Part shown: piece after piece, positions 1 through 64,000 of the stretch
Layout of the letters: each line of letters starts with the position of its first letter
How positions within the stretch are numbered: position 1 is the stretch's first letter
Origin: an uncultured delta proteobacterium
GTDB taxonomy: Bacteria; Desulfobacterota; Binatia; Binatales; Binataceae
Direction of reading: 5' to 3'
Length of the DNA stretch: 64,000 nucleotides
Assembly (NCBI GenBank): GCA_963808235.1
Contig: CAWEEQ010000004.1
Location: 3,040,001-3,104,000, forward strand
Notes under the pieces: model-generated
The model's database searches: none
Seen by the model: only the letters and a program-made list of their open reading frames with translations
What the model was told of the DNA's origin: nothing
Position numbers and translations under genes: made by a program

Positions 1-154
1 TTGCTTTGTCGAAACTTCCTTCAACTGACCACTCAGACAGCGGAGGGTTTCTGATCCAAACCACTCTCCCGTCTGAGAGCTGCACGCTGTTCGCAGGTGG
101 CGCCATCAGATACCAGCCCACCAGCGACAGCGCGGCGGCGTGGCGGAGCTTCAT
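1..154 (-). CDS. Small secreted/membrane protein, partial (runs off the window start)
   Basis: Not in the ORF track. My translation from ATG at 154 gives MKLRHAAALSLVGWYLMAPPANSVQLSDGRVVWIRNPPLSEWSVEGSFDKA..., open to the window edge, with a signal-peptide-like N-terminus. Confidence 0.7.
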   Translation of the reverse strand, partial: MKLRHAAALSLVGWYLMAPPANSVQLSDGRVVWIRNPPLSEWSVEGSFDKA

Positions 155-163
155 GAGAACCAC

Positions 164-349
164 TCAATCCCGCCGACGCCTTGGCTTCGATCTCACGCGT
201 TTCTCCGGCGGCACGCTTCGGTCGATGACTCGCTCCCTCGGTTTTCGACGGTGCTTTGGACAATGATAGGCGCCGTACCCATCCTCGGTCCGAGCTGGCT
301 GCCCGCAAACGCTCCCATCAAGGCGTTTAGCGGTACATGTCTTGTACAT
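164..349 (-). CDS. Small basic Cys/His (C-x9-C-x14-C-x2-H) zinc-finger-like protein
   Basis: 61 aa ORF, CTAKRLDGSVC...YHCPKH followed by an Arg/Lys-rich tail; co-oriented between two minus-strand genes. Confidence 0.5.
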   Translation of the reverse strand: MYKTCTAKRLDGSVCGQPARTEDGYGAYHCPKHRRKPRERVIDRSVPPEKRVRSKPRRRRD

Positions 350-387
350 GCCCGTGAGTTAGCAGGCCGCAGCGCGACCGACAACGA

Positions 388-1005
388 TTAGAACCGCGTC
401 ATCTCATCTCTCGCCGAGCAAACGTAGTCCAAATGTCCATCGGCCCCGCCGAAAAAATTCTTGAGACCCTCCATTACCTCCCGCAGGTTGCTCAGGTCTA
501 TGGCGACGTTAGGAAGACGTATGAGCGTTCCGTCTTTTTTTACCGGATATCGGAACGCTTCGGCACGTGTATCAAGGCGGTGAAACTGCTGGATCAATTT
601 TCCGACCGTCGAAGCACCGACAGCGGCGCTTTTGTTATCAGGGTGGGTAAAGATCGCCTTGCAGCACTTCCAAAGGGGATCGAGATTGTGATCTTTTTTG
701 ATGGGTAGTGAAACACCATAGCGGGGCCCGTAACTGTTGATAATCCACTGCATATTCATTTCCAGCGCGTGCCGATAGCAAAACAGGATCGGATAAATCA
801 TGGTATGCCCTTCGTGCAGGTTCTTAAGGCACTTATCCACTAAGACGTGTCCTGCTCGGAAATACCCTCTCAACATTAAAACATGCCGTTCGGCGGGGTA
901 GTCAGAAAAGGTTATCACATTGTTCCAACTGACCACCTTGCCCAACAACCGGTCGTCTGGGCGCGGCCATCTCTGCTCCAAGCTCGCTGAAATTTTAGCC
1001 ATCAT
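388..1005 (-). CDS. HEPN-like hypothetical protein
   Basis: Motifs YPILFCYRHALE, KDHNL and EAFRYP resemble the HEPN helical-bundle pattern. SD GGAGGG at 1010-1015. AT-richer than the core genes. Confidence 0.6.
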   Translation of the reverse strand: MMAKISASLEQRWPRPDDRLLGKVVSWNNVITFSDYPAERHVLMLRGYFRAGHVLVDKCLKNLHEGHTMIYPILFCYRHALEMNMQWIINSYGPRYGVSLPIKKDHNLDPLWKCCKAIFTHPDNKSAAVGASTVGKLIQQFHRLDTRAEAFRYPVKKDGTLIRLPNVAIDLSNLREVMEGLKNFFGGADGHLDYVCSARDEMTRF

Positions 1006-1498
1006 CGAACCCTCCATTTTCCTGCCCCGCCGCGCTGCGCGTCCGACCTCGCATCAGAACCCCATCAAATTGCCAATTCGGAACAACTCTCCCGCCAAAC
1101 CCTTCTAACAGGACGAAGTCCGCATCCGATGCGCAACGGGAAGCCACGAAACGGAAACCTGCGTGAGGTTTCGCTGTTGCCCGCTGGTCGCTTGCGTTTC
1201 TGTTAACCGCTCAATGCCCAGACTGCGCACCAAACGGGTTACTCGACCCACCCACCGTACTCCCCGCACACTCCCCCACCCTCTCTCACCCACCGTCGCA
1301 ATCTCCGGAATACCCGGCTTCATATTCATCTCATCATCGGCGGTAAAAAACACCGCGCCGCATATTTCCGAAATGTAATCCGGCCCGCCGCCGACTTCCA
1401 GAATCCGTGGGTCAACGAAACTGACCCAACCGCCGATCACTGTTTGTCGCACTCAGGACTTGATATCCTCCGGCATCGAAATCGAAGGGGCCAATACG

Positions 1499-1882
1499 AT
1501 GCCAACTACTCGCCGCATTCTGGCAACCGCCGTCGTGATTCTCACGATGGTCGCCGTGGCCTCATCATCCGCCCTCGCCCAATCCTCCGAACCCAAACGC
1601 CGTATCATTCCGGTGACGATCAACAAAGGCGAGAACTACACCATCAGCGGCGTCAAGGAATCCGAGGGCGCCCCCGCCACCAAGGTGGTCGCCAATCCGG
1701 GCGCGCTCGTGGTCCAAAACGCCCCCGGCCGGATCGAATTGGTCGGCGCCGATACCGGCAGTTGGAAAATCGACGTGACTCTCGATACCGGCGAGAAAGT
1801 CACCTACCTGGTGACCGTCAAATCCTCCGGGCTACCTCAAGGCGATCTGAATCCAGGCACCGCCCCACCCTCCATTCCTTAG
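1499..1882 (+). CDS. Secreted protein with pilus-assembly N-terminal (CpaC/T2SS-T3SS_pil_N-like) domain
   Basis: Signal peptide ending SALA-Q; beta-rich domain with VVANPGALVV...IELVG...G...IDV pattern; SD GAAGGGG. Confidence 0.55.
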   Translation: MPTTRRILATAVVILTMVAVASSSALAQSSEPKRRIIPVTINKGENYTISGVKESEGAPATKVVANPGALVVQNAPGRIELVGADTGSWKIDVTLDTGEKVTYLVTVKSSGLPQGDLNPGTAPPSIP

Positions 1883-2098
1883 TCACTGCGCCTCAATCAA
1901 CTCCACATCCTTCGGAATAAGTGAAACCCAAAAAAGGAACGAAAATCCAGGCAGCGCACTCTTTCGAAAGGTTCATCTTTCCCCAGACCGAGAGCAAAAT
2001 ACCGTCCTCGGGATTTTGCGATTGAATGGAATGGACACTGGGTGCAGGGGTCACCCCTGCCGCCCCGCGCGCAGCGGTCTGCTCTTGAACTCCCCCCA

Positions 2099-2113
2099 TG
2101 ACAACGGTTGTCA
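2099..2113. promoter_or_regulatory. Palindromic operator candidate TGACAAC-G-GTTGTCA upstream of ferredoxin
   Basis: Perfect 7-bp inverted repeat about 55 bp upstream of the ferredoxin ATG; resembles LacI/GntR-type operators. Confidence 0.4.
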
Positions 2114-2167
2114 CTCCCCTCCCAGATGTCGATTGATGCCTCAATCAGCGCTGTTAGAGTTGGAACG

Positions 2168-3022
2168 ATGGCCACGACGATCACCAGCGAATGTATCAAT
2201 TGCGGAGCTTGCGAGCCCGAATGCCCCAACACGGCCATCTATGCCGGCGGCGTTGCGTGGGAACTTAACGGCGCAACCAGCCCGGCAATCGCGCAGGACA
2301 TCTATTACATCGTTCCGTCGAAATGCACCGAATGCGTCGGCTTCCACGATCACGAAGCCTGCGCCGCAGTATGCCCGGTCGATTGCTGCATCCCCGATCC
2401 AGCCAACCTCGAAACCGAAGGCGTCCTGCTCGCGCGCGCGCGAGAGTTGCATCCCGAAACCACTTTTCCCGATGACGCCCCGTCGCGCTTCCGCAAGGAA
2501 GGCGCTGGCGCAGAAGGGTTGCAGCTCCCGAAAACGGCGAAAGCAGCGCCAAAATGGCAACTAACGGCAAGGCAGCGGAATCCGCACCGAAGATCGCCGT
2601 TTCTTCGCCTAAGCCCGCCGCGCCCGCGGCTCAACCCGCCGCGGCAGTCGCCCAGGAATTCAACCCGATCGCATGGGAAGTCCCGGTCATCTGCAAGGAC
2701 TGCAATCAGCCGTGGACGATTCCGTATCGCCTGTTCGAAGCGGGCGTCGTCTTCCACTGCCCGGTCAATGTTCGGGATCGTTCGTCCCGAAGACCTCGAT
2801 GTATCGCGCGGTGCGCGAAACTTTCGAGGGCTTCTACAATCGGCGCAAAGCTCCGAGCGCGAGGCGTTCGCGCGCAAGCAGGCGAAAGAGGCCGCCGCGT
2901 TCGAAGCCAAGCAAGTCGCCGAGATGGAACAGTTCAAGCAGACGCTCGAACGCCTCGCCCATTCGATGAAGCCCGCCGGCAAACTGGAACGCCCGAAGGG
3001 TCTCGCCTCGATGTTCACTTGA
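2168..3022 (+). CDS. YfhL-family 2[4Fe-4S] ferredoxin, probably fused via an Ala/Pro linker to a CxxC...CxxC zinc ribbon and coiled coil (frameshifted; could be two genes)
   Basis: CINCGACEPECP and CTECVG...CAAVCPVDCC motifs. Downstream pieces in other frames read WEVPVICKDC..VVFHCP / QCSGSFVPKT.. / EREAFARKQAKE...LASMFT*. Confidence 0.75.
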   Translation: MATTITSECINCGACEPECPNTAIYAGGVAWELNGATSPAIAQDIYYIVPSKCTECVGFHDHEACAAVCPVDCCIPDPANLETEGVLLARARELHPETTFPDDAPSRFRKEGAGAEGLQLPKTAKAAPKWQLTARQRNPHRRSPFLRLSPPRPRLNPPRQSPRNSTRSHGKSRSSARTAISRGRFRIACSKRASSSTARSMFGIVRPEDLDVSRGARNFRGLLQSAQSSEREAFARKQAKEAAAFEAKQVAEMEQFKQTLERLAHSMKPAGKLERPKGLASMFT

Positions 3023-3033
3023 CGGCTCCGACT

Positions 3034-4270
3034 CTACTTCTCCCCAAGTCCTTCTTCGCGAATCACATACCCGCGACTCAGCAGATGCGCGCGAATCGAG
3101 TCGATATGCTCGGGGCCGCGCGTCTCCAACTCGAGCATCACGCGCGCGCCGCCAATCGCAACGTCGCGCCGGGTGCGATCGTGATCGATCGCGCGAACGT
3201 TCGCGCCCGTCTCTCCGAGCTACTGCGAGCAGCTTGCCGAGTTCGCCAGGTCGATCGCGCAAATCGACGCCGACCCGGAACAAGCGCCCGACTTTTACGA
3301 GTCCATGCCCGATAATCCGATCGAGCAGGTTCATGTCGATATTGCCGCCGCTCAAAACCAGCACCACGCGCTTGCCCTTCAGTTCGTTCTGGATCTTGAG
3401 CGCGCCCGCGAGCGCGGCTGCGCCAGCGCCTTCGGCAAGGAGCTTCAGCCGCTCGAGCAGGAGCAGCACGGCCTCGCCGATTTCGAAGTCATCGACGGTG
3501 ACGACGCGTTTGACCCGTCCGCGCATGATCTCGAATGGCACCGCGCCGATGCGTCCGGTCGGCGAGTCCGTCGGCGATAGTATCGGCGGGACGGCCGATC
3601 GATTCGGGCGCGCCGGCGGCGAGACTCGCGCTCAGTTGCGGCGAGCCCGCGGCTTCGACGCCGATCACTTCCGCCGCGGACGCGCGCGCATGCAAGCGCC
3701 GCCGAGATTCCAGCAATCAGTCCGCCGCCGCCGACCGGGACCATCACCACGTCGGGTGTGATTTCGTCGGCGATCTCCAGCCCGACAGTGCCCTGCCCCG
3801 CGACCACGTAAGGATCGTCGTAAGCGTCGACGAAGATTGCGCCGCGCTCGGTGCAGATCGCGGCGGCGGCGGCACGCGCACCTTGATAATCCGCGCCCTG
3901 TAAGATTACCGATTGGCCGTAGCTTCGGGTCGCGTCTATTTTTGCGATCGCCGCCGCGGTTGGCATCACGATCGTCGCGGTCACGCCGGCGCGAGTCGCC
4001 GCGTATGCGAGCGCTTGTCCATGATTTCCGGCCGACGCCGCGACGACGCCGCGCGATTTTTCCTCGTCGCTGAGCGTGACGATCCGATTGTAGGCGCCGC
4101 GAATTTTGAACGAGCCGGTCTTCTGCACATTCTCGGGCTTGATGCGCACGTCTGCGTCGAGCATCCGCGAGAGCGTTGCGCTGCGTCTCAAGCGGCGTCG
4201 GCCTGATGATTCCGGCGAGACGGCTGCGCGCCTCTTCTATTTGTTCGAGCGACAAGCGCGTGGATGGCAT
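3034..4270 (-). CDS. ilvA: Threonine ammonia-lyase with C-terminal ACT domain (frameshifted)
   Basis: PLP motif KPENVQKTGSFKIRGA, SAGNHGQ, PVGGGGLI, LSGGNID and ACT segment DRPGELGK, spread over several frames. Confidence 0.9.
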
Positions 4271-4279
4271 CGGAAAAAT

Positions 4280-4630
4280 CTAGTGATGAACCGGGGGCGC
4301 AAATTGACGCGCGGTTACCGCCCCGAAAGAGTCGCCGTCGAAATCGATTTGCGTGCAGGCTCCGGTCTTGTAATCGAGATCGAGCAGAAGATTACGGACC
4401 GCGCGCCGCTTGATCGAGTTGATCAGCGCCGCGACGGCTTCGCGATCTTCGGTCGAAATCGCACCGACCTCGGCTGCGTCAAGATGGCTCTGAGAGCAGA
4501 ACTCGCGCGCCTTGTCCTCGCTGCTGAATGCGAGCACTCCGGCCCACGGCGCGCCTTTTTCCTGGAAGACGATCAGCGCACCTGCCGTATCGAGAAGGAG
4601 ATGAATTTCTTTGCCGAGCAAATCACTCAA
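4280..4630 (-). CDS. Hypothetical protein (116 aa)
   Basis: Intact ORF with host-like codon usage; TTG start overlaps the upstream TGA. Confidence 0.7.
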   Translation of the reverse strand: MSDLLGKEIHLLLDTAGALIVFQEKGAPWAGVLAFSSEDKAREFCSQSHLDAAEVGAISTEDREAVAALINSIKRRAVRNLLLDLDYKTGACTQIDFDGDSFGAVTARQFAPPVHH

Positions 4631-4964
4631 GAGTTTTCGACCGTGAGCTTGCCGGTGCGAATCGCGGCCGCGCGCTCGCGGACCAGCGCCGGATAGGTGT
4701 AGTAATGCTCGCCGCTTAAGTGCAGGAACGAATCGATATCGACGTCCTCGAGTTCGAGTTCCGCGATTGCGCTTTCCGCCGCGGCCCTGCTCGACGCTTT
4801 TACGATCGAGTCGTAGAGCGCGCGACCCTGGCTCGACTGGAAATCCTCGCGCGGCGGAAGTGCGTCGTGCGCGAGCTTACCGGCGTGAAATTATCCAGAA
4901 TGAAGCGCAGCGCCTTAAGTTCATGGCGTAAAATGTCGACGGGCTTGATCGATTCGCGCGGCAT
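4627..4964 (-). CDS. Hypothetical protein (frameshift near 4885)
   Basis: Joined reading MPRESIKPVDILRHELKALRFILDNF/HAGKLAHDALPPREDFQSSQGRALYDSIVKA...TGKLTVENS*. Confidence 0.6.
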
Positions 4965-5030
4965 AGGAGCCGAGCATATCGCCGCGAGTTCGCGCGATTC
5001 AATCACGGGCAGGGACGCCCGTGCCACGAA

Positions 5031-5853
5031 TCAGTCGCCTTTGATCAGGCGATGGATGGCGCTCAGATGCCTTTGCGATTCGCGCTTGCGGCCCATCACT
5101 TCATACATCTCGGCCGCGTTGCGATGCGCTTCGACGTTGGCGGGATCGCATTCCAGGGTGCGCAGAAAGCTCCGCAGCGCTTGCTGAGGCTCCTCCTTCC
5201 TTCGATAGAGCAGTCCCGAGCCTCAGATGCACTTCGGCATTGGCCGGGACGATCGCGGCCGCACCGAGCAGATGACGCAACGCACTGCCGAGGTCGCCCT
5301 CTCGTTCGAGCAGAGTTGCAAGGCGGATATGGGCCTCGAAGTTGCCGGGCTCGCGGCCGAGCAGCTCGCCGTAAATCGTTAGTGCGCGGAGCGGATCTTC
5401 GTCGGCGATTTGGCGCGCCTCTTCGAAGCGCTCGCGCACGCGCGCCGGTCCGAAGCGATCTTCGACCTTGCCGCGCCGACAACTGCCTTCGAAATCGAGA
5501 AGCAGCTGTCCGGTCTGCGCTTCGATGAGCACCGGGCCGTCGCGCACGACGATGCGCCCTTCGTCATTGACGAGTTTGAGTGAAGTGACACTGCGGTCGG
5601 GAGCGACGAACTCGCGCACCCGATCGAGGCATCGCTGAACCGGCTCGATATGCTGGCGGGTGCCGAGCAGCTCCTTGGCGAGGCGCATCTCGAGCAGATC
5701 GTTGAATGCGAAGCGATATTTTCGTCCGCCGGAATTGAGCGGCCGGATCAGATTGCGCTTGACCCAGTAACGAATTCGCTCCGGCGTGACCGCGAGGATT
5801 CGCGCAGCTGTGCGCGTGGAAAACGTTTCTCCCCCTCCAACCGCCTCTACCAT
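5031..5853 (-). CDS. MerR-type HTH plus TPR repeat protein (frameshift near 5200)
   Basis: FSTRTAARILAVTPERIRYW..LIRP...YRFAFNDL MerR HTH, followed by TPR-like repeats (EAHIRLATLL, EVHLRLG, EAHRNAAEMYE). Confidence 0.8.
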
Positions 5854-5945
5854 CTTCAAGCCCAACACCGCCCGAGTATAAGTACTCGCGGCGATACTCT
5901 CAATGCGGGACGGCGGGCTTTCTCAACACCTGTTGAGCGCCGCAG

Positions 5946-6359
5946 CTAGCGGCGGACCTCTTTGAGGGCGCGAATGACGCCGACTACTGCGTTGACGCCG
6001 TTTTTTGCGTTTTCGATTCGCGCGACGGCCTGCTCGTCGGTCATGGCGGGTCCGATGATCGAGAGGCCGACGGGCTTGTCGAACTCGAGCGACAACTCGA
6101 TGCCGGCGCGGGCGATCGCATGCGCGATCACTTCGTCGTGATTAGTCTCGCCCTTGATCACCGCGCCAATCATCACGACGCCTTCGATTTCCTTGCGCTG
6201 CAGCAGGGCCTTCACGACCGGCGCCATGTCGTACACGCCCGGGACGTTGACCACGCGCGCGACTTCGACGCCGAGCGACTCGGCATGGCTGCGCGCCCGC
6301 TGTTCCATCGGGGTGGTTACCTCGGAGTTGAACTCCGAAACTACGAACGCGATTTTCAT
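5946..6359 (-). CDS. ribH: 6,7-dimethyl-8-ribityllumazine synthase (archaeal-type sequence)
   Basis: [31 protein letters not shown] and DKPV motifs. Confidence 0.92.
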
Positions 6360-7159
6360 CGAGCACGCATCAGGTCGATTGTTACTGCGTCGCGAATCTC
6401 GACGCCGTTGCCTTTGAGGTATGACTTCAGCGCCGGGATCGGATGCTCGCCGTAGTGGACGATCGACGCGACGATCGCTGCGTCGGCAAGCCCGGTCGTG
6501 AAAGCGTCGCGCAGATGCGCCGGCTCTCCGGCGCCGCCGGACGCGATCACGGGGATCGAAACGGCTTCGCTGATGCGGCGCGTGATTTCGAGATCGTAAC
6601 CGAGCTTGGTGCCGTCGCGATCGATCGAGTTGATGCATAGTTCGCCTGCGCCGAGCCGCTCGCCCTCGAGCGACCATGCGAGCGCGTCGCGCCCGGTGGG
6701 CTGGCGTCCGCCGTCGATCACGACTTCGTAACCGGTCGGAATTTCAGGGCGCACGCCGGTTTGCTTCACTTGCATCGAGAGGACGACGCACTGGCTGCCG
6801 AATGCGCGCGCGCCCTCGGAGATCAGTTTCGGATTGCGCACCGCGCCGGAATCGATCGAGACTTTCTCCGCGCCGGCGAGCAGAACGGCGCGCATATCTT
6901 CGAGGGTGCGAAGTCCGCCGCCGACGCTGAACGGAATGAAAATTTCGCGCGCCACCGCGCGGACTACGTCGAGCATGATGCCGCGGCGCTCGTTGCTTGC
7001 GGTGATGTCATAGAAAACGATCTCGTCGGCGCCTTCCTGATAGTAGTAGCGGGCCATCGCGACCGGATCGCCGACGTCGACGTTGGCAAGGAACTGCACG
7101 CCCTTGGTGACTTTGCCGTCGCGCACATCGAGGCACGGGATGATTCGTTTCGCGAGCAT
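6356..7159 (-). CDS. hisF: Imidazole glycerol phosphate synthase cyclase subunit
   Basis: [45 protein letters not shown]. Confidence 0.97.
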
Positions 7160-7161
7160 GG

Positions 7162-7783
7162 TCAGGACTTGAGCCGGCAGAAGTTGTCGAGGAGTTTGAG
7201 TCCCGCGGCGCCGCTCTTTTCAAGATGGAACTGGGTCGCGAGCACGTTGTCGCGCACGATCGCGGCGGTGAAGGGGACGCCGTAGTCGCAGGTCGCAAGG
7301 CGCATCGAGGGGTCGTCGAGAATCGGATAGTAAGAATTGACGAAATAAAAGTGCGTGTTGTCCGGCACGCCGGCGAAGACTGGATGGCGTCGCGCCTGGC
7401 GCACGCGGTTCCATCCGATTTGCGGGACCTTGAGCGGGCGGCCGTCGATTGAGCGCGGATAGCGCGCGACGCGGCCGGCGACGATGCCGAGGCAAGTTCG
7501 CATCGTCCTCTTCGCTGCGATCGAGCAGCACCTGGATGCCGATGCAGATGCCGAGGAACGGCTTGCCGGCGCGGGCGACATCGTTGCGGAGGACGTCGAC
7601 GAGTCCGAGCGCGCGCAGGTTTTCCATGGTCGCGCCGGCGGCGCCGACGCCGGGGAGGATCACGCGATCGGCGGCGACGATTCGCTCGGCGCGATCGGTG
7701 ATTTCACACTCGTGGCCGAGGAATTCGAGGGCGCGCTTGACGCTGGCGAGGTTGCCGGCTTTGTAATCGACGATTGCGATCAT
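7162..7783 (-). CDS. hisH: Imidazole glycerol phosphate synthase glutaminase subunit (frameshift near 7495)
   Basis: [47 protein letters not shown] across two frames. Confidence 0.93.
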
Positions 7784-7860
7784 GGGCTCATTCCGAGCCC
7801 CAGATCATAGCGTGAGTCGCATCGGCACCCAAGCATACAGCTCGGTCGAGCCTAGCTAAC

Positions 7861-7896
7861 CTAACCCCAACCCCTTCCCTCGAGGGAAGGGGAACA
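7861..7896. repeat. REP-like/terminator hairpin CCCCTTCCCT-CG-AGGGAAGGGG
   Basis: Perfect 10-bp inverted repeat at 7871-7892, preceded by CTAACCCCAA, in the APC-hisH intergenic region. Confidence 0.6.
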
Positions 7897-8012
7897 ATTT
7901 TTTTATATGACGTGCAGGAGGCACGCGTGGAGGATTGCCTCACGCATTGAGCGCAGCGCGAGCGCCCGCACCGTTAAGACAGCGGCGCGGCGACGATTGT
8001 CGCGATGTCGAA

Positions 8013-10056
8013 TCAAATCTCGGCGCGGATGTCGTGGTCGTCGGAGAGGACGCGGACGTTTACGTGATGCTCGTCGGAGTCGCCGAGGGAGCCCCAGTGC
8101 ATCGCGAAGTTTTCTAGCTGGACGTCGGAGTTGAAGCGGGCCGACGCGCCCATCACGACTTCGTCGACGCCGAGCAGGTACGCGATGCGCGCGATCGCGT
8201 AGACCTGGTCGTTGGAGACGACGACCAGCGGGGTGACGGCGCGGCCGTGATCCTCGCAGACTTTGACGACTTTGCTGAACAGCTTTTCCTCCGCGGCGCT
8301 GAAGACCTGGCCGCCGTCGCTCGAGGCGAGTCCTTTTTCGGTGCGCACGGTGAGCGCGATCAATTCCGCGTCGTCGCGCTCGGACAGGTAGCGATGGAGA
8401 TGCGCGAGGTTGCCCGGATCGCGAATCGCGATGAGCCGCTTGTGCGTGGCGAACAATCCAAGTCGAATCGGATCGACCTGCTCTTCCTCGACCAGCTCGA
8501 GATTGAACTTCTCGGGCTCCTCGCCGTAGGCATGCTCTTCCTGGCCGTTGATCTTTTCCGAGATCACGAAAACGAGGAACAGCGCGAGCGTGAAGCCGAC
8601 GCCGGAGATCGTCGCGACCTGCTTGGTGAACAGATTGATCACGGCGGTTGCGAACAGGACCAGGAACGTAAGCGCGAGTCCGAGCGGGAAGTCCTTGCCG
8701 CCGGGACGAAACCAGGTGAGGTTCATGCGGCACGCGCCACATGCGATGGTACTTGTCCTTGTAGCGGAGAATCAGCACGGAGAGAGTTTTGAAAACGAAA
8801 CTCCAGATCACACCGAAGGCATACGCTTCGCCCAGGACGAACATGTCGCCGCGCGAGAGCACGATCGTTGCGATCTGCAGGAGCGCGACCATGTTTACGA
8901 TGCGATGGTTGGTGCCGTATTTCTTATGCGGATGACGGAACCAGTCGAGCAGCACGCCGTCTTCGGCGACGCGGGTGAGCACTCCGGTGGAACCGACGAT
9001 TGCGGTATTCACGGCGCCGGCAAGAATCAGGAAGCCGACGAAGACGACGAAAGCGCGCAGCGCAATCCGTGCCCACAGCGGCCCGACCATGAACATCGCG
9101 AGTCCGCCGATCAGATCGTCGCCGTAGTTGGACATGCGGACGCTGTCGGGGATGATCATGACGGCGAAGAACGACACCAGCGAGGTCAGGAGCAGGCTGT
9201 AGATGAAAATGACGAGCCCGGTACGGAGAAGGTTCTTCAACTTGGGCGCCGCGATTTCGCGGTTGATCTGCGCGAGCGACTCCTCACCCGACATCGCGAG
9301 GATCGAATGCCCGAACGCGATCATTATTCCGATTGCGCCGATGGTCCGCGCGCCGGGCAGATGCTTGAGCCATCCGAGCGATTCGTCGGTGAACTTCAAT
9401 TCGAGCGGCGGCATGTGAGCGCCGCGAATCGCGATCGTGAGGCCGCACCATACGATCATCATCACGGCCATCACGGTGGTGACTTGCATGATGCGCATCG
9501 CCTTGCCGCTGGATTCCTCGATGCCGAGAATATTCTGGTGCCAGAAATAAATGGTTATGGCGATGGCGAAGAGCGCGGCGCTGAGATCCGGCGGAAAGAT
9601 AATTCCGATGTGCGCGAGCTTGAGCAGCTCATTGATCAAGCCGATCAGATACTGTCCTGCGGAGACGCCGCTGATCGGGCCGGTCAGGATGTAGTCGAAC
9701 ATGAGCGCGGAGACGGAAATTTTCGCAAGCGTCGAGCCCATCGCCTCTTTCACGACGCGATACACGCCGCCACGCGTGAACATCGAGCACGACTCGACGT
9801 ACACGGCGCGCACTGCGTAGGAGAAGAGCATCACCGCGAGGATGAAATACGGGGCCGAGCGGCCGCAGGCCTGCTCGACGATTCCACCGATGTAGTAGGC
9901 TGTCGACGCGAGATCGCAAAGAACGATCGCGGACGCTCGCCAGAAGGAAATGAAGGCGAGCATTCCGGTAGTAACAACTATAGCTTTGGTCTGTCTTCCG
10001 AAGGTCGCCTGCGGCTGAGTCCGCTCGGCGCCCGCGACTTTTGGAGTAGCGGCCAA
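8013..10056 (-). CDS. APC-superfamily permease with C-terminal USP-like cytoplasmic domain (KimA-like; frameshift near 8730)
   Basis: About 12 hydrophobic segments, DLASTAYY and LAMSGEESLAQ motifs; C-terminal domain ending in VDEVVMGAS. TTG start with SD GGGAGG. Confidence 0.85.
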
Positions 10057-10109
10057 GTAAGAGTCCTCCCTGAGCAAGACGCCGAATACGGCGTTGCACG
10101 CAATTCAAA

Positions 10110-10140
10110 ATGCAAAATGCAGACCGCAATAATTTTGCAT
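10110..10140. promoter_or_regulatory. Inverted repeat ATGCAAAAT-N13-ATTTTGCAT, candidate enhancer-binding-protein site
   Basis: 9-bp perfect arms in the divergent intergenic region between the permease and the sigma54 response regulator. Confidence 0.5.
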
Positions 10141-10303
10141 GGTTCATCGATTCTTCTTGAAGTCGGTACCTGCGGGTCGCAACGGCTTGGGCTTTAATCG
10201 TCGTGCAACCTGCAATGAATAGGTGGCGGCAAACCTTGGCTAACTCTTGAAGCATCCTGCCGATGGAGCAGAATGAGAATCATGCACGAACACGAGGAAG
10301 AAC

Positions 10304-11634
10304 TTGGCTAACATCCTTGTCGTCGATGACGACCGAAACATTCGCCGCGTTCTTGCCGCGAGCCTCGAATCCGCCAGCCATCAGGTGACGATGGCCGAAA
10401 GCGCCGAGCGCGCGCTCGAGCTGATGGCGGGCGTCGGCGCCGTCAGTGGTCGTGACCGACGTGCGAATGGAAGGGATGGGAGGGCTGAAGCTGCTCGAAT
10501 CGATCAAGCGGCTTAGCCCGGCGCTGCCAGTCGTGATGATGACGGCATACGGCTCGATCCCCGACGCCGTCGACGCGATGCGCCACGGTGCGTACGACTA
10601 TGTCACCAAGCCGTTCACCGCCGACCACATCCTGCGCGTGGTGACGCGGGCGCTCGAAGTGCAGGAACTCCGCACCGAGAATCGCGAGCTGCGCGAGAAG
10701 ATCGAGAGCCTGACCGAGCCGGAGCCATTTCTCACTTACAGTCCGCATTCGCGAAAGCTGGCGGAGACGGCCGCGCAAGTCGCCAACAGCGACGCGACGG
10801 CGCTTATCACCGGCGAGAGCGGCACCGGCAAGAGCATGCTCGCCTCGTACATACATCGCTTGAGCCCGCGCAAGGACGGGCCGTTCGTGCAGGTCGCGTG
10901 CACCACGCTCAGCGAGCATCTGCTCGAAAGCGAACTTTTCGGACACGTGCGCGGTTCGTTTACCGGCGCGATCAAGGATAAGCCGGGGCGGCTCGAGGCG
11001 GCCGAGAACGGCACCGTGCTGCTCGACGAGATCGGCGACCTGACTCCGGTGGTGCAATCGAAGCTGCTGCGGTTCCTGCAGGAGCGGACGTTCGAGCGGG
11101 TCGGCGGCGCGCAGACAATCAAGGTGGACGCGCGGATAATCGCCGCGACCAATCAGCATCTCGAACAACTGGTCAAGGAGAAACGCTTCCGCGAAGATTT
11201 GTACTATCGGCTCAATGTGATCGAGTTGCAGGTGCCCGCGCTGCGCGAACGTCCCGGCGAAATCATGAAACTGGCGGAGCACTTTGCGGCGCAAGCGGCG
11301 CAGACGCATCACAAGCCGGCGCACTCGATCGCGAGCCGAGGCGCGTGAGGCGCTGATCTCCTACTCGTGGCCGGGGAATATTCGCGAACTGAGAAACGTG
11401 ATGGAACGCGCGGTGATCCTGAGCCGCGGCGAGACGATCGATCTGAGCGATCTGCCCGACAAGATTCTCGCGACGCCCGACAAGGTCGACCACAGTCTCA
11501 CGCTGGAGCAAATGGAGCGCAGGCATATCGAGGTAGTGCTCGAACAGGCGATGACGCTCGAAGAGGCGGCGGATATGCTAGGTATCAACGTCGCGACGCT
11601 GTGGCGCAAGCGCCGGAGATACGGACTGGACTAG
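10304..11634 (+). CDS. Sigma54-dependent response regulator (REC-AAA-Fis HTH, AlgB/AtoC-like; two frameshifts)
   Basis: ILVVDDD, GESGTGKS, ESELFGHVRGSFTGA, FREDLYYRLNV, WPGNIRELRN, LGINVATLWRKRRRYG. Confidence 0.93.
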
Positions 11635-11646
11635 AGGAATTTAATC

Positions 11647-12585
11647 ATGGCAACATCGCACTCGCATGCACGATACTTCCCGATAGTCCGCCGGCGCGGC
11701 TTATCGAATGGGCGCGGGCCGCGGAGGACGCGGGCTTCTCCGGCGTTTTCATGACCGAGGCGAACAACGACTCGCTCGCGTGCTCGCTCGCGCTCGGACT
11801 GCATACCAAGCGAATCAAGCTCGGCACCGCGATCACGAATATTTATCTGCGCCATCCGAATCTGCTCGCCAACGAGGCGGCCGCGGTGCAGGAGTTCACT
11901 GGCGGCAGATTCATCCTCGGACTTGGCACGGGGCATCGCGAGAGCAACTCGATGCTCGGGATCGAGATGGGCGAGCCGCTGAAAAAAATGCGCGAGACGG
12001 TAAAGACTCTGCGCGCCGCGCTCGACGGTGGAAAGACGGGGCCTCGCGTCAGCGCGAAGCTGCCGCTTTATCTCGCGGGAGTATCGCGCCCGATGGTGAA
12101 GCTGGCGGGCGAAATCGGCGACGGCGTCATCTTCAATTTTTTTCCGCCGGCGCGGGTCAAGGAAGCGCTCGGAGAGTTGGCGGAGGGCGCGCGGGTTGCG
12201 TCGCGCGATCCCAAACAGATCGAGGCGACACTGTTCGCGACCGCGTTTATTTCCGATGACCTCGAGGCGGCGCGACGTCCTGCGCGCAAGCTGCTATCGC
12301 GATACGGCGCGCTCAAGTTTTACGGCAACATGATGGCGCACGCGGGATTTGAGCGCGAAATCTGGCGCAATCCGCGCGGCCGGACGCGACGCCGACGCAG
12401 CAATGAAGGCGGTCAGCAACGAACTGATCGATGCGACGCTGCTGGTGGGCTCGGAGTCGCGGGTTCGCGAGCGCCTGCACGAGCTATGCGCGCCGGGAAT
12501 CGGCACCGCGATCGTGTTCACGAATCCGGTCAACGAAGATCGCAACGCCGCGGTCATGCGCACGATCCGCGCGCTAAAGCAGTAG
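11647..12585 (+). CDS. LLM-class flavin-dependent oxidoreductase (frameshifted)
   Basis: AEDAGFSGVFMTE, TKRIKLGTAITN, GRFILGLGTG, LAGEIGDG. Confidence 0.85.
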
Positions 12586-12598
12586 CGGAATTAGCGCT

Positions 12599-13366
12599 CT
12601 ACGGCATTTCCTCTTCACTGGTTTGCGCGTTGACCGTGCCGCGGGCCAGTGCGACGCGATCGAAGAAGCGGCGGATGCGTCTCGCGTTGATTCCAAGATC
12701 GCCCTTGCCATCACGCGATTTCGAGCGCATCTCGACCAGGCTTTCGCCGTCGGGCGTGGGCCGAATCTGGATCACGATATCATCCTGAAAATGGAACAGC
12801 TTCGAAGTCGAAACGGCTTCGAGAGTGTTCTTCGAGGGATCGGAATAGGTAATCTTCCATGTCGGCGCGGACTGGGCGACCTCTGTCACGCGCTGGAACT
12901 CCGCCGACGGTTCGAGGCGTTCCTTGATCGGTCCGATCGGGCCGTAGCCTGCCAGCTGCTTCGCGGCGTACGTGCCCTTGTCGTATTTCATGTCGCGGCT
13001 GGGGTCCGGCTGCAGCTTTTGCGCGAAGACGAATTCGGGCGGATTGTCGAAGTCGGTGGTGATGTCATTGATTGCAGGGTACTTCATGTGTCCAAGGATC
13101 GTGACGATCATCGGAATCGTGATAGCCAGGCATAATACCGTGCCGAACAGAGCGCGATTGCGTCCGGCGCGGCGCTCAGGCTTGCGGGTCAGGAAGATGG
13201 CGACGATACCCACGATCGAGCCGATGATGCTCAGCAGGAAACCGAACGCGAACAATCCAAAGCCCGTGATCGATGGGACGATGTAGAAGTGCGCGCCGAT
13301 GATTCCTACGGCGATTAGAGTGATTGCGAGCAATCCGTCGAAGAAGGCAAGCCATGCCGCTCCCAT
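12599..13366 (-). CDS. DUF1499 membrane protein
   Basis: Three N-terminal TMs, PAINDITTD, FHFQDDIVI, RSKSRDGKGDLGINARRIR. Confidence 0.88.
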   Translation of the reverse strand: MGAAWLAFFDGLLAITLIAVGIIGAHFYIVPSITGFGLFAFGFLLSIIGSIVGIVAIFLTRKPERRAGRNRALFGTVLCLAITIPMIVTILGHMKYPAINDITTDFDNPPEFVFAQKLQPDPSRDMKYDKGTYAAKQLAGYGPIGPIKERLEPSAEFQRVTEVAQSAPTWKITYSDPSKNTLEAVSTSKLFHFQDDIVIQIRPTPDGESLVEMRSKSRDGKGDLGINARRIRRFFDRVALARGTVNAQTSEEEMP

Positions 13367-13414
13367 GTTTTTCTCCTGCAGTTTTTGCGCGGCCGCGTGG
13401 TGGCCGTCGCGCGC

Positions 13415-14212
13415 TTAGTTTTTGATTCCGCGCACTACGAATTGCGGCAACACGAACAAGAACGATCCACTGGCGACTGCATGATCGATATCCTCGAACC
13501 ATCGATCGACTTCGGCCGGCGCGATCTGGCCGGAATCGCGCGCATATCGCGCGAAGCTCGCCTTCAGCATCGGGAGAGAACGTCCCGCGGTGTCTGCGCC
13601 GGCCAGAATCTCCACCTTCACTTCGCCCAGGCCTGCCGAGCGAAAGAGCCGAGGCAGTTGGCGTCCGATCCGGGGCTCCTTGATCGCAAGCGCCTTCGAA
13701 GCGGCCAGGATCCGATCGCTTCGATCGCGTCCGGCGAAACCGATTTCAAGCGCAATCATGTCCCAGTCGCTGTCCACCGCGACGACGATCCCGCCCGATG
13801 CCGTCACACGCGCCATTTCCGCGACAGTATTGGCCGCGGAATCGACATACTCAAGGACATTTTTGCACCAGACCCGGTCGAAGGAGCGGTCGGGAAACGG
13901 GAGCGGAGGAAATGCATGGTGCACAAATTTCGCCGCGAGCTTCGCGTCGCGGGCGCGCGCGGACGATCGCGCGACGAACTCGGCGTTGATATCCACGCCG
14001 GTCACGCTGCCATCAGGGGCAACGCGCCGTGCGAGTTCGAGCGTCGTATGACCTGGACCGGAGCCGACATCGAGCACGCGCAGCCCGGGCTTTAATTCGA
14101 GCGGACGGAGGATCGGCTCCATCGCGGGATGGTAGGCAAGAATCTGGTCGTAGGCGCTATGGCGCTCGGAGTCGATATCGACCCAATGTTGTTTGTAGTA
14201 GGGCTCGGCCAT
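13415..14212 (-). CDS. Class I SAM-dependent methyltransferase
   Basis: VLDVGSGPG, LPFPDRSFD, VAVDSDW. Confidence 0.88.
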   Translation of the reverse strand: MAEPYYKQHWVDIDSERHSAYDQILAYHPAMEPILRPLELKPGLRVLDVGSGPGHTTLELARRVAPDGSVTGVDINAEFVARSSARARDAKLAAKFVHHAFPPLPFPDRSFDRVWCKNVLEYVDSAANTVAEMARVTASGGIVVAVDSDWDMIALEIGFAGRDRSDRILAASKALAIKEPRIGRQLPRLFRSAGLGEVKVEILAGADTAGRSLPMLKASFARYARDSGQIAPAEVDRWFEDIDHAVASGSFLFVLPQFVVRGIKN

Positions 14213-15096
14213 GAGATTCGGCGACCAGACGATTTGAGTTCCTTCATCGCGACGCGCAGTCGTTCCGCCGGACCCGCGGTCATCGGCACCAGCGGCAACC
14301 GCAATTCGTTGGCGCATTTGCCCATGAACGAGAGCGCTTGCTTGATCGGGATGGGATTGGTCTCGACGAATAGCGCGCGCATCAGCGGGAGCAAGCGGTA
14401 GTGCATCTCGCGCGCCTTTGCGAAATCACCCGCCAGCGCAGCGCTTGCCAGATCGTGCATCTCGCGCGGCACCGCGTTGCTGCAAGTCGAGATCACGCCC
14501 TTGGCTCCCAGAGCGACCAGCGGCAGCGTGAGCGCGTCGTCGCCGGAGAGGATCGTGATGCTGTCGCCGCATATCTTTAAGATGTCGGACGACTGATCCA
14601 TCGAGCCCGACGCTTCCTTGATGCCGACGATGTTCTTGATCTCGGCGAGCCGGGCAATCGTTTCCGGCGCGATATTCGACGCGGTGCGGCTCGGGATGTT
14701 GTAGAGCAGGATCGGAAGATCGACACTCGCGGCGATCGTCTTGTAGTGCCTGAAGATGCCGTCCTGGGTGGGCTTGTTGTAGTACGGCGACAAAAGCAGC
14801 GCGCCGTCGGCGCCCATCTCGCGCGCGGCAGCAGTCAAGCGAATCGCCTCGGCAGTCGAGTTCGAGCCGGTTCCCGCGACCACCGGCACGCGCTTGCGCG
14901 CCTGCTCGATCGTGATCTTGACCACGCTGTCGTGCTCGGCGTGGCTGAGCGTCGCGGATTCGCCGGTCGAGCCGCAGGGCACCAGGCCATCGATTCCGCT
15001 CTGGATTTGCCATTCGACCAGTTCACGCAGCGCGGGAACATCCACTGCGCCATCGCGAAACGGCGTGATGAGCGCCGTCAGTGCACCTTTGAACAT
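14092..15096 (-). CDS. dapA: 4-hydroxy-tetrahydrodipicolinate synthase (true stop probably near 14225, extended by an indel)
   Basis: ALITPF, GSTGES, SPYYNKPTQ, YNIPSRT, GIKEASG, ETNPIPIK. Confidence 0.95.
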   Translation of the reverse strand: MFKGALTALITPFRDGAVDVPALRELVEWQIQSGIDGLVPCGSTGESATLSHAEHDSVVKITIEQARKRVPVVAGTGSNSTAEAIRLTAAAREMGADGALLLSPYYNKPTQDGIFRHYKTIAASVDLPILLYNIPSRTASNIAPETIARLAEIKNIVGIKEASGSMDQSSDILKICGDSITILSGDDALTLPLVALGAKGVISTCSNAVPREMHDLASAALAGDFAKAREMHYRLLPLMRALFVETNPIPIKQALSFMGKCANELRLPLVPMTAGPAERLRVAMKELKSSGRRISWPSPTTNNIGSISTPSAIAPTTRFLPTIPRWSRSSVRSN

Positions 15097-15117
15097 TGTC
15101 CGAGGCCTCCTCCCGAC

Positions 15118-16011
15118 TTATGCGCCGACCGGGATCATCTCGGTATCGCCGAGTTCGATCTCGCCATGAAAACTTTTACCGCGTTGCCGGTCATGAATAC
15201 GTGATTGGCGTCGGGCCCGCTCTCTCGCCATTCGATTTCAAGATTTCCGCCGCGCAGCTCCACGGTCGCGGAGCGCTCGGAATGGTTGGTCAGCACCGCC
15301 GCGACCAGCGGCCGCGCACGCACCGGTGCCACACGCCAGGGTCTCGCCGGAGCCCCGCTCCCAGACGCGCATTCGCATCTGACGGCGCGAAATCGGCAGG
15401 ATAAATTCAGTGTTGACGCGGCGCGGGAAGAACGAATGATTTTCGAATTTGCGGCCGAGCGCCGCGAAATCGCGATCCTGAAGCTTGAACACTCCATCGT
15501 CGGCGACAAATACGACGCAATGCGGATTGCCCATCGAGACCGCGGTGATCGATTCGTGCGCGCCGCCAACCTCGAGCGGGTAGTCGACGATGCGTCCGGT
15601 GGCATTCACCGGGATCTCGCGCCCTTCGAGAATAGGCTCGCCCATATCGACCGTCGCGCCGGTCACCCGGCCGTTTTGCGTCCGCAGCTCGACCGTCTTC
15701 AACCCCGCGTCGGTCTCGACGACCATCGGATTCGCGCGCACGATCCCGCGCTCGAAGGCGAGCCGTGCGAGGCATCGGATTCCGTTGCCGCACATATCGC
15801 CGCGACTTCCGTCCGCGTTGTACATCTCCATTCGGATGTCGGCCCGGTTCGACGGCGCCAACATGATCAACCCATCGCCGCCGATTCCGAAGTGGCGGTC
15901 GGAGAGCCGCTTCGAAAGCGCCGACGGATCGGCGGGCCGCGCCCGCGTAGCGACTACGTAAATGTAGTCGTTGCCCGCGCCGTGCATCTTGGTGAATTCG
16001 AGCGTTGCCAT
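15118..16011 (-). CDS. dapF: Diaminopimelate epimerase (frameshifted at the C-terminus)
   Basis: FTKMHGAGND, NADGS..MCGNGIRC, SMGNPH, ERGSGETLACGTGACA. Confidence 0.95.
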
Positions 16012-16033
16012 TTAAATCTATTACGACTTGCGT

Positions 16034-17291
16034 CTACGACTTGAGCGTCACGATATGCTCGCCGCGGATTAGATCTTCGAAACTCTCACGCTCGCGGATC
16101 ACATGCGCATCGGCGCCGTCGACCAGGATCTCCGGCGCGCGCGGGCGGCTGTTGTAGTTCGAGGCCATCACGAACCCATACGCGCCGGCGCTCATCACCG
16201 CGAGCAGGTCACCGGGCTGCGGTTCGGGCATCTCGCGTTCGCGCGCGAAAAAATCGCCGCTCTCGCATACCGGGCCGACCACGTCGACGGTCACAGTCTT
16301 GCCGGGTTTGCGCCGATCGACGGCAGCGATCTCATGGTATGCCTCGTAGAGCACCGGCCGAATCAAATCGTTCATCGCACCATCGATCACCACGAAGCGC
16401 TTGACGTCAGTCTCCTTGTTGTAGAGCACGCGGGTGACGAGCACGCCCGCGTTGCCGACGATCACGCGGCCCGGCTCGGTGATTATTTTGAGCCCGAGGC
16501 CCGCGATCGGTTTCAGCAGCGCCGCGGCGTACTCCGACGGCGGAGGCGGCTGTTCCTGGTAAGGGATTCCCAGCCCGCCGCCGAGATCGAGATATTTGAG
16601 CGCGATACCTTCAGCGCGCAGACGCCCGACGATCGATGCGACTTTATTTCCGGCCTCCGCGAAACGGCGCCATCTCGGTTATCTGCGAGCCGATATGCGT
16701 GCTGAGGCCGACAATTTCGAGACTCGCGAGTGCGCGCGCCTCTGCGTAATAGCCGTCCACTTGCGAGAGCGGCACGCCGAACTTGCTGTCGCGATGGCCG
16801 GTAGAAATGTGCGGATGCGTCCCCGGGTCGAGGTCGGGATTCACGCGCAGACTGACCGGCGCGCGCCGCTTCATCTTTCCGGCGACCTCGGCGACGCGAT
16901 GCAGTTCCGGGCGCGACTCGACATTGATCATCAGGATGCCGGCTTCCAGAGCCGCTGCGATCTCCTCGTCGGTCTTGCCGACGCCTGAGAAGACAATCTT
17001 TCGCGGGTCCGCGCCGACCCGGAGGCATCGCATAAGCTCGCCGACGGAAACGATGTCGAAGCCCGCACCCATCGACGCGAATAATTTCAGGATGCTCAAG
17101 CTCGACAGCGCCTTCATCGCGTAGCAGACCAGGTGGTCGGTGCCGGCAAAGGCTTCGTCGAAGACCCGGTAGTGACGCCGGAGCGTTCGCGCGCTGTAAA
17201 CGTAAAATGGAGTGCCGACTCGCGCGGCCAGATCGGCGAGCCGCACATCCTCGGCGTAGAGTTGATCGTTACGATATTCGAAGTAGTTCAT
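16034..17291 (-). CDS. lysA: Diaminopimelate decarboxylase (frameshift near 16640)
   Basis: GTPFYVYS, YAMKA, SKFG, HIGSQI, VVGPVCESGD, GAYG..MASNYNSRPR. Confidence 0.95.
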
Positions 17292-17427
17292 GATGCAGCG
17301 GCGTACTCACGCGGGTGGCGTTTTTCGTTGTCCACGCAACACCTGTGCGAGTGGATGAAAGTCGTTTCTATCACAGCGCGGCCCGCCGAATAAACGGGGC
17401 GCGCAGAGCGGAGGCCGCACACAAAAT

Positions 17428-17943
17428 CTAAGGGAGCGGCACTGGCGTCGGCAGCACGAAGTTTTCCGGTTTGGGCGGTGGCTTCGGAGTCTTGCGGACG
17501 ATCGTCACCGTGTTGGAGGGTTCGCTGTGATAACCGTCTGTCGTGTTGGAAATCACCTGATAGCGATACTTGCCGCCAAGCTCGGTCGCGTCATCCGCAT
17601 AGGTGAACGTGTGCTGAACCTGAAAGCGGCCCTGGTCGTCTACGGTGATTTCGCCGATCTTTTCAAATGCTCCATCAGCGCTTGCTCGGGAGACCGTGAA
17701 GCTTCCGAGGTCGCGCATCTTCGCGCCGCCCGCATAAGTCTCGGGGCGACTCCAGGTCAGGCGGATTCCAGTGTCAGAGCTGGAAGCCTCGAGGTTCTGG
17801 ATTTTTTCCGGTCGCGCCAGCTCAGGCGGAATTGGCAGCGACTTGACGCCGCATCCGAGCCACACAAGATTGGCGAGCGCGGCGCAGGTCAATATTGCGA
17901 CGAGCGTCGATGTACTCCGATCCTGATTCAACAGATGGTTCAT
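17428..17943 (-). CDS. Lipoprotein with LptM/LppL-like N-terminus and fibronectin type III-like domain
   Basis: Lipobox WLG-C followed by GVKSLPIPP; Fn3-like LTWSRP...YRYQV...SEPSN; located between argH and lysA. Confidence 0.75.
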   Translation of the reverse strand: MNHLLNQDRSTSTLVAILTCAALANLVWLGCGVKSLPIPPELARPEKIQNLEASSSDTGIRLTWSRPETYAGGAKMRDLGSFTVSRASADGAFEKIGEITVDDQGRFQVQHTFTYADDATELGGKYRYQVISNTTDGYHSEPSNTVTIVRKTPKPPPKPENFVLPTPVPLP

Positions 17944-19361
17944 CCGCGGCCAAGCTCCTTCAGGCGCAATTTGACTGCGGAGGGCGCGGGCCCGCCTTCG
18001 ATCGCACGCCGCGCAACGGATTTTTCGGCGCGCAGAATCGCGACAGCGTCAGCGTCGAAAGCGCGCGAATGTCGCCGCAAATCCGATGCGCTCAAATCCT
18101 CGAGCGTCTTGCCCGCCGCGGCAGTCTCGCGGACTATCGCACCGACTATCTCGTGCGCTTCGCGAAACGCAACTCCGTGGGCAACCAAATATTCCGCGAG
18201 GTCCGTCGCGAGCGCAAATCCTCCCGCCGCCGCGCGCATTCGTCTCTTATCGAAGCGGAGCATCGGCCAGAATTTCGCGAGCAGGTCGAGCGCGGGTTTG
18301 AGCGCGTCGACGGCGTCGAAAACGCGCTCCTTGTCTTCCTGCAAGTCGGAATTGTAGGCGAGCGGAAGTCCCTTCAGGACGGTGAGCATCGCGACCAGGT
18401 CGCCGACAACCCTTCCGGTCTTGCCGCGAATCAATTCGAGCAGATCCGGATTTTTCTTCTGCGGCATCATCGAGCTGCCAGTCGAAAATTGATCCGGCAG
18501 CGCGGCGAATCCGAACTCGGCGCTGGTCCACAGGATAATTTCCTCGCTCATGCGCGAAAGATGTACCTGGGTGAGAGCGGCCGCCGACAAGAAATCCACG
18601 ACGAAGTCGCGATCTGACACGGCGTCGATACTGTTGGCAGTAACGGACTTGAAACTGAGAGCGCGCGCAACCATCCGGCGATCGAGCGCAAGTGTGCTCG
18701 CAGCCATCGCGCCGGCGCCGAGCGGCATCACGGCAGTGCGCGCCGCGGCCTGCTCGAAACGCTCGCGGTCCCGCGCAAGCATCTCGACGTAGGCAAGCAG
18801 ATGATGCGCGAGGGTCACTGGCTGCGCGCGCTGCAGATGCGTGTAGCCCGGCATGGTTGTCAGGATGTGCCGCCTTGCGAGCCGGATGAGCGCGGCCCGA
18901 AGTCCGCCGATGAGCGATACCAGCGCAGCTATCTCGTCGCGAAGATAGAGGCGCAGGTCGAGCGCCACCTGATCGTTACGCGAACGAGCGGTGTGCAGCT
19001 TGCGTCCCGGCTCGCCGATGATCGCGATCAATCGGCGCTCGATGGCGAGATGGATATCCTCGTCGGCAATATCGAACTTGAAACGGCCGCCGGCGATCTC
19101 GGCCTCGATTTGCTCGAGTCCTCGCACGATCGCGCGCATCTCGCCAACTTTGATCAACCCTACCTTCGCGAGCATCCGGGCGTGCGCGATCGAGCCGCGG
19201 ATATCGTGCCGATAGAGCCGTCGATCGAAGGGCAGCGACGCGGTGAAGGCCTCGACCTCGGGCAGGCGTCGATGCGTAAAGCGGCCGCGGATCAGACTGC
19301 GCGCCTCGCCGTTAGCATGCGAATAGGCGGAATTTTTGTTTTGACCGCGACGCGCTTTCAC
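17940..19361 (-). CDS. argH: Argininosuccinate lyase
   Basis: HTARSRNDQV, PGYTHLQRAQP, GSSMMPQKKNPD. Confidence 0.97.
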   Translation of the reverse strand: MKARRGQNKNSAYSHANGEARSLIRGRFTHRRLPEVEAFTASLPFDRRLYRHDIRGSIAHARMLAKVGLIKVGEMRAIVRGLEQIEAEIAGGRFKFDIADEDIHLAIERRLIAIIGEPGRKLHTARSRNDQVALDLRLYLRDEIAALVSLIGGLRAALIRLARRHILTTMPGYTHLQRAQPVTLAHHLLAYVEMLARDRERFEQAAARTAVMPLGAGAMAASTLALDRRMVARALSFKSVTANSIDAVSDRDFVVDFLSAAALTQVHLSRMSEEIILWTSAEFGFAALPDQFSTGSSMMPQKKNPDLLELIRGKTGRVVGDLVAMLTVLKGLPLAYNSDLQEDKERVFDAVDALKPALDLLAKFWPMLRFDKRRMRAAAGGFALATDLAEYLVAHGVAFREAHEIVGAIVRETAAAGKTLEDLSASDLRRHSRAFDADAVAILRAEKSVARRAIEGGPAPSAVKLRLKELGRG

Positions 19362-19389
19362 TTTGATCGGAAGGAATAACTGGCGTGCA

Positions 19390-19566
19390 TCAGTTGGCCG
19401 GCCGCAATTGGCATCCGCATCCGCGCGCCGCGCAACTCATCGAACCGTCGGGATGAGTGATGTGGACGTCCATCTTGTGATGGCAATGATCGCATTCGCC
19501 GGTGCGCGGACGAGGCACCAGCTTCGGCTGCGAGCGCACTGGCTTGAACTGGATTACCTTGCCCAA
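19390..19566 (-). CDS. Small Cys/His-rich putative metal-binding protein (58 aa)
   Basis: TTG start with SD GAGG; MGKVIQFKP...CDHCHHKMDVH...SCAARGCGC; fills the argG-argH gap. Confidence 0.65.
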   Translation of the reverse strand: MGKVIQFKPVRSQPKLVPRPRTGECDHCHHKMDVHITHPDGSMSCAARGCGCQLRPAN

Positions 19567-19600
19567 CTCGATGCGTTCCTCGGATGGTCCGTCTTGACGA

Positions 19601-20834
19601 TCATATCTTCGAGCTTGCCTTCGAGCTCGCGCGCGCGAGCGCCCGAAGCCGCAAGCCCGCAAGGCGGATAAATCCCTCCGCATCGGCTTGATCGTAGCCG
19701 CCGGCCTCTTCGAAACTCGCGATCTTAGGATCGTACAACGAGTTCGGCGACTTGCGGCCCGCGATCGAGACTCCGCCCTTGAACAGTTTCAACCGCGCCA
19801 CTCCGTTGACGTTTTTCTGCGTATCGTCCACCAACGCCTGCAGCGCCTCACGCTCGGGCGCAAACCAGTATCCGTAATACACCATTTCCGCGTAGCGCGG
19901 GATAAGCGAGTCGCGCAGATGCATCACCTCACGGTCGAGGGTCAATTGTTCGACCGCACGATGCCCATGGAACAGAATGGTCACGCCGGGGGTCTCGTAC
20001 ACGCCGCGCGACTTTATTCCGACGTATCGATTCTCGACCAAATCTGCGCGACCGATCCCATGCCGGCCCGCGATTTCGTTGGCGCGCTGGATGACTTGCG
20101 CGGGCAGCAGCTTCTCACCGTTAATCGAAACGGGATTACCGCCCGCATATTCGATTTCCACGTACTCAGGCTTGTTCGGCGCGTCTTCAGGCGAGACGGT
20201 CAGCCGGAACATGTCGTCGTAAGGCTCGCGCCACGGATCCTCCAGGATGCCGCCCTCGTAGCTGACGTGGACCATGTTGCGATCCATCGAGTAGGGCTTC
20301 TCGGCGGTGACCGTGATGGGAATTTTCTTTTCGTTGGCGTACGCGACCATGTCAGCGCGACCCTTGAACGGCCAATCCAGGCGACGCCACGGCGCGACGA
20401 TCTTCAGATCCGGCGCGCAGCCGCGCGAACGTCAACTCGTATCGCACCTGGTCGTTGCCCTTGCCGGTAGCTCCGTGGGCGACGGCGTCGGCGCCTTCCT
20501 CGCGCGCTATCTCGATCTGCTTCTTCGCGATCACCGGCCGCGCGATCGAAGTGCCGAGCAGGTAATATCCTTCGTAAACCGCGTTCGCGCGCATCATTGG
20601 AAATACGAAGTCGCGGGCAAATTCCTCGCGCAGATCGACGAGATGAAATTTGCTCGCTCCGGTCTTGAGCGCTCTCTCTTCGAGTCCGTCGGTCTCGTCG
20701 CCGCCCTGGCCGACTTCGGCGCAGTAAGCAATCACCTCGCATCCGAAGTGGTCCTTGATCCAACGAAGGATCACAGAAGTGTCGAGGCCTCCCGAATAGG
20801 CGAGCACCAGTTTTTTAATTTTCTCAGTTGCCAC
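19601..20834 (-). CDS. argG: Argininosuccinate synthase (frameshift near 20420)
   Basis: [33 protein letters not shown]. Confidence 0.95.
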
Positions 20835-20851
20835 GATTTAGTTCTCTGCCG

Positions 20852-21811
20852 TCACGCCTCGCTCGGCGCGATTCGCAAAATTTCGGGCCGGATCAGCCAG
20901 ACCATTACGGCCTTCTGCGCATGCAGACGATTTTCCGCCTGGTCGAGCACGACCGAGCGCGGACCGTCGATTACGTCGTCGGTAATTTCCTCGCCGCGAT
21001 GCGCCGGCAGGCAATGCATTACGATGGCACTCTTGCGCGCGTGCTTCATAAGAGCGTCGTTCACCTGGAAGCCCTTGAAGTCGCGACGCCGCTGCGCCGC
21101 TTCTTTTTCCCGACCCATCGAGGTCCACGTGTCGGTGTAGACGACGTCCGCGTCCTTCACTGCGGCGGCCGGATCGTCGCTCAGCGTGCCGATCTCTTCA
21201 TCGCGCAGTCGCTTCACAAATTCCTTTGCCGGCTCATAGCCCTTCGGACATGCGAGGCGAAGTTCGAATCCCGCAAGGGCCGCCGCTTCGATCCAGCTTT
21301 GCGCGAGATTGAATCCGTCGCCAACAAACGCAACTCGAATCTTACTAAGATCACGGCCGAAGCGCTCCTGCAAAGTCATCAGGTCGGCGAGTAGCTGGCA
21401 GGGATGAAGCAAATCGGTGAGCCCGTTGATGACCGGCACCGTCGCTTCGCGCGCGAGTTCGACGGCGGTCTCGTGGGAGAAGGTGCGAATCATAATCAAA
21501 TCGACCGAGCGCGAAATGTTGCGCGCGACATCCTTGACCGATTCGCGCTCGCCGATACCAATATCGTTCGGCGCGAGATAAATCGCGTGCCCGCCGAGCT
21601 GGGCCATCCCGGTTTCGAAGGTAATCCGCGTCCTTAACGAGGGCTTTTGGAAAACCATCGCGAGCGTCCGTCCGCGCAAATAAGGATGGTCGAGCCCGAT
21701 TTTCAGTTCGGCCTTGAGGCGCGCACCGAGAGCGAGCAGGCCGCCCAGCTCCGCCGCGCTGAGCGAGCTGAGTTCGAGAAAATCGCGCTTTGTCTGAAGT
21801 GAGGCGTTCAC
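20852..21811 (-). CDS. argF: Ornithine carbamoyltransferase
   Basis: FQKPSLRTR, HPCQLLAD, YTDTWTSMG, HCLPAHRG, QAENR; GTG start overlapping the argD stop. Confidence 0.96.
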   Translation of the reverse strand: MNASLQTKRDFLELSSLSAAELGGLLALGARLKAELKIGLDHPYLRGRTLAMVFQKPSLRTRITFETGMAQLGGHAIYLAPNDIGIGERESVKDVARNISRSVDLIMIRTFSHETAVELAREATVPVINGLTDLLHPCQLLADLMTLQERFGRDLSKIRVAFVGDGFNLAQSWIEAAALAGFELRLACPKGYEPAKEFVKRLRDEEIGTLSDDPAAAVKDADVVYTDTWTSMGREKEAAQRRRDFKGFQVNDALMKHARKSAIVMHCLPAHRGEEITDDVIDGPRSVVLDQAENRLHAQKAVMVWLIRPEILRIAPSEA

Positions 21812-23019
21812 GTGCGATTCATCGGGTCGGCGGGCGCGGACTTGAGAGCTTTTTCGATTATGTCGAGCCCAGCGTCCGCCTCTTCGCGGGTCAGGTTCAG
21901 CGGCGGCAACAGCCTCAGCACATTGCCCGCGGTGCCGTTGACCAGCAGGCGATCCTTCAGGCACGCATCGACGATCGGACGCGCGTCGTGCTTGAGCACC
22001 AAGCCGATGATCATCCCGAGACCGCGTACCTCGAGGATTCGATCGCACGATTTCGCGAACTTGCCGAGCCGCTCGAGGATATAGGCTCCGACGCTCGAGG
22101 CGTTCTCGAGCACGCCGTCCTGATCGATCGCGTCCAGCATTCCCAACGCTGCCGCACACGCGACCGGGTTGCCGCCGAACGTGCTCCCGTGACTCCCGGG
22201 CGTGAAACTTGACGCGATCTCCACCCGTGCGATCATCGCGCCAATCGGAATTCCACCGCCGAGCGATTTGGCCAGCGTCACGATGTCGGGTTTGATGCCG
22301 ACGTGCTCGTACGCGAAGAATTTTCCGGTGCGTCCCATTCCAGTCTGGATTTCGTCCAGGATCAGCAGCATCTTGTTGCGATCGCAGAAATCGCGCATCC
22401 GCTTGAGGTAATCGGGCCGAGACACGACCACACCACCTTCGCCCTGAATTGGCTCGACCAAAACCGCGACGGTTTCGTCCCGGCGCGCGCGATCGAGCGC
22501 CGCAATGTCGTCGAACGGAACCAGTCGAAAGCCGGGCATCAGCGGCTGAAACCCCTGGTGATACTTCTCCTGCCCGGTCGCGCTCAGGGTTGCCAGCGTG
22601 CGCCCGTGGAACGATCCCAGCGTCGCCAAGATCTCGAAGCGGCCGCCGCCTGCATTGCTGCCCCATCGACGCGCCAGCTTGATTGCGGCCTCGTTCGCTT
22701 CGGCGCCCGAATTGCCCAGAAAAACTTTGCCGCCACCGAATCGATTCGCGAGGCGCTCCACCAGCCGCGCGGTCGCTTCGGTGTGAAAGACGTTGGAGAC
22801 GTGAGTGAGCTTTTCGGCCTGCTCCTTGATCGCGCGCACGACGCGCGGATATCCATGACCGAGACTCGTGACCGCGAGTCCGCAGAAGAAATCCAGGTAG
22901 CGATTCCCGTCCGCATCGTACAGATACGCGCCGTGACCGCGCACGAACGCGAGCGGCAGGCATCCATAAACATCGACCATATTTCGATGCGTGAGTTCTA
23001 CTATTTCCGCATTGTTCAT
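21808..23019 (-). CDS. argD: Acetylornithine aminotransferase
   Basis: NSGAEANE, SFHGRT, EPIQGEGG, DEIQTGMGRTG, AKSLGGG. Confidence 0.95.
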   Translation of the reverse strand: MNNAEIVELTHRNMVDVYGCLPLAFVRGHGAYLYDADGNRYLDFFCGLAVTSLGHGYPRVVRAIKEQAEKLTHVSNVFHTEATARLVERLANRFGGGKVFLGNSGAEANEAAIKLARRWGSNAGGGRFEILATLGSFHGRTLATLSATGQEKYHQGFQPLMPGFRLVPFDDIAALDRARRDETVAVLVEPIQGEGGVVVSRPDYLKRMRDFCDRNKMLLILDEIQTGMGRTGKFFAYEHVGIKPDIVTLAKSLGGGIPIGAMIARVEIASSFTPGSHGSTFGGNPVACAAALGMLDAIDQDGVLENASSVGAYILERLGKFAKSCDRILEVRGLGMIIGLVLKHDARPIVDACLKDRLLVNGTAGNVLRLLPPLNLTREEADAGLDIIEKALKSAPADPMNRT

Positions 23020-23040
23020 CTGAGTACGCTGTTCGTTCCG

Positions 23041-23988
23041 CTAACTGCCCGACTTCCGTCCGCCCTGGGCGCGGCGCGGTGAGTTCGCAAGCTCCGATAC
23101 CTTGGCGCGGCGACGGACGACTTCGGTGCCGATTCCCGCGCGGGTGAAAATTTCGAGCAGCACCGCATGCTTCACGCGCCCGTCGATTATGTGCGTCTTC
23201 GCGACGCCCTTTTGCAGCGCCTCGACGCAGCACTCGACTTTCGGAATCATCCCTTCGTGAATCACGCCGCGCGCGATTAGCCGTTTGGCCTCGGCCGCGT
23301 CGAGTGTCGAGAGCAGCTTGCCGTCCTTGTCCTTCACGCCTTCGACGTCGCTCAGCAGGATCAGTTTTTCAGCCTTGAGCGCGGCCGCGATTTCGCCGGC
23401 GGCCACGTCGGCATTGATATTGTAAGTCTGCCCGTCGCGTCCGAAACCGGTCGGCGCGATCACCGGGATGAAGTTGTTGGCCTCCAGCGTGCGGAGCAAC
23501 TCCGGATTCACCCGATCCACTTCGCCCACCAATCCGATATCTACGCTCGAGCGCTTGCCGTTGTCATCGGTCACGACCATCCGCATCTTGCGCGATCTGA
23601 TCAGGTCGCCGTCCTTGCCCGACAGTCCGACCGCGCGGCCGCCCTGGCGCGAAATCGTCGCGACCAGGTCCTTGTTGATTCTTTGCAGAACCATCTCGGC
23701 CGCTTCCATCGTCGCCGGATCGGTCACCCGCATCCCGCGCACGAAGCGCGATTTCAATCCGAGCTTGCCGATAAGCTCGGTAATCTGAGGGCCGCCGCCA
23801 TGCACGATGACCGGATTGATCCCGACCAGGTCGAGCAAGACGACTTCCTGCGCGAAGCTTTCGCGCAGTTCCTCGGTCAGCATCGCAGCGCCGCCGTACT
23901 TGATTACGAACGTCTTGCCACGAAAGCGCCTGATATACGGCAGCGCCTCGATAAGCACGTCGGCCCGCTGGTGGACGGTTTCTTTCAC
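23041..23988 (-). CDS. argB: Acetylglutamate kinase
   Basis: VIKYGG, VHGGGPQI, YNINAD, GMIPKV. Confidence 0.97.
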   Translation of the reverse strand: MKETVHQRADVLIEALPYIRRFRGKTFVIKYGGAAMLTEELRESFAQEVVLLDLVGINPVIVHGGGPQITELIGKLGLKSRFVRGMRVTDPATMEAAEMVLQRINKDLVATISRQGGRAVGLSGKDGDLIRSRKMRMVVTDDNGKRSSVDIGLVGEVDRVNPELLRTLEANNFIPVIAPTGFGRDGQTYNINADVAAGEIAAALKAEKLILLSDVEGVKDKDGKLLSTLDAAEAKRLIARGVIHEGMIPKVECCVEALQKGVAKTHIIDGRVKHAVLLEIFTRAGIGTEVVRRRAKVSELANSPRRAQGGRKSGS

Positions 23989-24094
23989 GCGGATGCTAAA
24001 TCCCTCCGAAACATGAAATCAAAACAGTATTGCGCGCGCGGCGCAATCGGTCGCGGGCGCGGTCTTTAACGCAACGATAACGGGCGAATTGCTG

Positions 24095-25465
24095 CTACAG
24101 GATATATCGCGACAGATCCTCGTCCTTGACGATTGAATCGAGGCGGCCGTGAACGTATCCGGCGTCGATCGTGAGATCGCGCTCCTGCAGTTCCGGCGCG
24201 CTGAACGACAATTCCTCGAGCAGCCGCTCGAGCACCGTGTGCAAACGGCGCGCGCCGATATTCTCCGAGCGGGAATTAACCTTCGCTGCGATCTCCGCCA
24301 GCGCCGCCACCCCATCCTCGGTGAAACGCAGATGCACCCCCTCGGTCTCCATCAGCGCGACGTACTGGCGGGTGAGCGCGTTCTCCGGCTCGGTGAGAAT
24401 CCGGATGAAATCGTCGCGGGTCAGCGCCTTCAATTCCACCCGAATCGGAAAGCGTCCCTGAAACTCGGGAATAAGATCCGACGGCTTGGAGGTGTGAAAC
24501 GCGCCCGACGCGACGAACAAAATATGATCGGTCTTGACCGCGCCGTATTTCGTGTTCACCGTCGAGCCCTCGACTATCGGCAGCAGGTCGCGCTGCACGC
24601 CTTCGCGCGAGACGTCGGGACCACGCGTCTCGCTGCCGGCAATCTTGTCGATCTCGTCGATAAACACGATTCCCGACTGTTCCGCGCGATGGATCGCTTC
24701 GTGCGCGACTGTTTCCATGTCAACCAGCCGCGCCGCTTCTTCGGCCGTGAGCAGTTCCATCGCCTCGGGAATTTTCACTTTGCGCGTGCGCGTCTTCTTC
24801 GGCATGAGCTGATTCATCAGCTCCTTCATGTTGAGGCCCATCTCCTCCATCCCCTGCGGAGTGAAGACCTCGATATTCGGAGTCGCGTTCGCACTGACTT
24901 CCAGCTCGACTTCCCGATCGTCAAGATGACCGTCGACGAGCAGCTTGCGCAGCTTCTCGCGCGTGTCCTTGTGCGAATCGTTGCCGGCGACCTCGATATG
25001 CCCCTCGGGCGTAATTCCGGCCGGCCGCCGCACCTTGGTCGGCGGTGGGAACAATAGATCGAGCAAGCGCTCTTCGGCATTCTCGCGCGCCTTCACCGCG
25101 ACTCGATCGCGCGCTTCCTCGCGCACGATTTTCACCGAGCATTCCGCAAGGTCGCGGATCATCGACTCGACGTCGCGGCCGACGTAGCCAACCTCGGTGT
25201 AGCGCGAGGCCTCCACCTTGACGAACGGCGCCTGCGCGAGCCTTGCGAGGCGCCGCGCGATCTCGGTCTTGCCGACTCCGGTCGGTCCGATCATCAGGAT
25301 ATTTTTCGGCGCGATTTCGTCGCGCAACTCGGGCGCGACGTTCTGCCGGCGCCATCGGTTGCGCAAGGCGATCGCGACCGCGCGCTTGGCATCGTGCTGT
25401 CCGACGATGTAGCGATCGAGCTCCGAGACGATCTCGCGCGGAGTCATAACCTGTGGAACTGGCAT
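24095..25465 (-). CDS. hslU: ATP-dependent protease ATPase subunit HslU
   Basis: [41 protein letters not shown]. Confidence 0.98.
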
Positions 25466-25493
25466 TTGGTGGGAGACTTCCTTGCGCGGCTGG

Positions 25494-26063
25494 CTACAGT
25501 TCCTCGAATACAAATTGATCGTTGGTATATACGCAAACTTCCGACGCGATCTTCATGGCGGCTTCCGCGATCTCGCGCGCTGACATCGTGGTACTGTTGT
25601 GCCGCACCAGCGCGCGCGCCGCAGAGAGCGCATAATTTCCGCCCGACCCGATCGCCAGGATCCCGTCGTCGGCTTCCAGCACGTCGCCAACACCCGAAAT
25701 CAGCAGCGAGCTCTCCTTGTCCGCGACCACCAGCATAGCTTCCAGCCGGCGCAGGATCCGATCCGTACGCCAGTCCTTCGCGAGCTCAACCGCCGCGCGG
25801 CGGAGCACTCCGTTGTACTCCTGCAGCTTCGATTCGAACTTGTCGAACAGGGTCAGCGCGTCCGCCGTCGAGCCGGCAAAACCCGCGAGCACGCGATCCT
25901 GATGAAGCCGGCGCACCTTCTTCGCCTTCGACTTCATGATCGTCTGTCCGACGCTCACCTGCCCGTCGCCCGCCATCACGACATGCCCCTGATGGCGCAC
26001 GCTCAGAATCGTGGTATGGCGAACTTTGGTTTCGTTGTCGGGCTCAAGCCCGTGGATGCGCAC
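25494..26063 (-). CDS. hslV: ATP-dependent protease peptidase subunit HslV
   Basis: TTILSVR (catalytic Thr), [17 protein letters not shown]. Confidence 0.97.
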
Positions 26064-26964
26064 GTTTGTAAACCTCTTTCAAATGATTCACGCTCACATG
26101 AGTATAGCGCTGCGTGGTCGCGAGACTCGCATGACCGAGCATCTCCTGGATCGACCGCAAATCGGCTCCATTGCCAAGCATATGCGTTGCAAAACAATGG
26201 CGCAGCCCGTGCGGCGTGATTCCCGCGCTAAGCCCCGCCGCGGCGATCCGCCGCTGAAGTATCATCTCGACGCTGCGAGTCGTCAGCCTGCCGCCGCGAA
26301 GATTGACGATCACCGGCCCGTCAGGCTCCCATGCAATCGGCATCGCGCGCCGCCATGCCATAAGCGCGTCAAGCGCCGGCTCGCCTACCGGCACCAGCCG
26401 ATCCTTGTTGCCCTTGCCCGATCGCACCATCACCATCCCGAGCTCTTCGTCGATATCTCGCCAGTTGAGCCCGACCAATTCGCTAACCCGCAGGCCAGTC
26501 GAGTAGAGCGTCTCGAAAATCGCACGATCGCGAGCCGCAGCGGCAGAGGTGTCTTCAGGAGCGACTTCGATCAGCCGGCGCACCTCATCCTGCTGTAATA
26601 TCGAAGGCAATCGCCGCTCGTTCTTTGGCGATCGGATCGATCGCGCAGGACTCGGCTCGCCCATCGTCGTTTCGCGGTAGCGAAAAAATGCCTTGATCGC
26701 GCTTAATCTGCGCTGGACGGTGGTGCGCTTGGCGGTCTTCATAAGTTCGGCCAGGTAGCTACGGATATGGTCCGCGGTGACGTGTGCGAGATCGATCTCA
26801 TCGACCTGCCGACCCACAATCGCAGCTCGCTCGAGCAGGAACGTCCGGAATGCGAGCAGGTCGCGGCGGTAGCTGATAACCGTATTCTCCGCGGCCCGCG
26901 ACGCCTTTCTGAGCGTCGCGCCAAATGCCTCCACCGCCGGCCCCATCGTCTCGCGCATACCCAC
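26044..26964 (-). CDS. xerC: Tyrosine recombinase XerC
   Basis: [52 protein letters not shown]; upstream of hslVU. Confidence 0.92.
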
Positions 26965-27094
26965 CTGAGCGGCTATGCTATCAGCGTCGATTGTGCCGAA
27001 AAAGCATGGTTCTGAAGCTCCCAGTGCTCTTAGTGACCCGCCCGTGCTTATTGCTTTCCTCGTTCGTCAATAGGGACTCGGGTCAGGATGTTTC

Positions 27095-27388
27095 GTGATG
27101 AACTGCTGGCATTGCGGCCGCACGATCGAGGTGATCGCGGGGAAAGATCGCGTCGGTTTTCGCGACGATTGTCCGGGATGCAATCGCGCGCTTCACGTAT
27201 GCCTCAACTGCGCGCTTTACGACACCAGTTACAACAACGCTTGCCGCGAGCCGATGGCCGAGCGAGTCGTCGACAAGGACCGCTTCAACTTCTGCGAATA
27301 TTTCACTCCCGGCGACAATAAAAAGCCCGCGCCGTCCGCGAAGTCTGGCGCGCAAAGTAAGCTCGAGGATCTTTTCAAAAAAAAGTGA
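27095..27388 (+). CDS. Small Cys-rich (three CxxC pairs) conserved hypothetical protein
   Basis: CWHC, CPGC, HVCLNC, CRE, NFCEYF. Confidence 0.8.
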   Translation: MMNCWHCGRTIEVIAGKDRVGFRDDCPGCNRALHVCLNCALYDTSYNNACREPMAERVVDKDRFNFCEYFTPGDNKKPAPSAKSGAQSKLEDLFKKK

Positions 27389-27813
27389 TGACATCGTCTC
27401 CCAACTGGCATGCGCGCGAAAAAATCTACGCTGTGGCCGTCCTGGTCTCAGCGCTCGCGCTAGGATGCCATCCCGCCAACAGCGCGCGCGGCGTCGTGGA
27501 CGATTTCATCGACCAATACTATGTCGCGATCAACCTGAAGGCGGCGGAGCCCTTCTGCACCGGATTGGCACTCGACAAAATTCATCAGGAAATGAAGCTG
27601 ACCGCCGGGCAGAAAATCGACGCCAACACGCGCAAGCCCGTCGTACACTACCGGCTCAAGGCCGAGCGCGACGGTACTGACCACATCGAATTTCTTTTTC
27701 GCGCTACAATAGATGTGCCCGACGGCGGCACTTTCGAGCGCAACTGGATGATCACTGCGCGCAAGGAATCCGCCGCGTGGAAGGTTTCGAATTTCGGTGA
27801 GTACGAGCAATAG
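27385..27813 (+). CDS. Lipoprotein, NTF2-like/DUF4878-like
   Basis: Lipobox ALG-C; pattern VVDDFIDQYY...AAWKVSNF; translationally coupled to its neighbours. Confidence 0.7.
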   Translation: MMTSSPNWHAREKIYAVAVLVSALALGCHPANSARGVVDDFIDQYYVAINLKAAEPFCTGLALDKIHQEMKLTAGQKIDANTRKPVVHYRLKAERDGTDHIEFLFRATIDVPDGGTFERNWMITARKESAAWKVSNFGEYEQ

Positions 27814-29209
27814 CGCGACAATTGTCCTCGCCGCCGGGCTCGGCACGCGGATGCGCTCGCGCCGCGCCAAGGTTCTGCACGAACTCGGCGGAGAACCGAT
27901 CATCGTACGATTGTTGCGACAAATCGGCGCCAGTCAGGAAACACCGATCGTGATCGTAGTCGGCTACCAGGCGCGCGAGGTCGAGTCGGTTGTGCGCAAC
28001 AGTTTCCCGGATTCCCAAGTTCGATTCGCATTGCAGAGCGAGCAGCGCGGAACCGGCGACGCGCTCCGCGTCGGCCTCCAGAGCCTACCTGCCGACTTCG
28101 ACGGTGGCGCGATGGTCCTCTACGGCGACGTGCCGAGGGTCTCGGATGCGACGCTGCGAGAGTTCTCGAGCGCTATCGATCGCGGCGGCGATTCCGGCTT
28201 TGGATTCATCAGCGTGAAGCTCCCTGATGGGAGTGCCTACGGGCGCGTAATTCGCCACGCGTCCGGACAAGTCGAAGCGATCGTCGAGGCGCGCGACGCG
28301 TCTGTCGCCGAGCTGGCGATCCGGGAAATCAATACTGGCACCTATTACTTTCCGCGCGTCTCGAATCTGCGCGAACTGTTTGCCGAACTGAAACCCAACA
28401 ACGCGCAGGGCGAATATTATTTGACCGATTTGGTCGCGATCGCGCGCCGTCGCGGCCTCAAAGTCGAGGCGTGGATCGCAAAGGACCCGGCCGAGTTCGC
28501 GAACATCAACTCACGCGAGGAGCTGGCAGAAATGGAAGCGCAAATTCGAGCGGCAGTTAACCGCAAACTGATGGAAGCGGGCGTGACGCTCGTCGATCCC
28601 GCGACCGCCTACATCTCCGAGCAAGCCGAGATCGCGCCCGACTGCGTGATCGGCCCGGGCGTGCAGATTCTTGGGACGTGCAAGCTCGGCGAAGGCGTCC
28701 GCATCGACGGCACCGCATGGCTCAGCAACGTGACGATCGGTCCGCGATGCCATCTGAAACTCGGCGTCCGCGCCGAAGATTGCGTGATTGGCGAGGACTC
28801 CGAAATCGGCCCCTTCGCCAATCTGCGCGCCGGCACTGAGCTCGCGGGCCACAATCGAATCGGCAATTTCGTCGAGACCAAGAAAGCGCGCATCGGCCGC
28901 GGCACCAAGGCGAGCCATCTGAGCTATCTGGGCGACGCAACCATCGGCGCCGATACCAACGTCGGATGCGGCGTTATCACGGTAAACTACGACGGCTACG
29001 AAAAGCATCAAACCGTGATCGGCGATCGATGCATGGTCGGCTGCGACACCCAGTTAGTCGCACCGGTCAAAGTAGGCAACGACGTATACGTAGCATCAGG
29101 AACGACCATAGTGCGCGAGGTCCCCGACGGCGCACTCGTGATGTCGCACCACCCGCAGCGAGAAAAATCGGGCTGGATGGCCACCTGGCGCAAACGTCAC
29201 GGCGAGTAG
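27797..29209 (+). CDS. glmU: Bifunctional UDP-GlcNAc pyrophosphorylase/glucosamine-1-P acetyltransferase
   Basis: LAAGLGTRM, YGDVP, NAQGEYYLTD, GNFVETK, HLSYLGD, hexapeptide repeats. Confidence 0.97.
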   Translation: MSTSNSATIVLAAGLGTRMRSRRAKVLHELGGEPIIVRLLRQIGASQETPIVIVVGYQAREVESVVRNSFPDSQVRFALQSEQRGTGDALRVGLQSLPADFDGGAMVLYGDVPRVSDATLREFSSAIDRGGDSGFGFISVKLPDGSAYGRVIRHASGQVEAIVEARDASVAELAIREINTGTYYFPRVSNLRELFAELKPNNAQGEYYLTDLVAIARRRGLKVEAWIAKDPAEFANINSREELAEMEAQIRAAVNRKLMEAGVTLVDPATAYISEQAEIAPDCVIGPGVQILGTCKLGEGVRIDGTAWLSNVTIGPRCHLKLGVRAEDCVIGEDSEIGPFANLRAGTELAGHNRIGNFVETKKARIGRGTKASHLSYLGDATIGADTNVGCGVITVNYDGYEKHQTVIGDRCMVGCDTQLVAPVKVGNDVYVASGTTIVREVPDGALVMSHHPQREKSGWMATWRKRHGE

Positions 29210-29224
29210 GGCTCCACTGTGACG

Positions 29225-30115
29225 ATGCCCAACCTAACCGGCGCGCGCACGCGCTATGCCCGAAAAATTCGGCGCAAGGCGCATTTGCGCTCGAAGCTGC
29301 TCGTGCGCGCGTTTGCCGAAACGCCGCGCGAGGATTACCTCGGCCCGCCGCCGTGGAAACTCATTACCCGCAAGGGCTATCGCGTCCCGCGCAAATCTCA
29401 TCCTCGGCGCCTGTACGACGACGTGCTGGTCGGCATCATCCCCGAACGATTGCTGAACAACGGCCAGCCGAGTGGTCTTGCGATGTGGTTCGACGCGCTC
29501 GATCTCAAACGCAACGAGCGGGTCGTGCATATCGGATGCGGCACCGGATATTACACCGCGATCCTCGCAAGCGTCGTCGGCGCCGGCGGTCACGTGCGCG
29601 CATTCGAGATCGACGCGGAGCTGGCGCCGCGCGCGACTCGCAACCTGGCCCATCTGCGCCACGTCGAAGTGATCCAGGGTGACGGAAGCACCCTCGACCC
29701 CGGTCCGGCCGACGCGATTTTCGTAAACGCAGGCGCCAACTACCCGGCCTCAATTTGGCTCGACTCGCTTCCCGTCGACGGCCGCCTGATGTTCCCGCTG
29801 ATCAGTACGGCCAAAATATTGCATCCGATAGTCAACCCGTGGCGGTCGCGACGTTACCCGCACTTCTACCCGTATGGATTGGGCGGCATGATGATGCTGA
29901 TCACGCGCGAGGCATCGCGCTTGAGCGTCCGCGCAATTTCCTCGGTCGGTATCTTTCCGTGTATCGGCGCGATCGAGCGCGAGGCTGACAAGCGCGCCGC
30001 CGCTGCGCTCGCGCGCACAGACTATGACTCGTTATCGACGCTGCGACGCGATTCGCATCCGCAAGACGATAGTTGCTGGCTGCACGGCGACGGCTTCTGC
30101 TTTTCGACTTTTTAA
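29225..30115 (+). CDS. Protein-L-isoaspartate O-methyltransferase family protein
   Basis: PREDYL, NNGQPS, HIGCGTGYYTAILA, DAIFVNAG. Confidence 0.85.
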   Translation: MPNLTGARTRYARKIRRKAHLRSKLLVRAFAETPREDYLGPPPWKLITRKGYRVPRKSHPRRLYDDVLVGIIPERLLNNGQPSGLAMWFDALDLKRNERVVHIGCGTGYYTAILASVVGAGGHVRAFEIDAELAPRATRNLAHLRHVEVIQGDGSTLDPGPADAIFVNAGANYPASIWLDSLPVDGRLMFPLISTAKILHPIVNPWRSRRYPHFYPYGLGGMMMLITREASRLSVRAISSVGIFPCIGAIEREADKRAAAALARTDYDSLSTLRRDSHPQDDSCWLHGDGFCFSTF

Positions 30116-30195
30116 CTTATTAGCTTTCCAAAGCTCCACCGTCGGGGAGGTTTGCAAACCGCGTGGTCCGGGTGCGAGTCTGAACCCGCCTTAAA

Positions 30196-31575
30196 ATGGA
30201 TATTTCGAATAAGCAGGCGACTGTGCCAAGCAACTGGTTACGTCGTCTGCAGGCCGGCGTGTGCACCTCGCTGGTGTTGGCTCTGTTACTCCTGCTCAAT
30301 CCATTCTTCAGCGCCTGGCAGTACGCCACACGCAGTCCCGGGATCGACTACTTCATGTTGTGGAGTGTGCCCCACGTCCTGAAGATGCGAGCTGTTGCGA
30401 ATATCTACGCGCCAGACAGTCAACGGGACATGGCTTCGGTTTTGATCAGCGAAAGCTCGTCGCCGCAGGTGTCTGAGGTGCAACGAAAGGCGACCGCGAT
30501 CAACATGCAACTTTATGAAAACCGACTGCCTGTCGTCGGGTCGCCTCTCGTCCTTGCACTCGTCGGTCTGACTGCCAGCGGTGCCTACGACAAGGATCTA
30601 ATTCGTTTCGCGATCACGTCATGGCTCTGCTTTATCCTGGCGACAGTTATCTTCTGCCGGCTACTCCGGTTCTCACCGGTGTCAACGCTCTTAGCCGTTG
30701 TGCTTTTCACTACGAGCTTCGAGCCGCTGCTCTCCGATATGAGGGTCGCCAACCTCAACCAGATTCAGCTCTTGCCGCTGGCGTGCTTCCTTCTCTTCAT
30801 CACGCGATCGTGGGGAGTGCTCGCAGGCCTGTCGCTGGGTATCGGCGCAATGCTCAAGCCCAACGTGGCGATCGTTGCGTTCCTGAGCATGCTCGTCATG
30901 CTGACGGATCGGGACTATCGGAGGCTGACTCGCATGCTGGTGGGCATGTGTCTGGCGGCGTTGCTATCGGTGTCGATCTCGGTGAGTTATTTCGGCCTGC
31001 CGGCCATGTGGTGGGATTTCATCCGGAGTCTTTCGGGTACTCTGGCCATATCGTACCCGATGGAAAACGGGAACTACGGTCTGGCGGTCCTGCTGTCTCG
31101 AACGATCCATCGGGAGACGTCCGCATACATCCTGGTCATCCTGATGGCCATCGTAAGCGTGGTGATCTTCAAGACCGGATCGAAACGCGCGCGGGACCTG
31201 GCTCCGCCACCTTCGCGCCGCTCCGATGAATCATCGCGATCGATGCATCGGATGTTTGTGGTCGTCGGTCTTGGATGTGCGGTCATGCTGATGTCCAGTC
31301 ACTTGGCATGGCTGCACTACTATGTCCTGTTAATTCCTCTGGAGTTGTATCTGATCAGACCACCGGCCTTGAGCGACCGACCGCAGCAGCGGCTCATCGT
31401 CAGCATATTCGCGGCGACAAGCTTTTGTTTGCTCTCTTCGGTAGGGCAGTACCTGTGCGCTGATCCGCTACAAGCGTCGATCGCGGTCAACGCAGCGACG
31501 GCACTCATGTTGATCCTTACGCTCTGCGAAACGTGGTGGCCACCGGAACTCGAGCAAGTCAAGAATATCGCGTAA
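30196..31575 (+). CDS. GT87-like (GT-C fold) membrane glycosyltransferase
   Basis: Multi-TM protein; DYFMLW, ANLNQIQ, AMLKPN, AWLHYYVLL. Confidence 0.75.
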   Translation: MDISNKQATVPSNWLRRLQAGVCTSLVLALLLLLNPFFSAWQYATRSPGIDYFMLWSVPHVLKMRAVANIYAPDSQRDMASVLISESSSPQVSEVQRKATAINMQLYENRLPVVGSPLVLALVGLTASGAYDKDLIRFAITSWLCFILATVIFCRLLRFSPVSTLLAVVLFTTSFEPLLSDMRVANLNQIQLLPLACFLLFITRSWGVLAGLSLGIGAMLKPNVAIVAFLSMLVMLTDRDYRRLTRMLVGMCLAALLSVSISVSYFGLPAMWWDFIRSLSGTLAISYPMENGNYGLAVLLSRTIHRETSAYILVILMAIVSVVIFKTGSKRARDLAPPPSRRSDESSRSMHRMFVVVGLGCAVMLMSSHLAWLHYYVLLIPLELYLIRPPALSDRPQQRLIVSIFAATSFCLLSSVGQYLCADPLQASIAVNAATALMLILTLCETWWPPELEQVKNIA

Positions 31576-31619
31576 GTGCGCTGAAAATGCCTCCCTGTTT
31601 TGAGCAGAGGGGGTGCAGG

Positions 31620-33428
31620 TTAGCGCGGCTTCAAACGGTAGAGCTCCACTTCGGGATAGTTCGCGATCGTTTTGGTGAAGTAACGATCGATCTCGGCGAA
31701 CTCCCCCTTAAGCACATTATCCCAATAGCGGGTCATCGGCTTCACTACCAGCACATACACCGGGCGTCCTTTCTGATCCTCTTCTGCGAGCTTGCGCGCT
31801 TCCGCCAAGTCGAATACGCCGCCGGGAAAAAGTATCGGCGGTATCGGTTCGGTCGATCCTTCGACCTTTTTGTTGTAGAGATAGTACAGATGGTACTGGG
31901 TTATCGGTTCCTCCGGGTCAGTAAGACTGTTGAGGCCGACAAATTCGGTTCGTTCTCCACCCGCAAAAAGCTCGATCCATTGTAGCGAAATATCGCTGAC
32001 CACCACTGCGTTCGTCAGCCGGGGCCGGATCGCGAGCACATCGGCGAGCAGCTTCGACTGCCGCGACGGCGCCGCAACCCAGCCAACCGTCTCGACCACA
32101 ATCGCGCCGGCAAGAAGCACGTCCAGGGCAATCACCGCAAATCCCGCCCATCCCCTCTGCGGCCCTCGATTCACGCTGACCAGCCCATAGCCCGCCGCGG
32201 CAAAAACGATAAACAACGCCGGCATCAGGTAGCGAGGATCCACATAGAAATAAAAGAAGTAAGTAAGTAACAGCGCGGCAAGAAAGCCGAGGCCCAAATA
32301 CACCGCACGCATCGTCCTTGCGTTGCGCTTGCCCCGGATCGCGAAGAACACGCCCAGCCCGGCGCAGACCGCGACCGGAAACGGGTAAAAAGCGTAGCGC
32401 GCGCGAATTAACGTTCGGAACTCCTCACCCAGAGTAAGCTGACCGAAGACGCCATCGAGACCAAGCATTGCGAGCGTATAAGAGACAAAATTTCCGTGCA
32501 GATAGGACGAATCCGGGGGCACGACGAAGTAGCTCAACTTAAAAGACGTAGAGACTGAGCTGTAGAATTCCGGCAACCAGAACACGTAACCGCTTGAGAG
32601 GATCGAACCGAGGTAGTGCAGATTTACCCAAGCCTGCAATCCTGGAAATGGAGCGAACCCGATCGCAAACGCCATCACTTGCGCGAACCGTAATCTGCGT
32701 GGCCGAACGAGTAGAGCCGCCGCCAGCATTCCGGCCAATATTGCGCCGTTGGTGACGTGGACTATGACGGCCAGGCCCGCCAGCAGTCCGCACAGCGTGG
32801 ATGCGACCAGGCTTTCTTTTTCCTCGGCATACAAAAATGCCAGTGCAGCAAGGACTACGACCGCAAGCGAAGGAACGTCACTCATCACGCAGGTGGAAAG
32901 TCCGAGAAAATATGGCGACGTAGCCAGCAGTAACCCGGCCAAAATCGCGCTTGGCCGGTCGAACGCCCATAGCGTCAAGAGATAAAGCCCGGCTATCGCG
33001 ACCAATGCCGTCAGTGCTGTAACCAGGCAAAGCCGTTCGGGCCTATGCCCCACAAGTGGATACGCCGCAGCTAGAATGAGCGGATAACCGATCGTATAGC
33101 GAGGCGGATAAGAATTTCCCCCGAAATGGAGCACCGGGCCTAGGCCGCTATCAAGGTCTACCGCAATCGCCGCGTATTCAATCGCGTCGGGCGTCGGGTA
33201 TAGTTCCTGTCCGTTGGCAAATCCCGTGCGCACGATCAGGAGCATCGCAAAACCGAGCAGGAGCGCGAGCAGCGCCGCGTCGATCCCCTTGAAGCGAAAG
33301 ATCGACGCTTCCCCCGCTTCTCTGCCCGGCCGAGCGGGCTCTGATGAATCAGAGTCCGAAGAGTGTCGCGGCCTTTCCCGGCTCGATCCACTTCGGGATC
33401 GCGCCTTGGCGCGTGAACTTCGCGACAT
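31620..33428 (-). CDS. ArnT/PMT_2-like GT-C membrane glycosyltransferase
   Basis: Multi-TM protein; PDAIEYA, GYPLILA, MSDVPS, PRYLMPA. Confidence 0.78.
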   Translation of the reverse strand: MSRSSRAKARSRSGSSRERPRHSSDSDSSEPARPGREAGEASIFRFKGIDAALLALLLGFAMLLIVRTGFANGQELYPTPDAIEYAAIAVDLDSGLGPVLHFGGNSYPPRYTIGYPLILAAAYPLVGHRPERLCLVTALTALVAIAGLYLLTLWAFDRPSAILAGLLLATSPYFLGLSTCVMSDVPSLAVVVLAALAFLYAEEKESLVASTLCGLLAGLAVIVHVTNGAILAGMLAAALLVRPRRLRFAQVMAFAIGFAPFPGLQAWVNLHYLGSILSSGYVFWLPEFYSSVSTSFKLSYFVVPPDSSYLHGNFVSYTLAMLGLDGVFGQLTLGEEFRTLIRARYAFYPFPVAVCAGLGVFFAIRGKRNARTMRAVYLGLGFLAALLLTYFFYFYVDPRYLMPALFIVFAAAGYGLVSVNRGPQRGWAGFAVIALDVLLAGAIVVETVGWVAAPSRQSKLLADVLAIRPRLTNAVVVSDISLQWIELFAGGERTEFVGLNSLTDPEEPITQYHLYYLYNKKVEGSTEPIPPILFPGGVFDLAEARKLAEEDQKGRPVYVLVVKPMTRYWDNVLKGEFAEIDRYFTKTIANYPEVELYRLKPR

Positions 33429-33609
33429 TCAGTGTGCTCCGTCGATCCCCTGCATTACTAACAAAAACAAACGACTCGGTAGTCCAGCTTTTCGGCGAAC
33501 GGTTCCTCTCAATAGACACCGCCACATCGAAAAACAACAACAGCGGCCTGTCCGCGCTGACTCAGAGCAACGACTTCAGCTTCGGTCGCATCTCGACTAG
33601 TTTACGAGA

Positions 33610-34026
33610 ATGCTAAAAGGATCCTGCGCTTGCGGGCGCATACGCTATCAGATCAATGGAGAGCTCCTCGGGCCAATCACCTATTGCCATTGCTGGCGAT
33701 GCCGAAAACACTCCGGGTCAAGCTTCGGGACAACTGCCGGGGTGAACGCCGGCGAATTCTCGTTCGTCTCCGGGAACGAGCTCTTATCGAGTTGGGAATC
33801 CAGCCCGGGTGTTCATAGATTTTTTGCGAGCTGCTGCGGCTCACCCATCTACAAGCGTGATGACGCTGCTCCTCAAGTGCTCGGGTTCCGGCTCGGAACG
33901 CTCGACTCCGACCCTTTGCGGAGCGCCGACGTGCATTTCATGGTCGGCTCGAAAGCGCCATGGGTGAAAATCAGCGACACTCTTCCGCAGGAACCGGGCG
34001 GCGTCCCGTTCGGTGAGCGCGACTAG
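33610..34026 (+). CDS. GFA (glutathione-dependent formaldehyde-activating/CENP-V) family protein
   Basis: GSCACG, CHCWRCRK, FASCCGSP (a variant of the FCxxCGS motif). Confidence 0.9.
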   Translation: MLKGSCACGRIRYQINGELLGPITYCHCWRCRKHSGSSFGTTAGVNAGEFSFVSGNELLSSWESSPGVHRFFASCCGSPIYKRDDAAPQVLGFRLGTLDSDPLRSADVHFMVGSKAPWVKISDTLPQEPGGVPFGERD

Positions 34027-34029
34027 CGA

Positions 34030-34452
34030 ATGGAAAGTGCAAAACGACAACGCGTCGGCTATGTCGCACTCGTCGTTCGCGACTACGATGAGGCGATCGA
34101 CTACTACACGAATGTGATCGGGTTCGAGGTCGTCGAGGATACCCCGCTCGGCGGCGAAAAGCGGTGGGTGCTCCTCGCGCCGCCCGGCTCCACAGAAACG
34201 CGCCTGCTCCTCGCCAAAGCATCAACGCCGGAGCAGATGTCGCGAATCGGCAATCAGACCGGCGGACGGGTTTTCCTTTTTCTTCACACCGATGATTTCC
34301 GGCGCGATTACCACGCGATGTTCACTCGCGGCGTCAAGTTTTGCGAGGCTCCGCGCGACGAATCGTACGGCACCGTCGCGGTGTTCGAAGATTTCTACGG
34401 CAATCGATGGGATCTGCTGCAGCTGCGACCGTCGTCAAAGGCATCGGTATAG
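34030..34452 (+). CDS. VOC/glyoxalase family protein
   Basis: ALVVRDYDEAIDYY, GNQTGGRVFLFL, EDFYGNRWDL. Confidence 0.92.
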   Translation: MESAKRQRVGYVALVVRDYDEAIDYYTNVIGFEVVEDTPLGGEKRWVLLAPPGSTETRLLLAKASTPEQMSRIGNQTGGRVFLFLHTDDFRRDYHAMFTRGVKFCEAPRDESYGTVAVFEDFYGNRWDLLQLRPSSKASV

Positions 34453-34669
34453 CGCATCGATCAGCGCCGCGGCGCGCACATCGACCAGATTGCCTGGGAG
34501 CATCTGATTCATGGCGTATCCGAAGCCAACAGAAGCATCGCTATGATCGCAGGATGGCACACCGGCGCGCCTCGCTTGCCACGGCCATGCTCACACGCGG
34601 ATAATAAGTCGTAAGGGGCACGGTTGGCCCATCCAGAAGCGAGGTAGTGGTCTAAGCAAAAAATCGAAA

Positions 34670-34830
34670 TAAACGAGAGTAGCGCCAGAACTCATAATCC
34701 TATGAGTTGACGAGGTGGAAGCAGTATCGAAGATAATCGGCGGATGGCTTCCCGGCTCCACGGTCGATAGAGGCGAACAAACCGCGCGGGTGACCGCGCG
34801 ACAAATTCGAGTCCTCACGTGGCTGAGCAT
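34670..34830 (+). ncRNA. glmS ribozyme (GlcN6P-activated self-cleaving riboswitch)
   Basis: Conserved core AGCGCCAGAACT at 34681; P1 AACTCATA/TATGAGTT; GACGAGG at 34709; TATCGA...TCGGCGGATG..TCCCGG; P4 CGCGCGG-GTGA-CCGCGCG-ACAAA; upstream of glmS. Confidence 0.93.
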
Positions 34831-34986
34831 AAGGCTCTGATCAAGGTTTCCCTAAACTCTCCCGCTTTGACCATTTCGTCCACTCTCTGTGGTGGCTCAC
34901 GATCGCTCCCCCGAAGCGAGCACGAATGTTTAACGTTTTCGTGCTCATGCGGACAACTCCGTAACGGTTCGGAATAGGAGTGATTC

Positions 34987-36819
34987 ATGTGCGGAATAAT
35001 CGGATACGTTGGGCCGAGCGAGGCATACCCGATCCTGCTCGACGGACTTGGCCGCCTCGAGTATCGCGGCTACGACTCCGCCGGCGTCGCCACAATTGTC
35101 GATAGCGGCAAGCTCGAAGTTCGCCGAGCCAAGGGTAAGCTGCAGAACCTCCGGCTCCTGCTCGCGGACTCGCCGCTCGAGGGCCATATCGGGATGGGGC
35201 ACACACGATGGGCGACGCACGGCCGTCCCTCGGAGGAGAATGCGCATCCGCATCGCGCCGGCCCGGTCGCGGTCATCCACAATGGAATCGTCGAGAACTT
35301 TATCGAGCTGCGCACCGAGCTGCTCGCGCGCGGCCACAAGCTCCGCTCCGAGACCGACACCGAGTTGATCTCGCATCTGATCGAGGAAAAACTGAAAACG
35401 GGCCGCGGCTTGACCGAGGCAGTCCGCGAAGCGGTGATGCGTATCCGCGGTTCGTTCTCGATCGTGGTGCTGTCCGAGACCGAGCCCGACAAGCTGGTCG
35501 CCGCGAAGACCGCGACACCGCTGGTGCTGGGACTTGGCGAGGGCGAGAATTTTATCGCGTCGGACATTCCTGCGATCCTCCAACACACGCGCCGCGCGAT
35601 GGTTCTTGAAGACGGCGAACTCGCCGAAGTCACTGCGATCGGAATCCGCCTGATGAAATTCGACGGCACCGCGGTGACTCGCATTCCGCGCCAGATCGAA
35701 TGGGACGCAGCCGCGGCGACCAGGGGCGGCTTCCGCCACTACCTGCGCAAGGAAATCAACGATCAGCCGCAGGCGTGGATCGACACGATGGCGGGACGTG
35801 CTGCCGCGGGTTCATCGACAGTCCACTTCGAAAGCGACCTTCTCCCCGCAGGCGGTCCGTCGTCGATCGGGAGAATCGTGATCGTGGGCGCAGGAGCGTC
35901 GTGGATCACCGCGCAGATCGGCAAGTTCATGATCGAGGAGCTGGCCGGGATCCCGGTCGAAGTCGATTACGCATCGGAGTTCCGCTATCGGCGTCCGCCG
36001 ATCGACGAGCGGACGATGATCATCGCGGTGTCGCAGTCGGGTGAGACCGCGGACACGCTCGCCGCAATGGAAGAAGGCGGCGGGCGCGGCGCGCATCTGC
36101 TGGCGATCACAAATACGGTGGACTCATCGATCGCGCGCAAGGCCAACGCGCAGCTTTACACGCGATGCGGTCCCGAGACGAGCGTCACCACCACCAAGTG
36201 CTTTCTGACTCAGCTGGAGTCGTACTATCTGTTCGCGATTCATCTGGCGGCGCGGATGGGTCGTCTGTCAAATTCCGAGGCGGAGAAACTCCTCCAGCCC
36301 GCGTTCGCCATTCCCGCCGAGCTCAAAACGATCTTTGCGAACGAGCCGGCGATCGCGCAGATCGCACGCAAGTACGCTTCGGCGAGCGACTTCCTGTTCC
36401 TCGGGCGCGGAATAAATTATCCGGTCGCGCTCGAAGGAGCGTTGAAGCTGAAAGAAATTTCCTACATCCACGCCGAAGGCTATTCGGCCGGCGAGATGAA
36501 GCACGGGCCGATCGCGCTGATCGACGAGAAGATGCCGGTGGTCGTGATAATTCCCAACGACAACCTGTTCGAGAAATCGATGTCGAATCTAAAAGAAGTC
36601 GAATCGCGCAACGGGCGGATTATTGCTGTGACGAATCACGCGACCGATGAGTTGAAGCGGGTCGCCGCCGATGTGATCGAGGTGCCCGAGACAAACCGGA
36701 TGCTCACGCCGGTGCTGATGACCGTGCCGCTGCAATTGCTCGCGTACCATATCGCGGCCGAGCGTGGCACCGACGTTGATCAGCCGCGCAATCTCGCGAA
36801 GTCGGTCACAGTGGAATAG
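34987..36819 (+). CDS. glmS: Glutamine--fructose-6-phosphate aminotransferase
   Basis: MCGIIG, EYRGYDSAG, GHTRWATHG, SQSGETADT, QPRNLAKSVTVE. Confidence 0.98.
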   Translation: MCGIIGYVGPSEAYPILLDGLGRLEYRGYDSAGVATIVDSGKLEVRRAKGKLQNLRLLLADSPLEGHIGMGHTRWATHGRPSEENAHPHRAGPVAVIHNGIVENFIELRTELLARGHKLRSETDTELISHLIEEKLKTGRGLTEAVREAVMRIRGSFSIVVLSETEPDKLVAAKTATPLVLGLGEGENFIASDIPAILQHTRRAMVLEDGELAEVTAIGIRLMKFDGTAVTRIPRQIEWDAAAATRGGFRHYLRKEINDQPQAWIDTMAGRAAAGSSTVHFESDLLPAGGPSSIGRIVIVGAGASWITAQIGKFMIEELAGIPVEVDYASEFRYRRPPIDERTMIIAVSQSGETADTLAAMEEGGGRGAHLLAITNTVDSSIARKANAQLYTRCGPETSVTTTKCFLTQLESYYLFAIHLAARMGRLSNSEAEKLLQPAFAIPAELKTIFANEPAIAQIARKYASASDFLFLGRGINYPVALEGALKLKEISYIHAEGYSAGEMKHGPIALIDEKMPVVVIIPNDNLFEKSMSNLKEVESRNGRIIAVTNHATDELKRVAADVIEVPETNRMLTPVLMTVPLQLLAYHIAAERGTDVDQPRNLAKSVTVE

Positions 36820-36845
36820 TGGATTAGCGAACGGCAGAAAAGTTG

Positions 36846-36895
36846 TCGGCGCAGAGTGACTCGTTGGACCTGCGAGGCACATCTGCGCCGACTTT
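36846..36895 (+). terminator. Long hairpin after glmS (probable terminator)
   Basis: GTCGGCGCAGA (36846-56) pairs with TCTGCGCCGAC (36882-92), with additional inner pairing, followed by TTT. Confidence 0.6.
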
Positions 36896-37010
36896 GGACA
36901 CGGGACCTTATTTAAAGACCGCGTCTAATTCACGCGATACGTCGCGACCATAGTCCATGGCGTGCCAAATGTCCATGACGATTCGCGCGCCCTGTGGATA
37001 ACGCTATAAC

Positions 37011-37043
37011 GCCCTGACCTATTCGCTGCCCTGACCTATCCGC
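37011..37043. repeat. Tandem direct repeat GCCCTGACCTAT(T/C)CGC, two copies
   Basis: 16-bp units at 37011 and 37028 with one mismatch. Confidence 0.7.
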
Positions 37044-37056
37044 CAGATCAGCCGGC

Positions 37057-37118
37057 TTGACATATTCTGGCGCCCGTTGTATTTAACCAACAGGTTATTT
37101 AACTGAATGGTTCAGTAG
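37057..37118 (+). promoter_or_regulatory. Sigma70 promoter overlapped by tandem ArsR-type operators
   Basis: TTGACA (37057) - 17 nt - TATTTA (37080); palindromes TAACC-AACA-GGTTA and ACTGAA-TGG-TTCAGT directly upstream of arsR. Confidence 0.7.
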
Positions 37119-37123
37119 TTTCC

Positions 37124-37471
37124 ATGGCGCCTGATCTCAACATCACCTTCGCCGCGCTGGCCGATCCCACTCGGCGAGCGATCCTTGCGCGGCTGGCCTC
37201 AGGTGAGGCCTCGGTGACCGAACTGGCCGAGCCGTTCGAGATGAGCCTGCCCGCCGTCTCCAAGCATCTGAAGGTGCTCGAGCGCGCCGGGCTCATCGCG
37301 CGCGGTCGCGATGCGCAGTGGCGACCGTGCCGGCTCGCCGCAGGTCCGCTCAGGGATGCTGCGGACTGGCTGGAACACTATCGCCGTTTCTGGGACGAGA
37401 GCTTCGACCGGCTGGAGAGCTATCTGCGCGAGTTGCAGGACAAGGAGAAGAACAATGGCGGCAAGAAATAG
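37124..37471 (+). CDS. ArsR/SmtB family transcriptional regulator
   Basis: FAALADPTRRAIL, PAVSKHLKVLERAGLI. Confidence 0.93.
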   Translation: MAPDLNITFAALADPTRRAILARLASGEASVTELAEPFEMSLPAVSKHLKVLERAGLIARGRDAQWRPCRLAAGPLRDAADWLEHYRRFWDESFDRLESYLRELQDKEKNNGGKK

Positions 37472-37913
37472 CGCCGGCACCGAGTCGGCCCCGCGCGAAC
37501 TGGTCATCACGCGAATCTTCGATGCGCCGCGCGAGCTCGTATTCAAAGCGTGGACCGAGCCCAAACACCTGATGCGATGGTTCTCGCCCAAGGGCTTCAC
37601 GGTGCCGGTCTGCGAGATGGATTTCCGCGTGGGCGGGAGTTATCGGTTGTGCATGCGGTCATCCGAAGGCCGCGAGCATTGGGTGCACGGCGTTTATCGC
37701 GAAATCGTCGCGCCTGAGCGAATCGTATGGACCGGCATTTTGGAAGCCGAAGGCAACGAGACCGTGGCGACGATTACGTTTGCCGATCATCAAGGGAAGA
37801 CGCTGCTGACGGTGCATCAGACATACTCGTTCGAATCGGATTCAACACGCGGCGCGCAGCAGGGATGGACCGAAACCCTAGAGCGGCTTGCCGAATACGT
37901 GGCGAGCATTTGA
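37455..37913 (+). CDS. SRPBCC/AHSA1 domain protein
   Basis: RIFDAPRELVFKAWT, DFRVGG, GWTETLERL. Confidence 0.92.
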   Translation: MAARNSAGTESAPRELVITRIFDAPRELVFKAWTEPKHLMRWFSPKGFTVPVCEMDFRVGGSYRLCMRSSEGREHWVHGVYREIVAPERIVWTGILEAEGNETVATITFADHQGKTLLTVHQTYSFESDSTRGAQQGWTETLERLAEYVASI

Positions 37914-38039
37914 CGCGAGGAACCCATGGCAGGGGAAAGAAAGGTTTCAATCGAGAGTTCCGCGAGCCGGGAGATAATTCCGAGTTTTGAGAACACGAAC
38001 GAAAATCTCTGAAAGGTAAATCAGGCGAAGGAGTGAATC

Positions 38040-38450
38040 ATGCAATTGAATCCTTATCTAACGTTCAACGGCCAGTGCGCGGCGGCGTTCAAGTTCTACG
38101 AGGAGTGCCTGGGCGGCAAGATCGAAATGATGATGACCCATGCGGAGGCGCCGATAGCAGACCAGGTTCCGGCCGGATGGCGCGACAAGATCATGCACGC
38201 GCGGCTGACCGTCGGCGACAAGACCTTGATGGGTTCAGACGCTCCGCCCGATCGTTACGAGGCCGCAAAAGGCTTCTCCGTGTCGCTCAGCGTTGACACG
38301 CCGGCGGACGCGGAACGGATCTTCAAATCGTTGTCATCGAAGGGAACGGTGCAGATGCCAATCCAGCAGACTTTCTGGGCTGTGCGTTTTGGCATGCTGG
38401 TCGATCAATTTGGAATTCCCTGGATGGTCAACTGCGAGCAGGCTGCCTGA
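38040..38450 (+). CDS. VOC family PhnB-like protein
   Basis: LNPYLTFNGQC, IMHARL, FGMLVDQFGIPWMVN. Confidence 0.92.
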   Translation: MQLNPYLTFNGQCAAAFKFYEECLGGKIEMMMTHAEAPIADQVPAGWRDKIMHARLTVGDKTLMGSDAPPDRYEAAKGFSVSLSVDTPADAERIFKSLSSKGTVQMPIQQTFWAVRFGMLVDQFGIPWMVNCEQAA

Positions 38451-38470
38451 GCATCAGGCGTGGAGTGAGT

Positions 38471-39595
38471 ATGGAAAGGGCCGAGCAAATCACCCCGCAA
38501 AGCGGCGATGTCATCGTGATCGTCGGGACGGTCAAGGGCGCTTTCATTTTTCGCAGCGATCGCAAGCGCAGCCAGTTCCGCATCGCCGGACCCTACTTCA
38601 AAGGCCAGGCCGTTTATTCGGCGGCATATCTTACCGACAGGAAAGCGCCACGCATCCTGGTCGGAAACTTGAGTACCCATTGGGGCGCGCTAGTGAGTTG
38701 GTCGGATGACTTCGGCGCGAGCTGGAACGAGCCCGCCGACGGCAACGTGAAATTCCCAGCCGGCAGCGGACTCTCGCTGAACGCGGTGTGGGCGCTCGAA
38801 GCTGCGCCGCTCGTTGGTTCCGACGTGGTGTTCGCGGGCGCCGATCCCGCCGTGCTGTTTCGCTCCGACGATCGCGGCGAGACGTTTCATCCGGTCGAGT
38901 CGCTGCTCAATCATCCTGAGCGTCCGTACTGGCTGCCGGGATTCGGCGGGCTTTGTCTGCATACGATCCTGCCCGATCCTCGCGACGCAAAGCGCATCAT
39001 TGTCGGTATCTCGTCGGCTGGTGTTTATCGCAGCGACGATGGTGGAGAGTCGTGGACCCGCCGGAACAAAGGCGTGCGGATGGAGGGCGGGCCGCCGCAC
39101 GCGCCGCATTTTGGTCCTCAGTGCGCACACAAGCTGGGCCACGATGCGAAAAATCCGGCGCGCATATATTTGCAGAATCATCCCGGCGTTTACCGCAGCG
39201 ATGACGGCGGCGATACGTGGATCGATATCGCCAAGGGACTACCGTCGGAGTTTGGTTTTCCGATGGTCGCGCATCCGAGCCGTGGCGATACCGCGTACCT
39301 GATTCCGCTCGAGTCCGACAACTTTCGAGTGCCTATCGAGGGCGCTACCAAAGTCTGGCGCACTCGCGACGCGGGCGAGTCATGGGAGCCGCTCGGCAAC
39401 GGGCTCCCGCAGCGAGACAGTTACTTCTCGGTGCTTCGCGATGCGTTCACATCGGACAGCCTCGATCCTGCGGGACTTTATTTCGGGACGCGCGGAGGCC
39501 ATCTGTTCGCGTCCGCTGACGAAGGCGAGAGCTGGCGATCGATCGCGGATTGGCTGCCCGCGGTGCTATGCGTGAAAGCTGCGTTGGTCGCCTGA
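38471..39595 (+). CDS. BNR/Asp-box repeat beta-propeller (sialidase-like) protein
   Basis: Repeated SDDxGxSW boxes (SDDFGASW, SDDRGETF, SDDGGESW, SDDGGDTW, TRDAGESW, SADEGESW); no signal peptide. Confidence 0.9.
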   Translation: MERAEQITPQSGDVIVIVGTVKGAFIFRSDRKRSQFRIAGPYFKGQAVYSAAYLTDRKAPRILVGNLSTHWGALVSWSDDFGASWNEPADGNVKFPAGSGLSLNAVWALEAAPLVGSDVVFAGADPAVLFRSDDRGETFHPVESLLNHPERPYWLPGFGGLCLHTILPDPRDAKRIIVGISSAGVYRSDDGGESWTRRNKGVRMEGGPPHAPHFGPQCAHKLGHDAKNPARIYLQNHPGVYRSDDGGDTWIDIAKGLPSEFGFPMVAHPSRGDTAYLIPLESDNFRVPIEGATKVWRTRDAGESWEPLGNGLPQRDSYFSVLRDAFTSDSLDPAGLYFGTRGGHLFASADEGESWRSIADWLPAVLCVKAALVA

Positions 39596-39603
39596 GTGCC
39601 ACG

Positions 39604-39888
39604 ATGCGTTTTCATCTGCCATCTGCTCTGCGTCGATGGGCCGCCGACAATGAAGTCGTCGAGATGCGGCTGCCGCTCGACCTGCGAATGACCGTTGGCG
39701 AAGCGTTCGTGATGTTGGGCCGCGACTATCCGGGTATCCGGCAGCGAGTGCTCGACGATCAGAACAACATCCGCGCCCACGTCAACGTATTCGTCAACTG
39801 CGAGAACGTGCGCTTTACGCAAGGCGGCGCAACCCAGGTCACGAACGATTCCGAAGTGTGGATTTACCCCGCGCTCTCGGGTGGATGA
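39604..39888 (+). CDS. MoaD/ThiS-family ubiquitin-like protein
   Basis: HLPSALR, HVNVFVN, C-terminal PALSGG. Confidence 0.9.
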   Translation: MRFHLPSALRRWAADNEVVEMRLPLDLRMTVGEAFVMLGRDYPGIRQRVLDDQNNIRAHVNVFVNCENVRFTQGGATQVTNDSEVWIYPALSGG

Positions 39889-39943
39889 GAGTGCGTTTAT
39901 TTCGAGATTTCACGAAATGACGCCAGCTTGAAGGAGAAACAAG

Positions 39944-40414
39944 ATGAGCGAAGCAAATACTGCCGCTACAGAAATGGCCGAGCGGGAACTTGTTATCGAG
40001 CGGATCTTCGATGCGCCGCGAAGCCTCGTCTTCAAAGCGTGGACCGACCCCGATCATATGGTCCATTGGTTCGGCCCGCGCGGCTTCAAGAGCACGGTAC
40101 TCAAAAGCGAGTTGCGCCCGGGCGGCGCGTATCGAATCCATATGCTCGGTCCGGACGGCGATCATTGGAACCAGGGAGTTTTTCGCGAGATCAAGGAGCC
40201 GGAGCGACTCGTGATGGCCGGCGGCTGGGCCGATGCAGATGGAAATTTCACTCGTCCGCAAACGACTATGACGCTGACCTTCGAGGACCACGGCGGCAAG
40301 ACCAAGCTGACCCTGCGCCAGTCGATCTTCGAATCGGTCACAGCGCGCGACGAGCATCGCGGCGGATGGACCAGCAGTCTCGATCGTCTGGCCGAGTACC
40401 TGGCGGCTGCGTGA
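39944..40414 (+). CDS. SRPBCC/AHSA1 domain protein
   Basis: RIFDAPRSLVFKAWTDP, GWTSSLDRL. Confidence 0.92.
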   Translation: MSEANTAATEMAERELVIERIFDAPRSLVFKAWTDPDHMVHWFGPRGFKSTVLKSELRPGGAYRIHMLGPDGDHWNQGVFREIKEPERLVMAGGWADADGNFTRPQTTMTLTFEDHGGKTKLTLRQSIFESVTARDEHRGGWTSSLDRLAEYLAAA

Positions 40415-40454
40415 GTTTGGCGGCGCAGAACTCCGCCGAAAGGAGGTCCCAGAC

Positions 40455-40824
40455 ATGGAACAGCGCAGCAATGTATCGGATCTGGTTCGCAGGTGTTACG
40501 CCGCCTACGAATCGAAAGATCGGAAAGCAATCGAAGGGTTATTGAGCGATGACTTCACCTTCACCAGCCCGCTCGACGATCACATCGATAGAACAACTTA
40601 TTTCAAGCGGTGCTGGCCGAACAGCGAGAACATCCGGGCATTTCAGATCGAGAAGCTCTTCGAGAAAGGCAACGAGGCTTTCGTTCGTTATGAAGGGACC
40701 CGAAACGACGGCGGCAAATGGCGCTGCACGGAGTTCTTCAGGATCGAAGGCGACAAGATCCGAAGAGGTCGAGGTCTACTTCGCGTCGCTGGTCACGCCT
40801 GAAAATCTCGAGGGAAGGCAATGA
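40455..40824 (+). CDS. SnoaL/NTF2-like protein (C-terminal frameshift)
   Basis: LSDDFTFTSP, YFKRCWP, EFFRIEGDKI / EVEVYF. Confidence 0.85.
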
Positions 40825-40950
40825 TGCAAATGGGCAAGATCAACGTCGGAAAATTGCGGCAGGCTTACAACCAGGATTAACGACTTTGTCGATTTCGGGA
40901 TCCCTTGAACGTCTATATAGCGAGACGTTGAAAAATTCCGCGGGTAGTGA

Positions 40951-41205
40951 ATGACAATGCGCAGCAGCAAAAATCACTTGGGGATCGCATTCGAGATATG
41001 GCGCTCTCAACAGACCTGGTTCTGGTTGGTCGCCAACCTCGAGCGCAACGGGAGCATCGGCGCCGCGGCTACGGAGTCGGAAGCGGAGCACGAGGCGCGA
41101 AGATCAATCGAGGAGATATCCAATTCGATTGCGCGGGAGGGCTGGGAGCGTTCGTTCCAGAATCTCGAGCGCTACCTTTCCTGCCAATGCCACGCTACGG
41201 CTTGA
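40951..41205 (+). CDS. Hypothetical small protein
   Basis: 84 aa ORF, FEIWRSQQTWFWLV...GSIGAAATESEAEHEAR. Confidence 0.55.
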   Translation: MTMRSSKNHLGIAFEIWRSQQTWFWLVANLERNGSIGAAATESEAEHEARRSIEEISNSIAREGWERSFQNLERYLSCQCHATA

Positions 41206-41242
41206 GCACGCTGGCCGACCGGCTTTGCGCAGGAGACAACTC

Positions 41243-42085
41243 ATGGCGGTCGCATTGATCACGGGCACCAACTCCGGAATCGGGCAACTTTCCGCGCTCG
41301 AGCTGGCGCGGCGAGGGCATCGCGTATTCGCATCGATGCGCAATCTCAAAAACGCAAGCTATATACTCGCGAAGGCCGAGAAGGAGAATCTTTCCGTCGA
41401 AACTGTCGAGCTTGACGTGACCGATGCCGGCTCCGTCTCGGCTGCGGTCGCGCATATTACGAAGCACGCGGCGCGGCTCGATGTCATTGTGAACAATGCC
41501 GGGTTCGGCTCGTTCGGCCCGATCGAAGACTACAGCGACGAAGATTTGAAGCAGGTGTTCGAGACTAACTTCTTCGGCGCAATCCGGGTTACGCGCGCCG
41601 CGCTGCCCACGATGCGCGCGCAGCGCTCGGGAACGATCATCATGGTGAGTTCGATCTCGGGGTTGCGCACGTTTCCGTTTCTGTCGGTATATTCCGCGAG
41701 CAAATTCGCGCTCGAAGCGGCAAGCAACGGGCTGCGACATGAGCTTAGGGCGCTGGGAATCCGCGTCGTCCTGATTGAGCCGGGAAACTTCAACACTCGC
41801 GCCGGCGCCAACATGCATTATCCGAGTCGCTTGAAAGATGGCTTTGCGCGAGGCACCAGCGACCCGCAGTACGCGCGCGTATTGGAGCAGTACCGTACAG
41901 CCAGCGGAACTCGAAAGTTCGGTGACGCAAATGATGTTGCGCAGGTAATAGCGGATGCGGCAGAAGCGGAGAATCCGAAGGCGCGCTACCTCGTTGGCAA
42001 AGACGCCGAGGAATTTGCCGCGCTCAGTCCAGACGATTTTGAGCGGGCGATGATCAAAAGAACGACCCTGCCAAATCTGAAGTAG
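41243..42085 (+). CDS. SDR family oxidoreductase
   Basis: TGTNSGIG, NNAG, YSASK; SD AGGAG. Confidence 0.93.
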   Translation: MAVALITGTNSGIGQLSALELARRGHRVFASMRNLKNASYILAKAEKENLSVETVELDVTDAGSVSAAVAHITKHAARLDVIVNNAGFGSFGPIEDYSDEDLKQVFETNFFGAIRVTRAALPTMRAQRSGTIIMVSSISGLRTFPFLSVYSASKFALEAASNGLRHELRALGIRVVLIEPGNFNTRAGANMHYPSRLKDGFARGTSDPQYARVLEQYRTASGTRKFGDANDVAQVIADAAEAENPKARYLVGKDAEEFAALSPDDFERAMIKRTTLPNLK

Positions 42086-42095
42086 AGAAGACTCC

Positions 42096-42989
42096 ATGGA
42101 AAAACCGCAGGAATATTATCGAAACGATGGTCCGATGACGGCGGCGGGTGCGTATCGCGGGGAGCTGAGCGTGCTGCCAAACGATCTCGCATCGCTATGC
42201 GAAATCGTACAGGGCGTGCTGATACATCGCGATATGGCGCCGTTTTTGTACAATCTCAAACTATCCGAAGAGCAACGCGACGACGGGCACATCCGTAGGC
42301 TGGCGCGAATGCTGACGCGGATTCACGAGCTCGACTCGCGTCCACTGACGACGGCGCGCGAGCCGGCGCATCGCCTGCCCAGCGTATGCCGCCATTTTTC
42401 GCTGATGCTATCCGCCATGCTCAATGAGCATGGCGTTCCTGCGCGGCCGCGATGCGGTTTCGGCGCGTACTTCAACGCGGGCAAGTTCGAAGACCATTGG
42501 GTGTGCGAGTACTGGAACGATGCGGAGAGGCGCTGGGTATTGGTCGACGCTCAGCTCGATGCGGTGCAGAAGAAGCAATTCAGACCCGACTTCAATACCC
42601 TCGACGTGCCGCGCGATCGGTTTATCATCGCGGGCGACGCGTGGCAGATGTGCCGTTCCGGTCGCGCCGACGCAAGCAACTTCGGGCTCTCGATGGTACC
42701 CGGCTTGCGCGGGATGTGGTTTATCGCGGGCAACGTGGTGCGCGACCTCGCGTCGCTCAACGGGATGGCGATGCTGCCGTGGGACGTTTGGGGTTTGATG
42801 GAGATGACTGATGACGCACTGACCGAGGAGAAAAAGAAGTTGCTCGACCATGTCGCGGAGCTCACCCTTGGGGGAGACGAAGCATTCCCGGATATCCGCG
42901 AAATCTACGAGTCCGACGAGCGCCTGCGCGTGCCGCCGGTGGTTTTCAACGCGCTCCGCAACGCGCCCGAATCGATCGCGAACCCTTGA
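42096..42989 (+). CDS. Transglutaminase-like protein
   Basis: Catalytic triad-like motifs CRHF, DHWVCEYW, VDAQ. Confidence 0.88.
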   Translation: MEKPQEYYRNDGPMTAAGAYRGELSVLPNDLASLCEIVQGVLIHRDMAPFLYNLKLSEEQRDDGHIRRLARMLTRIHELDSRPLTTAREPAHRLPSVCRHFSLMLSAMLNEHGVPARPRCGFGAYFNAGKFEDHWVCEYWNDAERRWVLVDAQLDAVQKKQFRPDFNTLDVPRDRFIIAGDAWQMCRSGRADASNFGLSMVPGLRGMWFIAGNVVRDLASLNGMAMLPWDVWGLMEMTDDALTEEKKKLLDHVAELTLGGDEAFPDIREIYESDERLRVPPVVFNALRNAPESIANP

Positions 42990-42995
42990 AAAACG

Positions 42996-43026
42996 ACTGG
43001 CGCGGAGCAGTTTGCTCCGCGCCAGT
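42996..43026. terminator. Bidirectional terminator hairpin
   Basis: ACTGGCGCGGAGCA-GTT-TGCTCCGCGCCAGT, a 14-bp stem between convergent genes. Confidence 0.85.
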
Positions 43027-43062
43027 TTCTAACCAGTTATAAGGCTTCTTTTGCCAGAGGGC

Positions 43063-44358
43063 TTAAGGAGCCGCGGCTACCATCGCCTTCACAGTGCAGA
43101 AGTCCTTGTCGACGGCGCCCATGTTGATGTACCAGCATTCGCGCTCGGGCGTGTGCTGACCGGGCAGATAGCACATCGTGGAGAAATTGCCCTGCGTGTC
43201 GATCGACGCCGCACCCACTACGAACTCCCGCTTGAACGGGTAGATCGCGACGCGCGCATCGGGAACCGGGCGGTCACGATACGCGAGCCAGTAGATATGC
43301 GTGCGCCACAGATGACCCTTCTGGTCGTAGGTGTCGATGTACGGTTCGAACCACACCTCGCCGTCCAGGTAGATCGTGGTGGACTTGTCGAGCGCGCTCG
43401 GATTGTTCGTATCGCGCCGGGGGGTCGCCTCGACGATGTACATATGGCGCATTTCCCATGCCTCGGGGCATGCGGTCGCACCGCCATCGTAGGGGCAAGT
43501 CACTTCGGGCGAATGCTGCGCATGAACGCTCGCGAGCATCTGCTTCTCGCCGAGGAACTTGTAGTTGTACTCCTCGGTCTTGGGGTTGAAGCCGGAATAA
43601 TGGTCGGGATCGTAGCTCTGCGCACCAGTGGCGCTGGAGAGAATCGCCTCGTTCAGGCGGCGGACGCGGCGGCTGCCGGGCGTCCAATCCCAGCTATCGT
43701 CGCCACGCTTCGGATCCGCGTAGCGATAACGGATGAGTCCGGTTCCACGGGCCTCCTGCGGCGAGAGCACGGGGTAGAGTGCGAACAGCCACAGCCGGCC
43801 GGACTGCTTGAAGTCCGGATCGACGGGAATCGGCTCGACCTCGGTGCGACCGACCAGGTTGTAACCGGCATAGTGACCGACCTGGATATCGTCGATCATC
43901 TTCTGTTCCTCACCCGAACGAACGTACTGGCTCTGGCAATCGTAGAAGCGCAGATCGTAGTCGTCACTTTGGATCGGACGGAACACGTTGTTCCAAACGA
44001 TTTTAGCCCCGACGTAGGGATCATTCGGATCGATTAACGGAAACGGTTGGCCGGCGACGTATCCGATCATGCTGCGATGATCGTTGGTGAGCCTGACCTG
44101 CGCCGAATATTTTTCCGTTGCGTCTTTGTATGGGGGCGGCCAATCGACCCGCTCGGTGGGGACGATATTCATCCGCATCCCATGAGTAATAGTGTAGAAA
44201 ACCCCTGGCGATACCAGGTCTTTTACCTGCGCCGAGTTCTCCGGTGTAATAACGTCACCTGGCTTCACAGTGGCATTTGCTGACGCCACAATGAGGCATA
44301 AGCCCATCGTCAACGCCCCCATGCCCAGCAACGTCTTCCCAAAAACCTGCCTGACCAT
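43063..44358 (-). CDS. DUF1329 domain secreted protein
   Basis: Signal peptide, PGDVITPEN, GQPFP.IDPNDP, PGSRRVRR; SD GGAGG. Confidence 0.88.
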   Translation of the reverse strand: MVRQVFGKTLLGMGALTMGLCLIVASANATVKPGDVITPENSAQVKDLVSPGVFYTITHGMRMNIVPTERVDWPPPYKDATEKYSAQVRLTNDHRSMIGYVAGQPFPLIDPNDPYVGAKIVWNNVFRPIQSDDYDLRFYDCQSQYVRSGEEQKMIDDIQVGHYAGYNLVGRTEVEPIPVDPDFKQSGRLWLFALYPVLSPQEARGTGLIRYRYADPKRGDDSWDWTPGSRRVRRLNEAILSSATGAQSYDPDHYSGFNPKTEEYNYKFLGEKQMLASVHAQHSPEVTCPYDGGATACPEAWEMRHMYIVEATPRRDTNNPSALDKSTTIYLDGEVWFEPYIDTYDQKGHLWRTHIYWLAYRDRPVPDARVAIYPFKREFVVGAASIDTQGNFSTMCYLPGQHTPERECWYINMGAVDKDFCTVKAMVAAAP

Positions 44359-44532
44359 CCCTAGGACCTCCTGTCCATCATATGAACCATCATTGTGGGT
44401 CTCGAAATTGCTCGAAGTCAAGTAAGTAAATTTCATGTCGTCGTAATGTTCTTATAGCCTACATTTTGATGAATCAAGGGGTGAAAATGCGGCAGGACGC
44501 GTTTAGACGGCGGGCTTAAGGAAATTGCGGCA

Positions 44533-46668
44533 TTATTCGTAGCGGAGCGCGTCGATCGGATGGAGCATCGACGCCTTGCGCGCCGGATAATAGCCAAAAA
44601 ACACGCCGACCGCCGCCGAAAAGATGAACCCGCCGACCACCGCCACCGGCGACACCAGGGTGGGCCATTCCGCGAGAGCTGAAATCAGCTTCGAGATCAG
44701 GATGCCGAGCACGATCCCCGCGAACCCGCCCATCACCGAGAGCATCATCGCCTCGACCAGGAACTGGAGCATGATATGGATTCGGCGCGCGCCGATAGCC
44801 ATCCGGATACCGATTTCGCGGGTCCGCTCGGTCACCGAGACCAGCATGATATTCATGATTCCGATTCCACCCACCAGCAGGGAAATCGACGCCACCGACA
44901 GCAGCAGCAGGGTCATCACCTGGGTGGCGTTCTCGGAGGCGGCCGCAATTTCGCTCAAGTTGCGGACCGTGAAGTCGTCATCCTGTCTCGCCTGTATATG
45001 ATGGCGCTCGTGCAGCGTGTGCGTGATTTGCGCAACCGCGTTGTCAACCTGGTCGGAGCTGCTCGCCTTGATGTACACGGTGTTGACGACGCCGGTGATT
45101 TTCGGCGCACCGCCGAACGGGCTGGCCGCTTCGCTCGAGCTGTAAACCGAATTGGTGGTCGGCACTGTGGCGTAAGGATTGGACGCGCTGGCGGTGGCTA
45201 CTGCCGCGGGCGTGGGTGCCGCTGACGGCCCCGAGACGCCGAGCACCTTGCGTTCCGCGGTGTTGAACGGAACGATTACGACGTCGTCCTGATCCTGCCC
45301 GTAACTGGACTGTCCCTTGATCGAGAGCACGCCGATCACTTTCATGGGAAAGTTCTTGACCCTAATCGTCGCGCCGACCGGATTCTGTCCCTCGCCGAAC
45401 AGATTGTTCACCACTGTTTGTCCGAGCAGGCATACCGCCGCGCCGGCCTTTTCCTCGGAGTCGGTGAAGATGCGTCCGATCGACGGCGGCCAATCGCGGA
45501 TCGCAAAATAGTTTGACGTGGTGCCCTGGATGTTGGTGCTCCAGTTATGATTGCCGGAGACCACCTGCGCGACCTGCCGATCCATGTAGGTGACCAGCGC
45601 GATCGCGCCACCGCTGCGCCCAATCGCCTGCGCGTCGGCAACCGTCAGGGTGGAATTGCTACCGAGCCCTGCGCGGACGCCGTTGGAGGTCGTCGCACCG
45701 GGCACCACTACCAGCAGATTGGTGCCGAGGCTGTTGATTTGCGCCTCGACCGAAGATTTCGCACCGTCGCCCACCGCGACCATCGTGATTACCGCCGCGA
45801 CTCCGATAAAAATACCCAGCATCGTGAGCGCCGCGCGCAGTTTATTGCGCTTGATCGCGCGCGCCGCCGCGACCATCGCCATCCGGGCAAACGTCCACGC
45901 GGTGTCGGTTATCGAGGCAGCTTGCCCGGTCGCATCCATGGCCGGGGTATGAGCGGCGGATGCGGCCGCGTTGGCGGCGGCCCCCTCTTTTCGGGTGTCG
46001 GAGATGATCACGCCATCGCGGAAGGTCACCACCCGGTCCGCGTAGGCCGCGACGTCGGGATCGTGCGTGACCACGATCACCGTGATTCCCTGTTCGCGAT
46101 TGAGCTTGGTGAGCACGTCCATTATCTCGGCCGAGTTGGTCGAGTCGAGATTGCCGGTCGGCTCGTCGGCCAGCAGGATCGACGGCCGATTCACCAGCGC
46201 GCGCGCGATCGCGACGCGTTGCTGCTGCCCGCCCGAGAGTTGGTTCGGATGGCTTTGGTCGCGGCCCGCTAACCCGACCAGTTTCACCAGATCGGCGGCG
46301 CGATGCTCTCCGTCGGGAGTCCACGCGGAATAGAACAGCGGCAGCTCAACGTTCTCGAGCGCCGAGGTTCGCGACAGCAGGTTGAAATTCTGGAAGACGA
46401 ACCCGATTCGCCGGCTGCTGATCGCGGCGAGTTGCGACTCGTTGAGCAGGGAGACATCCTCGCCCTCGAGAAAATAATGGCCGCTGGTCGGCAGATCGAG
46501 GCATCCGAGCATGTTCATCAGGGTCGACTTGCCCGAGCCCGACGCGCCCATTATCGCCAGGAACTCGCCGCGCTCGATCTTCAGGCTCGCGCCGCGCAGC
46601 GCGTGAACCTCGACCTCGCCAAGCACATAGGTCTTGGTCAGATCGACCAGTTCAATCACGCTGCTCAT
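44533..46668 (-). CDS. macB: MacB-type ABC transporter (fused NBD + permease)
   Basis: [48 protein letters not shown]. Confidence 0.92.
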
Positions 46669-46684
46669 CGCAAAAACCCTGTCG

Positions 46685-47909
46685 CTAATGCGGCATGTGC
46701 CCCATCGAGGGCATCCCGCCGCCTCCGCCGCTATGCGACGACGATGATCCCGAGGGATGCGGTAGCGCGGTGCGAATTTCGTCGGTCACTACGCGATCGC
46801 CGGGCTGCACATCGCCCTCGGCGACTTCGACAAAGGTTCCGTCGCTGAGCCCGGTGGTAATCGTGACCGGCGATACTTTGCGACTCTTCTTGCACCCAGA
46901 CCCGAGTCTGCTGGCCCGGCGCTCCGTCAATCGCCGCGGAGTTCGCAGGCGGTTGTCCGACCGGCGCAAAGCGCAACGCGTCGATCGGGACGCGCACGAC
47001 ATTGCCTTTCGATGCCGTGACCACGTTTACGTTTGCCGTCATCCCCGGCTTCAGCATCAGCTCGGGATTTTCAACGCTCACGACCACATCGTAGGTGACC
47101 ACGTTCTGGACCGTGATCGGCGCCTGGCGAACCTGGCTTACCAGGCCCTCGAAGTCGCGGTCGGGAAACGCGTCGACCCGAAAGGTCGCTTTCTGCCCGT
47201 TCTTGACGTAGCCGATATCGGACTCGCTGACATTGGAGTCCACCTGCATCTTGGTGAGATCCTGCGCGATCAGAAAAAGCGTCGGGGTCTGAAAGCTCGC
47301 CGCGACGGTCTGTCCCACGTCGACGTTGCGCGAGACCACGGTGCCGTCCACCGGCGACACGATATTGGTGTAGTTCAGATTGATCTCGGCCGCCGCGACA
47401 TTGGCCGTCTGCTGCTGGATACTCGCGCGATCGAGATTCACCTGCGCGACATCCATCTGCCAGGCGCTGTACGCCGAATCCACGACGTCCTTCGAGACCG
47501 CGTCCGCCTTGAACAGCGCCAGGTTACGCTCGTAGGTGACTTTCTTGTAGGCGAGATCGGCCTGGTCCTTGCCGAGCTGCGCCTTGGAGTTCGCAAGCGT
47601 GGCATGCGCGATATCGACCGTCGTCTGGTACGGACGCGGATCGATTTTCGCGATCGGTTGGCCCTTCTTTACGGGCGCGTTGTAGTCGGCATAGATTGCG
47701 GTGATCGGTCCCGAGACGTAAGTGCCGACCTGCACCGTGATGACCGGATTGACCGTTCCAGTCGCCGTAACCGAGCGAACGATCGGCCCTTCGGTAACCT
47801 TGGCGGTAACGATTCTGGGCGCGGTCGAACTTCCGGCCAGAAAGTAGTAGCTGGCTAAGATGATGAGCGCACCAATCCCGAGCATCCATGCGGTACTTTT
47901 GAATCTCAT
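46685..47909 (-). CDS. MacA-like periplasmic adaptor subunit (frameshift near 46880)
   Basis: VQVGTYVSG, SPVDGTVV, GQTVAASFQTPTLF, LKPGMTA. Confidence 0.9.
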
Positions 47910-48083
47910 CGACGGTGCTCAATTATTATCCGGCAAGGCATAGGTTTCCAGTGGACTATCAACTGTTAGACGGAAATCAGCAGCGCAAGTTTCGTCGCGT
48001 AAGGGGCTATACGGCGGTTGTCAAATTGCGTTTCGAGGGCAACAGATCGGAATCCATCGCCAATTCAAGAGGGACCGAACAAT

Positions 48084-49271
48084 ATGGACGAGCAGCAACC
48101 GCCGCTTAAGGGGATCAAGGCCGTCGATCTGACCCGCTATCTCGCGGGGCCCTTCTGCACCCAGATTCTTGGCGACTACGGCGCGGAGATTTTCAAGATC
48201 GAAGCGGTCGAGAATCCGCGCGGCGAGATGGGTGAGAACAAGGGCCGCGATAATTATTTCTTCCTGAGCGCGAATCGATCCAAGAAGAGTCTCCGCATCG
48301 CGATCAAAAAGCCTGAGGGCCGCGATATACTGATGCGGCTAATCGACGCCGCTGACATCGTGGTCGACAATTTCCGGCCGGGCGTGATGAAAGCGCTCGG
48401 GCTCGACTACGAGCAACTCTCGGCGCGCAATCCGCGCGTGATCACGTGCAGCATTTCAGGCTTCGGCTCGACTGGGCCGCTGCGCGACTTTCCAGGCTTC
48501 GATCAAATCGCACAAGGGATGTCGGGCCTGATGAGCGTGACCGGAACCGCGGAGAGCGGCCCGACGCGAGTCGGGATCGCGATTTGCGATCTGCTCGGCG
48601 GAATTTTTTCGGCGCAGGGAATCCTGCTGGCGCTCGAGGCGCGGCATCGCACCGGCCTCGGGCAGCGGGTCGAGACTTCGCTGCTCGAATCGATCGTGAG
48701 CATCCTGACCTGGTCGGCGGGAATTTACTTCGAGACCGGGCGGACGCCGGGGCCGGCGGGCAACAATCATCCGCTCTCGTCGCCGCATGGAGTCTTCAAG
48801 GCTTCGGACCGCCCGTTCAACATCGCATGCGGGAACGAGGCGATGTGGAAAAAGTTCGTCGTTGCGATCGGCCGGCCGGAACTCGGCGCCGACGAGCGAT
48901 TCAAGGGAAGCGGGCGGCGAATAAAGAATCGCGCCGCGCTGAGCGAAGAAATCAATCGCGCGCTCGCCGCGCATGCGGCGGATCACTGGATCGACTTGCT
49001 CAATCGCGAGGGAATCCCGACCGGACCGATTCTCACCGTCGAGGAAATGTTCAAGCATCCGCAAACCGCGGCGCGCGAGATGCTTTTGAAACTCCCGCAC
49101 CCGGAGCTCGGCGAATTTCTCACGACTGGGCTCGCAGCAAAGCTCGAGGCGACGCCCGGCGAGATCACGCGCCCACCACTGGTAGGAGAGCACACCGACG
49201 AAGTGCTCACCGCTCATGGATATTCAGCAGAGGATCTAACGCGCCTGCGCTCGAGTGGAGTGATCGCGTAA
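48084..49271 (+). CDS. CaiB/BaiF family III CoA-transferase
   Basis: LAGPFCTQILGDYGA, NRSKKS, DNFRPG, GEHTDEVL. Confidence 0.93.
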   Translation: MDEQQPPLKGIKAVDLTRYLAGPFCTQILGDYGAEIFKIEAVENPRGEMGENKGRDNYFFLSANRSKKSLRIAIKKPEGRDILMRLIDAADIVVDNFRPGVMKALGLDYEQLSARNPRVITCSISGFGSTGPLRDFPGFDQIAQGMSGLMSVTGTAESGPTRVGIAICDLLGGIFSAQGILLALEARHRTGLGQRVETSLLESIVSILTWSAGIYFETGRTPGPAGNNHPLSSPHGVFKASDRPFNIACGNEAMWKKFVVAIGRPELGADERFKGSGRRIKNRAALSEEINRALAAHAADHWIDLLNREGIPTGPILTVEEMFKHPQTAAREMLLKLPHPELGEFLTTGLAAKLEATPGEITRPPLVGEHTDEVLTAHGYSAEDLTRLRSSGVIA

Positions 49272-49276
49272 GAGAT

Positions 49277-49301
49277 TTACCTCTCCCCTCCGGAGAGGTA
49301 A
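49277..49301. terminator. Hairpin between convergent genes (terminator/REP-like)
   Basis: TTACCTCTCC-CCTCC-GGAGAGGTAA. Confidence 0.65.
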
Positions 49302-49324
49302 GAACTTTCCGCCGACTTCACTAT

Positions 49325-50824
49325 TCACCTCACTTCAACGCGACCGGCTTCGAGGCGCCATTCAATCGCCGTGCACTTTCCCGCGAGTGCGTCGTCATGC
49401 GTCACGATTACCATCGCGCCGGGATACTCGATGAGTGCTTCCTCGAGGCGTTCGATCGCCGGCATATCGAGATGATTGGTCGGCTCGTCGAGGACCATCG
49501 CCCAAACCTGGCGGCCGAGACCGTAGGCCATCGCTAGCTTGCGCGCCTCGCCGGGCGAAGGCGACGCGGACTCGAGCAGGCGATCAGGATCGACGCCGAG
49601 CGCAGCGACGAGGCTGAGCACGCGACCACGCTCGCAAGGAGGCAGTTCGCGAACCGAGTTGAGCATTGCGGCGCCGTCATGCGCGGTAAGTTCCTGCGGC
49701 AGATACAAAATTCGCGAGGATGCGACGTGAGCGCCGCGCATCATCGCCGCGAGCAGCGTGCTCTTGCCAATTCCGTTGGGGCCGGCGACACGAATTTTCG
49801 CATCGCGGAGCACCGCCAGGTGCACGTCTTCCAACAGCGCCACACCGCCCGCCGATATCACTGCTTCGTCGAGCGTGAAGATCTTTGCGGCGGGCGCAGG
49901 CACGTAATCGACGAACACCGCCCGTCCTTTGTCTTTGCGGAACTTGTAATCGCCGAGCTTCACCGAGACTCGGTCCACGCTCGCACGGAGAACTCCCGCA
50001 TCGCGGGAGAGTCTGCGCGAGGCCATCTCGGCCTTTCCCTTCGCAAGCATGCTGGTGGCGTCGTGATCGCCGCGAAACTTCATCCGCTTTCGAGTGCCTG
50101 CGTTGGCCTCCCACTCGGCCGACATTGCGACGCGGCGCTTGTCGGCGAGTCGGCGCACCAACGTCGCGCGCTGATTCTTCAGCGCTTCGTATTTCGCATG
50201 ATGCTCCCGCTCTTCGGCTTCCCATGCGCACTTCGCGCCGCTGTAACTGCCACGCCAGATGCGCGCGCCGCCGTCGTGAACTCGCACTGTGTATCCCGTG
50301 ATACGGTCGAGCAGCGCGCGATCGTGAGAGACGACGATTCCGACTCCGCGAAAACGCTCGAGGCCGGCTATCAGCAACTCGCGCGCTTCAACGTCCAGGT
50401 GATCGGTCGGCTCGTCGAGCATCAGCACTGCGGGCTCTGCCGCGAGTGCGGCGCCAACTTGCCATCGCTTGCGCTCGCCGGGCGACAGAGTCGTCCATCG
50501 CGAGAGCATCACGGGGTCGAGGCGTAACTCGCCATGGATTCGTCGCGCGCTGCCGTCGAGCGCCTGGGCGAACGACGCAATCTCCATTGTCATCGTCTCG
50601 ACGGTCTGCGCGCAGACCTGAATCAGCGCGGCGGGCGGATCGAGATGAACATGACCCGCCGTCGGTTCGAGATCGCACGCGATAAGGCGAAGCAAGGTGG
50701 TCTTGCCGTTGCCGTTGGCGCCGACCACGCCGGTCCATCCGGGCGCGAGCGTGAGCGTCACGTCAGAGAGAATCGAAACCGAATCGGCGTACGAAAAAGA
50801 GAGACCTGATAGTCGCACGAACAT
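49325..50824 (-). CDS. ABC-F ATPase (possible ribosome-protection ARE type)
   Basis: Two NBDs (GANGNGKTT...LDEPTDHLD; GPNGIGKST...LDEPTNHLD), no TM segments, long charged inter-domain linker. Confidence 0.9.
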
Positions 50825-50973
50825 AGTAACTACTCCCAATAGATGCGCGCGCAGAAAAATGGCCGCGCGAGCGTTGTCCGAAGACACGAACTATGGAGTT
50901 AGTTACTTCCGCACACCCTTAGTCTCTCCTGTTAGGATATATCGAAACTATCCGCGATACCGATCCGGGTCAA
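50825..50973 (-). promoter_or_regulatory. Promoter plus uORF/anti-SD translational attenuator leader of ABC-F
   Basis: TTGACC-17-TAGTTT; SD AGGAG then GTG uORF (MCGSN* 50916-50899 or MRK* 50914-50903); AGTAACTAACTCCATAG is complementary to CTATTGGGAGTAGTTACT, which covers the ABC-F SD. Confidence 0.72.
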
Positions 50974-50984
50974 TCGCGGCTCAT

Positions 50985-51443
50985 TCACTCCTTCTCGAAG
51001 ATGCCCTGGAGGCCGGCCTGCCCCTGTGCGATCAGCGACTGAACGCTGACCCAGTCGCCGTGTTGCGGCAGCCCTTGTGACACGAATTTGATCTGCTTGT
51101 CGTTCTGAATCTGAAGGGAAAGCGCGCTCTCGGAAGAGGTGCCGTCTACAAGTGTGGTGATCAAGGATGCCGAGCCGGCACCGTCGGGCTCGATCTCATA
51201 GGTTCCTCGGATGGTGCCCTGTTGGCCCTGAAAGATCTGTCGGCCTGACAAATTTCCGCGCCCGTCGAAAACGACTTCGCCGCTACCGATTTTGGGACCG
51301 CCCGCAAATTTAACGTAAGGTTTGATTGTCGAGGTGATCCGATACTTACCGGCCACGCTTGCGTTGGAGTAAGCCGGAGACCGATCAGCCGCTGTTGCGC
51401 ATCCAGCAAGACACGCAAGCAAAGGTAAGGCCCATCGTGTCAT
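50985..51443 (-). CDS. Lipoprotein, hypothetical (beta-barrel-like)
   Basis: Lipobox LAG-C; FDGRGNLSG...GTYEIEPDG. Confidence 0.75.
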   Translation of the reverse strand: MTRWALPLLACLAGCATAADRSPAYSNASVAGKYRITSTIKPYVKFAGGPKIGSGEVVFDGRGNLSGRQIFQGQQGTIRGTYEIEPDGAGSASLITTLVDGTSSESALSLQIQNDKQIKFVSQGLPQHGDWVSVQSLIAQGQAGLQGIFEKE

Positions 51444-51470
51444 TCGTCGTGGGAGAACTCGCTCGGCCCT

Positions 51471-52430
51471 TTACAATCCCTTCAAGAACTCGATCAGGAT
51501 CTCATTGATCTCTTTCGGGCGCTCCTGCTGGATCCAATGGCCGGCGCCGGGAATGATCACTTTCTTTTTCAGATTCGGCGTGAATGCACCGACCGACTCG
51601 TAGCGACCGGGAATCATTTTGCCGACTATGTCGTGCTCACCGGCGGCGAAGATCGAGGGCTGGCGCAGCATCGCGCCGTCGAGAAAGGGCGTCAGCTCCC
51701 AGTTGCGATCGGAGTTGCGATACCAGTTCACTCCGCCGCGAAATCCCGCTCGCCTGAACTCGCCGGCAAAGAAATCCAGATCGGCTTCCGTGAGCCACGC
51801 CGGCAGCTTCTCCGGCACCATGCCGGTTTCGATAAACTTCTTCGTCTTGGGGAACAGGAAAGAGAATCGCCCGTCCTGCGGCGCATCGCCAGAGGCGGAA
51901 TAGAGCACCATCGCCATCGAGCGGCGCGGATCGGCGTCGAGTTCCTTTTCGACTCTACCGGGCTCCTGGAAATACAGCATATAAAAGTGCTGGTCGCCGG
52001 CGAGCATCTTCATCCCGTCCGTCGGACGCATCGGGCCACGCGGAGAATACGGGACGCTCAGCAGCGCGATCGCGCGAAAGATATCGGGACGCAGCAGCGC
52101 CGAGTTCCACGCTACCGGCGCGCCCCAATCGTGCCCGACGATCACCGCCGAATCCACGCCGAGACTGTTGACCAGCCCGACGATGTCACCGACCAGGTTC
52201 AGGATGTTGTACGACTCGATCGGCTCGGGCGCTTCGGTCTGCCCGTAGCCGCGTTGATCGGGTGCAACGACTCGAAATCCCGCCGCCGCGAGCGCGGGAA
52301 TCTGATGCCGGTACGAATACCAGGACTCGGGCCATCCATGGCAAAGCACGACGAGCGGGCCCGCGCCCTGCTCGACATAGTGCATCTTGATTCCGTTGGT
52401 GGTGACAAATTTATGCTGCAACTCGGGCAT
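51471..52430 (-). CDS. Alpha/beta hydrolase, epoxide hydrolase family
   Basis: HGWPESWYS, GHDWGA, GAGHWIQQE. Confidence 0.93.
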   Translation of the reverse strand: MPELQHKFVTTNGIKMHYVEQGAGPLVVLCHGWPESWYSYRHQIPALAAAGFRVVAPDQRGYGQTEAPEPIESYNILNLVGDIVGLVNSLGVDSAVIVGHDWGAPVAWNSALLRPDIFRAIALLSVPYSPRGPMRPTDGMKMLAGDQHFYMLYFQEPGRVEKELDADPRRSMAMVLYSASGDAPQDGRFSFLFPKTKKFIETGMVPEKLPAWLTEADLDFFAGEFRRAGFRGGVNWYRNSDRNWELTPFLDGAMLRQPSIFAAGEHDIVGKMIPGRYESVGAFTPNLKKKVIIPGAGHWIQQERPKEINEILIEFLKGL

Positions 52431-52453
52431 GCTGCGATCCTTCTCGGTCAGTT

Positions 52454-53197
52454 CTAATGCCGGCGCTCGGTCTGTTCGCTCGGCAGTGCCGCCTCAGCCA
52501 CGCGAGCGGGGATTAGAGGCTCCTCGGCACGAACGACTCCGTACAATGCCGACGCGATCGCCGCGCCGATTAGCGGCGCCACGATGAAGAGCCAAAGCTG
52601 GCTGAGCGCCCATCCTCCGACGAATACCGCCGGCCCAATACTCCGCGCCGGATTGACCGAAGTGTTGGTCACAGGAATTCCGACCAGGTGGATCAGCACG
52701 AGAACTATCCCGATAGGAATTCCCGCGAAGCCGACCGGCGCCTTAAGGTCGGTCGAGCCAAGCACCGTGAAGACAAGGAAAAACGTCAGCACCACCTCGG
52801 CGACGAATGCCGCCGTCACACCGTATCCGCCAGGCGAATGCGCTCCGAATCCGTTCGCTGCGAACCCTCCGACTGCGGGGTCATAGCCGGCGGCGGTGTC
52901 TTTGACGACGATCAGCAAAACCGCCGACGCGATCACGGCGCCGACGATCTGTGCGATTACATAGCCGGGCACGTCCTTTGATTCGAATTTGCCGCTGAGC
53001 AGCAGGCCGAAGGTAACCGCCGGATTTATGTGGCATCCGGAAATCGGTCCGATCGCATACGCCATCGCGAGCAGTGAGAATCCGAAGGCGAGCGCCACTC
53101 CACCGAAGCCAATCTTGCCGCCGGCCAGAACCGCGGCGCCGCATCCGCCAAAGACCAGCACGAAAGTCCCGATCGACTCGGCAATGTACCTCTTCAT
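52454..53197 (-). CDS. aqpZ: Aquaporin Z
   Basis: ISGCHINPAVT, NTSVNPARS, NGFGAHSPGGY. Confidence 0.95.
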   Translation of the reverse strand: MKRYIAESIGTFVLVFGGCGAAVLAGGKIGFGGVALAFGFSLLAMAYAIGPISGCHINPAVTFGLLLSGKFESKDVPGYVIAQIVGAVIASAVLLIVVKDTAAGYDPAVGGFAANGFGAHSPGGYGVTAAFVAEVVLTFFLVFTVLGSTDLKAPVGFAGIPIGIVLVLIHLVGIPVTNTSVNPARSIGPAVFVGGWALSQLWLFIVAPLIGAAIASALYGVVRAEEPLIPARVAEAALPSEQTERRH

Positions 53198-53249
53198 GAC
53201 GGCCCCTCCCCTGGCTAGTCGAAAAATTGTTTTCGGAAAACTTCAGCGC

Positions 53250-54224
53250 TCACGAATGCTTGAGCTTTTTGATCTCCTCAGCCATCTCGGGCACCGCCTT
53301 GAACAGGTCAGCGACGAGTCCATAGTCGGCGACCGCGAAAATCGGCGCCTCTTCGTCCTTGTTGATCGCGCAGATCACCTTCGAGTCTTTCATCCCCGCC
53401 AGATGCTGAATCGCGCCCGAGATTCCGACCGCGATATAGAGTTCCGGCGCAACCACCTTGCCGGTCTGTCCGACCTGCAAATCGTTGGGCACGAAGCCCG
53501 CATCCACGGCCGCGCGCGACGCCCCCATCGCAGCGCCCATCTCGTCGACCAGCGGCTCGAGCACGGTCTTGAAGTTCTCGCCGGATTTCAGGCCGCGTCC
53601 GCCGGAGACGATAATCCGCGCCTCGGTGAGTTGCGGGCGATCGCTCTTGGTCGCGTTGAACGAAACGAATTCCATCTTGAGCGCGGCCGCGTCGATTTCG
53701 GCATCCTGCTTTTCGACCGGAGCGGCAGCGGCCCCTGGCTTGGCGGCATCAAATGCGGTCCCGCGCACGGTGAGCACCTTGACAGGGCCATCGAGTTCGA
53801 CGGTCGCCATCGCATTGCCGGCGTACATCGGACGCACAAAGGTATGGTCGTCGTTGATTGACGTGATCTCGGAAGCCATCGGAGCGCCGAGTCGCGCGGC
53901 GAGCCGCGGAAACAGATCCTTGCCCATCGCGGTCGCAGTCGCGACTATGAATTCCGCATTTTCCTTCTTCGCGAGAGCGGCGAGCGCCTGCGCGTGCGCG
54001 TCGGCGAGATAATTCTTCAACCCGGGATGCGCCAGCGCGATCACTTTGGCCACTCCATACTTGGCGATCTCGGCCGCGGCAGCCTCGGGCGCATCGCTCG
54101 TAACAACCGCGATCGCGCTCGCACCACGCTTCTTCGCGAGGTCGAGCCCCGCGTGGATCGCGGTCAGCGTGGTCTTGGGGAAATGTCCCCCCTGATGCTC
54201 CGCGAAAATCAGAACGTTACCCAT
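53250..54224 (-). CDS. etfA: Electron transfer flavoprotein alpha subunit
   Basis: VSGGRG, ASRAAVDAG, QVGQTGK, GISGAIQHLAG. Confidence 0.96.
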   Translation of the reverse strand: MGNVLIFAEHQGGHFPKTTLTAIHAGLDLAKKRGASAIAVVTSDAPEAAAAEIAKYGVAKVIALAHPGLKNYLADAHAQALAALAKKENAEFIVATATAMGKDLFPRLAARLGAPMASEITSINDDHTFVRPMYAGNAMATVELDGPVKVLTVRGTAFDAAKPGAAAAPVEKQDAEIDAAALKMEFVSFNATKSDRPQLTEARIIVSGGRGLKSGENFKTVLEPLVDEMGAAMGASRAAVDAGFVPNDLQVGQTGKVVAPELYIAVGISGAIQHLAGMKDSKVICAINKDEEAPIFAVADYGLVADLFKAVPEMAEEIKKLKHS

Positions 54225-54257
54225 TGCATTCACTCCAGCTGAAGACAGCTCCTACCA

Positions 54258-55004
54258 TCAGATGACCTTCGCTTCCGTATGCAGCACCGCGACCAGCTCC
54301 TGCACCGACGCGACCTTGCGGCCGGCCTGGCGCTTGGGCGGTGCGGCGAGAGTTTTTATCTTCAACTTCGGTGCGAGATCGATTCCGAGGCTGTCGGCCG
54401 CGATCTCCTTCAGCTCTTTCTTGCGCGCCTTCATGATTCCCGGCAACGACGCGTAGCGCGGCTCGTTCAGTCGCAAGTCGGTGGTGATCACGGCGGGCAG
54501 CTTGAATGCGATCGTCTCCAGGCCGCCATCGATCTCGCGGGTGACCGAGGTCTTGTCGGCGCCGATTTCGACCTTCGACGCGAACGTCGCCTGCGGCCAT
54601 CCGAGCATCTCGGCGAGCATCTGTCCGACCTGGTTGGAGTCGTCGTCGATCGCCTGCTTGCCGAGGATGATCAGTTCGGGCTTTTCGTCGCCGGCTATTT
54701 TGGCCAAAATGCGCGCGATCGCGAGCGAGTCGAGCGCCGCGTCTGTCTTGATCAGGATTGCGCGGTCGGCACCCATCGCAAGGCCGGTGCGCAGTTGCTC
54801 CTGCCATGTGGACTGGCCGACCGTGACCAGCACAACTTCGCCGGTCTGCTTTTCCTTGATCCTGAGCGCTTCCTCGATCGCGATTTCGCAAAACGGGTTG
54901 ATTACCCACTTCACATTGTCGGTTGCGATACCCGAGCCGTCGGACATCACGCGGATAGTAGTCGCCGGGTCGGGGACACGTTTGATAGGTACTAGAATCT
55001 TCAA
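54258..55004 (-). CDS. etfB: Electron transfer flavoprotein beta subunit
   Basis: KRVPD, NPFCEIAIEEA, GKQAIDDD, NEPRY. Confidence 0.96.
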   Translation of the reverse strand: MKILVPIKRVPDPATTIRVMSDGSGIATDNVKWVINPFCEIAIEEALRIKEKQTGEVVLVTVGQSTWQEQLRTGLAMGADRAILIKTDAALDSLAIARILAKIAGDEKPELIILGKQAIDDDSNQVGQMLAEMLGWPQATFASKVEIGADKTSVTREIDGGLETIAFKLPAVITTDLRLNEPRYASLPGIMKARKKELKEIAADSLGIDLAPKLKIKTLAAPPKRQAGRKVASVQELVAVLHTEAKVI

Positions 55005-55179
55005 AGCCTTAAACTCCGCGCATTTGGTTCATATGTCGATGCGACGCGAATCTGATAACAGCGTAGTTGCTCGGGAATCGGGGCCGACAAACGCAAATTT
55101 ACTAACAACGGTCCGGCAACCAGTCAAACCTTACTAATGCCGATGCCGCCGCGCAAAGCCTCGCGCATCGCGGGTCGAT

Positions 55180-55962
55180 CTATTCGTTGTAGCCGAGGCG
55201 ATGAGAGAGTTCGCGGCCGGCGTCGAGCAGGGTTGGTGCGATCTCGGCGCTGATTCGTTCCGGGCCGATTCGGTAAGTCGGTCCCGCTACCGCTACCGAG
55301 CCGACCACCGAGCGGGTGTAGTCGCGAATCGGGACTGCGACCGAAGACACTTCTTCCATAAACTCGCCCGAATCCGACGCATACCCTTCCCGCGCGATTG
55401 CCTCGAGCTGCGCGAGCAAAGCGGCGCGATCGACGATCGTCCGATCGGTAAACCGGCGCAGTGTCTCAGGAATCGCCGACTTGAGCTGCTCCTCGGCGTC
55501 GAACGCGAGATGCGCCTTGCCGGCGGCGGTACAATGAAGCGGCAGCATGATTCCAATCGGCGGCGTGATTCGGACCGCGCGATCCTCGGCCTCCGCGGCC
55601 TCCAGCGGTACCACCCCGTCGCGCCGCACGATCGCGACATACGCACTCTCGCGGCATTTGCGCGCAAGATCGGCCAGGATCGGACGCGCTTGCCTCACCA
55701 GTCCCATATGATGAATGTATCTGCGTCCGAGATGCAGGCACTTGATGCCGAGCCGGTAGTTCTCGGTCGTTTTGTTTTGTTCGATATATCCGCGCGCTTC
55801 GAGCGTGGCGAGCAGGCGAAAGACGTTGTTCTTGTGTAGCTTGAGCCGTTTGGAAAGTTCGGTTACGCCGAGTTCATCGGTCTCGCCGAAGAATTGTTCG
55901 AGCACGTCGAGCGCATGCGCGACCGATTGGATGACGTAGTTTGTTTTGTCTCGTCGGACCAT
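55180..55962 (-). CDS. IclR family transcriptional regulator
   Basis: IQSVAHALDVLE, LHKNNVFRLLATL, PLHCTAAGK. Confidence 0.93.
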   Translation of the reverse strand: MVRRDKTNYVIQSVAHALDVLEQFFGETDELGVTELSKRLKLHKNNVFRLLATLEARGYIEQNKTTENYRLGIKCLHLGRRYIHHMGLVRQARPILADLARKCRESAYVAIVRRDGVVPLEAAEAEDRAVRITPPIGIMLPLHCTAAGKAHLAFDAEEQLKSAIPETLRRFTDRTIVDRAALLAQLEAIAREGYASDSGEFMEEVSSVAVPIRDYTRSVVGSVAVAGPTYRIGPERISAEIAPTLLDAGRELSHRLGYNE

Positions 55963-56114
55963 TGGTGATGCACTTTGGAAAACTGTTTTACTTTAAACGG
56001 CCCGCCCAAAGAGTGTCAACGCCGAGTCGAGATTTATCCAAAAATTATGCTAAGTGATTGAAAATAAAGAAGAAACCCGAGCCGTCGCCAAGGCCCCGGA
56101 AACACCGTTAAATC

Positions 56115-56756
56115 ATGAACAAGCAACTCCCCGCCGAGTTTTTCAGACGCGTCGATGACGCCGATGATGAGGTATTCTACTCGACCCCACGCCTCGTCGT
56201 TCATATCGATGACGGCGCGATAGCGAAAGTCGGCGAGATCTATGCCCGCTTCCTTCCGCAAGGGGGCGCGATTCTCGACTTGATGAGCAGCTGGCGGTCG
56301 CATCTCCCCGCGCATCTACGTCCGGCGCGAGTCGTCGGACTTGGGATGAATCGCACCGAGATGGAAGACAATCCGGCGCTGACCGAGATCGTTATCCACA
56401 ACCTCAACCGGATTCCGCGGCTTCCGCTCGCCGACGCCGACTTCGACGGCGCGGTGGTCACGGTTTCGGTTCAGTACATGACCGGGCCGATCGAAACGTT
56501 CGCGGAAGTCGCGCGGGTGCTGAAGCCAGGCGCGCCGTTTATCGTAACGTTCTCGAACCGGATGTTCCCGACCAAGGCGGTGGCGATCTGGCAAAACCTC
56601 GACGATTACGATCACGTAAAGCTGGTCGCGCGCTACTTTATGGAGAGCCAGCGGTTTGAGAATATAGAGTTTGTCGATAAGAGCGCGCCGACTACGCCGC
56701 CGTCGGATCCAATCTGGGCGGTGGTCGGGTACCGAACGCGCGAGGCAAGCAGTTGA
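56115..56756 (+). CDS. SAM-dependent methyltransferase (type 11-like)
   Basis: FYSTPRLVVHID, LDLMSSWRSH, FSNRMFPTKAV. Confidence 0.88.
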   Translation: MNKQLPAEFFRRVDDADDEVFYSTPRLVVHIDDGAIAKVGEIYARFLPQGGAILDLMSSWRSHLPAHLRPARVVGLGMNRTEMEDNPALTEIVIHNLNRIPRLPLADADFDGAVVTVSVQYMTGPIETFAEVARVLKPGAPFIVTFSNRMFPTKAVAIWQNLDDYDHVKLVARYFMESQRFENIEFVDKSAPTTPPSDPIWAVVGYRTREASS

Positions 56757-57151
56757 TCAAGAATCGCGGGATGCGTCATCTGGCGCTGAAAGTTTCCGAC
56801 CTCGAACGCGCACGCGACTTTTACGTCCGCGTATTCGGGATGAAGATCGTTTGGCAGCCCGACGCCGACAACGCGTATCTGAGCTCGGGCTCGGACAATC
56901 TGGCGTTGCATCGCGCACCCACGGCCGCAAATGAACCCGGGCAGCGGATCGACCACTTGGGATTCATCGTGGCGACGATCGCGGACGTAGAAGCATCATA
57001 TGAATGGGCGAAAAGCGCGGGGCTCGAGATCGTGCACGAGCTGAAGCATCATCGCGACGGTTCGGTGTCGTTCTACATTCGCGATCCCGACGGCAACATA
57101 ATCCAGGCGCTCTACGAACCGACAATCAGTCCGCTGACATTTGTTCGATAA
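56753..57151 (+). CDS. VOC family protein
   Basis: HLALKV, DHLGF, FYIRDPDGN. Confidence 0.9.
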   Translation: MIKNRGMRHLALKVSDLERARDFYVRVFGMKIVWQPDADNAYLSSGSDNLALHRAPTAANEPGQRIDHLGFIVATIADVEASYEWAKSAGLEIVHELKHHRDGSVSFYIRDPDGNIIQALYEPTISPLTFVR

Positions 57152-57193
57152 ACTACACAACCAATCACGCCCGATCTTGGATAGGAGAAAGCG

Positions 57194-58306
57194 ATGCTTA
57201 AAGGGCGCGCGACCGCTGAAGCCACCGCCAACTACGCAAAAAAGTTCCCCGCGCTGCCAGGGAATTTCCGTCCGGCGCTCGGAGTATCGGTGTCATCGAT
57301 TGGAATCGGCACCTACCTGGGCGATCCCAATGACAAAACCGATCGCGCCTACGAAGCTGCGATCAAGGCGGCGATCCGCGGCGGAATCAACCTGATCGAT
57401 ACCGCGGTGAATTATCGGTTTCAGCGCAGCGAGCGGAATATCGGCAAGGCAATCGGCGAGATGGTCGCGGCGGGCGAGTTGCGCCGCGAAGAAGTGATCG
57501 TCGCGACCAAGGGCGGCTACGTCACCTTCGACGGCACGGTACCTGCAGATCCGCGGGCGTGGTTCGCCGAGCATTTCATCAAAACCGGAATCGTCGCGCC
57601 CGGCGATCTCGTGGACGGATCGCATTGCATGACCCCGAAATACATCGGCGCGATGCTGGAATTGTCGCGCGCGAACCTCGGCCTCGAGACCATCGACATC
57701 TACTACGTTCACAATCCCGAGACCCAGCTCGAAGTCCTCGAGCGCAAGGAGTTTCTGGCGAGAATCTCGACGATTTTCGAGTTCCTCGAAAGCGCCGTCG
57801 CCGACAACAAGATTGGCGTGTATGGAACCGCCACGTGGAATGGTCTTCGTGCCGCCGACACCGAGCGCGGATGGCTGTCGCTCGACGAGTTGATCCGCGT
57901 GGCGCGCGAGGTCGGCGGCGACGGGCATCATTTTCGCGCGATACAGCTGCCCTACAACCTTGCGATGCCCGAGGCGGTGACGCGCTCGAATCAAATCGTG
58001 CAGGGCGGCAAGGCGACCGCTCTAAACGCGGCAAAACTGCTGGGACTTGCAGTTTCGGCCAGCGCGTCGCTATTGCAGGGACAGCTATCGCGCGGACTGC
58101 CGCCGATAGTCGCCAACGCGTTCGGGGGATTCGCAACCGATGCGCAACGATCGATTCAGTTCGTGCGCTCGACTCCGGGCGTGGACGTAGCGCTGGTCGG
58201 CATGAAGTCCGTCGAGCATGTGCGCGACACGCTCGAGACCGCGTCGAAGCCACCGGCCACCCTCGAAGAGTTGATGCGCCTGTTCAAGCAGGGCAACGAA
58301 CCTTAG
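57194..58306 (+). CDS. Aldo/keto reductase
   Basis: IGIGTY, IDTAVNY, VATKGG, IDIYYVHNP. Confidence 0.9.
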   Translation: MLKGRATAEATANYAKKFPALPGNFRPALGVSVSSIGIGTYLGDPNDKTDRAYEAAIKAAIRGGINLIDTAVNYRFQRSERNIGKAIGEMVAAGELRREEVIVATKGGYVTFDGTVPADPRAWFAEHFIKTGIVAPGDLVDGSHCMTPKYIGAMLELSRANLGLETIDIYYVHNPETQLEVLERKEFLARISTIFEFLESAVADNKIGVYGTATWNGLRAADTERGWLSLDELIRVAREVGGDGHHFRAIQLPYNLAMPEAVTRSNQIVQGGKATALNAAKLLGLAVSASASLLQGQLSRGLPPIVANAFGGFATDAQRSIQFVRSTPGVDVALVGMKSVEHVRDTLETASKPPATLEELMRLFKQGNEP

Positions 58307-58309
58307 CGA

Positions 58310-59122
58310 CTAGGGTTGAGCGCCGCGTCGTCCAAACAATCCGTCGATGCGAAACGAATATCCGATGCCGACGAAGTGATCGACTGAGCTGCTGTTGAGT
58401 CCGAAGCCCGCCTGAAAATCGACTTGTTGCGTGTTCGAGAACCGCCACTGGCCAGCTGTATCGAGCAGTTGAGTCGGCCTCTGATGATCGTAGGTTCCGC
58501 CGTAATCGATCGACATATTGGCGCTCTCACCCAAGTCCCTCACGACCGAAAAGGCGGTTCCCAGAGTGGGATTTCTTGTCGATTCGCTTGGAAACCAGCT
58601 CAGCGTAAACATCCCACCTACGTTCCAGCCCCTCCCAAGTTCGTAAGACCACGGACTCTGTATGTAAGGTTGGTAGCCGCGGCCCGAGACCTTGCTGGAA
58701 CCGCTCGGAAAACCAAGGCCCGCCGTCGCCGACATATCGATCCCGAACGGCACCGGAAGCTGACGCTTGAACGATACGACGACGTCGGTAAATCCCGACG
58801 CCTGAGGGCCGTTGATCGAGCCCGTGTAGCTGGGCACGTCGATCAGAAATTCGGTGCAGTGCGCGATGCCGAGGCGGAGCCTTGTGCTGCTCCCGCCGAG
58901 AAGATTCGACCCACTGTTAACCGCCCAGTCGATGCCGTTCTCGGCCTGGAAACTTCCGTAGGGGACAACAACGCTGGAATTTGTAGTGCCTGGGCGATCA
59001 GTGCTGATTGAGTCGGCGCTGGTCGGACAGGCCTCGTCCGCCAGAGCCCGTGCGGCACCGGTTAGTATTGCAAGACCAACAAGCGCGGCGACGCAAACAA
59101 ATGCTGGGGTTCTGAATATCAA
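58310..59122 (-). CDS. Outer-membrane channel, Phenol_MetA_deg/SphA-like
   Basis: Signal peptide, ISTDRP, alternating beta-strands, GIGYSFR near the C-terminus. Confidence 0.8.
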   Translation of the reverse strand: MIFRTPAFVCVAALVGLAILTGAARALADEACPTSADSISTDRPGTTNSSVVVPYGSFQAENGIDWAVNSGSNLLGGSSTRLRLGIAHCTEFLIDVPSYTGSINGPQASGFTDVVVSFKRQLPVPFGIDMSATAGLGFPSGSSKVSGRGYQPYIQSPWSYELGRGWNVGGMFTLSWFPSESTRNPTLGTAFSVVRDLGESANMSIDYGGTYDHQRPTQLLDTAGQWRFSNTQQVDFQAGFGLNSSSVDHFVGIGYSFRIDGLFGRRGAQP

Positions 59123-59571
59123 GGAGCGTCAGCGTACCACACATAGTAGGTCAAGACTCCCGTGACTATAACCACCCACCACAATACCAGTTCGATGCGC
59201 ATCCACAGCTTCCAGCGGCTGATGCGTATCCGATGTGGCAAGATATCTGTTCCGGCCGCCAGCACGATGTAGAGCCCGAGCAGCTCGGCCACGGCGCCGA
59301 GAGCACCGTGGGCGGTTGCTGCGCCGTAGTAGCGGTCCTTCAGGTGCTTCGGGAGCGCCGGCATCACCTGACCATAAAAGGACGGCCACATCACAAAGGC
59401 GATCGTTATCAAATTCAGAAGCAACACCGCGGCCTGACAGATACCGTGCTCGGTATATCGCTTTGCGCGTGCCAGTGAGGCACCGGCGATCAGCGCGACT
59501 CCCATGGCCAATTGGGACGCGAGATTCAGATTCGCCTTGAACCCAGCCCCCGTGCCGAGAGCCTCGCTCAT
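59119..59571 (-). CDS. DUF420-like membrane protein
   Basis: Four TMs with conserved His (YTEHG, TAHG); GVLTYY. Confidence 0.7.
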   Translation of the reverse strand: MSEALGTGAGFKANLNLASQLAMGVALIAGASLARAKRYTEHGICQAAVLLLNLITIAFVMWPSFYGQVMPALPKHLKDRYYGAATAHGALGAVAELLGLYIVLAAGTDILPHRIRISRWKLWMRIELVLWWVVIVTGVLTYYVWYADAP

Positions 59572-60116
59572 GACGGTCCGGGGACATGCGAAGAAACGGT
59601 TGCGCTCGGCATTCCTACGCCATGTTCGTAGACGAGTTCGCCGCCGGTCTTGCCCTGGTAAAGAAGCGCGCCCGCCGCGACGATCGCCACAATCAGGAAA
59701 GCGATTCGGGTGCGTTCAACGCGCCTGGATAACTCAAGCCCAACTCGCCACGCGGCAAGAATCAGAAACGCGTACATGAGGTACTGTCCGAGAACCGCGT
59801 GCGACAGATAATCATGAGCGCCGTTCGACGAAGCGAGTATCTGCTGCGCGGCAGGCGACATGGTGTCCCAGAGCCGATCGGCTTCCGCATCGCCGGTGAG
59901 GTATGAGAGGGCGCTGGCGACCGCTCCGCCGATCATCAAGAGTAGCGAAGTGCTCCGTAACTTCTGGCTCCAAACCGTTATGAAAGCCGCATGATTACGA
60001 AAGAGCAGGATCGCCGCGGCAAGGATTTCCGCGGCGATCCCGACAGTCAGCAACGCGATCGTGAAGTGATCGACGATTGGATGCAGATGATACGCGCTGA
60101 CCAGGTGAGCAAACAT
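59568..60116 (-). CDS. DUF2231 membrane protein
   Basis: HLHPIVDHFTIAL, GGELVYEHGVG. Confidence 0.85.
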   Translation of the reverse strand: MFAHLVSAYHLHPIVDHFTIALLTVGIAAEILAAAILLFRNHAAFITVWSQKLRSTSLLLMIGGAVASALSYLTGDAEADRLWDTMSPAAQQILASSNGAHDYLSHAVLGQYLMYAFLILAAWRVGLELSRRVERTRIAFLIVAIVAAGALLYQGKTGGELVYEHGVGMPSATVSSHVPGPS

Positions 60117-60121
60117 CCAAC

Positions 60122-60514
60122 TTACTCGACGACGGAAACCTTCATCTTCATGTTGCCGTGGCCGGTGCCGCAGTAATGGTCGCAGATGACCGTGAAGTCG
60201 CCGGCAGTGTCCGGCGTCACCGCGACGTCGGTGGTCTTGCCGTCAGCGATATCGGTATCGATCTTGAGCGGTTTCGACATGAAGCCGTGCACGCGATCGG
60301 CGCTCGTCAGCCGCAAGATTACGGGCTCGCCCTTCTTGAGCGTGATCTCGCTCGGCGAGAACTCGAATTTCTTCGCGGAGATCTCGATCACTTTCGGATT
60401 GACGTCGGCGCGAGCTGTACTGGTCCTCGATCCGACCGCGGCAATCGCGATTCCGCACGCGCCCGCGAAAAGCATCGAAATGACAATCTTGTTTTTGAAC
60501 ATTGTGGTTTTCAT
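60122..60514 (-). CDS. Secreted cupredoxin (CuA-like ligand motif)
   Basis: DRVHGF and CDHYCGTGHGNM (H...CxxxCxxxHxxM). Confidence 0.9.
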   Translation of the reverse strand: MKTTMFKNKIVISMLFAGACGIAIAAVGSRTSTARADVNPKVIEISAKKFEFSPSEITLKKGEPVILRLTSADRVHGFMSKPLKIDTDIADGKTTDVAVTPDTAGDFTVICDHYCGTGHGNMKMKVSVVE

Positions 60515-60545
60515 TGATGGGTTCCGTCTCCGATTCCGTGTTTGA

Positions 60546-61547
60546 TTACTCGTCCTTTGCGTCTGAGCTTCCGTGTTTGAGCATCTGATCCATTCCGACC
60601 GTGCCCGAGAATTCGGCCGTCGCGAGTTCCACTTCCTCGATCTGCAAATCGCTGCCGTCGGCCTGGCCGTTGATGCGCCTGAGGCCCAGGTTCTTGAACG
60701 GCTGCGCCTTGTCGAATGGCGCCGGCTTCTTCACTGGCGTCGCCGCGGGGTCGGGAAAAGCGAAAATCAGCGACCGCGCCGCGTACATTTTCGTGGTGCC
60801 GGCCTGGTGAAAATTCTCGCGATGGATATGGCCGTAGAGCACGGTCACGTTTTCATACGGGGCGAGCGCGTTCATCACGTCGTCGCCGTCGCTGGTGAAC
60901 CATTCCCATTCCGGCTTGAGGTCGAACAGCGGACGATGCGTGAACACGATGATCGGCGCGGTCTTCGGAAAGCGCGCGAGATCGTTCTTCATCCAGGCGA
61001 GCTGCTCCGCACCAACCTCGGGTCGTCCGCGAGAAACGTTGTCGAGCGCGACGAAATGAACGCCACGATGATCGAACGAATAGTGCGTCGGACCCATGTG
61101 CTCGCGGAACATGACCCCGCCGTCGAGCGCGGCGTCATTTTCGCCGGGCACAACTTTGATCTGCGCGCCGCCAATCCTGCTCGAGATCGCTTTGAAGAGC
61201 TTGAAGCGCTTGGCGTGCTCGTCGGGCGAGTCCGCGTCATGCGTGAGGTCGCCGGTAACAATCACCAGGTCCGGCCGCTTCTTGAGCCCGTTGATCGTCG
61301 CCACGGCGCTCTCGAACGCCTTGGTGCCGAGCGGATCAGGCGGCCCGTTGAATCCGACATGGGTGTCGCTCAATTGAATGAAAGAGAATGGAGCGGGAGC
61401 CTCGCCGTTGAGCTCGGCCAGCGTGCGCACGATGCCTTCGGCGCCGGCGCTGCGTGTCAGCGCGGGGAAAACACTGTAGAGTGCTCCGATACTGAGCGAC
61501 CTGCCCGCCACGCGCAGGAACGATCGACGATCAAATTGGGGTTTCAT
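60546..61547 (-). CDS. Tat-exported calcineurin-like metallophosphoesterase
   Basis: DRRSFL Tat motif; DTH, GDLT, PGEND, HRP, GHIH. Confidence 0.9.
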   Translation of the reverse strand: MKPQFDRRSFLRVAGRSLSIGALYSVFPALTRSAGAEGIVRTLAELNGEAPAPFSFIQLSDTHVGFNGPPDPLGTKAFESAVATINGLKKRPDLVIVTGDLTHDADSPDEHAKRFKLFKAISSRIGGAQIKVVPGENDAALDGGVMFREHMGPTHYSFDHRGVHFVALDNVSRGRPEVGAEQLAWMKNDLARFPKTAPIIVFTHRPLFDLKPEWEWFTSDGDDVMNALAPYENVTVLYGHIHRENFHQAGTTKMYAARSLIFAFPDPAATPVKKPAPFDKAQPFKNLGLRRINGQADGSDLQIEEVELATAEFSGTVGMDQMLKHGSSDAKDE

Positions 61548-61584
61548 CAAAATCACCTCGCGCTGATGAGCGCTTTCACGGGGG

Positions 61585-61663
61585 TAGACTCCGTACTGAG
61601 ATGGAAATTCCCCCGATTGAGACGATTTGGCTGTAGGGAATAAAATCAACCGGCTCGCAGTCT
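61585..61663. promoter_or_regulatory. Divergent ECF sigma promoters
   Basis: Minus strand GGAAT (61611-07)-N17-GTCTA (61589-85); plus strand GGAAT (61637-41)-N18-GTCT (61660-63). Confidence 0.6.
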
Positions 61664-61699
61664 GGAACTAAACGAGGAAAGCGAGCGAAAGAGACGCGA

Positions 61700-62227
61700 T
61701 TGCCGGACTCATCTAAAGACGTCGATTTCGAGCAGAAATTCCTCCCCCATATGGACGCTGCGTATAACCTCGCGCGATGGCTGGTGCGTGACGACCACGA
61801 CGCCCAAGACGTCGTGCAGGAGGCCTACGTCCGCGCGTTCAGGTTCGCGAGCGGATTCCGCGGCGGCGATCCACGCGCGTGGATCCTCGCGATCGTGCGC
61901 AACTCCGCTTTCACCTGGCTGAAGCGAAATCGCGGTGCCAATGCACCCGTCGAATTTGACGAGAGCCAGCATCGCGGTGAGATCGAGGACGCCGGCCTCG
62001 AGTCCGACGCGGTCCGCAAGGCCGACGGCGCGATGATTCGCGAATGCCTGAACGAGCTCAGCGAGGAGTTTCGCGAGGTAATCGTGATGCGGGATATAGA
62101 AGGTCTCTCCTACAAGGAAATCGCCGCCGCCGCCGACATGCCCATTGGCACCGTGATGTCGCGGCTCGCGCGCGCCCGCAGCAAGCTCGCGCGATCGCTC
62201 AAAGAGCGCATCGCCAAGGAGTCCTGA
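61700..62227 (+). CDS. ECF sigma factor
   Basis: AYNLARWL, DAQDVVQEA, LSYKEIA, GTVMSRLARAR. Confidence 0.93.
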   Translation: MPDSSKDVDFEQKFLPHMDAAYNLARWLVRDDHDAQDVVQEAYVRAFRFASGFRGGDPRAWILAIVRNSAFTWLKRNRGANAPVEFDESQHRGEIEDAGLESDAVRKADGAMIRECLNELSEEFREVIVMRDIEGLSYKEIAAAADMPIGTVMSRLARARSKLARSLKERIAKES

Positions 62228-62228
62228 G

Positions 62229-62999
62229 GTGAACTGCGACGACGCAAGGCTTTTGCTGCACGGCCATATCGACGGCGAACTCGATCTCGCACACGACCTC
62301 GAACTCGAGCGGCATCTCGAGGAGTGCCCGCGATGCGCGCGCGAGTTCGCGTCTCTGCGCGCGATGCGCTCGCGGCTCAGGGACGAGGCCTTTCACTTCG
62401 AGGCGCCCGCCGAACTGAAGGAAAAGATTCTCCGCGCGCTTCCCTCGGCTCCGCGTCGGGCAAGCGGCTATCCTTCGCGACGCAGCGCCTTTATTCCGCG
62501 TGCGATCCGGTTCGCAATCCCGGTCGCGATTGGCGCCGTTCTGACCCTGTTCATCGTGCCGCGCTCGATTCGTCCCGCTGGAAACGAAATCGTCGCGCGC
62601 GAAGTTGTCGCGAGCCACGTGCGCTCAATGATGGGCGCGCATCTGATGGATGTCGTCTCGACCGATCAGCACACCGTCAAGCCGTGGTTCAACGGCAAGC
62701 TCGATTTCTCGCCACCCGTGACGGATTTCGCGAAGCAGGGTTTCCCGCTCGTCGGCGGACGTCTCGACTATATCGACAGTCGGCCCGTTGCGGCCCTCGT
62801 GTACCAGCACGGCAAGCATGTGATCAACGTCTTCATGTGGCCGAGTACACGCGCCACGACCAGTGCCGAGAGAATCGAGCCCGAGCAGGGTTATAACGTA
62901 GAGCAGATGATGGTCGCGGGAATGAATTGCTGGGTCGTGTCGGATTTGAATGCGGCGGAACTGAAAGCATTCGCCGAACTGATCCGCGCGCACGGATGA
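62229..62999 (+). CDS. Zinc-binding (ZAS) transmembrane anti-sigma factor
   Basis: HLEECPRC, one TM, STDQHTVKPWFNGKLD, GGRLDY. Confidence 0.92.
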   Translation: MNCDDARLLLHGHIDGELDLAHDLELERHLEECPRCAREFASLRAMRSRLRDEAFHFEAPAELKEKILRALPSAPRRASGYPSRRSAFIPRAIRFAIPVAIGAVLTLFIVPRSIRPAGNEIVAREVVASHVRSMMGAHLMDVVSTDQHTVKPWFNGKLDFSPPVTDFAKQGFPLVGGRLDYIDSRPVAALVYQHGKHVINVFMWPSTRATTSAERIEPEQGYNVEQMMVAGMNCWVVSDLNAAELKAFAELIRAHG

Positions 63000-63003
63000 A
63001 GAA

Positions 63004-63625
63004 TCAGAAATCCCGCGCGCGCAACAAGCGCACGCCGAACATCAGGCGCTGCCCGCCAGTCGCGACCTCCAGCGCTGCCATCGCATAGCAGAGTAGCGGT
63101 CCGAGCGGTCGCGTAATCGCGCCGGCCTCGACAATCGCGAGCACGGCGAAGAAGATGATCGCCTCGGTTCGTTCCAGAATTCCCGGCGGATAGTCGATGA
63201 GCTTCGGCCCGCGGCGCTCGAGCGCGGCGCCAACCGCAAGAAAGACGGTAATGTTCACGTACCAACTCGCGACCAGCAGCAGAGCCGGAAAGTATAGCGC
63301 TGGGTCGCGCCATGCGATGCCGACGATCACAAATGCCTCGACTACGCGATCGGCGCTCAGGTCGAGCACTCCGCCCAAGGCGCTCGGCGCCGCGCATTCG
63401 CGCGCGATCGTGCCGTCAAGCGCGTCGAGTCCGGCGCTCAACAGGAGAGCAGTCAGCCCGAGCATCACGTCGGAGCGCGCGAACGCAACGCCCGCGACGA
63501 CACCCGCAAGCATCGCGCACACGGTTGCGACGTTCGCGCCGATCCCATAGCCGAAACAGCGCACGCGCGCATCGCGACTGTAAGCGAAGAATATCCGGGT
63601 TCGCGCCTAGGATCGAATCAAGCAT
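63004..63625 (-). CDS. CDP-alcohol phosphatidyltransferase family protein (frameshift near 63565)
   Basis: DALDGTIAR...GGVLDLSADR signature; ATG at 63625 with SD GAGG. Confidence 0.85.
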
Positions 63626-63771
63626 CCGTCCTCTATTCGATCCGAGGAAAAGGTAACGGAAATGACAGATCGGGGTTGTGTTGCTCCATCTGTAATTGGA
63701 CAATCTTCATAAGCGGACCAACGTTTCCAAACATCAGCCGCAATCGCAAGCACGTCCGGTCCGGTCAGATC

Positions 63772-64000
63772 TTGGCTAATCGAATCCTTCGCAAACAAAT
63801 CGCCGTGGCTTTCGTGATCTTGATCGCCGCCGCCGCGCGCACCGCGCTTGCAGCCTCGATCAGCTTTCCGCCGACCAATTTCAAAATCGTGGCCCCCGAC
63901 ACCGGTCTGACGATCGGGCAAAGCCGCTACAGTATCGAAGGCGTCGCCGACGGGGCGATACTGCACGGAACATCGCACTTTAACGACGGCCAGTCAGACG
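63772..64000 (+). CDS. Secreted hypothetical protein, partial
   Basis: My translation: MANRILRKQIAVAFVILIAAAARTALA-ASISFPPTNFKIVAPDTG..., open to the window end. Confidence 0.6.
   Translation, partial: MANRILRKQIAVAFVILIAAAARTALAASISFPPTNFKIVAPDTGLTIGQSRYSIEGVADGAILHGTSHFNDGQSD

Follow-up and report, generated by a model that had tools for sequence, protein, structure and literature searches.

A glmS ribozyme ahead of glmS in Binataceae: a known RNA in a diderm soil lineage, with a modest structural twist

In the window (the whole 64,000-nt stretch of DNA analysed here), glmS is preceded by a leader RNA, and glmU lies further upstream on the same strand (Table 1). This glmS is the sole copy found in the genome, and its ATG stands 305 nt past the predicted cleavage site of the leader, in agreement with the initial annotation, which had placed a glmS ribozyme about 300 nt ahead of the gene. 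Among 57 related loci, the GlmS start (MCG-type) lies 259-431 nt past the cleavage site in 53, the other four being pattern misses or incomplete loci (3 of these loci belong to unpublished genomes). After the ribozyme follow 162 nt of spacer, more than in most Bacillota examples (16-216 nt among 16 parsed), and the relatives also have a purine-rich GGAG-type block at the Shine-Dalgarno position.

The distance from glmU to the ribozyme is 5.5 kb in this genome, and the block between them is missing or far shorter in most relatives. In 24 of the 41 genomes compared by hand (one of the 24 is unpublished), 110-300 nt separate the glmU HMM match from the start of the ribozyme, and in most ribozyme-bearing relatives the ribozyme lies between glmU and glmS and has a conserved promoter of its own. 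Promoter prediction gave one site against 0.4 expected, and the start predicted from it lies some 70 nt ahead of the cleavage site. Of the 26 relatives examined, 24 have a TTG...-N16-19-..TAAT-like pair at a similar distance; the pairs in relatives score 5-10 of 12, the weak ones being at chance level. No + strand intrinsic terminator was found between glmU and the ribozyme promoter in one relative locus (L007).

Table 1. Features of the glmU to glmS region, with positions in the window
Feature	Position	Strand	Remark
glmU, bifunctional GlmU	27797-29209	+	TIGR01173 486.4 bits, cut-off 366.85
Block between glmU and ribozyme leader, ~5.2 kb	29219-34452	.	Pfam and NCBIfam matches
PCMT-like methyltransferase	29219-30115	+	Pfam/NCBIfam
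GT87-like protein	30196-31575	+	Pfam/NCBIfam
PMT_2-like glycosyltransferase	31620-33428	-	Pfam/NCBIfam
GFA-family protein	33610-34026	+	Pfam/NCBIfam
VOC/glyoxalase-family protein	34030-34452	+	Pfam/NCBIfam
Sigma-70-like promoter TTGCCA, 18 nt, GATAAT	34576-34605	+	10/12 consensus matches
Conserved leader motif CGAGGUAGUGG	34640-34650	+	family consensus ACGAGGUGAYGG
glmS ribozyme (P1, P2, P2a, P3, P4, P4a, catalytic core)	34670-34824	+	RF00234 83.4 bits
P0 5' strand GAGAGU	34675-34680	+	last nt one before scissile bond; pairs with 34856-34861
Predicted self-cleavage site A(-1)/G(+1), A34681/G34682 in A/GCGCC	34681-34682	+	aligned to RF00234 consensus
P1	34689-34696 / 34701-34708	+	cmscan alignment
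GACGAGG core strand	34709-34715	+	
ATCGA strand	34726-34730	+	
TCGGCGGATG strand	34737-34746	+	
CCAC in P3 loop, 5' strand of pseudoknot P3.1	34758-34761	+	pairs with GUGG 34819-34822
P4a with GUGA loop 34790-34793	34783-34789 / 34794-34800	+	
ACAAA	34801-34805	+	
GUGG after P4, 3' strand of pseudoknot P3.1	34819-34822	+	pairs with CCAC 34758-34761
Extra hairpin P5, CUGAGC-AUAAG-GCUCUG	34823-34839	+	nearly all outside Rfam match (ends 34824)
P0 3' strand ACUCUC	34856-34861	+	within near-invariant UAAACUCUCC
Variable, hairpin-rich spacer	34862-34975	+	little conserved across genera
Shine-Dalgarno AGGAG	34976-34980	+	6 nt upstream of ATG
glmS, glutamine--fructose-6-phosphate aminotransferase, 610 aa	34987-36819	+	TIGR01135 776.9 bits, cut-off 418

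When the whole window was scanned against Rfam 15 with covariance models (cmscan), a single match exceeded the threshold, RF00234 (glmS) at 34670-34824 (+), with 83.4 bits (gathering score 37) and an E-value of 1.1e-17. The alignment spans model positions 1-167 of 167 and is untruncated, and the 4.59-Mb genome holds no RF00234 match besides this one. AGCGCC, GACGAGG, AUCGA, UCGGCGGAUG, GUGA and ACAAA all equal the RF00234 consensus in the cmscan alignment. All core elements named by the initial annotation are present where it had put them, and its family assignment is borne out by the Rfam model. The interval that it gave, 34670-34987, holds for the ribozyme plus spacer, but the Rfam match itself stops at 34824. 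The RNA is a genuine and complete member of RF00234. In this genome, the P1 loop has 4 nt, P3 is short, the outer part of P4 pairs only with a 3-nt bulge, and P2 contains a compensated change from G-C to A-U.

Structural tests were performed on 39 Binataceae ribozymes and, separately, on 99 distinct sequences from genomes and metagenomes. In the former, 97.9% of cells were paired (31-40% with partners slid), with double changes at 17 of 41 pairs, a value reached by 0 of 500 shuffles; in the latter, 96.4% were paired, with double changes at 27 of 53 pairs. Over the covariation tests, true partners paired at 96-98% and slid partners at 30-42%. On these alignments, helices P1, P2, P3, P4 and P4a are kept by compensatory change, while P2a is uninformative because it is invariant. 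A/GCGCC, GACGAGG, AUCGA and UCGGCGGAUG are unchanged across the 99 sequences. In the crystal structures of glmS ribozymes, the P3 loop and the segment after P4 form the pseudoknot P3.1. Its pairing reached 99.7% in the 99 sequences, and one of its pairs was CG in 95, GC in 1, UA in 1, UG in 1 and unpaired in 1. A GCCA/UGGC helix proposed by RNAalifold from a short alignment was rejected, as it showed no covariation and was broken in genus g94; the overlapping GUGG instead forms P3.1 with the P3 loop, a pairing that has two compensated variants.

Beyond the family core, the Binataceae ribozymes, as judged from comparative alignment, carry two lineage-specific elements, a closing helix (P0) and a 3' hairpin (P5). 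P0 is a 6-bp helix, GAGAGU/ACUCUC, across the cleavage site. It was found de novo by RNAalifold, appears when the sequence of this genome itself is folded (MFE and centroid), and has a 5' strand that is unchanged in 97 of 99 sequences. Pairing is 99.8%, compared with 20-66% when slid, and double changes number 2 against 0.1 expected (0/500 shuffles), both coming from single sequences. None of the 16 parsed ribozymes of other phyla had a P0-like helix that beat 95% of shuffles (best case, 18 of 200 shuffles); six further loci were unread by the cleavage-site pattern. P5 shows double changes at 4 of its 6 pairs, with 91% of cells paired in the 99 sequences. In this genome P5 has one U.U mismatch. 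A role of P5 as terminator was rejected: it was flagged in relative locus L007 and not in the window, and the U-tract is not conserved.

The leader motif CGAGGUAGUGG repeats the ACGAGGUG of the core. Its GAGGU[GA] form is found in 94 of 116 distinct sequences, exactly 40 nt 5' of the cleavage site in 58 of them. A leader peptide ending at the cleavage-site UAG was rejected because the frames are not conserved (2-3 codons in loci L001 and L003, by eye). Masking of the Shine-Dalgarno by CUCUCC was likewise set aside, as the pairing covers 4-5 bp only and lacks covariation; it is retained solely within the tentative subtype proposal below.

The initial annotation had guessed a Binatota-like diderm host. 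The records of the nearest GlmS loci, at 86-89% identity, bear the titles Candidatus Binatus sp. or Binataceae bacterium, and the genome encodes BamA (596.6 bits) and LpxC (234 bits), in line with that guess. The sequencing runs listed as holding the sequence were 20 soil-metagenome DNA runs and no RNA runs. The host is an uncultured diderm soil bacterium of Binataceae, genus Candidatus Binatus. The novelty claimed for a diderm, non-Firmicute host stands for the phylum but not for the envelope type: the ribozyme is also found in loci of diderm Negativicutes (Veillonellaceae, Sporomusa, Selenomonas) and in Deinococcus (control). No description of a Binataceae glmS ribozyme was found in the literature searched, although surveys of the distribution of the family may include related environmental sequences. 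The glmS ribozyme here belongs to a known RNA family, comes from a lineage in which it was unreported, and departs modestly from the usual structure.

RNase J, which the initial annotation had named for mRNA decay in Bacillus, is encoded in the genome (TIGR00649, 457 bits, cut-off 400). Among Binataceae, it was detected (E<=1e-50) in 67 of the 68 genomes that bear the ribozyme and in 78 of the 83 that lack it; being near-universal with or without the ribozyme, it is permissive rather than specific evidence. The contrast that had been drawn with Enterobacteria also holds, as GlmZ (RF00083) and GlmY (RF00128) gave no matches in the 93%-complete genome and the E. coli control was matched.

The ribozyme was found in 68 of 151 Binataceae genomes, belonging to 12 of 30 genera; the 133 genomes examined from 18 further families of Binatia had none. 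The arrangement thus recurs in 67 other Binataceae genomes, and additionally in 68 metagenome stretches. Related glmS leaders carry the ribozyme with compensatory changes; this survey of relatives, the Infernal score and the search for RNase J all spoke for the initial annotation. Presence is almost all-or-none per genus (e.g., 31/32, 11/11 and 9/10). In the tree, GlmS of the window falls among Binataceae (SH-aLRT 100) and well away from Bacillota, and a single clade of ribozyme-bearing GlmS was rejected (AU test, P-value = 1.6e-9). Because GlmS is native to Binataceae, only the leader appears to have been gained or lost. No RF00234 remnant was detected at the glmS loci of 20 ribozyme-lacking Binataceae (cmscan, E<=5), so the loss appears complete and not by decay.

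The ribozyme in the window is very probably functional, and we consider it highly likely that it works as a GlcN6P-activated feedback repressor of glmS. Transcription would begin some 70 nt upstream, at the conserved sigma-70-type promoter, perhaps joined by transcripts that run through from genes further upstream, and the leader would adopt the canonical double-pseudoknot core (P1-P4a and P3.1). We infer that at high GlcN6P the RNA would cut itself between A34681 and G34682, leaving the downstream glmS mRNA with a 5'-OH. This mRNA would then be degraded, most plausibly by RNase J, and less GlmS would be made. Points that speak against this view are the long spacer, the P4 bulge and P5 mismatch of this genome, and the near-universal occurrence of RNase J. 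According to Goepel et al. (2014, PMC4152352), GlcN6P triggers self-cleavage and RNase J1 degrades the 5'-hydroxylated transcript. Across the lineage, the ribozyme was very probably inserted into the glmU-glmS spacer, with the coding gene native and the leader alone acquired.

A more specific proposal, which we put forward tentatively and regard as doubtful, is that these RNAs form a distinct intra-operon subtype of glmS ribozyme. A leader-only cassette (promoter, leader, ribozyme, P5 and P0) would have been put into an ancestral glmU-glmS operon and spread or lost by recombination between the conserved flanking genes. P0 would pair the end of the 5' product with the anti-Shine-Dalgarno-like CUCUCC trailer, and cleavage would uncouple glmU from glmS and alter the pairing of the trailer. 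If true, self-cleavage would do more than expose a 5'-OH, and the Binataceae element would achieve with a ribozyme what RNase E and GlmZ do in processing E. coli glmUS.

Among the alternatives to feedback repression, the strongest, itself unlikely, is that the ribozyme cuts but that its main output is not RNase J decay alone. It would process a glmU-glmS co-transcript and uncouple both genes, and P0, by tying the 5' product to the CUCUCC trailer, could influence release, how stable the upstream 3' end is, or glmS translation. The closeness of the ribozyme to glmU in 24 of 41 genomes, the lack of a detected terminator in L007 and the pairing of P0 are consistent with this, as are the complementarity of CUCUCC to the GGAG of the Shine-Dalgarno and the cutting of E. 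coli glmUS by RNase E in the same spacer (PMC4152352). However, co-transcription is not required, since the ribozyme is separated from glmU by a conserved promoter. Moreover, glmU in this genome is 5.5 kb off with an opposite-strand gene between, CUCC/GGAG offers just 4-5 bp over 100-250 variable nt with no covariation, and the P0 covariation comes from two single sequences.

Far less probable is that the RNA descends from a horizontally acquired ribozyme and is now inactive, a relic that can still be recognised but no longer regulates glmS. The patchy spread in Binataceae (12/30 genera) and the small defects in this genome (the P5 U.U mismatch and the P4 bulge) could be read in this way, but the core is invariant in 99 distinct sequences with pairing kept through 27 double-change pairs, presence per genus is near all-or-none, and the 20 ribozyme-lacking loci hold no remnant at E<=5. 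Contaminating Bacillota DNA, mis-binned or mis-assembled, would fit a family best known from Gram-positive bacteria (PMC5473149 and PMC4152352) but can be dismissed, as the window lies inside contig C4 (3.04-3.10 Mb), the assembly has 4 contigs and 1.9% contamination, the adjoining GlmS groups with Binataceae and not Bacillota, and other Binataceae genomes and metagenome stretches share the arrangement.

The reading that we prefer, feedback repression by a GlcN6P-activated ribozyme, is a modest extension of a well-understood family and brings no new mechanism. Compared with the glmS ribozymes of Bacillus subtilis, B. anthracis and Thermoanaerobacter tengcongensis, the Binataceae RNA shares the RF00234 family, the cleavage-site sequence, the core strands, P1, P2, P2a, P3, P4, P4a and P3.1, its place in the leader of glmS, and a host that has RNase J. 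It differs in its diderm Binatota host, in lying mostly between glmU and glmS, where the others follow glmM or stand alone, and in the addition of P0, P5 and the conserved leader motif, with a 4-nt P1 loop and a short P3 in this genome. Deinococcus radiodurans, Anaerolineae (L047) and Candidatus Aquicultor (L049) likewise have the ribozyme upstream of glmS, sporadically outside Bacillota; their GlmS proteins are 47-52% identical to that of the window and lie elsewhere in the tree.

In reviews (PMC4152352), GlcN6P feedback on glmS is assigned to the ribozyme in Gram-positives and to an sRNA/RNase E circuit in Gram-negatives, and the 161-nt spacer of E. coli glmUS is described without a ribozyme, RNase E and an activating sRNA being used. 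The widespread soil diderm lineage studied here has the Gram-negative layout, glmU then glmS, with the Gram-positive ribozyme in the spacer. It appears to be a natural case of a regulatory RNA transplanted without its gene, in which close genera that have the ribozyme can be compared with others that lack it and the cleavage-bridging helix P0 is open to testing. With E. coli glmUS (RNase E and GlmZ/GlmY/RapZ) it shares the gene order and the need to let glmS expression respond to GlcN6P separately from glmU. Cleavage of RNA in the intercistronic spacer would also be common to both, that of Binataceae being predicted and that of E. coli described in PMC4152352. However, the Binataceae spacer RNA is predicted to cut itself, GlmZ/GlmY were not found, and the logic would be repression through cleavage, whereas in E. 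coli it is activation by an sRNA.

The glmS ribozyme described by the initial annotation is real, and the interpretation placed on it is supported. The Rfam glmS model (RF00234, gathering score 37) gave the sole above-threshold Rfam match in the window, a full-model, untruncated alignment of 83.4 bits, and it matched once in the whole genome (4.59 Mb in 4 contigs, 93% complete, 1.9% contamination), of which the window covers contig C4, positions 3,040,001-3,104,000. Every core string named in that annotation was located where claimed, and its cleavage site fell at the same position on checking. The downstream gene encodes full-length GlmS, no second copy was found in the genome, and the nearest public GlmS loci (86–89% identity) belong to Candidatus Binatus sp., Candidatus Binataceae bacterium and 'uncultured delta proteobacterium'. 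The diderm host was likewise confirmed, because both BamA (596.6 bits) and LpxC (234 bits) are encoded, indicating a diderm that makes lipid A.

Features of the glmS region and the RNase J gene; positions are those of the window, except for RNase J (contig C4 of the window's genome, G000)
Feature	Position	Strand	Remarks
glmU	27797-29209
Five genes between glmU and leader	29219-34452		PCMT-like methyltransferase, GT87-like and PMT_2-like membrane glycosyltransferases, GFA-family and VOC-family proteins
Sigma-70-like site	34576-34605		TTGCCA-18-GATAAT, upstream of ribozyme
Leader motif	34640-34650		family consensus ACGAGGUGAYGG
RF00234 match	34670-34824	+	83.4 bits
Closing helix P0	34675-34680 with 34856-34861		GAGAGU with ACUCUC
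Predicted cleavage site	A34681/G34682	+	glmS ribozyme
Hairpin P5	34823-34839		double changes at 4/6 pairs
Spacer motif	34940-34960		AACUCYG(U/C)AA
Possible pairing in spacer	34956-34960 with 34977-34981		ACUCC with GGAGU
glmS	34987-36819		full-length GlmS, TIGR01135 776.9 bits, cut-off 418
RNase J	G000:C4:1274586-1276211		457.3 bits, cut-off 400

The canonical mode is the best-supported reading of this analysis: GlcN6P would activate self-cleavage at 34681/34682, and the 5'-OH glmS mRNA would then decay, with RNase J available for that step. The RNase J gene is present in the genome, as in 145 of the 151 Binataceae genomes; because nearly every family member has it, its presence is permissive, not diagnostic. 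One genome (G238) encodes RNase J twice (549.6 and 459.8 bits). GlmZ and GlmY were not found in the window's genome (93% complete), while the E. coli control did match. None of the papers searched joins the glmS ribozyme with Binatota, or Binatia with a riboswitch; prior listing among environmental sequences or automatic Rfam/PGAP annotation is possible.

The survey of glmS leaders across relatives revealed a patchy distribution. The ribozyme was present in 22 of 24 genomes of the window's own genus (the two misses being a genome with glmS at a contig edge and one 64% complete) and in 0/16 genomes from other families among the nearest relatives. The class-wide sample yielded 9/151 genomes, the window's counted, with none in the 133 genomes from 18 other Binatia families. 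Within Binataceae it was found in 68/151 genomes (67 above the cut-off; seven genomes flagged unpublished are included in the family counts) and in 12 of 30 genera, almost all-or-none by genus: it occurs in g1 (31/32), g20 (11/11), g94 (9/10), g88 (5/6) and g84 (3/3), and was not found in g24 (0/17), g18 (0/13), g80 (0/7) and g21 (0/7).

The glmS gene is native to Binataceae; the ribozyme leader is not. GlmS was detected in 142/151 family genomes, full-length matches being 68–89% identical to the window's protein; ribozyme-lacking g24 (77–79%) and g85 (80%) are no more distant than ribozyme-bearing genera besides g1 (75–82%). In a GlmS tree of 61 rows (IQ-TREE quick search, SH-aLRT support), Binataceae formed one clade (support 100) with two other Binatia-like sequences as sister (support 99), distant from ribozyme-bearing Bacillota, Anaerolineae and Aquicultor sequences. 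The ribozyme precedes 22 of the 39 non-Binataceae GlmS loci (every Bacillota-type locus, one Anaerolineae and one Aquicultor), and was absent from the closest GlmS relatives outside the family, namely other Binatia, Thermodesulfobacteriota, Terriglobia, Myxococcota and Bdellovibrionota. Within Binataceae, 17 of the 18 ribozyme-bearing rows fell in one 20-row clade (support 98), which also includes three ribozyme-lacking rows (g81, g85); ribozyme-bearing g79 pairs elsewhere with ribozyme-lacking g92. A single clade of ribozyme-bearing sequences was rejected on the GlmS gene (AU test, p 1.6e-9), which requires either repeated gain or loss or else recombination. Two unusual copies were also seen. 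An additional divergent glmS-like gene (52% identity) lies on G246:C30, and a glmS match adjoining glmU in g83 (G181:C18:95944-97785; only 56% identity, internal stops 6 TGA and 1 TAA) could reflect either gene decay or an error of assembly or reading frame.

Covariation upheld the fold. Among 39 Binataceae ribozymes, 97.9% of cells were paired (31–40% with partners slid), with double changes at 17/41 pairs, equalled in 0/500 shuffles. Addition of 20 genome loci and 68 metagenome stretches, recruited by a core pattern that leaves out the new elements, gave 99 distinct sequences in which every helix was upheld (96.4% paired, double changes at 27/53 pairs). In the known P3.1 pseudoknot, CCAC in the P3 loop pairs with GUGG after P4, with two compensated variants.

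Two extra elements, P5 and P0, are placed largely or wholly 3' of the Rfam match end. The 5' strand of P0 ends one nucleotide short of the scissile bond, and its 3' strand sits within near-invariant UAAACUCUCC. P0 was predicted de novo by RNAalifold, and both the MFE and the centroid structure computed for the window's sequence contain it; 99.8% of its cells were paired, versus 20–66% when slid. Its two compensatory double changes (AAGAGU/ACUCUU in locus L115, GAAAGU/ACUUUC in L165) were matched in 0/500 shuffles, and other variants comprise two G.U intermediates and one A.C mismatch. Since each double change was found in one sequence only, covariation support for P0 is suggestive but thin. 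No comparable helix stood out in 16 parsed ribozymes from other phyla. P0 might insulate the ribozyme fold inside the operon, hold the 5' product, or free an anti-SD-like trailer after cleavage.

A TTG...-N16-19-..TAAT-like pair was seen in 24/26 relatives examined, mostly ~49 or ~72–78 nt before the cleavage site, some of these pairs scoring only 5–7 of 12, no better than chance. In locus L007 such a site directly follows the glmU stop, with no plus-strand terminator found between the two; thus the ribozyme element has its own predicted promoter, and read-through from glmU may occur. The leader motif, ~40 nt before the cleavage site here and in relatives, repeats ACGAGGUG from the catalytic core. 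For roughly half of the sequences the strongest duplex that it can form is with positions +110 to +130 (P4a/P4 3' region), a possible alternative pairing. The spacer motif is conserved in relatives shortly upstream of the Shine-Dalgarno sequence, and the ACUCC/GGAGU pairing may mask the latter. In four loci (L009, L108, L119, L122) added GC-rich hairpins or inserts extend the ribozyme-to-ATG distance to 359–431 nt.

In ribozyme-lacking genera glmS adjoins glmU. At 21 of 23 representative loci a plus-strand ORF enters at the upstream edge and ends 3–128 nt before the glmS start, and the three tested by HMM were GlmU C-termini (277–284 bits); no ribozyme remnant was detected at E<=5 in 20 such loci. 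One ribozyme-lacking g81 locus (L136, G236:C24) has a 125-aa ORF in the glmU-glmS spacer, where the ribozyme would sit, which by eye looks like a GIY-YIG-type protein. Coordinates were compared by hand in 41 ribozyme-bearing genomes: the distance from the glmU HMM match end (about 60 nt before the true stop codon in L007) to the ribozyme was 110–300 nt in 24 and 460–5485 nt in 14, and the two were unlinked in three, all of g94. The basic design in the lineage is therefore glmU, ribozyme, glmS. The largest insert, five unrelated genes, is that of the window's genome, and is confined to it and a few relatives; a hot spot for insertions seems to lie between glmU and glmS. Overall, the element belongs to a known ribozyme family and departs from it modestly in structure and genomic setting. 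E. coli has the same glmU-glmS gene order, and there a 161-nt spacer without a ribozyme is cut by RNase E (PMC4152352).
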